DNA of 63,214 bases, the filler included, from Octopus bimaculoides (lineage: Eukaryota), in NCBI RefSeq assembly GCF_001194135.2. It is 4 parts of 4 records of this genome, joined end to end, with 100 filler letters (N's around TTAATTAATTAA, not from the genome) between each part and the next. Parts side by side here need not be neighbours in the genome. Positions count along the whole stretch, not along the records: positions 12,939 to 34,693 come from NC_068982.1; 3 more parts are not named here. The stretch is one strand, 5' to 3'. The notes under the pieces are model-generated. The model saw only the letters and a program-made list of their open reading frames with translations, had not been told where the DNA came from and searched no databases. Positions 1 through 63,214 of this stretch are shown in pieces; positions within the stretch are counted from its first letter, which is position 1; each line of letters opens with the position of its first letter. Made by a program: the position numbers and the translations under genes.

Positions 1-10
1 TATATATATT

Positions 11-310
11 GGAGGCGCAATAGACAGTGATTAGGGCAGCGGACTCGCAGTTATAGGATCACGGTTTTGATTCCCAGACCGGGCGTTGAAAGTGTTTATT
101 GACCGAAAATACTTGAAGCACCACGAGGCTCCGGCAGAGGGTGTACTTGTATATCACATGGCCAGCCTTGTCACACTCTGTGTCACGCTGAATCTCCCCG
201 AGAACAACGTTAAGGGTACACGTGTCTGTGGAGCGTTCAGCCACTTGGGCAGGCTGTTCCGTTTATTGGACCATCTGGAGCCTTCGTCGACGTAACCGAG
301 GGAGTGCTGT
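11..310 (+). mobile_element. tRNA-derived SINE, family A (internally deleted copy)
   Basis: Head GGAGGCGCAAT..CAGTG..TTAGGGCAGCGG with B-box-like GGTTTTGATTCCC; body matches 1419-1806 and 13624-13975. Confidence 0.85.
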
Positions 311-373
311 AGTAATATATATGGGAACAAAGAGGGATTAATTAATTTATATATATATGTGTGTGCATGTGTG

Positions 374-408
<35 letters not shown>

Positions 409-848
409 TATGTGTGCGTTCATGTGTTGCGCATGTGTGTGCATGTGTGTGTATGTGTGTGCGTATGTGTAGCGTGCACGCAGGCGTGTTTGTGTTAACA
501 GCCTTTATAATTTCGGTTTCCGAAGAATAACCTTATTACGTATTAGTTCTCGGTAAGCGTTCCTAGCACAGACCAAAAGAGAATGTGATTTCATGATGTC
601 ACAAAAAAACAGACCTTAACTGGTTCAACATGAACGCAGTTTATCAGAAGCGTATCACAGTGATGTGAAACGAATGGCGATCTATAAATAGGAAGAATAG
701 CTCATCGAATTGTGAAATTTAATATCCAATATATAAACGTACGTGCGAAGTCTATAGTCGCACAACAGTTTTAAAGGTCGAACTTTATGTCTTTGGTACA
801 TATCGACAGACGAACACCAGAAAGTTTGTTCACACAGTTTGTACATAC

Positions 849-1013
849 AGGCGCAGGCGTGACTGTGAAGTAAGAAATTTGTTCCCAAACCACATATTTT
901 CGAGTTCAGTCCCACTGCATAGCTCCTTGAGCAGGTATCTTCTACTATAGCCTCAGGCTGACCAAACCATTGTGAATGGATTTGGTGGACGGAAACCGAA
1001 AGACACCTGTCGT

Positions 1014-1020
<7 letters not shown>
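849..1020 (+). mobile_element. CORE-type SINE, family C (5' half, runs into (TA)n and gap)
   Basis: Matches the head and CORE-like segment (CTTGAGCAGGTATCTTCTACTATAGCC) of the 11479-11878 copy. Confidence 0.8.
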
Positions 1021-1058
<38 letters not shown>

Positions 1059-1418
1059 NNNNNNNNNNNNNNNNNNNNNNNNNNNNNNNNNNNNNNNNNN
1101 NNNNNNNNNNNNNNNNNNNNNNNNNNNNNNNNNNNNNNNNNNNNNNNNNNNNNNNNNNNNNNNNNNNNNNNNNNNNNNNNNNNNNNNNNNNNNNNNNNNN
1201 NNNNNNNNNNNNNNNNNNNNNNNNNNNNNNNNNNNNNNNNNNNNNNNNNNNNNNNNNNNNNNNNNNNNNNNNNNNNNNNNNNNNNNNNNNNNNNNNNNNN
1301 NNNNNNNNNNNNNNNNNNNNNNNNNNNNNNNNNNNNNNNNNNNNNNNNNNNNNNNNNNNNNNNNNNNNNNNNNNNNNNNNNNNNNNNNNNNNNNNNNNNG
1401 TAAACAATATCATATAAT

Positions 1419-1806
1419 GTGGAGACGCAATGGCCCAGTGGTTAGGACAGCGGACTCGCGGTCATAGGATCACGGTTTCGATTCCCAAACCGGACATTGT
1501 GAGTGTTTATTGAGCGAAAACATCCTAAAGCTCCACAAGGCTCCGGCAGGGGAGGTGGCGAACCCTGCTGTACTCTTTCACCGCAACTTTCTCTCACTCT
1601 TTCTTCCCGTTTCTGTTGTGCCTGTCATTCAAAGAGTCAACCTTGTCACACTGTGTCACGCTGAATGTCCCCGAGAACTGCGTTAAGGGTACACGTGTCT
1701 GCGGAGTGCTCAGCTACTTGCACGTTAATTTCACGAGCAGGCCGTTCCGTTGATCGGATCAACTGGATCCCTCGACGTAGTAAGCGATGGAGTGCCAACA
1801 ACAACT
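1419..1806 (+). mobile_element. tRNA-derived SINE, family A (near full length)
   Basis: A box TGGCCCAGTGG, B box GGTTTCGATTCCC, (AAC)n tail; possible 7-bp TSD ATATAAT (1412-1418 / 1807-1813). Confidence 0.9.
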
Positions 1807-2309
1807 ATATAATTTAAAGAAGAAACAAAAATTAGATAATTATCTTCATATTTATGACATACATTAATACAACAAATACATTACGACATTCAGCACATGT
1901 TAAAAGTATTATTTAAGAATATAATAGAAATAAGAAATCTATGAAATAAGAATATACATGAAGATATAAGCAAGAAAAAAAGTCGATATGTGGAGTGATA
2001 CAGCGAATATAAGAAAACCTAAACATGAAAAATTAAAAATTCCTTCACCAATTTTATCATTCACGTATAGGCAATCTCCCCGTCATCAGGAAGGGGACAT
2101 TGTCAATAAGTGGATTATAAAATTCACAACTTTCCAGGACAAGTGGACTCCTGAAATGGCCGTAGAAAAACCTCTTACCTGTTATTACCTTAGGACTCTT
2201 AAAACAAATATACTTCTCTCACTTTTAAATTTCTCATTAAGGTTTCTCACTGCCGTCAATGTAATTTCTAACTTTTAAATTTTTATTTTAAATTCTAAAC
2301 TTTTAGAAT

Positions 2310-2938
2310 GGTAGCCATGATAAAACTCCGAGTTTCGGATGTCGCGGCGGAAGCCCATGCCGGCATCTCTCCAGTTATCGGGCCATCAAAAACAATGCTA
2401 TGAAAATGACAGTTAAACAAAGGGAAATTACTGTGTGGTTGACCGTTATTAAGACAAAAGAGCTATTAGAATGACTGCTAAGTAAGGGGAGGGAGTAAAG
2501 GTAAGGGAGTAAAAATGTTCATAGCAATCGCGTAAGCGCGCATGTCCACAAATACACAAGCGCGCACGCACACCTACATACATATGCCTGTGTGTATATG
2601 CTCGTCCACACACGCTTGAAATATACACATGCGCACCCACACATTCGCCCAAAGAAGTTTATACATACACGCGCACGCACTCACAGACACACACGCACAC
2701 AAAAAGGTTCTTATACACGTCTATATACGTACATACTCGCATGTGCGCGCGTGTGGATGTGTGCATGCATGCGGGTATGTGCGGTCATTTTCTTTTGTCT
2801 TAATAACGGTCAATCACAGTAATTTCCCTTGGTTTAACGGTCATTTCATAGCATTGTTTTGATGGCCCGATAACTGAAGAGATGCCGGCATGGGTTTCCA
2901 TTACGACATCCGAAACTCGGAGTTTTATCATGGCTACC
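2310..2938. mobile_element. Inverted-arm element (about 150-bp arms) carrying one hammerhead-like fold per arm
   Basis: Arms 2310-2460 and 2792-2938 are reverse complements with few differences, both ending at GGCTACC; GAAT flanks both ends (2306-2309 / 2939-2942). Confidence 0.9.
2869..2929 (+). ncRNA. Type I hammerhead ribozyme fold (intact core)
   Basis: Stem I GATAA/TTATC, core CTGAAGA (2874-2880), stem II GATG/CATC, GAAA (2912-2915), stem III ACTC-G-GAGT, cleavage triplet GUU (2922-2924). Confidence 0.7.
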
Positions 2939-2948
2939 GAATAATTGT

Positions 2949-2985
<37 letters not shown>

Positions 2986-3045
2986 GTATGTATATACTTG
3001 TGTATGTTTGTTGGTTTGTGTGCTTGTTTGTGTGTGTGTGTGTGT

Positions 3046-3082
<37 letters not shown>

Positions 3083-3457
3083 TGTGTATGTGTATGTGCA
3101 TGTGCATGTATGTGTGCGTGCATATATGTGTGTATATGTTAGCACGTAATTTTATGCGCATATGTCTGTTATCATGTCTTAGTGATAGACGGGAGCTTTA
3201 AATTCGGCGAGTAAATACCAGCGCAATATGTTGATATCACGTGATCTAGCTAGAGAGACGCCCATGGCAGACAGTTCCCATTTGCTAACGATATATGTTT
3301 GTGCTCTTAGTACCATGCGCTTTTATTAGAGGATCTCTCAACGTGAATAATACAGTATTCGGCCTTCTAATAATACATCAACATCGTTAATATATTTATA
3401 TTTATAGATGTATATGTGCGTGTATGTGTGTTTGTTAGTGTGTGTGTGTGTGCGCGC

Positions 3458-3515
<58 letters not shown>

Positions 3516-3666
3516 AAATCTGTATATTTATATATGGAGATGTAAGAACTTGTTGCAATGAGTGACTTCAGCAATATATATTAAGTACTAAGTACTCGTC
3601 TACACGAATTTGTGAGTGAGTGCGTGTGTGTATATGAGTGTACGTGTGTGTGTGTGCGCGTGTATG

Positions 3667-3704
<38 letters not shown>

Positions 3705-4326
3705 CGCGCATGTACGTGTGTCTGTATGTGTGTATGTGTGTGTCTATTGACGGTTACAACATCTACCTTTTTATGTGTAATGTTGTAATGTCTCTTTATT
3801 GAAGCAATTATTCTCGATATATAGTGCAAAAACTTACTTTATTAACACGACCCATTCTTCCATTGAATTGTTCTCCACGTTTAACTGTTTTCTTATTGCA
3901 TTTTATTAAAGCATTCAATGAAATAAACCAAACGTTTTACATTATAGTCATGTCGCTTATAGAGTTTTTGCTGTATTTTCAAACGACTTCATTGAAAATT
4001 TAGTGAATACATTACTTCAAAGACCTCAATTTCATTGCTTTGTAATTCTGAAATTTCATCAGTTACTGTTATTTTTTGAAGGATGTTATTTCCTGTTTTC
4101 AGCTTTCAATGTCAAACGTCAATGAATCATTGAACTCAAATATATTTACAGTTTATATATAGATAATTATTCCAAATGAGAGATCAAATGGCCTAGTTAC
4201 CATGCTTACCATCTTGTCAGTGTACTATTTTCGTGAACATAATATTTCACTTTTAAATGATTCTATACATCTAAAAATATGTACCACATCGTTGGAAGGG
4301 CCTGCTACTCAAAGAAACAGTTGGAG

Positions 4327-4605
4327 TAATATCGGTTTGAAATTTTGGTACAAGGCCAGCAAGTTCGGGACAGAGCCCCAATTGCTCAACTGGTACTTAT
4401 TTTATCGACACCGAAGGGATGAAAGAAAAAGTTTACCTCGACGGAATTTGAACTCAGAACGTGAAGATTGACAAAATGCCGCTAAGCTTTTTTTCCGGCA
4501 TGCAAATGATTCTGCTAGCTCGCCACCTTCAGTATGAGTAATATCAAATTTTGGCACAAGGCCATCAAGTTCGGAGGGGTGGGTAATTTGATTACATCGA
4601 TTACA
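4327..4605 (-). mobile_element. SINE family B copy (4327-4529) plus a second 3' fragment (4540-4605)
   Basis: Minus strand AAGGTGGCGAGCTAGCAGAATC..GAGTTCAAATTCCGTCGAGG..TTTCATCCCTTCGGTGTCGATAAAATAAGTACCAG; GAGTAATATC repeated at both junctions. Confidence 0.8.
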
Positions 4606-4950
4606 CCTATAACACTCACAAGCTATTTTTCTAATCGATATTTAAGTACATATGCTATCATATTGCAATCAGATTAATAGATCATGTCCATGTTAAGAGT
4701 TGGTGATTAAAATATTTGTATCGAGTCAACAACGTTCATGTATCTAGGGCGTCTATTGTTCTCGTGAAACACTGGATCTTCACTGAGATTGTTCCCCTCT
4801 AAGCAACAAGCCTTATCTAGGTATATTATTGTATAAATCAGACATATCCATACAAACATGTGTGTGAAGGTAGATACGTAAGGCAGATGTAGATATGTAC
4901 GTATGTATGTGTGCATGTATATTTTTATGTATATTTTTTTCTTTTTGTAG

Positions 4951-5070
4951 GAAACACAAAGTGTGAGTCGGATCAGTTTAAATGTCGCAATGCTTACTGT
5001 ATTACACAAAAACAGGTGTGCAACGGGAAAACGGATTGCCTAATGTCAAAATGGGACGAATTTCATTGTG
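4951..5070 (+). CDS. Internal exon encoding an LDL-receptor class A (LDLa) domain; first visible exon of a secreted/membrane LDLa-mucin gene
   Basis: Polypyrimidine tract+TAG acceptor (ctttttgtag|) and |gtaagt donor; 120 nt, phase 1-1. Translation NTKCESDQFKCRNAYCITQKQVCNGKTDCLMSKWDEFHC has the six-Cys LDLa spacing (C6C4C6C5C9C) with DC and DE. Confidence 0.9.
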
Positions 5071-8000
5071 GTAAGTTGGTAGAAATTATCATCTGTTTCT
5101 AATTTATTTCGTGAAATTCTTTATTTGATGTTTTATTCCAGCGATGCATTGGATTATGTAAAGTCTGAAAATGGTGAAGATGTAACTGAATTGCCAATCA
5201 AAATCAGTTGATTTCTTACACCGTTGTTTTGAGTGAGTGTATCTATGACTAAATTTATTGCAGCATTTCAATGATTCTTGTCCTTATTTTATCGACGATA
5301 AGTTAAAATAGGGCAAGTAAGGGAAGCTCTACGTGGTTATTCGAAATGAATAGAAAACCGGCCACATCTCCCTTAAATCATACCTAGTCAGTCTTAAAGA
5401 TAGGAAGCAAAAGAGACTGTTTTCCATCTTACACTATTCTTTAAATAAATGCATACATGTCTTCGGTTATTGATCGTTTGGCTATCTTTTAGCTAAACAG
5501 GAATTGTAAAACTATCATTTCAAAACCTGTGCGAATAGCATATAGCCTTTCTAGCAATCGCACATTAGTATGTTGCGATTGTTTGGCGAAGTTCTTATGA
5601 CTGGTATTGCAATAGAAATCCTGTGGATATGTAAAGCGAGCCAATGACAAAAACGACAGAAAGAAAATTCTTCCAGAGCAAAACGATTGAGCGAATTACA
5701 GTTTTGTTGCATATGAAGGTGAGTCACTTTAAAACATCTCATAATTACGTTTCTGCCATTAATATCATTGGTAATGACAATATGAAATTGAATAATAAAG
5801 AGTCTTTGACATGAATCAGGTGATGTAATATTTTTTCCTGCCATGCCAATCTTATTTTCTTTGTCTATATTTTTGCCCAATTCTTATTCAACATTTTATG
5901 ACAGACAGACTTAATGCAAGGAACACGAATTGACTGAATTTGTTTGGTTTCTTTTATGCGAAGATTCTCTTATGGTTTTCATAAATCTTAAGAGTTTTTT
6001 TTACGATATAAATGAAATGAAAACATTTCATCTGGGAATATAAATTGAAACCTGGCATCAATATAATGCTAATGAGACACAATTCTATATTGAAGAACAG
6101 TAGAAATGTGAAATGAAGCTGTAAATTTGCTGTCTTTGTCTAGCACATTATGGGAAAGGACATTGTTTTAACCGATGTTTGAAACTGCATCGACGTTCTC
6201 TCTTTTAGAGGCTTCTTGCTTTAGGACTTTTGCTTAAAATTTTATTGCACTTTATTCTTTTTTCTTTTACTGGTTTTAACCACTGAGTTGAGACAATGCT
6301 ACAGCACTGCCATCAATTGTTTGAATCACTACAAAAATAGATGTATTGGAGAGTATAAAAACTGTACAGATACGTGGGTCTTAGGTGCCCATAAATGGTA
6401 TTCTTTTACTGAAAGAAAATCTATAATTCCGCTATTCCGCTTATTTGTGCAATATTTCTGGTTTTGTCTATTATCTCGAATACTAATAGAAACCATAGCG
6501 TATCGAACAATATACAGTACGTTAATTTGTTGCATCTCAGGATATCAAGTACTCTAATGATGAGATAAGAACCAATAGCTGATACAATGATATCCCAAGT
6601 GACCCAAAATGAGAGTCTGTGTGCTGTGGCTTAATCTGCTAGAAACAACAGACATTATCACCAAATCACATTCTGCTGTCTTTCAAAGAAAAAAATAGAA
6701 TTCATTGAATAATATAACTTTTGATATAAGGTTTCTGGGAAAACAAATTCGGCTTGATTATGACTCCAATGACCAGTGGTACATTGGCACTATACAAAGG
6801 AACAAAAACAATATCCTATGGAGTCAGTTGTTTGTCACTATAAATAAAAGAAAAACGGCACATTTATGTTTTCTGAATCTTGAAGGACCTCTTGAGAATC
6901 AATGCGTAACTCCTGATTCATGCTGCAAATCAAATTGGCTAACAGAAACCTCCTCTGTAATAAGACAGACATCAATGACAAGAAAATTTCCTCGATGATC
7001 TGCTATTTATTTCTTACAGTCAGATAACTGAAGAAATATTGAATAAAGTATTCTATCTAAAATATCAACATAATGCCCGTGCCATTTCGATATTTTACGT
7101 TTGAATTATGTTCAAATAAATATAAGAAAGACAATTGATTTCATTCTCTGATCCGTAAAACAAAACAAACCATTTCCTACAGATTTATATAATTTACAAA
7201 GGTCAGCACGTGAACTTTACCTTATATGAAACTTAGAACAATTTACTGATGCAAAATGTTCAGACAAGCTTTATTGTTATAACCAATCATTTGTGTGAAT
7301 TCACATTCTTCCCTAAGAAAATATCAGAATATTGGACGTCATAAGATTTTTTTCTAGTCCGGTAAACCTAAATCAGCAAGGGACAATTCAATTATAGCAA
7401 TTTTCAAATGTACCATTTATTTACTAATTTACCATCTCTAACATATAATAATCGTTCTACATTTAGAGAAAATATTCTACATCATTATCGAATTTACAGG
7501 CATAAGCTGTACGCATAATGATCAATTTTTTAACTTTTGGTGTCATTGAAACACTGCAGAATATTTTCTTTCCATAAAATGTTTCTAGTAAAGGGCAGCC
7601 CCTTGGAGCTAATTGCTCTCCAAGCTACACCGCATATCTAAGATACAAACTGAACTCGGTACTCCACTGTTCAGAGTATTTAATAGCTCTTATATGCATA
7701 TATTTATTACTAGGCTGACTAAGCTAATGAGAACTAATTACTTTATCTAAAAACAGTTAATAACCGTATATTAAGAGTTTCTACTAGAGTTGGCCTTAAT
7801 GGAACCAAAAGTTCTTTTTTAGAATGTGGAAATACCAGACAGTAAATTAATACCATATTCACTGACTAGAAGTCATAAATGGTTGACTACAACGAGATGA
7901 TTATTCCAGATAATTCATTAACCATGGCATATGTAACATAAAATCTATAATTTGAACAGCAAACGATGGGACTCTGGAGTAGATGTAAATAATTTATTCT

Positions 8001-9714
8001 TGTCTTCGCGATGTCAGTTAACTAGAATATAGAATCTAAATTCAGACATATTACTGGTAAACATTTTTGAGACTTCATATGTATGAAAAATTTCTTTCCA
8101 TGGCTTGATCAGAGTGGAAAGATAGTGTTTAAGATCGTATCAATTTCTCTTATACTAGTGGTAGATATGAAGAAATCACGACACATTGCATTTATTCCAC
8201 CATGGGGATGCTCACTCTTCTTGTTTGTTCATTTTTACTTACAAGGTTTTGGTCGTCTCGAGGTTATTGTAGATGTCATTTACACAAACCACAACGCAGT
8301 CGAGTTCAAAGCAAAGCCAAATCGATCATAGTGAGTGTAATGACCAGAAGGTGATCACTGACCCTCTAAAATAACTGCCCATTTTTAAATAATATGAATT
8401 ACACAAATGATATAATCACTTAAAGAAAGTTATAGCTAATGCTTCTGGAGTTTTATTGAGTGTTGTTATTGATTAGTCCCAGTCTACGCTGATCGAGTTT
8501 ACCCAGCAATGCAGTCATGCAGCCCTAGTTTCCTTTTACAGATACAGTTATTTTAGAATTACATTATTCAATGTAACCTTTAATTTGTAAGATAGTAATG
8601 TGCGAAGTAGATGAGATTTCCTTACCATTTCTGAATAATTGAATGACTATGTGGCGGGCGTTTAATTATTACTCCTAGTAAACGTTTCTGCTGCTCTAAA
8701 GTTCCAGCAGACCTAGAGAAGCCAACTTCAGATTCTGCTCCATTTCCATCCGATTTCAGGCACCGAGTTTACATTTCGAGCATATTGGAGCAGAACGGAC
8801 ACAGAGATCTTAGAGAAACGAAGTCAATTATAAATATATGTGTGAGAATGTATAAATATTATATTGTAGTTTACCGAATTACGTATATTTTTTAATTAAT
8901 TTGGTAGTTTTGATTTCAACAAGCTTTCGTTAATATCAGTACATTTGAAGTAGAGGATAAAACTCTCACCTTTCATGTTATCTGAATACAACATGTAGAT
9001 GGAAACTGTCAAATCAATTTTCCCAATTTTCCCTAAACATTGTTATATCACTAAAAATTCCTTATGGCATCAGAGTACGTTACTTTATATTCAAAGCTTA
9101 AAACTCGCCGAGGTCAAACTTGTCTGTTATTCTACGGAGCTCCATAAATGCTTGTTTTAACGTTTACTATTTTCATATTCTCATCAGCGCATCTTCTGTT
9201 TTATTTTATTTTATTTATTTATAAGCCAATTTATCATTAGTCATTTATTGTACTGAGCATCTTATCTTTCTTTGCAGACAATGTAAATACACATGCGTAG
9301 GTGCACGCGCGCGTGCTATTACTACTACTTTTAACGTTACGAGCAGGCAGAATGATTGAAAGTTAACTATATTACATAGTTTGGCTTAAACGTCAGCGTT
9401 TCTGTGAGCATGGTGTGTTTCAGTGGGTGCTTTACCTGAGATGTAAGACGTATATTCTTTAGCTGTTGGATTTATGGAAATCATATAAATGGGATATAAA
9501 TCTATATCTGCGTCACATTATGAAATGTGTTAAACCACAAGCCTGTGCATATGTTGAAAGGGTATGGCAGCGGTGAATTAGATAATATATTTTATAAAAA
9601 GAAAAAACAATCATGTTTGTGCATTTTAAAACGAGAGCTATCCAATTTATTGTTTGGAAAATAGCATTTGTTACTGTGTGGAGGTGATAATTATTATTAT
9701 TTATGAAGGAATCG

Positions 9715-9925
9715 TGCAAGCAGAATCGTTAGTAGGCCGGGCAAAATGCTTAGCAACATTTCTTTCGACTTTACACTTCGAGTTCAAATCTCACCGTGGT
9801 CGACTTTGTCTCTCATCCTATCGGGGTCGATAAAATCAATACCAGTTGATGCTGGGTGAATGAAATCGACTAAACCACTTCCCACCAAATTCCAGGCTTT
9901 GTGCTTATAATAGAAACGATTCTTA
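9715..9925 (+). mobile_element. SINE family B
   Basis: GCAGAATCGTTAG..GAGTTCAAATC..GGTCGACTTTG..CATCCTATCGGGGTCGATAAAAT..ACCAG. Confidence 0.85.
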
Positions 9926-11436
9926 ATATTTAAGTTGCAAACTATTATTTGACGGTGAACGAAAACTTGTTAATATTGTTCGCATGTCTTGATAGTATTT
10001 CAGTAGATTTAAAGCATGTGAATGCATGAAGCAATTACTACTTTGTGTTTATTTCAATATTTTGGTCTCGTACTGCAGAATTGATGGACCTTCTATGGCT
10101 CAAATACTACATAACACATTTCATTCAATATAAATTTTATCTAAGTATCTAAATGTTGTAGATAATCCGCTTTGAATTATTACAAATATCTATGCTAATA
10201 GTTTCGTTTCTTAAATTGATTGACAGTCAGTTATATATAACCAGTGCTGGTGAATGCGTTCTTGAATTTTCTATTTTTCTAAGTGGCAAGACAAATTCTG
10301 TATTTTGATGATCTTTTGATGACGGTGGTTAGAATGTTCATGTATGTATGTATGTATGTATGTATGCATGCATGTATGTATGTATGTGTTAGCAGATGCT
10401 AGTGCTAGAGTATTACTGAAGGAGTGCCAATATCGAGCAGCATATTTTCAGCGATTTTGGGGGTTAAAGATTTTCCTGTGCATATACCCAAAATGTTCAA
10501 ATATGATGGATTGCGTGTAACTATGATAGATAGTACGTTCTTTGAAACCTCTAGAAAGCAGATAATTGTTATCACTGCTCTAGTCATGATACCTTATCGT
10601 AATTGCTGCGATCTATTTGCACAAATCAGGAGATAAGTCACTAAGTGGCTTGATCACTAAGTTAGTGACCAAACCAATTACTGAATTGTTATTTACATGT
10701 AAGGCTTACATCGTTTGCTTTGAATTTTGGGGATTAACTCTGAATGGTATAACGAAAGAATTGATTATTTTGAGGGCAACTGCTTACGTTTTAGTTTCAG
10801 ATCTTTGAGTATTTTGGCTACATCGCTCTTGAACTCACTACCCACTCACACACTCATAAAACCAATAACACGCACTTATACGTCTGATACACACACTTGT
10901 GGTCCTTGCTTCTGTCAGCTTGCCAGACATCAAGATGTTGCCAGCTTCCTGTCCAGCCACGCGGTTCAAGAAATTCTCTTATCTAATGCTTCTAGTGTCA
11001 CTGAAATGCTAATCTTATTTCTAACAGTACCATGTGATCAGCAGCAGCTCACTGTCCAGTAGCCAACTTGGACTCCCTCTAGCCACTTTCGATTTCGTAT
11101 GTTTCTTCATTCGGCAATATAAACCTAGACGATCCGGATTTCTGTTAGAAGCCTGCAAAACATTCAGTCGCATCGAGCCGAATCAAAACTGTTGCAAAAT
11201 AATGTGTGTGTACGTGAGTCTGTGTGTGTGTGTCTGTATGTGTGCGTGTGTGGGGGGGAGAGAGAGAGAGAGAGGAGGAGAGAGTGAAAGAGAGAGATGG
11301 AATCAAAGTGTCGAAATAATTTCCGAGCAATCTCAAATGGAATACTTTACTCAAGATGTAACTAGACATTTCTTCGTCTGCTTTCTTCTACTTCCTTTCT
11401 ACTTGTGTACTACATTGCTTCAAGCGAACAACAACG

Positions 11437-11478
<42 letters not shown>

Positions 11479-11481
<3 letters not shown>

Positions 11482-11878
11482 TTTTTTTCTTTTATTTGTT
11501 TCAGTCATTTGACTGCGGCCATGCTGGAGCACCGCCTTTAGTCGAGCAAATCGACCCCGGGACTTATTCTTTGTAAGCCTAGTACTTATTCTATCGGTAT
11601 CTTTTGCCGAACCGCTAAGTTACGGGGACATAAACACACCAGCATCGGTTGTCAAGCAATGCTAGGGGGACAAACACAGACACACAAACACACACACATA
11701 CATATATACATATACATATATACGACGAGCTTCTTTCAGTTTCCGTCTACCAAATCCACTCACAAGGCTTTGGTCGGCCCGAGGCTATAGTAGAAGACAC
11801 TTGCCCAAGGTGCCACGCAGTGGGACTGAACCCGGAACCATGTGGTTGGTAAGAAAGCTACTTACCACACAGCCACTC
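11479..11878 (-). mobile_element. CORE-type SINE, family C (full length, young)
   Basis: Minus strand: tRNA-like head, GGCACCTTGGGCAAGTGTCTTC CORE-like block, internal TA/CA microsatellite, tail GGCGGTGCTCCAGCATGGCCGCAGTCAAATGACTGAAACAAATAAAAGA; highly similar to 42274-42663. Confidence 0.92.
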
Positions 11879-12949
11879 ATTGATATTAATGATACTTTTT
11901 ATGTTGAAAAGGAAACTATATCAGCAATATAGCCATCAATGTGTTGTGAAATAAAATATATTGGAGAATATGCCATATCAGTTTGTAATATCCCTGAGGA
12001 AAGAATAAATGGTGATTCTCTAACGTATTTCGATATTAGAGCTCTGTTTAGACAATTTACGCCCTGATTTTCCTATATATACTTTGAAACCACTCTACCA
12101 ATATCTTCTTTTTTATTTTGTTTTGCTGTTGTCTTTTCTGTTTTTGTTCTCGGAGAATTTTTAAAATATATAGGCCTTTGTTTATAAGTCAAATGATTCG
12201 ATTACACATCTCGATATACGTTAAAACTTATTACCGCTTGATGCCTTATCCTCTATATCATATATCCATTATCTGAAATACACTTTATCTCTGTATCAGT
12301 ATTCAATTATTTTAGCAAGTTGCTAGCAAATAAATATTCATTCTAATTAGAGTTAATGGTGTCTTGGAGTCATTATGTTTAGTTACATTATAAATAACTA
12401 TATGATTTATGTCTCCTTCGTCATCAAAATGTGGGTGCATGACCTCTGAAAAGAATTGCAATTAAGCTCACAACCAATCAAATGAATTTCGTTTTCTCTT
12501 TTTACGGAGATAAATAGAAAACAGTTTCTATTCCACTATACAATATGGCGAATGAGGAAAAGAACTTCTACTGATTCATAGGCTATGTAGTTATTTGATA
12601 TGTGTATAAACACGCACATACTCAGTGCATACATACATAAATTCTTACACACACATATGTACATACACAATAACACATATATTTACTATAGGTGTCGAAA
12701 TTCTTGTGACATTCGGTCGATAACTGATGAGTGATGTCATCTCATATGCGTGGAGCGTGTATGTTTCTGTTATTTCGTACATTACCCCGCCACTGTACCA
12801 GATATTTTACCACACAAATATATATATATATATATATANNNNNNNNNNNNNNNNNNNNNNNNNNNNNNNNNNNNNNNNNNNNTTAATTAATTAANNNNNN
12901 NNNNNNNNNNNNNNNNNNNNNNNNNNNNNNNNNNNNNNTATATATGCTT

Positions 12950-13170
12950 ATTATAGCCTCAGGCCGACCAAAACCTTGTGAGTGAATTTCGTACTTGGAA
13001 ACTGAAAGAAGACTGTCGTATATATGTGTATATTTGTGTATGTGTGTACCTGTGTTTTGTGTTTGTACCCCCAACCATTGCTTGACAACTGATGTTGGTG
13101 TGTTTATATTCCTGTAACTTTAAAAGACACTGAAAGAATGAGTACTAGGCTTACAAAGAATAAATCTAGT
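12950..13170 (+). mobile_element. SINE family C, partial
   Basis: Central part of the family C consensus next to a gap. Confidence 0.8.
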
Positions 13171-13613
13171 AGGTGGGAAATGATCAGCCGCTGTTTAAGT
13201 AAATATGAGAATTTATTGTTCTATTTATGTAAGTACAGTCTACCGATACACTCAAATCTACGCTTTATAGGTATTCCAGAACAAATGAAATGTATATAGT
13301 ATATCAAAAACGCTGAATAGACTTTAATGACACAGGTTTGCGACTTAATTTTCATTTAGTCAAACCCTTTCATCTTCAAACTTTAATCGAGCGCTAAAGA
13401 CCTACATCATTATTATCTCCCCATTTAAAAAAAGTATATAGTACAGAGAACGTATTCATAATTGGGTGACCCAGGATACTGAAAACAAGGAATATTTTCA
13501 GAGTCGTAGTTATTACAACGCAGGTGATGTAATTCAAAGTGTAAAGTTTCTAGAGAGTAATCCAGTACGTTGTCAACTCGCATTGTTCCAATTCTGTCTT
13601 TATCATATGGTTA

Positions 13614-14212
13614 GATTATGTGAGTGGAGGCGCAATGACCCAGTGGTTTCGATTCCCAGACCGGGCGTTGTGAGTGTTTATTGAGCGAAAACACCTAAAG
13701 CTCCACGAGGCTCCGGCAGGGGATGGTGGCGAACCCTGCTGTACTCTTTCACCACAACTTTCTCTCACTCTTACTTCATGTTTCTGTTGTGCCTGTAATT
13801 CAAAGGGTCAGCCTTGTCACACTGTGTCACGCTGAATATCCCCGAGAACTACGTTATGGGTACACGTGTCTGTGGAGTGCTCAGCCACTTGCACGTTAAT
13901 TTCACGAGCAGGCTGTTCCGTTGATTGGATCAACTGGAACCCTCGATGTCGTAAGCAACGGAGTGCCAACAACACAGATTATGTGAACATTGTTCGAAAA
14001 TAATTGTTTGAAAACAATTATTCGAAAAACATTTATTCGAATGGAAAATTGTATGAATGAAAATTATTCAAAAGGATAATTATACGAAATGTTAATTATT
14101 CTAAATCTTTTATTTTATTAAAAATCAAGTACACGAGTTATAGTTATTTCGAATAACTGTTTTTCGAATAATTGTTTTCGAACAATTGTTTTCGAACAGT
14201 TTTCATGATACG
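13614..14212. mobile_element. Foldback MITE with tandem subterminal repeats (interrupted by a SINE)
   Basis: About 60-bp imperfect TIRs built of about 15-bp AATTGTTTTCGAAC-like units; TATGGTTA duplicated at 13606-13613 / 14213-14220. An 8-9 bp TSD suggests Mutator or hAT (inference). Confidence 0.75.
13624..13975 (+). mobile_element. tRNA-derived SINE, family A, nested in a MITE end
   Basis: Homologous to 1419-1806; 11-bp TSD AGATTATGTGA (13613-13623 / 13976-13986). Confidence 0.92.
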
Positions 14213-14369
14213 TATGGTTAATAGCTGAGTAATATGAGGAAGTACGATAAAACACTGATACTTGATTGTTAAGCAAAATGAATGGATTAAGTGAGCACTA
14301 AAATTTAGGGTTAAGATTTCTTCAACTGATGTGTGGCATTAGACAAAGTCATCTGCCAGATGCCTTCCC

Positions 14370-14700
14370 TTTATCCAAGGGTTGGCTTGCTAAGATTGTC
14401 CAGTTACATTACTAGTTGCTTCTATTTGGATCATCATTGGCATTTCTTTGGGATAATAGATAATGGTGCCCCAAATTCTTTTCACGATGACTGGCCGATA
14501 TCTTGACTCGCCCTGTCTAATCGCATGTCACACCCCAGTCACATCTTCAGTCCCATTGACATGACTGGTTCTTCTGTACTCTCTGCCATTCCGGGTTTCA
14601 TGTACTTAAGAATAGACATTTCCATCCTCAGGCATTGTAGTTCAGCTTGTCAGTCGAAACAATGAATTAGAGTGTGGCCACTGCTGAATACTGCAGCATC
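14370..14700 (-). mobile_element. Degenerate RTE-type LINE 3' fragment
   Basis: Minus-strand remnant LQCLRMEMSILKYM resembles the RTE post-RT region; heavily eroded. Confidence 0.4.
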
Positions 14701-14769
14701 CGTGGAGCCAAAATAGTTGCACAATAATTTAGAGTTGGCAAACCCTCTAAGTTTCTTTTCTAAATTTAG

Positions 14770-14844
14770 GTGACAATCCTGAAACCGGAACAGCCACCCA
14801 CCAACTGAAGACAACAGAAAGTTTCACCATTTCTCCAATAACAG
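14770..14844 (+). CDS. Thr-rich stalk exon of the LDLa gene
   Basis: ttttctaaatttag| acceptor, |gtatgt donor, 75 nt, phase 1-1, open: GDNPETGTATHQLKTTESFTISPIT. Confidence 0.7.
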
Positions 14845-15662
14845 GTATGTATTGCAAGTATTTTTCTTCACATTACCCGAGAACTGTTTGTAAATCAATT
14901 ACAGTCAATATTAGACTTGTATTGAGTTGTGAGAGGTGGTAGAACGCCGGATTAAAATTCCTGTTTATGAGTTTAAGGCTGAATACAATTGATAACTGAA
15001 ATAGAGTAAAGCAAAGGGATGATGGGAGTTGAAATTACGATTCCTCTTTCATTTGTTACAATAATCACTGTATCACGATACATTTATAACAGATAAATGC
15101 CTGACATTTTAAATATTCATTTCTCAGCATAATAAATTGTGTTTATATAGATATAGGAAAGTAGACTGTGACGTTTAGATATTTCTGAACAGTATCAATA
15201 ATGTCAGGAGAATCGAAAGAGCAATATCTAATGCTCGAAACTCTAAGGGAAAAAACTATCTCATAGTTTATCTATGGTTTATATTTAGATCTTTTTACGT
15301 ATTCCATCATAATGTGTTAGTTTCTGTTTCATGTATGAGAGAGGTAATAAATTAAAATTAATTGTTTGTAAACCAAGTGTGCAATAATCCCTGAATTTCG
15401 GAGTAAACGCATCTAGTGGTGAAATAAGGAAGTGAGATTTCTATTGGATATCGATATCGTTTGTCTATTTGCTTAACGTGATCACGCTGCTGTTAGGACA
15501 CTAAAGTTCTTATCTGTCTTTTTTTTTTAAGCAAAGCTGCTGCCTTCCGCATACTTTCCTGATTATGACAGTTTCCTATAAAACATTTTGATAGTATTCT
15601 GCTGCCAGAAAATTTATCTGAATCTACTGCACTTAAAATTGTATTGTTGAGTTGTTAATAAA

Positions 15663-16000
15663 TAATCTTTCTAATTTTGGCACATCAGCAATTTTGAGAG
15701 AAGTGACAAGTCGATTGCATTGGCCCCAGTCATTGACTCCGAAAGGATGAAAAGCAAAGTCAAACTCGGTGGCATTTGAACTCAAACCATAACACGCCGG
15801 AAGAAATGCCGCTGAACATTTTATCCGACGTGCTGCGATTCTCTCAGTTTGCAGCCTTAAATATTATTAGAGTACAGTAGAAGGTGGCTGGAACGGTAGA
15901 ACGACAGCTAAAAGATCTTGTGTTCGGGTATGTTACTTTACGTACCGAGTTCAAATCCAGCTAGAGTCGAGTTTGTTTTCCTTTTTTTCGAGGTAGGTAT
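15663..16000. mobile_element. Two head-to-head family B-like SINEs (15663-15858 minus; about 15881-16000 plus, degenerate)
   Basis: Minus copy matches the family B head and core; plus copy retains GAGTTCAAATCC..AGAGTCGAGTTTG. Confidence 0.65.
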
Positions 16001-16340
16001 TGTGCTTGAACTAAGCTGACTGTACTTCTCCCTCAAACTTGTCACCTTGTTCAATTATAGGCCACTATTATTATGAAAACATTGAACGGAAGAGATTTTA
16101 ATTCTCTTTGTGTGCGTGTATGATTGCAAATATAAATGACATATATGATTGGGAACCTGTTCTTCACGTCATCCCTAAGGTATCCATTAGCCAATTTGAT
16201 AAAACCTTCCAACCCAGAACTGCAATTCTCAGGCATTGTCTTCCTACCCATGTTTTATAGACATACTTTTGTCTGTAGTTTAAAGTGATTATCACCCACA
16301 TCGTCCTTATTTCATTTTTGTAATAGACAAATATTTTATA

Positions 16341-16695
16341 TGCGCAGGCATGGCTATGCGTTTGAGAAACTCACTTTGCAATCCTGTGGTTTCGGATTCG
16401 GTCCCACTGCGAGACATCTTGAGCAAGTGTCTTCTACTATAGACCCGGATCAACCAATGCCTCAAGAGTGAATTTAGTAGACGGTAACTGTATGCAATGT
16501 ATACATGCCTGTATGTGTGTGTCTTTGTGTTTGAAACTCCACCGCTTGACAACCGGTGTTGGTTAGTTTACGTCCACATAGTTTAGAGGTTCGTCAGAAG
16601 TGACCGATAAAACAGATACCAAACTTTTAAAAAATTAACCCTACAAGGCGGTGTCCCAGTATTACTGCACTCCAATAAATGAAACAAGCAAAATA
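16341..16695 (+). mobile_element. SINE family C, old diverged copy
   Basis: Colinear with family C from head (CAGGCATGGCT) through CTTGAGCAAGTGTCTTCTACTATAG to tail AAGGCGGTGTCCCAG. Confidence 0.75.
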
Positions 16696-16757
16696 TTTTT
16701 GAAAAAACCAATTACGTAGTTGTAAATTTGGAGCTTTGAAAAATACCAAGTTTTAAT

Positions 16758-18612
16758 ATGTATTTTGAGTACCTAAATCCTTCTGGCTGCGTAAATATTC
16801 TGTTATCAGTAAAAATCAGCATCAATTACTGAACATTAGTTTTTAACCTATCTTGTATTCTAGAAAACTCATCAGAAATTGTGATTATTTACTTATTTTA
16901 ATTAGTTGAATGATTAAACAAACAAAACAAAACCACTTGTTTCACATGATGTTACGTAAGCTCAGATGTTTTAAAATTCGGTCATAAAGTTTACTTTGGC
17001 TGCTAAAATTAGACGTGAAAGTTTGACTTCCTTTGCTAATTTTAGTTATGTCGTTTGCAATTTTCTTTAGTCGTGATTCACTATAACCGCGTTTCACATA
17101 ATGACGCACAGAAAAAGTTGCATGTCTCCAATAATTCCTTATGTCAGTTCAAAAACTGGACTTCAGATTTAACTTAATTGCATGATGTGGATGATCGGAG
17201 CAGCAGAGAAGGAAAATTTGGGATGACGTAGGTTTGCAAAATAACTCTGTCGTTATTTGGCCTTCTGAAAACTTAACTTTTTATGTCTAAATTTTCGATG
17301 CTAGTTCTTGAAAAACTCGATGAGAATTTTATATTGAATTTAAATCCATAGTTTTATGAGAAGCAGTCACAGAAATGCAAGTTAACTAAACTATCCTGCG
17401 ATACCTCCACACACACCACTAAAAATATGTCATCAATGAACTATAACCAGAGTATTGGTTCATGACTGACCGTGCAGGAATTTAAATGTCTCCATTAACT
17501 GTGCCTCACATTTTGTCGTGAACACGTTAGCAATGTTAACTGCCACGGTGGTACCCATAACGCATGCCCTGGTCTGATGGTAAAATTTTGTTCAAACTTC
17601 ATTGTGTTACTCTGTAACGGTTCAGCTCAGCTCATACACTTCTCGGTGCAGCAGGGATCATCCCAAGCTAGCGGTCCCAGTGGTGTCATCGTACATAGAG
17701 CCGACCGGGTTCACCAGTACCCTCCATTGCTGGCCAGTTCCACTGCTTCTGCCAAGATGACATCGATCCTCTGGAGATTTTCCTTAATCATGTCCAGCCG
17801 TTTGATGCGAGGTCTGGCACGGGGTCTTTTCCAATCCACAGCTGCTGTGTCGAACGAGAGCAAGATTTAAATGGAGAGAGGCGGAGGACGTGTCCCTACT
17901 AGTGCATGCAACGAATGAGTATAAGGTGGGAGGCTATGGGCTAATGCAGCTCTTCGTTGGCAACGCGATGGTACTATCTGATGTTCTCGATGGTCTTAGG
18001 AGTCTGCTATCGAAGACGTTGATCCTTTTTGCCAAGGTCTTCATGAGGGGCCACGTTTCTACTCCATAGAGGAGTACAGAGAAGAACGATGCGCTGTAGA
18101 TGCGGAGTTTCGTCTTCTGGGAGATAGACGAGTGGCGCCAAAGGAGCTTCCATATAAGGAGTGCATCGCCTCAGCAATTAGACCACATATGCGGCTGATC
18201 TCCGGGGTCAGATCACCATTGCTGGTGACTGTGGAGCCCAGATAAATGAAGGAGCTGACAAAATCCACGACATCGGGGCCAATACGGAGCAGGGGAAGAT
18301 CCGGGCTATTGCCGACATGCTTCAGCTTTGTTTTCGCCCAACTCATCCGAAGGTCAAGCATGGCTGATTTCTCTCGGAATTAAAGTACTCAATACACGTT
18401 TCGATACGTGTATTGAGTACTTTAATTCTTCTTGCTGCGTAAATATTCTGTTATTAGTAAAAAGCAGCGACAATACTGAACATTAGTTTTTAACCTATCT
18501 CGTATACTATAGAAAACTCACTCGAATTGCAATTATTATTTTAATTGGTCGAGTGATTAAACAAACAAAACAAAACCGCTTGCTCCACATCGTAATTAAG
18601 TAAGTTCAGATA
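16758..18612 (+). repeat. Direct repeat pair (16758-16968 and 18406-18612), probably terminal region of a DNA transposon
   Basis: Shared GCTGCGTAAATATTCTGTTA..CTGAACATTAGTTTTTAACCTATCT..ATTAAACAAACAAAACAAAACC. Confidence 0.8.
17620..18376 (-). mobile_element. RTE-clade LINE, 5'-truncated 3' portion of RT ORF
   Basis: LRMSWAKTK..FIYLGSTVTSNGDLTPEISR..; after frameshifts, TWPL..VFDSRLLRTIENIRW..WKRPRARPR..; GC-rich relative to flanks. Confidence 0.9.
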
Positions 18613-19029
18613 CTAAATTTAGTAACGCACAAAAGGAAAGAACTTTATACCCTTTCTTCGATAAAGTAGAAAATTTACTTTCTGAATTAAATTGTCACGG
18701 GGAAACAAAATATTTTAATAATTTCTTCGATAATACTATGTAAAAGTTTTTGTCCTTGGATAGCAAGGTTATTTGCAAATTACTTCTGTCGAAAAAGCAT
18801 AGAAAATGGTTATTATTATTTCCTTCACACTTTGCATTTGCAACATGGATAATGCTATTTTGATATTTATCAATTTCCTATTTGGAAAACGGATGAATTT
18901 GTTCGTTTTCATTCATATAAGATTTGAAAGAAAGAATAACTAGCATAAGAATCAAATTTAACTTGTATTTAATCATACGTTGTTTAAAAGTTTAGAAGTG
19001 AGCAGCTTTTCGAGATTTACGATTGTGAT

Positions 19030-20240
19030 GTAAATCACTTTCAAGCATCAGCCCTCAAATATAGTCATCCATCTTGTGTTCGTTATAAGCTTTTTGATTG
19101 TGGCACCTCTGAGTACTCTTCTATGTTCTCCTTGAATTTATCAAGACGAGCATAAAGGATATAAAGTTTCGAGAACTTTCGGCTGCATATTTTGCTGTAG
19201 TTCTTCACCAGAGTATCAAACAGTTCCACATACATGTTTGTAGTGTGATTGTAAAAGAAAACCCGAATCGCAGCGACAAAATTGCTCTCAACTGCCTTTT
19301 TTCTCTTCTTACTGAGTAACTTGGAGAAATCCGTACAGTCAAGGATCTTCTTTATCTGAGGTCTGACACAGATCCACTCCAAGAGCACTATAGGCCAACG
19401 GACATAATTACAACATACAGATTTGCAGTGGATCCCTATACTGGTGGAACCCCAGGGTAAGTGACCGGTGTATCCGTACCTAAAGACGGCACGAGTCAGA
19501 CAAAGATACTTGCATTGATCTTTGCCTCTGACAGATTATGGGAGGAGTCTTGAAGACACATAAAGGAGTCAGATAACTTATCAAGAGCCGTGACAAATTG
19601 TTTCTTAAAATCAAAATTTATGTATAGTGGTGATAACAACGCCTTCAAAAAGTTCACCAATGGCTCACACTTGACGTTGTGCCTCCTTACGAGTAACTTA
19701 GTTGCGGCCAGAGACACCTCTTGTATAATATTCCTGCTGTCCCAAATGCAAAGATAACAGGAAAACTTAGAATAGCCGCCTTGAATACCCATCGGAAATG
19801 CCACCATTTCCAAGTCAGTGATAATCACCAAGCCCCACCCCCCACCACCACCACCATAAAAATATTACTTCAAGTCATCTAGTAAAGCTTCTCTTTTGAG
19901 TTGCATTGATTAGCTCAAGAGAAGCGATGGATACTGTCCGCTTATGGATTTGCACGGCTTTTAGGCTTATGGATAAGCTGTCGATAAAAAAGTGCCACTC
20001 GTTTGGGTTGCTGGGGATTCTGATTGCCTTGAACAAACTGGTCCCAATTTGGCAGAAACAGAGTCCATTTGATGTGTAAAGAATTTTGAAAAATCCTGTT
20101 ATCTACTAAATAATATTAATAAAGTTGACGGCAAATCTTCGACGTTTCATTCCCTGGTAAAGCTCTATGTATCTTAAGATTGTTCAAGCAGAGTTGCCTC
20201 CCTTAGCGAAGGACCTGAAAATTGTGCGACCTGACCTCGT
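19030..20240 (-). pseudogene. Chapaev3-like (CMC superfamily) transposase relic
   Basis: NEWHFFIDS..SLKAV, DLEMVAFPMGIQGGYSKFSCYLCIWDSR, LSEAKINASIFV / RPQIKKIL..YARLDKFKENIEEYSE match the recalled DLK..GYTKxxCFLCxWDSR / EGIFVGPQI / HLDFFPENLG pattern. Superfamily assignment is from memory. Confidence 0.7.
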
Positions 20241-20734
20241 TTTCTATGTTATTTTTGTAGTAAAAAAGAGTCGTGTAATAAACATACTTTATTTGATAGT
20301 CGAAAGGTTACTGAATCTTTTGACACCTCATACGTGAAAATCGACAACTCAGTTTTCGAATCCATAAGGAATATACGCGCACGCACGCGCACACAATGCA
20401 TACACACACATACACACACATACACACACACAAACTCTATTTTATCATATAAGATATATATATTACATGGACGGTAATATTTTCAACCGAGACATTACAA
20501 CTGTATCTGTTCAAATGCTTGAATTCTGTGTCTGTACATATATTTACACGGTTGCTAACATTTATTAATGGTTTCTCCCATTGTTTTGGTGCACCATTTT
20601 CTATCGCTAATAAAACTCTCAGCATTTTTGACAACACGGCTATGCTAGCATACATGTATAAGAGGTTCTTGCAATGTATTAATTGCTTCAGTTTATTTCA
20701 TTTTCATTCCCGTTTCGTTTTTGATTTTTTACAG

Positions 20735-20797
20735 ATAATCAAAGTCGTACAGTACTAACAAACCAGATGACCACCACTGACGATTCACTTACAACGG
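20735..20797 (+). CDS. Thr-rich stalk exon (duplicate copy 1)
   Basis: ttttttacag| acceptor, |gtattt donor, 63 nt, phase 1-1: DNQSRTVLTNQMTTTDDSLTT; paralogous to 22304-22375. Confidence 0.8.
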
Positions 20798-21099
20798 GTA
20801 TTTCGAAACTTCATTTTTTACATGAGCACAATAAATCATATATCTATATAGACATCGGAAACGTAGACTTGTATGATATTTAGGTATTTCTCAAGAGTTC
20901 CAATAATATGTGGGGAATGGAAAAGGCAACAACTAACACACGACACAATACAACAAAATCATTTTCTGTTTTGTTTATGGTTTGTAATTAAATCATTCTC
21001 TGTATATTAACATCACGAATATATATGTGTATATTAATATATAAATGCATATACATTCACACATACACATATATATTAACCTCTCTTCCCTCACACGCG

Positions 21100-21119
21100 T
21101 ACATACACACACACACACA

Positions 21120-21208
<89 letters not shown>

Positions 21209-21973
21209 NNNNNNNNNNNNNNNNNNNNNNNNNNNNNNNNNNNNNNNNNNNNNNNNNNNNNNNNNNNNNNNNNNNNNNNNNNNNNNNNNNNNNNNNNNNN
21301 NNNNNNNNNNNNNNNNNNNNNNNNNNNNNNNNNNNNNNNNNNNNNNNNNNNNNNNNNNNNNNNNNNNNNNNNNNNNNNNNNNNNNNNNNNNNNNNNNNNN
21401 NNNNNNNNNNNNNNNNNNNNNNNNNNNNNNNNNNNNNNNNNNNNNNNNNNNNNNNNNNNNNNNNNNNNNNNNNNNNNNNNNNNNNNNNNNNNNNNNNNNN
21501 NNNNNNNNNNNNNNNNNNNNNNNNNNNNNNNNNNNNNNNNNNNNNNNNNNNNNNNNNNNNNNNNNNNNNNNNNNNNNNNNNNNNNNNNNNNNNNNNNNNN
21601 NNNNNNNNNNNNNNNNNNNNNNNNNNNNNNNNNNNNNNNNNNNNNNNNNNNNNNNNNNNNNNNNNNNNNNNNNNNNNNNNNNNNNNNNNNNNNNNNNNNN
21701 NNNNNNNNNNNNNNNNNNNNNNNNATATGTGTGTGTGTGTATGTGTGTGTGTGTATACATATATATTTATATATATTATATATATGTACACACATATATA
21801 TATATGTATATATATATACATATATGTATATATACATATACATATATATATACATATATATATATGTACATATATATATACATATATATATACACACATA
21901 TATATATACATGCAATTTTAAAGCAATTTTGGGCGGTCAAGTGAATAAACATCTTTAAAATTGCATTTTCAAA

Positions 21974-22025
<52 letters not shown>

Positions 22026-22120
22026 CATACACACATACATACATACATACATACATACATACATACATACATACATACATACATACACACAATCATACAA
22101 GCATATATACATACATACAT
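21100..22120. repeat. Compound microsatellite (CA)(CT)(TA)..gap..(TA/CA)(CATA) between the duplicated exons
   Basis: Seen directly; representative of many similar tracts, e.g. 34621-34693 (AAT)n, 36460-36790, 38265-38367, 46460-46920, 54780-55030, 58950-59140, 62430-62540. Confidence 0.95.
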
Positions 22121-22303
22121 ACACTTTGATAATAAACAACAAGGAGGAATAGATGTTAGATTTAACTTTAAATACGATAATCACTGCAACTCTTTGATAT
22201 AATCAATCAATCAATACAAACGTCTTTGTGAAGAAAATATTTTTAAACATATTTATTGTCATTTTTATTCATTTCATTTCCATTCCTGTTTTGTCTTCAA
22301 CAG

Positions 22304-22375
22304 ATAATCGAAAACATATATCCGGTACAATACTAACAAACCAAACGACCACCACAGATGATTCACTTACAACAG
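22304..22375 (+). CDS. Thr-rich stalk exon (duplicate copy 2)
   Basis: ttgtcttcaacag| acceptor, |gtattt donor, 72 nt, phase 1-1: DNRKHISGTILTNQTTTTDDSLTT. Confidence 0.8.
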
Positions 22376-22469
22376 GTATTTGACTGATGTTTTGACGATT
22401 CATTTCTTAAATGAACTCAATAATTCATTTATATATAGACATAGCTAAACTTGTATTTATAAGAAAAGG

Positions 22470-22960
22470 AAATCTTCACTTCAAAAAACATAACGTTGCA
22501 CCTAAAATTGAAGCTAGTAAACTGATATATTATGACGGTTGTTCTTTTCTGGCCTGAAACTTGGGCAATGTGCAGAGCAATGGAAAAAAAGAAAGATGCC
22601 CTTGAGATGCGAATCTTTCGCAGATCGGGAAGAATAAGCTGGGAAGACAGGGTAACAGACACTGCAGTACTAGAAAAGATGAAAGTATAACGACACCTAT
22701 TGTCGAAAAATTAAGTCCATGAAGTTATCTTATCTTGGACATAAACACACCATGAGTCACTGTCCGAGAAGTTGTGGAAACAGAGCAACAGGCTGTGAAA
22801 GACGTTTGTGAACTAACGATATCAAAGAATGGGAAACAGCAGTCATGGCTGATTGTATACTCGCAGCACAAAGGGAGCTGGAAAGTCTTGGCAAACCGAC
22901 ACCTTGAACACAGGTTGAGCAGGCACCTGGTTGGTGGCTGATGGACATAGGTCATTTATA
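22470..22960 (+). mobile_element. RTE-clade LINE 3' fragment
   Basis: VLFWPETWAMCRAMEKKKDALEMRIFRRSGRISWEDRVTDTAVLEK matches the RTE LYGxETW..FEMxxxRRxLxISWxDRVTN motif; multiple stops. Confidence 0.8.
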
Positions 22961-23149
22961 TAGACGTGTGACAAACGTATTTCTTCACAGTACCAAATAA
23001 TGTCAGGGAAACGGAAAAAGTAACATCTAATTTTCGAAATTATAAGGCAAAACTATTTCTAACAGAATAATCAGAGGTTCGGAGAAAATCATTTGCAGAA
23101 TTTCTTCTGGTTTTTCAAATTCCGATTTCAAATTCCACCCAACTAAGAA

Positions 23150-23221
23150 TGTAAAGAACTTGAATAAATGCCGCTAACCATTTCGTATGACGTGCTAACA
23201 ATTCTGCCAGTTCGCCGCTTT
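23150..23221 (-). mobile_element. SINE family B head fragment
   Basis: GCCGCTAACCATTTCG..GTGCTAACAATTCTGCCAGTTCGCCGC is the reverse complement of the family B head. Confidence 0.7.
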
Positions 23222-24660
23222 ATAGGGTAGTTACACAACAAAGATTCACGTAAAGAATGAAGCTACAAAGTATAAAGTCGGTTGCATAGACGACAGCTGT
23301 CAGGTCGTGCACGTGTATGACCATCACTGGCAAGTTATTTTATTCTAGACGTTAAAGACAATTGTTGTCAACAATACCCATGCTGAAATCTAAAGACAGT
23401 AACAGTCGATACAATACCACTATGACCTTCATCCACAAAACAAAGTAATCCAGAAACGAGCAAGAGCAAAATATTTGGCTTCGCAAAGAGGCGGGTGTCA
23501 TTTCCGAATTTCTTTCTTCTAAAGAGATGTCTAAACAGAAACATCTCTCACACCCAGCTGTTGGATAGCCGTTGACTCTACTGAGTTCATCAGTCTTTGA
23601 TAATGTTGAAATGATTTTTTGTTTTATGTTTTCCATGTTTGTTCTATCATAATCAACAACCAGAAGTTGATGAGGAGGTCTGACCTCTTTGCTCAACTTC
23701 GATGTTTATCTTTTCGTGGTGGCGGTGATGGTAGTGGTGGTGATGTGGGTACGTGCTTATTACTTTGGTTATCTGTGACGAATCACAAGTAACACCCAAA
23801 ATTTTAATGAAATGTTTTGATTGGTGTAAAATGGTAAATGTCTTTAAGTGCAGAACATCGACAGAAACATAAATGTAGCACCTGAAGAAGTATCTACATT
23901 ATAATGAGGACCAAAACTTCATATTCAGAGATGCTAAGAATAATTTTAAATTATATCTTATGAATATGAAAAATTCCTAACTAATGAACGTAGGCTGCCG
24001 AAACATAAGTTGTGTTGCATAAATAAAGCCTTTGAATTCCCATCATAGGAAACGAAAACGTACAGAGTTCCTGAAAATAGATACCAAGCGCAAAATATTG
24101 AATTGTACGAAAAAATTGTCCAAGAAAGGGAGGTGGAGTGAATAAAAAAATTATAGTTAAATAAAATGACACTTCCTAAGAAAAACTTAAAAGGGGAGAT
24201 GTTGTAGGAAATTAGTAATAATGATGCACGAATGGAATAACCTAATCACTATAAGTAAAGAGAAGTGCGTGAAGTACCGGAGATGATCAGAGATGATCGT
24301 GATTTTACTGGTTTTACTAAGTATACTGTATGCCGAAGTGAGAGTTATAACAATCCAACATTTTAAGGATATACCAAGTACCGAAGATAAACCATAATAT
24401 TGGGTCATTAGTAGTTTAAATGTGGTCACTCAGTCTGCTACAAATAATAGCCAAATTTTCCTCTCAAATTATGCCTTTATAAAAAGAAGAATATGTTAAA
24501 TATAGTTCTATACATGCTATTTATGGAAAGAAAAATGATGAGAAACCAGCGGTTAGATTATCTTTGATCATTGGCCTAGTCAATATAAACAACATTTTAC
24601 TTACTTTTCATTTTACTGATTTCACATTTTACTGATTTCACATTTTATTTTCCCCTCCAG

Positions 24661-24938
24661 AATCCAATGGAAACAAATGTATCTGTCGCTGCAATAAAAC
24701 GCCTATCATACCTTCGGAGACAGAAGAACAACTTGAGAAACGTATGCAAGAAACGCGGAAAGAACTTACAGTTGAAAAGAAAGCAACTTCTCAATATTTA
24801 GCTACGAAAATCAGTGCCCCGGATGAGCGCACATCCTCCTAGACTATGGGTGTTGTAGCAATTTTTATGCTGTCTGTAGTTGGTGGATTAATCGTCATTC
24901 CAGACGTCTTATCTTTGATAAAAAAAAAACATTTCTGA
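24661..24938 (+). CDS. Terminal exon: CxCxC + helical juxtamembrane module, in-frame TAG at 24840-24842, then TM helix and short basic tail
   Basis: tttattttcccctccag| acceptor, phase 1: ESNGNKCICRCNKTPIIPSETEEQLEKRMQETRKELTVEKKATSQYLATKISAPDERTSS*TMGVVAIFMLSVVGGLIVIPDVLSLIKKKHF* (TGA 24936-24938). Confidence 0.85.
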
Positions 24939-26499
24939 ACGCTTCTAGTGTGGGGTTTTTTTTCAGTAGTATTTACTTTTATGATTTGATAATTTTTGCA
25001 CCGAATAGCTACGAAGTAAAGATATGATTAGATACCACCAATTTTTTTCCCCTACCATGCATAATATCCGTTAAATATTGCTAATATCGACTTGGATAAA
25101 TGCATGCAACCAAAATATGGATTTAATTAAATATTGGTTTATGGTACAGCACATGCACGCACACACAAAAGTCGATACTTGCACAAATGTAAGTATATAA
25201 CAGACTGCACACGTCGGCCTTTAAGTGCACCTTACTACATGAATTTGTAACTAATGCTGTTTTTTTTTTACTTTCAATTTTGACAACACTCTTCCTCTCG
25301 CTTTCGTTCGTAAAAAGATAATGATATTCCAAGTATTACTCTCCCAAGTAATCTAGCTTTATTATAGCCAAACTCTCCATATTTTCCATGTCTATTGTGA
25401 TAATCCCTAATCTACTGGAACGCGACCAATATTTCAATGATGGAAAGAGTAGTAAGAAACCATCTTCATCACTTTGGGTTACTTCCATACACTGTGACCA
25501 CCTGTACGATTTCCATAGAAACAGATCAAAGGCAAATCTTTCCTAATCATGAGCTCAGGCCCTTGAGAACTTTGGTGAAAACAATTTTCTTATATTGACC
25601 ATCTGCAATGCATTTCACTCTATGTGACACGTGATCCTATCAATGTTGCATGCCTATGGATTAAATACGCCTTTCATCTCTTGGGTCAGAATTTACCTTG
25701 TCAGACCGCGCCATCGTAACACGTGGCGGTAAGAATTTTTTTCAGCCAACGTACTTTTACTTTAGGCTTACTTCAAATATCGATTTATCTTTCCAACCTA
25801 CGACTTTCTGTAAGCAAAGAAGCCCTCACTATTATTTCTAAACACACACGCATACTCTCATCGTCATTCCACGTTAACTTTCCTCATACAGATGTCACAT
25901 ATATGTAAACTAGACAACTCACGTCAAACGTATTATACTTTTGTATACAGGGACCACAAAAATATCCTCCAATGATAACAATAATTCTTTCAACAGCACT
26001 AAGACACGATTGCAGCATATGTTATGAAATCAATACACTCGCCTTACGATTGCACAACATACATTCAAATGAAAATCTCTAACAATATTCCATGATGATA
26101 ATGTACACTCCCAATCAAGTTTCGGTCTCTTCTAGACGAAATCGTTTTTCAGACTTTATCAGCTGATAGCTCTCCCACCCTCACTCATCACTTAGTTCAT
26201 ATACGATCCGCACTAGACCACTGCTCATATATTTGATATAGTGCTATTAAATACAAATATGTTTTAAACTGCACACAAAAGATAAATGATTAGCAGTCAT
26301 ACGCATTAACTAATAATAGCCCTGAGGCAACGAACACACTGTTTCGGGGATTTTTGCCTCCTTTTTCAGACGACTACAACGATTTCTACGTCTTTCCAAT
26401 GAACAGGCTCATTGGATAACTTCCACGTTATCCGAGAGATGTGGCATTCGTGAATATGTAGAAGCGCGTAGTGTCGGTACAGCTATCGAACGTGGTGGC

Positions 26500-27200
26500 C
26501 TTAGTAAGAAACTCTGTGTCCAGGACGCGAATGGATTGTTAGTGGATCATATATCCGAAAAAGAAGCACACTCTAAAAGTTAGCGATGTCTGTACAACCA
26601 CAGGTCCTCTTTTAGGATTCCGGAAAGCTGTTACGTCACGCCTTGGCCAGTCATGTGCGGTGCCTTAAGGATAAAGGAACTCCATACGAAATTAAATGGA
26701 GGATCATTGAGCAGCCAGAGCCCTGTATAAACGGGAGTGGACGATGCCAGCTTTGCATAGCAGAGCAAGCAATGATCCCTAACGATTTACTGAAACCGAG
26801 ATATATCTTAAACGCAAGACGTGACATCTGTAAATCACGCCTCTATTTCAAACGCTACCTGCTGCAGGCTTGGGATTCCCCGTTCGTCGATTAGAGCTGT
26901 AAAAATTACTTGCAGACCGGAACCAGCATAAGAGCGGAGATTCCCTGTTGACCCTTTAGGTCCATAAGATTTGCCAACCAGACAGGTCTCAGAGAGATAA
27001 CTCGTCCCGTTTAAAGCTCAAAATTCTTTTGTTTATAAATTAAATGACCGCAACGGTTTTCTATCTCCAGTTTGAAGAGAGGTTATATGCCTTCGGCCAT
27101 TAGAGTCTGACAATTCGTTTATAAATCTAAGCGCTTTATGGATGCGAAATCATTGATCACTCTACGACTAGACATATCTTTAACTCCATGTAAATGTGGT
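26500..27200 (+). mobile_element. Penelope-like element: GIY-YIG C-terminal part and 3' tail
   Basis: YNHRSSFR..(frameshift)LASHVRCLKDKGTPYEIKWRII..GSGRCQLCIAE..ILNARRDICKSR matches the PLE endonuclease C-terminus; hammerhead fold in the tail. Confidence 0.8.
27101..27164 (+). ncRNA. Type I hammerhead ribozyme fold, decayed (G8 to A)
   Basis: Stem I TAGAGT/ACTCTA, core CTGACAA, 10-bp stem II with G.U pairs, GAAA, stem III ATC-ATT-GAT, triplet AUC. Confidence 0.65.
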
Positions 27201-27802
27201 TTTCGTCACTGTTTACAGTTTTGTTCCATTTGTTTTCAAAATTGGTATCCTGATTAAGTTTTGTTTACTAATTATGAAAACGAAATTCATTTTTCCTATA
27301 AAGCCATAATTAAAAAGTTGTTAGTCTTTAGAATTTGCAAAATTTGGGTATTTTAGCCAATCAGAAGCAAGTATTTTACATATCACCATGGAGGAAATTT
27401 GTATTTCCATTGTAACGAAAGCAAGTAAACACCACGTGTTGCATAGCTGATTGCGAAGAACTGTTTCCATAGTGACCAAAGATGCTGCGCTTGTGTACAA
27501 GGAGGAGAAGGTGGTACGAGAAAGATAATTTATTTTATAAAATCCGAGTTTAATGTTTTGATATGCCGATGTCCCCCTCCTCCCTGATGATGGAATAGGC
27601 AGCGAAACATGTTGCTTTCTGATTGGCTGAAATTCTGAAATTGAATACCTGTGAAATTTTTGCAAAATTTTTCTAGAATAAATGAAAAAATTCGGATTCA
27701 GCGTCAAAAATTACATATGATACATTAAATCCTATATTTTTTTTTTTTTTTTTTGTGTGGGGAGATAATTGTAAACAGTGACGAAAACCACAAAGGTCCA
27801 TA

Positions 27803-27882
27803 CGAGTGGCTTCTTTCATTTTCCGTCTACCAAATCCGCTTTAGTCAGCCAGGGTCTATAACACAAGACATTTACCGGATCT
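27803..27882 (-). mobile_element. SINE family C fragment
   Basis: GCTTCTTTCATTTTCCGTCTACCAAATCC matches the family C centre; truncated by gap. Confidence 0.6.
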
Positions 27883-28238
27883 NNNNNNNNNNNNNNNNNN
27901 NNNNNNNNNNNNNNNNNNNNNNNNNNNNNNNNNNNNNNNNNNNNNNNNNNNNNNNNNNNNNNNNNNNNNNNNNNNNNNNNNNNNNNNNNNNNNNNNNNNN
28001 NNNNNNNNNNNNNNNNNNNNNNNNNNNNNNNNNNNNNNNNNNNNNNNNNNNNNNNNNNNNNNNNNNNNNNNNNNNNNNNNNNNNNNNNNNNNNNNNNNNN
28101 NNNNNNNNNNNNNNNNNNNNNNNNNNNNNNNNNNNNNNNNNNNNNNNNNNNNNNNNNNNNNNNNNNNNNNNNNNNNNNNNNNNNNNNNNNNNNNNNNNNN
28201 NNNNNNNNNNNNNNNNNNNNNNNNNNNNNNAATTTGCT

Positions 28239-28297
28239 TTAACCCTAACCCTAACCCTAACCCTAAACCCTAGGGTTAGGGTTAGGGTTAGGGTTAA
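28239..28297. repeat. Interstitial telomeric palindrome (CCCTAA)n-(TTAGGG)n
   Basis: TTAACCCTAACCCTAACCCTAACCCTAAACCCTAGGGTTAGGGTTAGGGTTAGGGTTAA, centre CCCTAGGG at 28268-28275. Confidence 0.95.
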
Positions 28298-30138
28298 TTG
28301 TTTCAGAATCGTTTGTTTATGTAGTCGGCGCTTAATGTATATCGGCTGAATGGACGTCAGTGATTGGTTGAAATTACAGAAATACGACAACTTTAACATG
28401 GAATAACTTATGGATTTCTTTTTTTTTTAAAGAAGACTAAGAGAAAAAGATGTTTTATATGACACATTCTACCAGTGTTCCAAGTTTCAAAGTGTTTCGT
28501 TAATGAAAAATGTGGCCCCCGTTTTAAAAAAGATCCCATTTACCCAATGTGGTATGCAATAGTTAGGAAGCAAACCTCTTACCGCACAGCCATGCCTACA
28601 AATACACGTGTGTGTGTATGTGTGTGCGTGCGCGCTTCAAGATTAGTTGATTGAGCGATTGAAAGTCAGTGAGTCAACAGCCATCATCGTACACTTAATC
28701 TGGATAAGTCCGTGTTCCAATTTTTTTGAGACACCAACACATGTTGTAGGTCATTACTAATATTTGTTTAATTCGATTAAACTAATTTATTATGTGCAGC
28801 TGTTCGTATCGAAGGAACATATTCTAAAATAACAAATGTCACCCAAAAGCAGTAAGCTTCCTTGTAAACATCGTCTTCTTTTATATAAACTGGAGGTGTG
28901 AATGTGTTAGTAAATTTTCCTATCCATATATGTAAGTCTCTGTGTGTGTGTGCGCGCGCGCGTGCTTGCGTTCGTGCATGCATGTGCGTGTGTGTATGCA
29001 CGTGTACGTATGAGTGTGCGTGTAAGCAAATAACAACACTATTATCAAGATATTTTGTTTAATTTTGATGGAATATGAAGAGCCATAAAGTAGAAATGCA
29101 TCAAGGAGAGTATACAATAAAACTACACCCATATATACTGAATTTGTTGGCTACTGAGTTGCTATAAATATCTCATATTTACAGGGATTTGATTCGTTTC
29201 AGGGCATTGTTTCGCTTGTGTACTTTCGCACGAATTGATTTTTTAATTTTTTTTTTTTATTTTGCATTAACTGCCACAATATCGACTTTTCATTACAAAT
29301 AGCCTGGCAGAAAATACATGTCTCACACANNNNNNNNNNNNNNNNNNNNNNNNNNNNNNNNNNNNNNNNNNNNNNNNNNNNNNNNNNNNNNNNNNNNNNN
29401 NNNNNNNNNNNNNNNNNNNNNNNNNNNNNNNNNNNNNNNNNNNNNNNNNNNNNNNNNNNNNNNNNNNNNNNNNNNNNNNNNNNNNNNNNNNNNNNNNNNN
29501 NNNNNNNNNNNNNNNNNNNNNNNNNNNNNNNNNNNNNNNNNNNNNNNNNNNNNNNNNNNNNNNNNNNNNNNNNNNNNNNNNNNNNNNNNNNNNNNNNNNN
29601 NNNNNNNNNNNNNNNNNNNNNNNNNNNNNNNNNNNNNNNNNNNNNNNNNNNNNNNNNNNNNNNNNNNNNNNNNNNNNNNNNNNNNNNNNNNNNNNNNNNN
29701 NNNNNNNNNNNNNNNNNNNNNNNNNNNNNNNNNNNNNNNNNNNNNNNNNNNNNNNNNNNNNNNNNNNNNNNNNNNNNNNNNNNNNNNNNNNNNNNNNNNN
29801 NNNNNNNNNNNNNNNNNNNNNNNNNNNNNNNNNNNNNNNNNNNNNNNNNNNNNNNNNNNNNNNNNNNNNNNNNNNNNNNNNNNNNNNNNNNNNNNNNNNN
29901 NNNNNNNNNNNNNNNNNNNNNNNNNNNNNNNNNNNNNNNNNNNNNNNNNNNNNNNNNNNNNNNNNNNNNNNNNNNNNNNNNNNNNNNNNNNNNNNNNNNN
30001 NNNNNNNNNNTGACGCTGCTTCTAAGTTATGTGTTATACGTGCAGCTTCTCTTTTTTCCCCCTTTCTTTTTATTTTATTTTATTTTATTTTATTTTATTT
30101 TATTTTTTTGCCCTTCTTTTTTTTGTTGTAAACAATAT

Positions 30139-30650
30139 ATGAGCATATATAAAACTGAGAATATCTGTCCGTCTGTATGTGTGCATCACTAAATCTCGAG
30201 AACTACCCAACCGATTTCATTCAAATTTTACACATGCACTTTTCTACTTCTTGCCTAATGCGAGCTCGGAGCAAACTCTTAGACTGTTTCGGTATTACGT
30301 ATCAAAAGTGAAACAATAACATCTCTATTGTTATATGATATAATACTTTTACTTTTAGAAGGTTTCACTATGTATATAATATATACATAGTGAAAGTATT
30401 AAAAGTGAAACTATTATCATACCCTATATATATATTATGTGTTTATGTATATATCTATAATATAAATTGAAGTTGGTCGATCGCTGCATTCTTTCTTATC
30501 TTGAGGTTCACGGCCAAACGGCTGGGTGGATTCTCGTGAAAAATGGCACACGTGTGGAGACAGATGCATAGATTGGAACGCGCTTTCTATTTTTTCATAA
30601 CCCCCATACTTACAGAGAAAATCGATTAAAACAACCTGCGTGCGTACGTG
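30139..30650 (+). mobile_element. Two tandem Helitron-like non-autonomous 5' ends
   Basis: ATATATAAAACTGAGAATATCTGTCCGTCTGTATGTG..AACTACCCAACCGATTTCATTCAAATTTTACAC and TCTATAATATAAATTG..AACGGCTGGGTGGATTCTCGTGAAAAATGGCACAC resemble invertebrate Helitron 5' ends. Confidence 0.55.
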
Positions 30651-30667
30651 CGTGTATATGAGTGTGT

Positions 30668-32020
30668 GAGCCTACGCTCTTCCACAGAAAAGAACATAGA
30701 AAGAAACAAAGAGAGAAACAAGGTGAGAAAAAATTGTGTGTAGTGGTTAGCGATTATCATGGCGAATACCGGACAGAAGGGTCACACAGGAGAGCTAAGA
30801 AGAAGGGAGATAACAAAGTGGTAGTGATCCCNNNNNNNNNNNNNNNNNNNNNNNNNNNNNNNNNNNNNNNNNNNNNNNNNNNNNNNNNNNNNNNNNNNNN
30901 NNNNNNNNNNNNNNNNNNNNNNNNNNNNNNNNNNNNNNNNNNNNNNNNNNNNNNNNNNNNNNNNNNNNNNNNNNNNNNNNNNNNNNNNNNNNNNNNNNNN
31001 NNNNNNNNNNNNNNNNNNNNNNNNNNNNNNNNNNNNNNNNNNNNNNNNNNNNNNNNNNNNNNNNNNNNNNNNNNNNNNNNNNNNNNNNNNNNNNNNNNNN
31101 NNNNNNNNNNNNNNNNNNNNNNNNNNNNNNNNNNNNNNNNNNNNNNNNNNNNNNNNNNNNNNNNNNNNNNNNNNNNNNNNNNNNNNNNNNNNNNNNNNNN
31201 NNNNNNNNNNNNNNNNNNNNNNNNNNNNNNNNNNNNNNNNNNNNNNNNNNNNNNNNNNNNNNNNNNNNNNNNNNNNNNNNNNNNNNNNNNNNNNNNNNNN
31301 NNNNNNNNNNNNNNNNNNNNNNNNNNNNNNNNNNNNNNNNNNNNNNNNNNNNNNNNNNNNNNNNNNNNNNNNNNNNNNNNNNNNNNNNNNNNNNNNNNNN
31401 NNNNNNNNNNNNNNNNNNNNNNNNNNNNNNNNNNNNNNNNNNNNNNNNNNNNNNNNNNNNNNNNNNNNNNNNNNNNNNNNNNNNNNNNNNNNNNNNNNNN
31501 NNNNNNNNNNNNNNNNNNNNNNNNNNNNNNNNNNNNNNNNNNNNNNNNNNNNNNNNNNNNNNNNNNNNNNNNNNNNNNNNNNNNNNNNNNNNNNNNNNNN
31601 NNNNNNNNNNNNNNNNNNNNNNNNNNNNNNNNNNNNNNNNNNNNNNNNNNNNNNNNNNNNNNNNNNNNNNNNNNNNNNNNNNNNNNNNNNNNNNNNNNGA
31701 GGAGGTTAGACAAAGAGGGGAGGAGAGTTGATCCCATGTGGCGCAAAGGAGCGAAAAGAGAAGATTAATCCCTGTTCACGGCGCAAACGGGAGTCCGGAT
31801 AGCCTCTGTGCAAGGACAATCCGAACACAGACAGGTGTTGCAAAGAGTGACCGGTAGAGCGGAAATGGCGTGAGACCGAGGTGTCATTGCCGAGGTGGAT
31901 GTCTCGGAGGTGTTCCGCGAACCGGTCAGCCAAGCAGCGTCTCGCTTGTCCGATATACAGAGAATGACAGAGAGAGCAGGAGATGCAATAGATGATATTG
32001 GTAAAAGTGCAGGTGAAACC
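30668..32020 (-). mobile_element. Penelope-like element: GIY-YIG endonuclease and pyrimidine-rich tail (spans gap)
   Basis: FTCTFTNIIYCISCSLCHSLYIGQARRCLADRFAEHLRDI..VSRHF..RREQGLIFSFRSFAPHGIN (31706-32020); tail ends in a truncated hammerhead-like hairpin at 30668-30687. Confidence 0.85.
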
Positions 32021-32663
32021 TTGTAGCCTGAAATAGTTTTCTCCTCCTTGAAAATGAATGAATGGTCTGGCAATTTTTTCCAATACAATCCAGTTTCGTC
32101 TACGTTAAAAATCTGTTCGGGAAGAAACCCGTTTCTTCGATGATTTTCTTTAATGCGTTAGAAAATTCTGCTGCTGCTTGTTCGTCAGCTGATGCACTTT
32201 CACCTTGCTTCTTAATAGAGTGATAACTTCTTCGCTCCTTAAATCTCATGAACTATCCTCGACTTGCCTTGAACTCTACATCTTTCTCACCTGGATATTT
32301 TTTCTTCGGGTCCTCAAACAAAGACAATGCTTTCTCTTGAATGATTTCTTGACTAATAGTGGCACGCTGACGATTCAACCTAACAATCCAAAGCGAAAGA
32401 AGACTTTCCATCTCTTCAAAGATTTTGTTTCTCTTCTTATTTATGACATTGTTCTTCATCCCTGAGGTTTCAGATTTGATATGTGCTAAAATCTTGTCCT
32501 TATTATGTACAATCGTCGATACAGTTGTCCGACTCACCCCAAAAGATCGTGCAATTGGGACCACTTTTTCACCTTTTTCATGGTGTTTTATCACAGCCAG
32601 TTTATCTTCCAGCGTTATAGTATGACACTTAGCACTTTCACTATGAATTTTCTTAGGAGCCAT
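32020..32663 (-). pseudogene. Tigger/pogo transposase N-terminal half (CENP-B-type HTH, Tc5 HTH, start of DDE)
   Basis: MAPKK..ITLEDKLAVIKHHEKGEKVVPIARSFGVSRTTVSTIV..EEMESLLSLWI..IIQEKALSLF..FKASRG*(TGG to TAG)FMRFK..; after one frameshift, FNVDETGLYWKKLPDHSFIFKEEK. Confidence 0.92.
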
Positions 32664-33319
32664 GGGGACAAAAAATAAAGTCACGAATGAATGAGAATGA
32701 GAAAGTAGCTGATAAACAGACGTAAACAAATCTAAATTCAAAACAATTGCGGAAATCACGAGTGACAACGACGCCTAACGGTAGATATTGGAACTACAGT
32801 GCAATATGAGCTCCGAAAGACCGATAAATAAGACAACACAGCTGATTTCCTGACTTCGTTCACTAAGCTACACTACTTTATGGTGTATATCTTAACATGT
32901 ACTGTACGTATTTTAATATGATTTAATACGCTTTTATTCTTATTTATTGTACAGTAACATGAAAAAGATCTAAATAGAAACCATTGACAAAATAGAAAAT
33001 AGTTTTGCTGTATTGTATTGTGCGTTAGTTGTTGCTTTTTCCATTTCCGTTTTATTACTGTAACTGTCGAGAAATATCTAAATGTCACACAGTCTACTTT
33101 TCCTATGTCTAAATAAATAAATGATTCATTGTGCTTATATAAGAAATATAATTTCAAAATATCAGATATTTACTTGGTGTAAGTGAATCGTCAATGATGG
33201 TCATTTGCTTCGCTAATACACACACACACACACACATATATCTATATGTATATATATATTTATATACACATATAGATATATCCACATATATATATATATA
33301 TATATGTGTATATATACTG

Positions 33320-34290
33320 TCGGTAGCTATGCCGATGATACAAAATTATCACAGGCAATAAAAAACCAAGAGGATGTCATAAGCTTACAGCGGGACCTAA
33401 ACTCAATATACATGCAGTTTAATGCTGGAAATTTTCAAGCACTGCACCATCAACTCACAAATATAGTACAATCTACATTTACAGGACCCGAGGGCACTAC
33501 AATCCTAGAGTCACAGGCAGTGAAAGACTTGGAGATCAGCATGTGCAATGACGCATCATTTCATATGCACATAAGCAAGATGGCAGCCAAGTGCAGACAA
33601 CTGGAAGGATGGATACTGAGGTCCTTCAAGACAAGAGACCAAGAAACTATGTTGACCTTGTGGAGAACCTTTGTTCTCAGCCGCCTGGACTACTGCTCCC
33701 AGTTATTGTCACCACATAGTGCCAAACTCACAGCGGAGCTTGAAGCAGTCCAACGCCACTACACTAAAAAGATTGAAACAGTGCAGCGGATAAGCTACGA
33801 GGATAGACTGAGAAAACTAAGCTTTACTCCCTGGAGCGAAGGCGTGAGAGATATGCAATAATATACATAGGGAAAATCCTAGAAGGGCTAGCACCTAACT
33901 TTGGCATTGAGTGAATACAAATGCGAGAACTGACCGCCATTGTATTGTAACAAAGGTATCATCCACTTCATCTAAATTATGGACCAGGATTCAAAGGCCC
34001 ACAGTTCTTCAATGCCCTGCTACAAAAATTTAAAAAATTGCCTAAGGTGCAAGTAGATGTCTTCAAAAAGGAACTAGGCATCCTCCTCTCCACAATACCG
34101 AATGAACTCGACATGAGGTACAAACGAGGGCAGCGGAATAAACCTCCATTATACACCAAATGTACCAACAGCTGGGATAAAGGTACATAGAGGAGTGGTG
34201 ATGTGAAACACCCAGACTGAGAAAGTCAAAAAGAACATGGTGGTGCTCCAGCATGACCACGGCCTCATGGTTGAAAGGAGTAAAAGAGTA
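33320..34290 (+). mobile_element. CR1-clade LINE, 5'-truncated RT C-terminal half with 3' tail
   Basis: YADDTK..LQRDL..ILRSFKTRD..LSRLDYCSQ..LEAVQR..YEDRLRKL; downstream stops and frameshifts; structured tail 34239-34290. Confidence 0.92.
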
Positions 34291-34369
34291 TATATATATC
34301 CATATATACATATATATATCCATATATATCCACACATATATATACATATACATATATNNNNNNNNNNAA

Positions 34370-34619
34370 TAATTCAATAATGAAGAATGTAATTCATACT
34401 CTCTAGAAAATAAATATCATAAAAACCTTATTCTAAAATCAATAAAGTACATAAAAGAATAACTAGTAAATGGTATCAAAATGACTACGCGCGTTTCGGG
34501 GCTATATTTTCAAATACATAACTAATAAAACCAATTCGATCAATAATTCGATTAATAATCAAATCGATCTACAATTAAATCTATTCAAAAATATAGTCAC
34601 TCGTCAGGTCTAAAATAAA

Positions 34620-34620
<1 letters not shown>
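34370..34620 (-). mobile_element. Probable solo Penelope-like terminal fragment containing a hammerhead
   Basis: AT-rich segment with the minimal hammerhead, bounded by (TAA)n and a gap; no ORF. Confidence 0.5.
34483..34610 (-). ncRNA. Minimal type I hammerhead ribozyme fold with long stem II
   Basis: Minus strand GAC-CTGACGA-GTGACTATATTTT...AAAATATAGCCCC-GAAA-CGCGCGT-A-GTC; perfect core, palindromic stem III ACGCGCGT, triplet GUA. Confidence 0.7.
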
Positions 34621-34693
<73 letters not shown>

Positions 34694-36467
34694 NNNNNNN
34701 NNNNNNNNNNNNNNNNNNNNNNNNNNNNNNNNNNNNNTTAATTAATTAANNNNNNNNNNNNNNNNNNNNNNNNNNNNNNNNNNNNNNNNNNNNTATATAT
34801 ATATATATATAGCTTTTACAAGGTAAAAAAAGGTTGGTAGTAACTTTGAAGTTTCAGTTTGCTTGTCCATATCGATATATGTGTGAATCTGTGTATATAT
34901 GTGTGTGTGTGTGCATGTATGTATGTATGTATGTATGTGCATGTATAAATACATATATACATATATATATGTGTATATATACATACATATATATATATAA
35001 AATATATGTGTGTGTATATATATATATATATATATGTGCATTTATGCCTATATTTATGTATGTATTGTGTGTGTGTGTGTGTGTGTGTGCATGTGTAAAG
35101 AAAAAAAAGAACCCCGAGAAAGACTGGAAAAGTTGTGGAAAGCGTAATGTTAGCTGTCATGAGATATTATTCTCCATTGCACAAGACTCTACATGGCATA
35201 ATGGCTGCATGTGCAGCCTTGGTATTCCATTAAAGCAATAAAGAAAGAAAGAAGAAGAAGAAGAAGAAGAAGAAGAAGAAAGAAATGGGAGCAGCATTTG
35301 TTGTGGCTCTGCTAAAATACTATTGAGGCAATTGCTGGCAGCTATAAAAGAGTGAGATGAGAATGATGGAACGATCAGTGTTAATAGCACATCAGACCAG
35401 AAGCCACAATGATCAGAAAAAGTACTGTGGTTGGTGAGGTTGGCGGCGGCGGGGGAGGGGGGGTGAGAGCTGGTAAGGGCAGTGAAGCAGGTTAGGTGAN
35501 NNNNNNNNNNNNNNNNNNNNNNNNNNNNNNNNNNNNNNNNNNNNNNNNNNNNNNNNNNNNNNNNNNNNNNNNNNNNNNNNNNNNNNNNNNNNNNNNNNNN
35601 NNNNNNNNNNNNNNNNNNNNNNNNNNNNNNNNNNNNNNNNNNNNNNNNNNNNNNNNNNNNNNNNNNNNNNNNNNNNNGGGGTGGGGGAGGTTCGGTGGAG
35701 CCGGTGAAGATGCTAAGCCTCTCTCTGCCTCAGGTTAGACACAGATAACAAGTTAATGTTTAGTTAATACAAAACGAAAGAACAATAACACCAATAACAA
35801 TAACAACAACAATAATGACACTAATAATAATAATAATAATAAATGTAATGATAATAATAATAATAATGACAACAACAGCAATAATAATAATAATAGTAAT
35901 AGTAATAATAATAAGGATACAAAAGTTTGGTGGGGTTTTTTTCATGCACAAAACCATACCACAATCTGTGATGTCTTCTTTAGCAGAAGAAAGGGAAGAA
36001 GAAGAAGAAGATGGAAGAGGAGGAGGAGGAGAGAAAGAATGAATGAAAGAAAGAAAAAGGATGAAGAGAGAAGGATGAAAAAAAAGAAAGAAGAAATGAA
36101 AAGAAGAGAAGGTGAAAGTGAAGATGAAGAAATGGAAGCAAAATCACTCCCCTCCCCTCTAAATGTTGGAAAACCAAAAAGATTGACATATGTCAGCATG
36201 GTGGGGTTGGGGCGTGTGGTGAGGGAGGGAGTGGGGTAGAAATAAAAAAATGTCGAAGATGAAGAGGCAAGATTGAAGGAAATAAAAAAGACTAACTTCT
36301 ATCTCTCACAGGAATCTATTCCCTCAAGAATTACCAATATTTATTTACCATTTTTTGCCTTTTTTTTTGTCCATTTAGTGGCCATATTTGGACAGTTTTC
36401 TTATGAAGACATTGATCATTTAGCTAATATACATAGTTCTTAGAGAAGGCCAACCCATTATATATAT

Positions 36468-36535
<68 letters not shown>

Positions 36536-36736
36536 ATATATATATATATATGTGTGCGTGTGTAAATATAGTTATGTAAGTATATATGTATATATATATC
36601 AGTATATGTGTGTATGAGTGTGTATATGTATATACACTTATATATACATACATATATATATATATATATATACATACATGCATACATATATATATATATA
36701 CATATATACATACAAAAATACATATACATATCCATG

Positions 36737-36791
<55 letters not shown>

Positions 36792-37104
36792 NNNNNNNNN
36801 NGCTTCTCTTGTCATATCAATACATGTGGCATATTTATACGGTGATTAATGTGTAGCCTCATAAACACACACACACACACATATATATATATAGATAGAT
36901 ATACACACATATATATTTATGTATGTATATTTATATGCATTTACATATTTACCAACACAAACGCATGTATCTTTCTCTCTCACTATCTCTTTATATATAT
37001 AAATATATATATGTACATATATACATAGATACATGCATACATACATATATATATGTATATATGTATACATATATATATACACACGCACGCATATAAATAC
37101 ACAC

Positions 37105-37152
<48 letters not shown>

Positions 37153-37980
37153 CAAGTATTCCATGCTATGTTAGTTATTCTGATGACATCTTCCTCACCT
37201 TCTGATCCGAGAGACTGACAGACAGACAGAGAAGAAGCCACAGAAAGAAGAAATGGGAAAAAAAAAGACATAAAACAAAAGAAAGCTAAAAAACAAAACA
37301 AAACAAAGAGAAGTAAAAAAAAAAAAATCCCAGCCCCAAAACTGTGTCCTGAAATTGTTGAGCTGTTATTGAAAGTTAGATTAAAGCTAAGTAGCCATGC
37401 TTGAAGCATTTACTGTGAGGGACACATTTCTTCTTCCTCCTCTTCTTCTTCCTCATCTTCTTCTTCTTCTTCTGTTGTAGCCCCAATAAATCCGTGCCTC
37501 TCTGTGCAGCAAGAAGATAACGAAGAAACGGTAATGTTCTTGGTGGTGGTGGTGGTGGGGGTGGTGGTATTTGTCCACCCCAGACATTCCAGCCGATATC
37601 AACTGACACTTCCATCTAGAAAATTATTGCAGACTTCTTCATCACAGCACCATCTCTTACCCCCCCCCCCCCNNNNNNNNNNNNNNNNNNNNNNNNNNNN
37701 NNNNNNNNNNNNCCCCACTGCATTTCATACTGGCTGTTGTTGTTGTTGCTGTTGTTTAACCCGAGGTCAGTTCTGATTCTGAAATAAGTCTAGGATCAAA
37801 AACATTCCAGCAGTGACCATCAAAGACCTAAGGCTATCTAGGACTACATCATCTAACCTGTCCTTCTCAAACGTTTCTTAAAGATACGTGCACGATGTGT
37901 GGTTTGGAGGGGTATTTCACTGTGATTTCTGGGAATGCGATTCAGTGACCAGGTAGAAGCTGTCCCTTGCTGCTGTTGCT

Positions 37981-38070
37981 GGTGGGGTGAGGTGGTCAGC
38001 TGGTGGAGGAGGGTCAGGTGGGGTGAGGCGGTCAGCTGGTGGAGGAGGGTCAGGTGGGGGTCAGTGGTCA
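37981..38070 (+). repeat. 36-bp G-rich minisatellite, about 2.4 units
   Basis: GGTGGGGTGAGG(T/C)GGTCAGCTGGTGGAGGAGGGTCA twice plus a partial copy. Confidence 0.9.
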
Positions 38071-38259
38071 TGTGTGTGGTGGATATTAGGATTAAATGTA
38101 GTCTTTTGTTTGAGGAGAATGAAATATATAATCCTTGCACCCACAATACCTGTTTATCTATTTAGCTAATCTATCAATTCCTCAATCTGATCATCCATCC
38201 ATTTATTTGCAAGCCTGTCTGTCTGCCTCTATATGTTCCTGCATCCCTCATCAGTGTTA

Positions 38260-38420
<161 letters not shown>

Positions 38421-40037
38421 ACTAATCTATTTTATTTATATTATTATTATATATACATGTTTGCATCATGTTTTATTCCGATGGTTTGTGAATCAATGCT
38501 TCTTCCATTCAAAAATCTGTCTCAGTGAAATCTTATTTGTTTGGATTTAAAAGTAACTCGTTACTAAAAGATCTTTGAAGATTGCCAAAGATAAACCCCT
38601 GCCGTTCAAGAACTGCCTGGCTGCTAAAATGGTTGCTGCTCTGTGTCTGTGTATGAAACATGGTTTTACATTTGTGGTAGGAAATCTTTACACAGAGAAC
38701 TTGGAAGTTGGTAGAAATTCATAAAGATGTTAAACCACAGCTAATTCCATGACGGATTCAATGGTGCAGAGCAGCAGCCATTTTGGCAGAGCAGATCTTT
38801 TGCCAATCTGCTGCCAATCCTTTTTACCCACGCTGTTTTTCCCTCCAGAACCACACACCATTCATGTCACAACTGTTGAAGATAAACATCACCCAGTTGA
38901 TCTGATGAGGTCATGGGCCATGACTAACCAATCATGGAGGTCCTGTTAAGGACACTGACCATAACTGGAGCTCCTACCCATGACACAGACACAGTAGCTT
39001 CATTTCAACTGAATTCTTGTAAAATAATCAATTACAGGATATTGATCTTCTGTTCTCTCATTTTGATTAATTACTTGAAATGTGAAATAATTGGTGGCAG
39101 CAGCAACAGCAACATTAGTGTGATGGTGGTGATGAGGAGGAGGGCGGTGGCAGTGGTGGTTGATGGTGGTGGGAAAGATGTTGATGACAATACCTATACC
39201 TCCACCAATGAAACAGACAATCATCGTCGTCGTCGTCTTCCTCCTCCTCTTCATCATCATCATCATCTGAACTACTACTTACCTATCATGACCACCACCG
39301 ATGAGTGCTTTAGTGTTTAACGTTGATGTTCAGGATCACTGAGGTTTATTTGCATATATTACTGAATTAAAATTCTTAATTTAATTAGTAAAATTGTTGT
39401 TGTTTTTAATTACTGTTCCTGTTATCTGGGATGATAGATCTGTAGAAATATCAGGTGTTATTCAATAAAACATCGCAACAGGAATGAATGATTAAAACCA
39501 GTGAGGTGGAATCATATTGTTCAAAGACATGAATAATGGAACGTGGAATCAATTTTTAGAAATTCCCATTTGAAGTTTCAATTTAGTGAGAAAACAAAGA
39601 AATAAATAAGTGGAACTGTTGCTTTGACGTGTCGTCGGCGAGGGGAGAAGCAAAGGATGATGGGAGAGAGAGGGGGAGAGTGAAAAGAAGAGAGAGGAGA
39701 GAAAGAAAAGAAAGGGGAGACAGAAGGGAATGGCGAGAGAGAGAGATGGAGAGAATCGAGTTATGTCATCTCGCTCACATTGAATAACTAAACATCACTT
39801 GGTTATGTCTGGTTATGCAAAATAAGGTCTTAAGAAAGACAATATCGCTTAGTTACATGTATGGGTGCTCAGTGTGAAGATGCGGGGTGTCAAGTGGTTT
39901 GGAAGGATGGAATCACGATCAGAAGGTTGTGGGTTCAATTCCTCAGCTGGACAGCCTACTCCCTCAAGAGTACCAACTGTGTGATGGTACAGACCCCTCC
40001 TCCCCAGCTGTCGCATCCTCAGTGTTGTATTGAGTTA

Positions 40038-40165
40038 ACGAGCTTCCACACAGTCTCCATCTACCAAATTCTATTCTCTAGAATTTAGCCCATGTAAACC
40101 TAAATTCGAAGAAACTTGTCTAAAGTGTCCTGCAGTGGGATCGAACCCAGGCCCACGTGGTTACC
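40038..40165 (-). mobile_element. SINE family C, degenerate fragment
   Basis: CCATCTACCAAAT...AACTTGTCTAAAGTGTCCTGCAGTGGGATCGAACCC resembles family C on the minus strand. Confidence 0.55.
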
Positions 40166-41599
40166 ATTCCACAATGTTAACATCTGTCCTTACGTCATTG
40201 TTTCACTATTTTAAGAATAAACGATAAAAAACAACAACAGGACGCTCATTGGTTATTAAAACTATTCAAATTAGTCTTCATTAACTTTTAACAACAAAAT
40301 AATTCTTGTTTTTATAAATGGTAATCAATGCTGCCAAGACATGATCGATAATGATCGGTTTTCTGCCAGAGATTTCGGTGAGAAGGATTCCTTTGATGTT
40401 CTTAGACGATGAAAGAATCTGCTTTAGAAGAATTGAACTCAAAGGAGCCGACATGGATATCCGGTAAGAAGGCATGGCTGTATGCTTAAGANNNNNNNNN
40501 NNNNNNNNNNNNNNNNNNNNNNNNNNNNNNNNNNNNNNNNNNNNNNNNNNNNNNNNNNNNNNNNNNNNNNNNNNNNNNNNNNNNNNNNNNNATATATATA
40601 TATAGACACATACACACAAATGAGTTCTTTCTTTTTTAGAGTAAATGGTCACTATGGCGAAGTTCTGTTGAGATATGTGAATTTGCACACCAGTCTAACC
40701 CATGTTATCATTGAGCACGAACCAAAATGGGAGCCTATACGCTTATCAAACATGCTAGAAATAGCAGGCAAATCTCTTTCGAATCCCACCCTACCATCTC
40801 AGGAAGTATGACACTCTGGGAAATGTAGTCCTAAGTGGATAGAAAAAGATGTGATGGTCAGAATAGGAGTGGCTTTGACAGTAGGTCTGAGCGAACCTAG
40901 AATTAGTATTTCTTTTTGGTTTGTGTTATGAGCTCGAATCCTTCCTGGACTAGCCTTATCCTTTTTGGATAAAAACCAATGAAATACTTCGGTCGATTCC
41001 TGCATCTCAGGATCATCTACGTGGTTGTATGAGTGATGTAGTATCATTCACCGAGTCCTTTGTCTTCAAGAAATAGAAGAAAGGTCGATGTTGGTAGAAG
41101 AGCTAAGGAACTCACCAATGTGACAGACCTAAGACAAACTTGTCGAAAGACAGATTAGAATATGACAGCTAATGGGGACAGTCTAATGGGCTGCAGAGCA
41201 ATGAATGGGTGCATTGAAAAACAAGACCTCCTTGATCTGGTGAAGTTATCTGGAGGAGGTGGAGGGAGGAGGTAATGTTTAGTTGAAGAAACCTCAGTAT
41301 TTTACTGGTATTTAGTTTTCATCCACCCCGTCAGCATTATTCTATTAAAATAATAATAATAATAATAATAATAATGATAATAATTAAGTATGTATGTATG
41401 TATGTAATGGCAAATAAATTGAAAGGCAGTGATATTTCCATCATTGTATGTGGTTAATTCAATAATGCAGGAGGAATACGTCGGCTGTGATTTTAGCATA
41501 GTTTGTTTGTTGAAGAAGACGAAGAAAAAGAGGGGGAGGAAGAAGAAGAAGAAGAGGGGGAAGGGTAGAGGCGGCAGATCAAATTACTTGATATCGTTA

Positions 41600-41775
41600 A
41601 ACAAGCTGCTAAGTGGAGATGAGCTGCGAAACAGAGAGAAACGGTAATACATGGCTTTCTGAGAAGAGAGTAAACAACGAAGATAACTGTTATTTCATTG
41701 GCACCTTCTGTTGACAGAACTAAGTGGAGAGCTTTGGTTTCTTTATCATCTCCAGGGGAGGAGGATACAACTGAC
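41600..41775 (+). mobile_element. Degenerate RTE 3' terminus
   Basis: ..NTW.. and DRTKWRALV..PGEED resemble the RTE C-terminal DRxxWRxLV..EED motif. Confidence 0.45.
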
Positions 41776-41784
41776 AAGCGAAGC

Positions 41785-41824
<40 letters not shown>

Positions 41825-42273
41825 ATTTCATTATACACACACATATATATATCTATAGAGAGAGAGAGGGAGAGAGAAAACTGCCTTTGTTGTAGGTTTT
41901 GTGTATATAATAATATCTCTACACAATTGTATCAACAACTCTTCATCTCTCACTATATATGCATTCATTACATATATATGCTTACACACATATACATAGA
42001 TACATATAGCATGTATATTATATGTAAACACATTTGCAAACACGTATGTATACAATAGGGCTATATATAATAGATACACTACGGAGAGGATAGAGTCCGG
42101 TTTGGATAGAAATACCGCTGCTGAGCGTTCTGCGTGAGAAACCCACTCAAAGCGTTCAGATGTATCTCTAGAGAGATGTATGTAAGTTTGTGTGTGTGTA
42201 TATGTATTTATGTTTACATGTGTGCGTGAATGTTTGTGCATTGTATATATATAATATATATATATATATACAT

Positions 42274-42663
42274 TACTCTCTTTTACTCTTTTACTGTGTG
42301 TGGCCATGCTGGAGAACCGCCTTTAGTCGAGCAAATCGACTCCAGGACTTATTCTTTCTAAGCCTAGTACTTATTCTATCGGTAACTTTTGCCGAACCGC
42401 TAAGTTACGGGGACGTAAACACACCAGCATCGGTTGTCAAGCGATGTTGGGGGGACAAACACAGACACAAACGTACACACACACATATATATATATATAC
42501 ATATATACGATGGGCTTCTTTCAGTTTCCATCTACCAAGTCCACTCACAAGGCTTTGGTCGGCCCGAGGCTATAGTAGAAGACACTTGCCCAAGGTGTCA
42601 CGCAGTGGGACTGAACCCGGAACCATGTGGTTCGTAAGCAAGCTACTTACCACACAGCCACTC
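42274..42663 (-). mobile_element. CORE-type SINE, family C (near full length, young)
   Basis: Highly similar to 11479-11878, with a deletion in the second tail hairpin and (GTAAAAGA)n tail repeats. Confidence 0.92.
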
Positions 42664-42664
42664 A

Positions 42665-42731
<67 letters not shown>

Positions 42732-42766
42732 GACCCTAGAAAGTACTCAGTATTGAAACATAGAGC

Positions 42767-42985
42767 AAGGCAGTGAACTGGCCGAATCGTTAGCATGCCG
42801 GACAAAATACTTAGCTGCATTTCGTCCGTCTTTACGTTCTGAGTTCAAATTCCGTCGCGGTCCACTTTACCTTTCATCCTTTCAGGGTCGATAAAATAAG
42901 TACCAGTTGAGTATTGAGGGGTCGATATAATTAACTTAACCCCCTCCTCTCGAAATTGCTGGCCTTGTGTCAAAAGTTGAAACCA
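42767..42985 (+). mobile_element. SINE family B (full length)
   Basis: Complete head-core-tail colinear with 55960-56180. Confidence 0.9.
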
Positions 42986-43285
42986 GTGTTAAAACAGAGA
43001 TTGAAAAACACGAGATTTTATTGGAAGCATCACTTCGAGTTTACTATTCATATGCGTGTGTGTGTGTGTATGTGTGTGTAGATTTAGAGTAAAGTTTAAT
43101 ACGGCAGCGAATGGGATGAAGTTTCCGATACACTTTACACACCTACTACTACTACCACTATCACTACTACTACCACTACTACTACTACCACTACTACTAC
43201 TGCACGTCATTGATTTTGATGTAATATTTAATTATTCAATGTTGTCAGTCATCTTTAATGATTATGACACCCGACTGTAACAGCA

Positions 43286-43326
<41 letters not shown>

Positions 43327-43417
43327 GATATATTCGAAATGTTAACACCATGTCTTGCTCTGGCATCTCTCAGATATCACTAATTGAACATAAAAGTAGA
43401 ATCATACGGAGTATATT

Positions 43418-43457
<40 letters not shown>

Positions 43458-44127
43458 TGTGTGTGTGTGTGTTTCTAGCAGAAAATTAATATCACATTTT
43501 ACAGATATACGCTATATATTTCACACCACCGAATTCATATATATGTATATTAACACATGTATGTATGAATGTGTGTGTATGTGTGTGTGTGTGTGTGTAC
43601 AGACACACAAATATGTTTTATAAATATTTATGTTGGCAAGATTGTAATATGCAACAAACCACCATGGTGGCATGTGTGATATCACATAGCAGCACAGTGG
43701 GTGGATAGAATAAATAGGTGATAACATGATATCTGATGATATCATTAATGGTATACAGCACGAGTTGGTGTTAATGTGCACACACACACACGATTATGTG
43801 CTTTCTAGGCACATCACCATAATCCTATATATATGTGGCGAGAGTCAGAGAATATGAAATAAATGTGATGGTTAAACTGAATCAGTTTGTTGGTTGTTGT
43901 TTTCGTTCTAGTTGAAGTCGTTGCTTGCTGTTGTTGCTGTTAACAAGTGTACATAATCCTCACACTCTATATTCTTGTGGAGAGAAGAGCACGAGGTGTT
44001 TTGCAGCAAATATCTTGATTACAAGATGGAATTCTCTTCCATTTTCTTGGGTTGATCGCCTTCATCTTCGGAGAAGAACGAAAGCATTAATTATTATAAC
44101 TACCAATAAAGTCATTACTCCATCACA

Positions 44128-44171
<44 letters not shown>

Positions 44172-44199
44172 CTAAATATACGTATGTGCATGAACATTA

Positions 44200-44955
44200 C
44201 CGTATATACTCGAGTGATAGTCGATCCCTTATTTTTGGCCAAAAAACTGGGAATTTTTCATAGACCCTGTATAAAAGTCGACCCTAGTATTTCACGAACA
44301 AGACATTTGTGGGTCAAGGTAGCGTATTCTCCTGTACGTAGAAATAACCCTGTTACAAAATTGTGTGGCTACCTTACTGTAGCCTGCTCTATAGGTGGAA
44401 TGTTTGGTGCTTATAAGGGAATGCTCGGTGCTTATAGTAAAACACCATTTAATAGCGAGCACTACACATCTGTTGATGGGTTCTACACCACCACCATTAC
44501 TAAAATGTATGCGCAGGATATGCTGCAAGCCTGCATTCATCAGCAAACACAATGAACCCATGCGTTACACACTCGTTGTTTACACGGTGAGAAACGTGTT
44601 TCACAGACAGCACTGTTGGCGAACACTGGCAAACGCCATTCTCTGAATTCGTACAAAGGCATGACTTCAGTAAACCCCAAAACATTCAATTAATCGCTAG
44701 ATCAGTGGCTCTCATGCGACCTTTATATTTTACTAGGACGTGTATTTTGATGCATAGAATTAGTGATATTACTGTAATTCATTGTGGTTTTGTTTTTATT
44801 CGCTTACAAATCAACTGGGCTTCTGCTGTTGATACGGTACTTCAGATTCTAGTTTGAATTCCAGCCCCACAAAGGTAGTATCCATTTAATAGTCGACCCC
44901 ATAAATTTGACATTAAAAAAATGCTAAAATTCGACTTTCACACGAGTATATATGG
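44200..44955 (+). mobile_element. Internally deleted pogo/Tc2-like (Tc1/mariner superfamily) element
   Basis: 25-bp TIRs CCGTATATACTCGAGTGATAGTCGA (22/25 match), TA on both sides, internal remnant FVQRHDFS similar to the pogo HTH. Confidence 0.8.
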
Positions 44956-46464
44956 TATATTGTATATATTGAGGTAGAAAGATTACAATAGTGTCTCAAG
45001 AACCAAGAGTTTCGTGCCTTGGCTTCAGTCGTAACTGCTGGGGCAACACATTCAAGGTTATAGTCCATTACATCACTCCCTCGGCACTTCAATGGCAATC
45101 ATTGTAATGATCCGGGAAGAATGAAATAGAAGAGGAGTTTTTTTTTCGGACGATTTGTCGATTTCGGCGTCAATCCTCACCTCTACAATATTAGAAGCCG
45201 AAAATTCTGAATCTCAGTTTCGTGTAACCGATTATTCAAATGACCGAAGTCATGCTGCTCTATATAGCCAAATATTTCTTAAATATCTCAAAATATTACC
45301 ATGCATTGTCAACTCATCATATTTCGATGTATTTGTGAATATTGTTGTTTATATATTGTCATACTACTTCTTTCCTACTTCAACCGTTTGAATAACCGGG
45401 TACCACGGAATTCAAGATTTGCGAGACAGGAAACTGAAAATTTTAATAGAACATCCACTCTACTTCTTTTTGCATTGAGTATTCTTACCAGCTTCATTTT
45501 TAGATATAAACGTTTGTGTATAGGTGTTTGTATTTTCATATGTGCGTGCGTGTGTGTATTAACATAATATACATGCATAATATTACACACACACGCACAC
45601 ACACACACATACTTGTAGCAAGATAGAAAGAAGTAAAAAGAGGGCAATGAATTAAGTTATAAAACCAATTCGTGGAGATTGAAGACAAAATAATTGAGGA
45701 GTGGCGAGGACACTGAAAAAAAATGAAGTTAGACGATTAATGAATGATAGAAAAAACTTAGAGGACATAAGAATAACCGAGTAGGTAGTGAAGCTGATCG
45801 AAAAACATTAAGTGCAAGGGAAGAAGTTGTGTATTTTTTTATTCATAATTCTTCGTCCAATTCCTGTTTTTATACAATAGAATAAAAGTAGGGATATTGG
45901 AGACAAAAACCGCGAAAAAAAGAAGACAAAAATAATCGATGTAAAAAAGAAGTGAGAAATAAATCTACGTTGGTTGAAGCTTATTAATTTTGACATAATG
46001 TGGTTTATAATTGCTAGTCTCTTTACTTTATTTGTCTGACTAGATGCTGGAATATTAACAAGCATAGCAGTACGACTGTCTGGGTGGAGAGGTGGGGCGG
46101 GGGGAGATGGGTGGCTAGCTGGCATCATTGCCCAAAGTGGAGCGAACATTTCAAAGTAATACTCCCGCAGGCTACATTGCCGGAATAATATAATTCAGAA
46201 TGGATTACTTTGTTGATTTTTGCTAATGTATAGAAGTAGGATCTTGGACAAATGTAACCAACTTAAGGCTTTTGTCTTCGCTGGCCATTTTCTGACGTAG
46301 CTCAATCCCCAAGTGTGTTTACATAGCAAATTGTGTGAGAGTGGGAGTGGGGGAAAGGGAGAGAGAGAGAGAGAGAGGTTGAGTGAGAGAGGAAGGGAAC
46401 ATGGAGAAGAGGGGAGGGGATGGTGGGGAAAGAAATGCAGGTGTGGGAAAGATATGTGTGTAGA

Positions 46465-46505
<41 letters not shown>

Positions 46506-47547
46506 TAGGAAATAAATAGACAAATATATAGGTGATTAGATAGATAAACAGACAGGCAGATAGATAGACTAATAGTTAGGTGGGTAGCAAGACAAATAAG
46601 GTAGATAAATAGGTAGACAGGCTTATATATAGATTGATAGATATATAGGTGGATAGATTGACAAACAGACTGATAGACAGACAGACAGACAGACAGACTG
46701 ATAGATAGATAGATAGACTGAAATACAACAGACAGACAGACAGATACATTGATAGATAGATAAATATAAACAGATAGATAGACAGATGACAAGATAGTGA
46801 GACAGACAAATAATTGATATGTAGACAAATAGATGTATGTGTGTGTATATATATGTGTGTGTATATATATGTGTGTGTGTAGAGATATATATATATATAT
46901 ATAGCGAGATAGATAGATAGATAGAAGGAGGGAGCATTATGAAACCTATTATAGATTTATGATGTTATTGTAGCACACTTGGGAACCAGTGTCATTTTAC
47001 CGCTATAATGCTCTCTCTCTCTTTCTCTCTCTCTCTCGCTCGTTCAGTTCGATTCTCTCAAGCAAAAATAGCAGATTTTGTTTGTTTCTTTCAGGATTTC
47101 GTTCTCATTTATTTGGCGTGGTTATGTACCTTGTACAAGATCTTCATTGAATGGTATCAAGTTCTGATAGCAAAGCATAAACACATGCTCATAAAACCAA
47201 CAGAGAAGTTGACAGTAGAAACTATTACTTTTTCTCAAATAGAATTATTACTGTTGCGAAGAAGAACTTTCGGTTTGGCTTCTGGAACGGTTTTAGTAGC
47301 CAAAACACAGGCAAGAATCACTCACTGAACAATAAAAGACATGTAACGTTGACATTTCCAGTTCTGCTGTTGCAAGCAACGAAGGGATCAGTGAAGAATA
47401 ATTATTAAGTGAGAAACCAACACCTGCGAATCGAAACAATGGAACCGTCACAAATGGCCGTTTTGGGTCGAGCTGTATTTCTTTGTTTGCAGCAGACAAG
47501 GAAATGTTCAGCTCGAGGGAAAGTTATCTATTTGTATTGCATTGCTT

Positions 47548-47578
<31 letters not shown>

Positions 47579-48559
47579 TGTGTGTATTTGTGTTGATATA
47601 ACTATACATCATTTGATATGAATACTCCTCTGCTGTTTTGTTATCGTAATATAGATATACATACATATATGCACACACACACATATATATATTTTTTTAG
47701 ATAGATAGATAGATATAAATAGTTTATAAATTGACAGTAGAAGGGTTTGTTATTTTCAAAGTTTAGATTAATTCTCTGAAAGATTTAAATCTTCGAGTAA
47801 AGTGAAAATCTTAGAAACAGGAAAAGAAAGAAAAAATACGAAAACAGAAGCAAGTGAAATGTTTAGTGACCATATATAGTTATATATACATATATATATA
47901 TATGTATATATATATATATGTATATATATATATGTATGTATGTATATACATAAACTGTATAGAATGGTTAAAGGACATATAAAGATACATTTGCATATAT
48001 TGTGCATATAAATATACACTCCAGATATACGTGTAAATATTGTAATTATAAACATATACTCTGCATATTTGTTCACATGTTGTAAGTATATTAAAAGCAT
48101 ATTATATCGTTGATATGCATCTTTAAAAAGTTTAAAATTGCCTACTTTTTTCTTTCTATGAAGACCACAGCCAATTCTGGCAAATTCTATCGAGCCATCG
48201 CCATGTTACTCATGAGTGACATCTGGTGGCGTTGTCTTGTACTAAATACGTAATTAACGACGGTGCTGGCGATGGAGAAGTCCTTCTTGCAGCAAACAGC
48301 TGTCTCACTATATACGGCAGACGTGAGAGGTGTTTACAGGCAAGCAAACAAATATGTATGTGTATGTGTGTATACAAATGTACATACATGTACACATGTA
48401 TGTATATACAATTATAAATATAATGTATCTATGTGTATATATGTGTGTATGTATGCACGTGTGAGTGTCTATATGCATTCATCTATTTCCCTGGTAGATA
48501 CCAAAAATATCTGTACCAGTCATATACTGGTTTTCATTTAATCGACATTAGGTCAGGAG

Positions 48560-48830
48560 TTGGCATCCTTAAGGCACATAAACACATAAACATTGTCTAA
48601 CTTCGTGCCAAACCATATCAGCCGTTTGCCCTTCTCATGGACACCATCGAGGAACTGGAGAGTGGATAGCTCCTACATGGTTAACAATGATCCACCCTAC
48701 AAACATACCCAGCCCTGCACCTTAGAGAGGTCCCCGCCCCCTCGCCATACTGCGGTCACCTCACAACATTTTACTAAAGGTAAATTGAAGCAGGACTTTC
48801 CAGGTATAGATCCATGACCCTACTGAACTG
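48560..48830 (-). mobile_element. Degenerate RTE-like fragment
   Basis: Minus frame PRWCP*EGQ..VWHEVRQCL resembles WxPxxGxRxxGRPxxxWxDxV; weak. Confidence 0.3.
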
Positions 48831-49113
48831 GGGAAGATCCAAAGGGAAACGTAAAATAGCGGCCGAATTATGTTCCTGGCCATTGGGATATCTAAGGGGC
48901 TAAGTTTCAATTGTTTGCCAGCCAGTCAGATAATCATCTGCTAATTAAAACACGGTGTAATAAGTAATTAAACTTCTGAAGGATAATCGAGAAATTGTTT
49001 CAGGTTTATTATAAAAATTCATTATATTGTAGAGTTGTGTGGTGGTGGTGGTGGAGGGGCTGTCTTTGAGGGTGTCATCTCTCTTTATTGGTGGTGTCTA
49101 TATGGAAAAGCTT

Positions 49114-49148
<35 letters not shown>

Positions 49149-50024
49149 TTCTCTCTCTCTCCCGCTCCCTTTCTGACGGTGGTGTCTGTGTGTCGCCTCT
49201 TGATTACATTCCATAATTACATTCTGCAAGGAAGTTGGTTTTTTGTGTTGTTTCTTTTTCTGCAATAAATATCTGCTCTATTTTCCGGAGACTCTAACGA
49301 CGACAACAACAACAACGACGACGACGACGACGACGACTACCACTTCATGTATTCCGGATGTTGTCAATTAAGTAGAAACCCACTTAATTAGTGACTGTTT
49401 TGTCACAGGTACATTGATATAATTATCTGAGATGCTACATTTTAACTTTGTTTAATAAAATTCTATTATTGCCAGTTCCCCCCCCTCCGCCATCTCATCA
49501 GCTCTTTAATATGTTTTAAGTTGCTAATGAAATTAAGAAGAGTCTCAGGTCTCAGCTGGAGCATCGCTTATACGGCGTCTGTTCGGCATAATCCATATAC
49601 GGTGCCTGTCTGCTACTGTCTTCGTACGGCGACGATCTACAGTTCACACTCTGTTGTCACAGGATGTGGTGATACCACCCCCATGGAAAGAACAGTGAAA
49701 TTTTGCTGGTTCAATCCACTTCACAGTAAATAGATATTATGTTTATGTAAGTGGTAGGACCACTGTGTACGTGAACGAGTGTTTCATTAACTTACAGCAT
49801 TGACTTCAAATGCCATTGAATGGTTACAGGCATCAACTGAAGGCTCTTTTGGCATTCCGACCCCTACACTCCAACCAGAAGATTCGGTGCTGTTAGAAAA
49901 ATCTTGTTCTACACAATTCTTCGTCAAGAGCTAAGACATTCTGCAAAGAGGTTCTGTTTTTTTAAGACATCGTCCCTCAGCATCACACATTGACATCTTG
50001 CTCAACTATATCGCATTTCACCAG

Positions 50025-50400
50025 TCACTCAGCGGGTTAGAAATAGCAGCCAAAACTCCCTCGAATCACACCCTAGTGTCTTAAATAATGATGCATGGGA
50101 CAATGCAATCTACCATACATACAAAGATATACTGGTCACGGTTGGAGCAGCTGTGATCATGGATGACAGGTGAATCAGGTCTGACCTCGGGCTGAACAAC
50201 AGCATCCAACAGAAATATATCTCGAGCTGCTAGAAATAGTAGCGAAATCTCTCTCCAAATACATTATTCTGTCTTTAACAAAGAAAAAAACCACACAATG
50301 ATGTTCTTACATCTATGAGGAAGATGGTCATGGCTGGAACGCCTTACTCGTAAATCTGCTGGATCAGGACTGATCAGGGAACAAAACAGCTTCAGAGCAT
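50025..50400 (+). repeat. Old dispersed repeat family E, two tandem copies
   Basis: Motif GCTAGAAATAGCAGCCAAA..TCCCTC.AATCACAC..GTCTT.AA..TGGTCA.GGCTGGA..(AAC)n; other copies at about 5327, 6615, 24420, 40740, 55543, 59430 (minus) and 61393. Confidence 0.7.
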
Positions 50401-51466
50401 TTGATGACGAATCAAAATAATTTACATCAAAGACAGGCATGATGGCGTTTTTAATTATAGCTCGTGGTGTCTTGATTAGCATATTTTCCACGAGAGAGAG
50501 AGAGAGAGAGAGAGAGTAACAGGCAGGCCGCAGAAAGGAATGTATGAGAGCGTGTGTGTCTCACTCTGTGTGTGTGTGTGTTTATGAGGGGGAGAGAGAG
50601 TGAGAGGTGGGAGTTGGTTTCGATGACACATGACCAGATCGATCGATTAGGAAGGTCAGTCTCAATAATAGCTTTGTCACGTGAACAATCTTGTCTTTAA
50701 TCTTTAATCCTCTCAAACTTTGGAAGACATCAGCGATATCAACCAGCAGCTCAGATACTTGGGAGAAACTGNNNNNNNNNNNNNNNNNNNNNNNNNNNNN
50801 NNNNNNNNNNNNNNNNNNNNNNNNNNNNNNNNNNNNNNNNNNNNNNNNNNNNNNNNNNNNNNNNNNNNNNNNNNNNNNNNNNNNNNNNNNNNNNNNNNNN
50901 NNNNNNNNNNNNNNNNNNNNNNNNNNNNNNNNNNNNNNNNNNNNNNNNNNNNNNNNNNNNNNNNNNNNNNNNNNNNNNNNNNNNNNNNNNNNNNNNNNNN
51001 NNNNNNNNNNNNNNNNNNNNNNNNNNNNNNNNNNNNNNNNNNNNNNNNNNNNNNNNNNNNNNNNNNNNNNNNNNNNNNNNNNNNNNNNNNNNNNNNNNNN
51101 NNNNNNNNNNNNNNNNNNNNNNNNNNNNNNNNNNNNNNNNNNNNNNNNNNNNNNNNNNNNNNNNNNNNNNNNNNNNNNNNNNNNNNNNNNNNNNNNNNNN
51201 NNNNNNNNNNNNNNNNNNNNNNNNNNNNNNNNNNNNNNNNNNNNNNNNNNNNNNNNNNNNNNNNNNNNNNNNNNNNNNNNNNNNNNNNNNNNNNNNNNNN
51301 NNNNNNNNNNNNNNNNNNNNNNNNNNNNNNNNNNNNNNNNNNNNNNNNNNNNNNNNNNNNNNNNNNNNNNNNNNNNNNNNNNNNNNNNNNNNNNNNNNNN
51401 NNNNNNNNNNNNNNNNNNNNNNNNNNNNNNNNNNNNNNNNNNNNNNNNNNNNNNNNNNNNNNNNNN

Positions 51467-51502
<36 letters not shown>

Positions 51503-51889
51503 CCAAACATATGTGTGTGCGTTTGTATTTTTGTGCTTATCAGTGTAAAACGGTGCATTGCGTTGCATGCCTTTAGGTCAAAAGATAGAACTGCCTTTCA
51601 CTATAATAACTATGTAGAGGAAATATATACTGAAGGTTATATGAGGTGGTATTCCAGCATGGTCGTAGTCCAATGACTGAAACCAGTAAACACAACAAAA
51701 TACACGCGTGCGTGAGTGTATAATGTATACGTTTGTATGCATATGCATATTTATATATCATTTATGATTTGTTTATGTGTATATGTGTGTGTGTGCGTGT
51801 GTATGTATTATATTATACACGCACATATATGATATATAATATATATATATACACATATATACATATAGATGTGTGTGTCTGTGTGTGTT

Positions 51890-51928
<39 letters not shown>

Positions 51929-54786
51929 TCACACATAACCGATCTACGTAATCAGTTTACGAAGTTATTAGTGGCGAAGTGCAATAAGAGGTGTGAAACG
52001 ATGTGTTAAAATTGTTCGACTTCCTGGAAAAAAATCAACAAAGCCAGTAAAGATTAAGTTTGAAAAATTTCGAGGCAACTCTTCATGTTTGATGTTCATC
52101 ATAAATATTAACACAGAACGATGATATGATCGCCATATGAAAGACACCGGATTACCAGTTTGGGGCCGACAATCATCGCCAATCATTTCACTCAGATTTT
52201 AAACAATTTTACCATTTTTTTTTTACTTATTTATTTATTTATTTTGTGTATGTTCAATGTGTGCTTTGTTGGTTTGTTGGTTTCTGTGTGTTTCTTGTTC
52301 TCTTCCACCTTCCGTATCTGCTGCAGTTCGAAATTTCGTTCTCTATTTCTCTCTCTCTCTCTCTCTCTCTCTTTATTTCTTCACTTCCTACTCTTTCTCC
52401 TCCTCTTTATCATCATTATCATCTCTTTCCTACGCTCTCTCTGCCTTTCCCACCTTCTTTACTCTCTCTCTTTCTCTCTCTCATATTTCTTTCCCCTTAT
52501 CTTCCTCTCTTCCTCTCCCTCTCCCTCTTTGCCACCTCTTCTCAGTTCCTAACTCACACCTCGCCTTCTCATCCTCTCCTCCCTCCACTCACTACACGCT
52601 CTCCTATTTCTCTTCCTATCACCCTCTCTATCACATCTACTCTCACTACTACCCCCCACCTCTACCTCATTCCCAATTTTGCCTGTTGAGATTCTAAGAA
52701 TTCTCAGAATGAAAGAAAACTCGCAGAGAAGAAAGATGGACCTTTTGCGTCTGTCTGTTTGTTTTAGCGATTGTCACAAACCATTCTTCTTCCTTCTTCA
52801 TTTTCTGATTTCTTCTTCTTCTTGTTCTTCTTCTCCATCTCCTTCTCTTTCTTCTCCTTCTCTTTCTTCTCCTTCTCTTTACTCTCCAGCTTCCCTCTTC
52901 TCCTTCCTCTTCTTGCTCCCCATCTTCCTCATCTTCTCCTCTTAGGTCCATCTGCACAATCAGAAGAATCAATGCCAGTTTTCTGTTTTTAAATTACTCG
53001 TCATTCTTTCAATCTGTCTGTCTCTCTGTCCCTCCCTCTCTCTCTTCTTTGTCCCTCCCCCTCTCTCTTCTTTGTCCCTCCCCCTCTCTCTTCTCTCTCC
53101 CTCTTTCAATCTGTCTGTCCCTCTCTCTCTTCTCCCTCCTTTCCTAAAAGATATTTTCCTTTCATTTCTAACTCAACCCTTTTCCGCCGTCCCTTCTCCG
53201 TTATTATTTTAAACAGATCTGCTTTCCCCAATATTTACTTTCTACAAATGCACCAATGAAATAATGATTGAAAAACAACAATACCCCCCCTCCCAATCCA
53301 CCCGCACCAACTTACTTACCTACCTACCCACTTACCTACCTATCTACCTTCCTTTCGATCTTTGCCTAACCGCTTCTTCTTCTTCTTCTTCTTCTTCTTC
53401 TTCTTCACGTGGCCCCCATTCCTCCGTGCACAAGAGCCCCTTTCCCCGTCCGTGCTAGCACGGTTGTGCAACGTCTCCAAATACAAATATTAGGTTCATA
53501 AAAGATTATCAAAATAAAATTAAATGAATTATCGTTTAGAATCCCATGAAATTACAAACGACAAAAACCAAAAAGAAAGCAAGAAAAATAACGTGTGTAG
53601 AGAAAGAAAGAGAGAGAGAGAGAGAGAGAAAGAGGGGGGAGCGAGAAAGAGATTACGAAGAAGATAAAAAAATGTGAAAATTCGGTAAACTTTCTTCAGA
53701 CATGGAATGACCAATATTTCGCACAATTTTCATTAAAAAAAGTAAATGGAATTATTGTAATATTTAAAATTGCATCTTTTTATTTGAGTCTGGTTAAAAT
53801 TTGTTAGATATACTGATCATAAGGAGTGTGTGTGTGTTATTGAAACACTAAACGACTGTATTTAGAATGTCAGCAAAATCTTGACAATTCCAGTTTTGAT
53901 GTATTTTGATAACAATGTTTCTATAATTGTTCATTTTTGGAGACAGTCCAGGCTCCAAACCTACAACTCTTATCCGACTGTTTTCCTGTCGCCATTTAAA
54001 ACAGTCACTTCTTTGTCACTTCCTCTCGCTAGACTAACTTCCGCCGGCCTGACAATATTGTTACATATAATTTCATATTTCAATATCTCATAATTTTATA
54101 TTTTTTTTATAATAAATTACTTAAAGGTTTAAATTCGTTTCACTTTCATATTTTCGATTTTATTTTTGTTTCAGTGTTTGCTAGGAAAAGACACGCTGGA
54201 GTACGTAGATCAATACTACAAAAAGACGTGGTTACCTGGTTTATATATATATATATATATATACAGGTAGATATATAGATATACATAATATACATAAAAA
54301 TCACTGACACGTATATATGCATGCTCACAGACACAAACACACACACACACACACATATATATCTGCATGTATATATGTATATATACGCACAAGCACACAC
54401 ATTAATCGAAGTACACTACAATACTTTCATATTACATATATATTTTATCTCCAAGACAGACTTCACCTCATTGATATATACACTCAGAGGTTTGGAGTTT
54501 GGTTATTGGAATTATTTATCAATAAAGGATTAACCTTATTGATTAAGAAAGGCTATGGGTGGGGCGGGTGGACATCTCTCCCAAAGGAAACATCGATATA
54601 ACGTCATTGCTACAATCAGGAACTGAAACAAACTGGTCCTAAGATACGGTTCAGCGGAGGTGGCCATATTATCCGGACTAAATATAGAAGTATTCTAGCA
54701 TGACTGACTAATAGAATAATGTATCGAATATATCAGTTTTTGTTTGTATATACATAAATTTTTGTATTCATATATGTATATGTATG

Positions 54787-54833
<47 letters not shown>

Positions 54834-54850
54834 GTATGTATATTCAAACA

Positions 54851-54892
<42 letters not shown>

Positions 54893-54921
54893 CATACATA
54901 CAAACATACATATAAATCTAC

Positions 54922-54961
<40 letters not shown>

Positions 54962-55959
54962 GTACATACATGTATACATATATGTGTGTGCATGTGCGTG
55001 TGTGTATAGACAGACACCACACACACACACAGACCGGCGGACACACATCCCGATACAACCAAAGTTAAAGCAATGGGTGATGGGTAAGTTCTCTCCTATG
55101 GTTTAGGTCTCGATTTTTCAACTCGAAATTCCCAACAGATCCGACCCAAATGTAATATTCATCAAGCATCATGGCGGACAGTTAGCTACGAGCTACCTGG
55201 ATGGAAAACATGCATTATATAGAGGGCATTAAAACAAATAGAGAACTAGGCAACCGTTGTTATTATTAGGGAGAGTAAAGAAGGGGTGCTAATGGAATTT
55301 AGCAGGTTTGGGGGTGCAGCAGGGCGGTGGCGGTGGTGGTGGTGGTGTGTTTAACACTATGGCCGCCCTTCCATTTGCTGCCGTCTTGTTGGCGCCGTAA
55401 CTGACAAGTAATATGTCGGACGGGATTTGATGCACTTGTCAATGATTAGAGGGGACGGCAGTGAAGGATGTCAGAAAATTAAACATCCTCCGTCCCAATA
55501 ACCAGTTTAACACCAGCCAGAGAGGGAGGCCTCTATACATAGTCGCTCGACTCGCTAGAAATAATAGTAAAGCTATCCTCAAATTACGTCTTATTGCCTT
55601 CAAACACGCACATACAGAAGGGATTGCAGTGGGTAATTTTAGCTGCAAGTCATTATTGCTGGGTCAACGTTGACCTAAGGTTAAACAACAGCAGCCACAA
55701 CAATAAACTAGTTAACATGTTCACTGTTGTTAATTTGCCGTTTGTGCCATTCGTTATTCAGGTTAAAGTCCTGCGTGTTTCAAATATTTACAACTTTACT
55801 TCTCTCTGAGATAGAATGGCTTCTGTGTGGTCTCTTATATATGATAGGGTAGCCTGTATTTGGTACACACTATCTTTATTTGATGTACTGGGTGGGACTC
55901 TATATACAATGGAATAGTCTAAAGCGGTGGGCTTGCGGAATCATGAGCACACCGGAACA

Positions 55960-56180
55960 AATATTCTTTTCTATTCTAGAGCACAAGGCCTGACATTTTT
56001 GGGAAGGGGACCAGTCGATTAGATCGACCCCAGCACGCAGCTGGTACTTAATTTGTCGACCCCGAAAGGATGAAAGGCAAAGTCGACCTCGGCGGAATTT
56101 GAACTCAGAACGTAGCGGTAGACGAAATGCTGCTAAGCATTTCGCCCAGCGTGCTAACGTTTCTGCCAGCTCACCGCCTT
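55960..56180 (-). mobile_element. SINE family B (full length, young)
   Basis: Head AAGGCGGTGAGCTGGCAGAAACG, B box GAGTTCAAATTCC, core GGTCGACTTTGCCTTTCATCCTTTCGGGGTCGAC. Confidence 0.92.
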
Positions 56181-57234
56181 TACACTGGACCAAATATTAA
56201 CGGTATTTCTTCCGTTCCCCCCCCCCGTTCTGAATTCAAACCCCACAGAAGTCCACTTTGCTTTTAATTTAGGGCCCATAAAAAAAGTNNNNNNNNNNNN
56301 NNNNNNNNNNNNNNNNNNNNNNNNNNNNNNNNNNNNNNNNNNNNNNNNNNNNNNNNNNNNNNNNNNNNNNNNNNNNNNNNNNNNNNNNNNNNNNNNNNNN
56401 NNNNNNNNNNNNNNNNNNNNNNNNNNNNNNNNNNNNNNNNNNNNNNNNNNNNNNNNNNNNNNNNNNNNNNNNNNNNNNNNNNNNNNNNNNNNNNNNNNNN
56501 NNNNNNNNNNNNNNNNNNNNNNNNNNNNNNNNNNNNNNNNNNNNNNNNNNNNNNNNNNNNNNNNNNNNNNNNNNNNNNNNNNNNNNNNNNNNNNNNNNNN
56601 NNNNNNNNNNNNNNNNNNNNNNNNNNNNNNNNNNNNNNNNNNNNNNNNNNNNNNNNNNNNNNNNNNNNNNNNNNNNNNNNNNNNNNNNNNNNNNNNNNNN
56701 NNNNNNNNNNNNNNNNNNNNNNNNNNNNNNNNNNNNNNNNNNNNNNNNNNNNNNNNNNNNNNNNNNNNNNNNNNNNNNNNNNNNNNNNNNNNNNNNNNNN
56801 NNNNNNNNNNNNNNNNNNNNNNNNNNNNNNNNNNNNNNNNNNNNNNNNNNNNNNNNNNNNNNNNNNNNNNNNNNNNNNNNNNNNNNNNNNNNNNNNNNNN
56901 NNNNNNNNNNNNNNNNNNNNNNNNNNNNNNNNNNNNNNNNNNNNNNNNNNNNNNNNNNNNNNNNNNNNNNNNNNNNNNNNNNNNNNNNNNNNNNNNNNNN
57001 NNNNNNNNNNNNNNNNNNNNNNNNNNNNNNNNNNNNNNNNNNNNNNNNNNNNNNNNNNNNNNNNNNNNNNNNNNNNNNNNNNNNNNNNNNNNNNNNNNNN
57101 NNNNNNNAAGAGAGGGTGAGAGGGATGGGAGAGAGAGAGAAGGAGAGAGAGAGAGAGAGAGAGAGAGGGGGGAGAGAGAGAGGGGGAGAGAGAGGGAGAG
57201 AGAGAGGGAGATAGAGCTGTTGGGACTAGACTGT

Positions 57235-57345
57235 TATTTCATTTTATTGACCCCAGAATGATGAAAGATAAAGCTGACCTCGGCATTATTTGAACTCAAA
57301 ACGCAAAAAGAAAAAAACTGGAATAAATACCACAAGACATTAACG
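57235..57345 (-). mobile_element. SINE family B-like degenerate fragment
   Basis: TTTTATTGACCCCAGAATGATGAAAGATAAAGCTGACCTCGGCATTATTTGAACTC matches the B core in reverse. Confidence 0.65.
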
Positions 57346-57709
57346 ATCCAGTTTTTCTGTAGCCTGTTTTCAATTCCAATAGTTGTATCAATAAACAATC
57401 AATTATTGATTTTTTTGTTTACAAAAGCTGTATAATAGGTTTTGTGTTTTTATGAGAAGCAGTGGGACCATTAGTGCAGGGAAATGGTTACAAGTGGGAA
57501 TCGGTACCAGTTCCCAGAGAAAGATCGATATATTAAGCTAGGAAGAAATATTTGTCTGTAATTCCTTACAGTTAGGTCTCCACTTCTCTGCGACTCTAAC
57601 AACAATCAGTTGTTGAGGAGGGATCCATTCTACAAGCACTGATGTTACTGGCCAAGTGGCAGCACTTCCGGTGTGTGTGTGTGTGTGTGTGAGAACTGAC
57701 CATTGTTTC

Positions 57710-57847
57710 GGATCGACAAAATCTTCGGATACTCGGAACCTTTTGTTCCACAGAATCGTTTGATCTAAAGAATATTTTCATCCACAAGATCATTCGGTCA
57801 ATGGAATTTGCTTTGATCCGCAGAATTTATCGATCCAGAGAATCGTT
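57710..57847 (+). repeat. Degenerate 17-bp tandem array, 8 units
   Basis: Units such as TGTTCCACAGAATCGTT, TGATCTAAAGAATATTT, TCATCCACAAGATCATT, TGATCCGCAGAATTTAT, CGATCCAGAGAATCGTT. Confidence 0.7.
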
Positions 57848-58709
57848 TAGTTGCCAGTTTTTGAGGAACGAATCTTCATGTTTATGGCAACAAATATGGT
57901 GTTGCCGCGTTCATGATTTCGAATAGACATGGCATGATTGCTACAACTTCCACTTTGTCGAAGGAATAGAGAAAGAGGCAGCCGTGGCGTTTAAACCCTA
58001 TTAGTGCGCCGAAGCGAGAATCGAAATCCCAAATACACAGCCAACCCCTGAATTTGTAGAAAACTCCTATGTAGGACCCTTGCTGTTTACTCGTAACATA
58101 GAGACAAGTCTTGAAATGCGATTATGTGACCCTCCTGCGTTTCCCCATTAAGAACGTTATCAGACCCAGCAACTGAAACTAAACTGTTCCGACCAAGATC
58201 TTCATTCTAAGACATTTACTTGTCACCACAAGACAAGATACTACGAGAGAACCTCTATGGAGACGCTCTAACTGCTAAAAATAGCGACTAAATGTCTATC
58301 ATATCAGTCCTACCATGATGAAAACAAAAAGGAAGGGTACACGGGGCTGCATACTGAACAATGGAGAGAGAGACGGGGATGAGAGAAAGACGGGGGGGGG
58401 GATGGAGATAGGGTGACATTGTAGAAGTTAGTGAAAGGTCTGGAGCTGCATTTTCCTGTTCTTTAAATGGTAGAAAAATGTTTTTTTGTCTTGTCACAGC
58501 CTTTCATTAGAGCAAACAACAAAACCAACAACAACAAAAGCTGTTACTACTCCTGTAGCAACAGTAGCAACAACAACAACGACAGCAACAACAACAACAA
58601 CAACTGCCACAACAACCCTGCTTATGGAAGCAGACAGACAGTGATGCATGACAACAGAAATATTGAACGACATTTCTTCCCCTCCTCCGCAGATGAACAC
58701 TCAGTTTCC

Positions 58710-58766
<57 letters not shown>

Positions 58767-59040
58767 AAGAAAGGCAGTGTGTGTGTACTGTTGCCATTTC
58801 TCTATTTTTTAAGTTGTTTACTTTTAGTTTCGATTCTACAAACCCCCATTTGTTGTTTGTGTGTCACTGGATCCATGCTGAAGTGTATTTAATTGTCCAC
58901 ACAAACTGTCCACATACATGTTCACATTCCACTTGAAATATATACCCGTCCATCCATCCATCCATCCATCCATCCATCCATGTATGTACCTAGCTACTGA
59001 TCCATCCATCCATCTATCCATCCATCTATCTATCTATCTA

Positions 59041-59098
<58 letters not shown>

Positions 59099-60259
59099 CA
59101 TCCAGCCAGCCACCCATCTACCTACCTACCTACCTGCGTTTATTATAAGAATATGTTGATAAATCACATACCTACATCAATCCTTTCTGTTGATATTGAA
59201 TACATCAATATATTTGGCAAACACAGAGACAACTGTGAACATGTTTCTACCTATTAGCTTTCCTTGGCGGGTCTAGTGATAGTCATCCACTCTATTGATG
59301 TACAATAACAAACAGGTGTTAACATAATAAAAGTGGAAAATGACTCAGGGGCACCATCGTTATGAAATGCAATAGTTAAACGATAGCATATTTAGTGCAG
59401 AGAGCAAAACAATCAGCAGGTGACTTAAAGATATTTCCTCACACAACCCTGTGTTACATTTGTCGTTGTTGTGGTCAGATGTCTTTACACAGACATCTAG
59501 ACACCCCCCAGCCATGATCATCCCGCCATTTAGATAGATATATCTATTGCTATATTGACAATAGGAAATAGGTGGAGGGAAATACGGCTGCTCTTTCTAA
59601 TAGGTGAAGTGACTGAGGTTTCCTGTTTGGTTTTGTTTTTCTAGCTGGTTTCTGGTTAACTTAAGATCATTGTCTGGTTTCTATGGTAATCTATCACAGT
59701 AGGTGGTTAATTTATTGAAAACAATTTCGTATAATTAGCGGAGATTATCTCTGTCCGAAGACGGAAAGAAATACTGAGGTCGATGAAGCATTTATTATCG
59801 GTTAATTGAAGATAAAAGAGAGAGAGATGTTAAGTGAGATGAGATTGAAGGAGTTGTTCGGTTGAGATGAAACTATTTGAGACAAATGTCATCCAAGGAA
59901 GCATTACGTTTGGGGCTTTTGTGCTTTGGACCCAAATAAAAAATTTCTTTCCCTATAAAAGGAAGTCACAACCATCCACTGACAGAATCTATTTTGTTTT
60001 ACTTTTCAAGAGAAGGAAAGAGGTTAACTTGCAACAGGAAGCTGCCTTGAATGCTTCCGAAAAACGAACTCCATCAAAGTTACAAAGTGGGGGTCAAATG
60101 AAGGCGTTAAACAAGGTCACAAATTATTGTCTATTTCTTCTTATAAGACGGGAATCTTTATAATCAGATTAAGGCTTTTCATTGCAACTAAATTTCGTTA
60201 TTTCCCGACTCGTGTTTCACGCTGATCTTCAGTTATAGTCTGAAGGACTCTCTCTACAA

Positions 60260-60392
60260 TATATATATACGACGGGCTTCTTTCAGTTTCCATCTACCAA
60301 ATCCACTCACAAGGCTTTGATCGGCCCGAGGCTATAGTAGAAGACACTTGCCCAAGGTGCCACGCAGTGGGATTGAACCCAGAACAACGTTG
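60260..60392 (-). mobile_element. SINE family C, central fragment
   Basis: Close match to 11722-11850. Confidence 0.85.
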
Positions 60393-60440
60393 GTGCAATG
60401 TTTCTTTGTCATTAATAAAATACTGTCAGCGATTACTTAA

Positions 60441-60655
60441 TTAGCGAACTGACAGAACCGTCAGCACGCCGGAGAGAAGTCTTGGCACCATTTCGTCCGT
60501 TTCTGCCTTCTGGGTTCAAATTACACCGATCTCGACTTTGATTTTAATCCTTTCGAGGTCGATAAAAATGAGTACCAGCTAAACACTGGAGTCGATATAT
60601 TCGACTAGACTCCACCCCAAAATTTCAGGCCTTGTGCTTTTAGTAGAAAGGATTA
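60441..60655 (+). mobile_element. SINE family B
   Basis: Colinear with 42767-42985; a more eroded copy lies at about 61095-61315. Confidence 0.85.
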
Positions 60656-60770
60656 GTATTATCATCATTANNNNNNNNNNNNNNNNNNNNNNNNNNNNNN
60701 NNNNNNNNNNNNNNTTAATTAATTAANNNNNNNNNNNNNNNNNNNNNNNNNNNNNNNNNNNNNNNNNNNN

Positions 60771-60805
<35 letters not shown>

Positions 60806-60899
60806 ACTGCGCATACTCAATGTATGTGTTTTGCTTGTTTGTTGCGATATACTGCTCTGGGGACGAGTCATTCAAAGTACTTGGTGTTAACAACACTGA

Positions 60900-61045
60900 A
60901 AGTCATAGACAGGCGAGATAACTCGCCTCCTATCCCATTGACGAATACCGGTATGTCGCCATTTTTGTCACGTATCAACATCACGTACGTACAAAAAGGT
61001 CTTTGTGGATGCGAAACCATTGGTCACTCTATGACCGGACATAAA
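60900..61045 (+). mobile_element. Solo copy of the Penelope-like tail at 26979-27175
   Basis: Shared AGACAGG..GAGATAACTCG and CTTT(A/G)TGGATGCGAAA(T/C)CATTG(A/G)TCACTCTA(C/T)GAC..GACATA. Confidence 0.7.
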
Positions 61046-61920
61046 CTTAATAACTTTTAATAATTATATATATCTATGTGTGTGTGTGTGTAATGGTGGT
61101 GATTAGAATGGTAGAGCAGCGACAAATGAAATGCTAATCAGTATTTAGTTATTCCCCCTTTACGTGTTGTGTTCAAAAGCCGACAAAGTAAACTTTTTCG
61201 TTTTTTCAGGAGACGATAAAAATAAAAGTACCAGCGAAGTACAAGAGTAAATATAATTAGCTAACTACTCTTTCCTGAAACTTCTGGCTTTGTGCTTATA
61301 TTAAAACCAATTATTCCTAGATATCTGGATCCTGATTTATTAAAGGAACAGTAATTACTTTAAGTAGCGAGGCCGCCAACAAGGAAGTTTGTATGTGGTC
61401 ATTCAGATATACTAGAAATAACAGTCAAATTTCAATTAAATGACTCCTTACTTTGTTTTAAAGATAAAAGAGGACACATTGGATAATGTATTCCTGGATA
61501 CACTATGCCTAGAAGGAATAAATGGTCGCGGCTTGAACGACTGGAACCATAAGCTTCAAGAGCGGTGTTTAAAGAAGTAAAAACAACTGTACGAATGAAA
61601 GCAACATATTATTTACCACTACTGGTGAGTCTTTCATTTTTCAGGTTACGGAGAGTTGTAAAAGTGTTTATATTTAAATATTTCCGACTGAAAAGTCGGG
61701 ACGAGAAATAAAGACACAGCGACGACGACATTGGGAAGAACAGATGCTGGCCGGTGTAAAGATTTCAAGTGACCCTCGATTCAGAATATCCCCCGGTAAT
61801 CTGAGTCCGGTTTCAAATTACGCTTGCACTATCTTCTAGAATCTACACGCGCGCGTGTGTACATACATACATATGTTCGTGAGTTAATCTACATAAGGTG
61901 TTTTTATACACACACACTGT

Positions 61921-61957
<37 letters not shown>

Positions 61958-62131
61958 GGCGCATGGCTCAGTGGTTAGAGCGTCGAGCTTACGATCGTGA
62001 GATTGTGAGTTCGAATCCCGGACCGGGCTGCGTGTTGTGTTCTTAAGCAAGACACTTTATTTCACGTTGCTCCAGTTCACTCAGCTGTAGAAATGAGTTG
62101 CAACGTCACAGGTGCCAAGCTGTATCGGCCC
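61958..62131 (+). mobile_element. tRNA-derived CORE-type SINE, family D (3' end in gap)
   Basis: A box TGGCTCAGTGG, B box GAGTTCGAATCCC, CORE-like TTCTTAAGCAAGACACTTTATTTCACGTTGCTCCAG. Confidence 0.85.
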
Positions 62132-62429
62132 NNNNNNNNNNNNNNNNNNNNNNNNNNNNNNNNNNNNNNNNNNNNNNNNNNNNNNNNNNNNNNNNNNNNN
62201 NNNNNNNNNNNNNNNNNNNNNNNNNNNNNNNNNNNNNNNNNNNNNNNNNNNNNNNNNNNNNNNNNNNNNNNNNNNNNNNNNNNNNNNNNNNNNNNNNNNN
62301 NNNNNNNNNNNNNNNNNNNNNNNNNNNNNNNNNNNNNNNNNNNNNNNNNNNNNNNNNNNNNNNNNNNNNNNNNNNNNNNNNNNNNNNNNNNNNNNNNNNN
62401 NNNNNNNNNNNNNNNNNNNNNNNNNNNNA

Positions 62430-62432
62430 TAT

Positions 62433-62514
<82 letters not shown>

Positions 62515-63060
62515 CATCTATCTATCTATCTACCTATCTATCTTTCTTCTTACCCATCTCCCCCTCTCACTCCGCTTCCTTCTGTTGTCCCTGCTTCTCC
62601 CCTTCACTGCTATACACATCTCTCTCTTTCTCCCTGGCTCTCACGTTTGTTCCACTTCCTCCCTCTACCACTCCTCTCTCCTCACATGTGACTCGTGGTC
62701 AATTCTCTCTTTCTCATTCCAGCCAGCATGAAGGCGAGACGAACCTGTTTTTTCTCCGTCCAGCTTCGTCATATCACTAGCGTTCAATATCCGATTCGCA
62801 TTTGGTCCTACGGCTTTTTAATGTTGTTTTCACTGTCCATTTTTTCCTGTCTTGGTTTGTGTTTGCTACCTTGGAATCCTCTGTTTAGTGGGTTGATCCA
62901 CTACTCAGGAAGAAACTATTCTAAGAGTGCGTCCTGCCTTATCTTCGAAACGCCTAGTTTAGAATAGAGGCAGCTGATGAAGGAATAATTCCACAAGTGG
63001 CTATTTGTTTTCCTATGTGTTCGTTCCGTTGTCTGTAGTTCATTTTTCTAACGTCCTGTA
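62430..63060 (+). mobile_element. Probable Penelope-like 3' tail
   Basis: Pyrimidine-rich tract followed by CTGATGAAGGAATAATTCC (62974-62992); no ORF visible. Confidence 0.4.
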
Positions 63061-63136
63061 CCCGAATATGCATCTATATACACATCTTGATGTAAGTATG
63101 TACATATATGTGTGAATACATGCTTATATATCCTTT

Positions 63137-63214
<78 letters not shown>

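What the first reader, a model, noticed from the sequence alone, without database searches (positions are those of the whole stretch)
24840..24938. In-frame UAG exactly between ectodomain and transmembrane anchor: possible secreted/membrane switch
Seen: the last exon reads ...ISAPDERTSS-TAG-TMGVVAIFMLSVVGGLIVIPDVLSLIKKKHF-TGA. The 31 codons after the TAG are undisrupted and encode a clean TM helix plus basic stop-transfer tail. The TAG is in the terminal exon, so the transcript should escape exon-junction NMD and yield a soluble LDLa-mucin protein. Established: UAG is the preferred ADAR triplet, UAG to UIG reads as Trp (as at the HDV amber/W site), and coleoid cephalopods recode extensively by A-to-I editing. 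Inference: editing or readthrough could toggle membrane anchoring, and the ATG two codons later could give a 30-aa TM micropeptide. The simplest alternative is a recent CAG/AAG to TAG mutation, polymorphism or assembly error. The context (UAG ACU) is not a classic readthrough motif, and only a weak local hairpin (ACAUCC/GGGUGU) surrounds it.
Basis: partly seen in the sequence, partly recalled or inferred. Interest (0 to 1): 0.8.

Follow-up and report, generated by a model that had tools for sequence, protein, structure and literature searches.

The report
Recent nonsense mutation before membrane anchor
The in-frame TAG is real, but the same gene in Octopus vulgaris reads CAG (glutamine) there, so this is most likely an ordinary, recent stop mutation that cuts the membrane anchor off a small mucin-like protein, not a programmed RNA-editing switch.

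Summary
Observation confirmed. The terminal exon (24661-24938, + strand) reads ...ISAPDERTSS-TAG-TMGVVAIFMLSVVGGLIVIPDVLSLIKKKHF-TGA. The 31 codons after the TAG are a genuine transmembrane (TM) segment, not a chance ORF.

The exon is the C-terminal module of a large mollusc-only family of single-pass membrane proteins, many of them mucin-like: 387 representative clusters, no Pfam model. In 138 family instances the TAG position is always a sense codon (K 42, Q 32, never W). The five closest octopus relatives all have Q there.

The syntenic O. vulgaris orthologue is 95% identical in protein and 88-92% in flanking DNA. It has CAG where the window has TAG, a single C-to-T transition. The window also carries an A10 run where O. 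vulgaris has A6. That shifts the frame of the last few codons.

Coding sequence before the TAG is under purifying selection (pS 0.157, pN 0.014). The 75 nt after it differ at one base, so the stop is young or the tail is still in use; the data cannot separate these.

I found no significant double-stranded RNA or editing-complementary sequence, no known readthrough context, and no conservation of the stop. Editing or readthrough is unsupported but not excluded without reads. Interest is low.

The parts
24661..24938 (+). Terminal coding exon. Its first two bases, AA, complete a split GAA codon, followed by SNGNKCICRCNKT...ISAPDERTSS, TAG, the TM tail and TGA.
   Evidence: Sequence and translation. 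Acceptor ...ccctccAG|AA is shared with the O. vulgaris gene model. A 59-aa database protein (P0001) starts at this exon boundary and ends at the TAG.
24840..24842 (+). In-frame TAG. It is derived from CAG (Gln) by one C-to-T transition at 24840.
   Evidence: O. vulgaris has CAG at the aligned position, L001 61790-61792. Q is present in the five closest octopus relatives aligned (P0003 also). The family has K or Q in 74 of 138 instances and never a stop or W.
24846..24899 (+). Transmembrane helix MGVVAIFMLSVVGGLIVI, followed by the family's conserved Pro-Asp (24900-24905).
   Evidence: Kyte-Doolittle 19-residue maximum 2.52. Aligns with the TM segment of family members.
24920..24929 (+). A10 homopolymer, against A6 in O. 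vulgaris. The 4-nt difference shifts the frame, so the C-terminus is KKKHF* instead of KNISERF*.
   Evidence: Pairwise alignment. The 19 nt after the run, CATTTCTGAACGCTTCTAG, are identical in both species and end at the O. vulgaris stop. The direction of the change is not resolved.
24842..24881 (+). Small predicted RNA hairpin (9 bp + 5 bp) starting at the G of the TAG; the A of the TAG is unpaired.
   Evidence: dG -13.6 kcal/mol, z -2.0, 5 of 200 shuffles as good. O. vulgaris has a similar fold with z -1.3. The 200-nt context has z +0.94. Too short and too weak to count as an ADAR substrate.
22304..22375 (+). Penultimate exon (72 nt, phase 1-1) encoding NRKHISGTILTNQTTTTDDSLTT. Donor G|GT is at 22375/22376. 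It joins 24661 to give ...LTT-E-SNGNK.
   Evidence: Sequence. Matches O. vulgaris P0155 residues 112-134 and L001 53745-53825.
20735..20797 (+). Diverged duplicate of the Thr-rich exon (63 nt, phase 1-1; ...SRTVLTNQMTTTDDSLTT), with AG and GT boundaries. Use unknown.
   Evidence: tblastn and alignment.
14751..14844 (+). Candidate upstream exon (VSFLNLGDNPETGTATHQLKTTESFTISPIT, donor G|GT) resembling the penultimate coding segment of paralogue P0003. It is not part of the O. vulgaris model.
   Evidence: tblastn E 0.008. The region is syntenic with L001 44977-46211 at 92%. Weak evidence.

Best explanation
A young, lineage- or allele-specific nonsense substitution (CAG Gln to TAG, one C-to-T transition at 24840) lies in the terminal exon of a small mucin-like single-pass membrane protein. 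The protein belongs to a large, fast-evolving, mollusc-only family.

Translation stops after ...ISAPDERTSS, just before the TM helix. Any product therefore lacks its anchor: it is either a soluble or secreted remnant, or the first step towards a pseudogene. The stop is in the last exon and lengthens the 3'UTR by only 96 nt, so strong NMD is not expected (inference from the exon-junction rule).

The TM ORF downstream is intact because too little time has passed for it to decay. The A10/A6 frameshift near its end may be the first sign of decay.

Shown: the ancestral codon, the homology and the synteny. Inferred: the fate of the product and the age of the mutation.
For: - The O. vulgaris orthologue P0155 (95% identity) reads ...DERTSSQTMGVVAIVMLSVVGGLIVIPDVLSLIKNISERF.
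- Its locus L001 is collinear with the window at 88-92% nucleotide identity. It has CAG exactly where the window has TAG.
- Paralogues P0002/P0003 and the relatives P0004, P0005, P0013, P0016 all have Q.
- In 138 family instances the position is K 42, Q 32, R 17, T 13, A 12, V 9 and others, never W. Only the window's own protein ends before the TM.
- Before the TAG there are 6 synonymous and 2 nonsynonymous differences in 177 nt (pS 0.157, pN 0.014), so the gene was recently under purifying selection.
- A second frame-changing difference (A10 against A6) lies 78 nt downstream of the TAG.
- There is no significant RNA structure or complementary sequence around the TAG.
Against: - The 75 nt after the TAG differ from O. 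vulgaris at only 1 base, against 6.5-10% in flanking non-coding DNA. That fits a very recent stop, but it fits continued translation of the tail equally well.
- No raw reads, second individual or RNA data could be reached. Fixation, heterozygosity and base-call error therefore remain untested.
- Only one true orthologue was found.
Confidence: 0.8

Rival explanations
1. Base-call or assembly error in a gap-rich draft assembly: the animal really has CAG and an ordinary membrane-anchored protein. The A10 run could likewise be a homopolymer miscount. A heterozygous site where the assembler picked the rare allele is a close variant of this rival.
For: The piece is a draft scaffold with many N gaps. 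Two frame-breaking differences from the orthologue fall within 90 nt, while the rest of the tail is almost identical. No independent contig with the same product is on record.
Against: Real substitutions between the two species occur at 6.5-10% of flanking non-coding sites. That is far more frequent than consensus errors in a deep short-read assembly (general knowledge), so any given difference is much more likely to be real. A 59-aa protein ending at this TAG (P0001) is already in the public collection.
Confidence: 0.1
2. Programmed recoding. ADAR edits UAG to UIG (Trp), or ribosomes read through the UAG, in a fraction of transcripts. One gene would then give both a secreted and a membrane-anchored isoform.
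For: The TM ORF is fully intact and nearly unchanged from the orthologue. UAG is the favoured ADAR triplet and coleoids edit heavily (established knowledge). Stop-loss UAG-to-UGG editing that joins adjacent ORFs is already recognised in coleoid editome work (PMC8382921). A small hairpin starts at the stop (z -2.0).
Against: - The stop is absent from the orthologue and from all paralogues, so it is not a conserved regulatory device.
- Editing would give Trp, which is never seen at this position in the family, and would not restore Gln.
- The 200-nt context is less structured than shuffles (z +0.94).
- No inverted repeat among those reported (the 25 longest of 67) involves the site in 22300-27800.
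- The best intermolecular duplex is matched by 10 of 40 shuffles.
- The hairpin is 9+5 bp with the target A unpaired, and it exists equally in O. vulgaris, which has no stop.
- UAG-ACU matches no known leaky context (established knowledge).
Confidence: 0.05
3. The ATG at 24846 initiates an independent 30-aa TM micropeptide.
For: The ATG has A at -3 and G at +4 (sequence), and the ORF is intact.
Against: The Met is simply the conserved [M/I] of the family motif Q-x-[M/I]-G, present in intact relatives. It lies about 180 nt into the exon, after a long translated ORF, where reinitiation is inefficient (general knowledge). No gene with this exact product is on record.
Confidence: 0.01

Closest known systems
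Mollusc mucin-like single-pass membrane proteins sharing an unnamed C-terminal module. RefSeq calls members 'integumentary mucin C.1-like', 'mucin-22-like', 'IgGFc-binding protein-like' or 'WSC domain-containing'. Closest members: O. vulgaris P0155 (orthologue) and O. bimaculoides LOC106869241 (P0002/P0003).
   Same: Same CxCxC-...-ELTVxKKxTSxY...KISAPDxRxS[SA]-x-x-[M/I]-G motif, followed by a TM helix, Pro/x-Asp and a very short tail. Same exon structure and synteny as the O. vulgaris gene.
   Different: The window's copy has TAG at the variable residue between the motif and the helix, where relatives have Q or K. It also has a 4-nt longer A run at the tail.
ADAR stop-loss (amber/W) recoding: the HDV amber/W site, and the UAG-to-UGG sites noted in coleoid editomes (PMC8382921).
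   Same: A UAG followed by an open, meaningful reading frame, in an animal group with very heavy editing.
   Different: No supporting dsRNA was detected, the stop is not conserved in the sister species, and Trp is not a residue used at this position. No RNA evidence is available.
Programmed stop-codon readthrough extensions, e.g. the Drosophila readthrough genes (PMC3840789).
   Same: Coding-like sequence continues in frame after a stop.
   Different: Readthrough genes keep the stop codon across species, with protein-like conservation beyond it. Here the orthologue has a sense codon, and the stop context is not a known leaky one.

Membership tests
Mollusc mucin-like TM-module family (unnamed, no Pfam model) | Juxtamembrane motif ELTV-x-KK-x-TS-x-Y-...-K-[IT]-SA-x-D-x-R-x-S-[SA] | tested here: met
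   The window reads KELTVEKKATSQYLATKISAPDERTSS. 387 representative hits at E<=0.001, with the motif visible in most of the 150 listed; alignment A1. Every named member that was looked up is a mollusc. No Pfam hit covers this C-terminal module.
Mollusc mucin-like TM-module family (unnamed, no Pfam model) | TM helix, conserved Pro/x-Asp and a short tail directly after the motif, in one uninterrupted ORF | tested here: not met
   The helix and PD are present in the DNA (24846-24905) but separated from the motif by TAG. This copy is a broken or truncated member by descent, not an intact one.
ADAR amber/W stop-loss recoding site | Target adenosine embedded in extended double-stranded RNA (local fold or editing-complementary sequence) | tested here: not met
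   200-nt fold z +0.94. None of the reported inverted repeats (25 longest of 67) involves the site within 22300-27800. The duplex scan is no better than shuffles, 10/40. There is only a 9+5 bp hairpin with the A unpaired. Distant or trans partners were not searched.
ADAR amber/W stop-loss recoding site | A in DNA but G in a fraction of RNA reads | not testable with these tools
   No read data. Exact-product look-ups found nothing.
ADAR amber/W stop-loss recoding site | Editable stop retained in related species (expected if it is functional) | tested here: not met
   O. vulgaris has CAG. The paralogues have Q.
Programmed stop-codon readthrough | Stop codon conserved in orthologues, with coding-type conservation downstream | tested here: not met
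   Downstream conservation is present (1 difference in 75 nt), but the stop itself is absent from the orthologue.
Programmed stop-codon readthrough | Leaky context (e.g. UGA-C, UAG-CAR-YYA) or a spaced 3' stimulatory structure | tested here: inconclusive
   The context is UAG-ACU-AUG, which is not a known motif. The hairpin begins at the stop itself without a spacer and is marginal.
Nonsense allele / incipient unitary pseudogene | Sense codon in orthologue and paralogues, reachable by one substitution | tested here: met
   CAG to TAG, a single transition.
Nonsense allele / incipient unitary pseudogene | Relaxed constraint or further lesions downstream of the stop | tested here: inconclusive
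   There is one frame-shifting indel, A10 against A6, but only 1 substitution in 75 nt. Too few sites, and no outgroup to polarise the changes.
Nonsense allele / incipient unitary pseudogene | The variant is present in raw genomic reads, fixed or segregating | not testable with these tools
   No read archives are reachable.

The most novel reading that the evidence does not exclude
After a C-to-T mutation turned CAG into the ideal ADAR triplet UAG, the octopus edits a fraction of transcripts to UIG (Trp). One young gene would then make both a shed mucin-like ectodomain and a membrane-anchored form, with the ratio set by ADAR activity: a newly born, species-specific editing-dependent topology switch.
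Probability: 0.04. Interest if true: 0.55.

Novelty: new member of a known kind. Interest (0 to 1): 0.13.

Why it matters
As it stands, little: it is one truncating substitution in one member of a large, rapidly turning-over gene family. It mostly serves as a caution that an intact ORF after a stop does not imply recoding when the stop is young. If RNA data showed editing, it would be a clean natural case of A-to-I editing controlling membrane anchoring. Stop-loss editing as such is already recognised in coleoids. The more useful by-product is the family itself: a conserved, mollusc-wide juxtamembrane-plus-TM module with no Pfam model and no known function.

Tried and rejected
1. Alternative 3' splice site at the AG of the TAG (cctcctAG|ACT). 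The upstream donors found are all phase 1. Joining them at 24843 would read the frame ...YGCCSNFYAVCSWWINRHSRR..., not the TM frame. Splicing therefore cannot rescue the anchor from these donors.
2. Independent copies of the locus. Exact-product look-ups for P0001, P0002, P0003, the 32-aa M-started ORF ending at the TAG, and the 30-aa micropeptide all returned nothing.
3. Chance ORF: rejected by hydrophobicity and homology.
4. Editing-complementary sequence: an inverted-repeat search and a duplex scan of 22377-27800 against shuffled controls found nothing specific.
5. Rfam scan of the piece: no family at gathering score.
6. Other copies of the terminal exon in the piece: none.
8. A third large protein search was not spent. 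The profile search had already collected candidates sharing words with the window's exon and found a single orthologue.

Full report
**1. What is there**

On the + strand the sequence ...ccctccAG|AATCCAATGG opens an exon at 24661. Its frame reads SNGNKCICRCNKTPIIPSETEEQLEKRMQETRKELTVEKKATSQYLATKISAPDERTSS, then TAG (24840-24842). After that comes TMGVVAIFMLSVVGGLIVIPDVLSLIKKKHF and TGA at 24936-24938. The other two frames are closed.

Is the tail more than chance?
- Openness alone is not informative. In this AT-rich piece, 342 of 2094 stop-to-stop intervals (16%) are 31 codons or longer.
- Only 3 of those 342 are as hydrophobic as this one.
- The tail is homologous to TM tails of related proteins (below).

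It is therefore real, formerly or currently coding, TM sequence.

**2. What gene it is**

A word-indexed search with the exon found the window's own 59-aa product ending at the TAG (P0001). It also found two isoforms of O. bimaculoides LOC106869241 (P0002/P0003, 64% identical), which read ...ISAPDERVSSQTMGALAIIMLSVIAGLIIIPDILYFLKKIF.

An exhaustive HMMER search with P0002 gave 387 representative clusters at E<=0.001. Most of the 150 listed share the module ...ELTVxKKxTSxYxRxK[IT]SAxDxRxS[SA]-x-x-[M/I]-G, then a TM helix, then x-D and a short tail.

The named members are all molluscs: Octopus, Argopecten, Pecten, Mytilus, Saccostrea, Ostrea, Haliotis, Gigantopelta. The module sits behind very different ectodomains: Thr-rich mucin-like stretches, WSC, and IgGFc-binding plus EGF. 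No Pfam family covers the module.

Within the piece I can see these exons:
- The penultimate 72-nt Thr-rich exon (22304-22375, phase 1-1), which joins 24661 to give ...DDSLTT-E-SNGNK.
- A diverged duplicate of it at 20735-20797.
- A weak candidate exon at 14751-14844.

The 5' exons of the orthologous model map upstream of the piece. I saw no LDLa domain in the piece.

**3. The decisive comparison**

A profile search seeded with the window's exon and five octopus relatives found P0155. This is a 228-aa O. vulgaris protein, 95% identical over 97% of the exon. It reads ...NRKHISGTILTNQMTTTDDSLTTESNGSKCICHCNKTPIIPSETEEQLEKRMQETRKELTVEKKATSQYLATKISAPDERTSSQTMGVVAIVMLSVVGGLIVIPDVLSLIKNISERF.

Its locus (L001, chromosome OX597815.1) is collinear with the window from about 13.2 kb to 29.3 kb, at 83-92% nucleotide identity (mostly 88-92%). 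It is therefore the orthologous locus in a different species.

In the base-by-base alignment the window's CCTCC-TAG-ACTATG faces CCTCC-CAG-ACTATG, one C-to-T transition. The five closest octopus relatives all have Q at this column. Across 138 family instances the column holds K 42, Q 32, R 17, T 13, A 12, V 9 and a few others. It never holds W. The window's product is the only protein that ends before the helix. The TAG is therefore derived and private to the window's lineage or individual.

A second difference lies 78 nt downstream. The window has A10 (24920-24929) where O. vulgaris has A6. This shifts the frame, so the tail ends KKKHF* instead of KNISERF*. The 19 nt after the run are identical in both species and end at the O. 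vulgaris stop codon. I cannot polarise this change. It may be a second lesion, a change on the O. vulgaris side, or a homopolymer miscount.

**4. Selection**

| Segment | Synonymous differences | Nonsynonymous differences | Rates |
|---|---|---|---|
| Before the TAG, 177 nt | 6 | 2 | pS 0.157, pN 0.014 |
| After the TAG, 75 nt | 0 | 1 (F/V) | pS 0, pN 0.018 |
| Flanking intron and downstream DNA | n/a | n/a | 6.5-10% divergence |

The region before the TAG has been under purifying selection. For the tail, suppose it had been neutral in the window's lineage since the species split. I would then expect about 5 differences, and seeing one or fewer has a probability of about 0.04. Under ordinary coding constraint I would expect about 4 (my arithmetic from the numbers). 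The stop is therefore younger than the split, or the tail is still used. These few sites cannot tell the two apart.

**5. Tests of the recoding idea**

- The 200 nt around the TAG fold less well than shuffles (z +0.94).
- A 9+5 bp hairpin starts at the G of the TAG (24842-24881; -13.6 kcal/mol; z -2.0; 5/200 shuffles). The target A is unpaired. O. vulgaris, which has no stop, has a similar fold (z -1.3). It was the best of three windows tried.
- None of the reported inverted repeats in 22300-27800 (the 25 longest of 67) involves the site.
- The best intermolecular duplex between the site and the rest of 22377-27800 is equalled by 10 of 40 shuffled sites.
- UAG-ACU is not a known leaky readthrough context (established knowledge).
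- Editing would give Trp. That neither restores Gln nor matches any residue seen at the position.

Stop-loss UAG-to-UGG editing between adjacent ORFs is already recognised and routinely handled in coleoid editome studies (PMC8382921). So even if it were true here, the mechanism would not be new; only its use as an anchoring switch would be.

**6. Conclusion**

The best explanation is a recent CAG-to-TAG nonsense substitution, fixed or segregating, that removes the membrane anchor of one member of a large, fast-evolving mollusc family (confidence about 0.8). The intact tail reflects youth, not programming.

The rivals are:
- an assembly or base-call error or a mis-chosen heterozygous allele (about 0.1);
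- editing or readthrough (about 0.05);
- an independent micropeptide (about 0.01).

All of these come down to the same missing data, namely genomic and RNA reads at 24840/24841. I could not reach those data.

Noticed in passing
window 24661-24938; proteins P0002-P0157: The exon belongs to a conserved juxtamembrane + TM module (ELTVxKKxTSxY...SAxDxRxS[SA]xx[M/I]G, helix, xD). It is found in 387 representative protein clusters, every named one from a mollusc (cephalopods, bivalves, gastropods). It sits behind unrelated ectodomains (mucin-like, WSC, IgGFc-binding/EGF) and no Pfam model covers it: an uncharacterised, shuffled 'anchor exon'.
   Followed up: partly
window 22304-22375, 20735-20797, and 33178-33219 (- strand): The Thr-rich 'TNQxTTTDDSLTT' phase 1-1 exon occurs three times in the piece together with similar flanking sequence, once inverted. 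This suggests local duplication of an exon-plus-intron unit. The O. vulgaris model uses only one copy.
   Followed up: partly
window 13040-13240 vs L001 44484-44597: Exon 3 of the O. vulgaris gene model (APATCTVNGQLYQSESQKMISICLNKSENTEHNLSFFL) aligns with the window only in its 3' half, and with a 12-nt gap. The 5' half faces unrelated sequence. Either that annotated exon is spurious or the two species differ in gene structure. The model also lacks an evident signal peptide.
   Followed up: partly
window 24592-24647: A 16-nt tandem repeat (ACATTTTACTGACTTC x3.5) lies directly upstream of the terminal exon's polypyrimidine tract and acceptor. This stretch aligns poorly with O. vulgaris, unlike its surroundings.
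   Followed up: no
window 32253-32768 (- strand): A 171-aa ORF with CENP-B N-terminal and Tc5 transposase DNA-binding domains (E 1.5e-11 and 1e-7): a pogo/Tigger-type transposase fragment. Other repeat-like ORFs (17.5-18.4 kb, 22526-22687, 31706-32083, 33304-33861) gave no Pfam hit.
   Followed up: partly
window 28240-28296: Back-to-back hexamer arrays, TAACCC x5 then TAGGGT x4, directly after an assembly gap (27883-28230): an interstitial telomere-like repeat in head-to-head orientation, or a scaffolding artefact.
   Followed up: no
window 21209-21724, 27883-28230, 29330-30010, 30832-31698: Four large N gaps, flanked by long TA/CT/ACAT microsatellites. The piece is a draft-quality scaffold, which is relevant to how far single-base and homopolymer calls can be trusted.
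   Followed up: no
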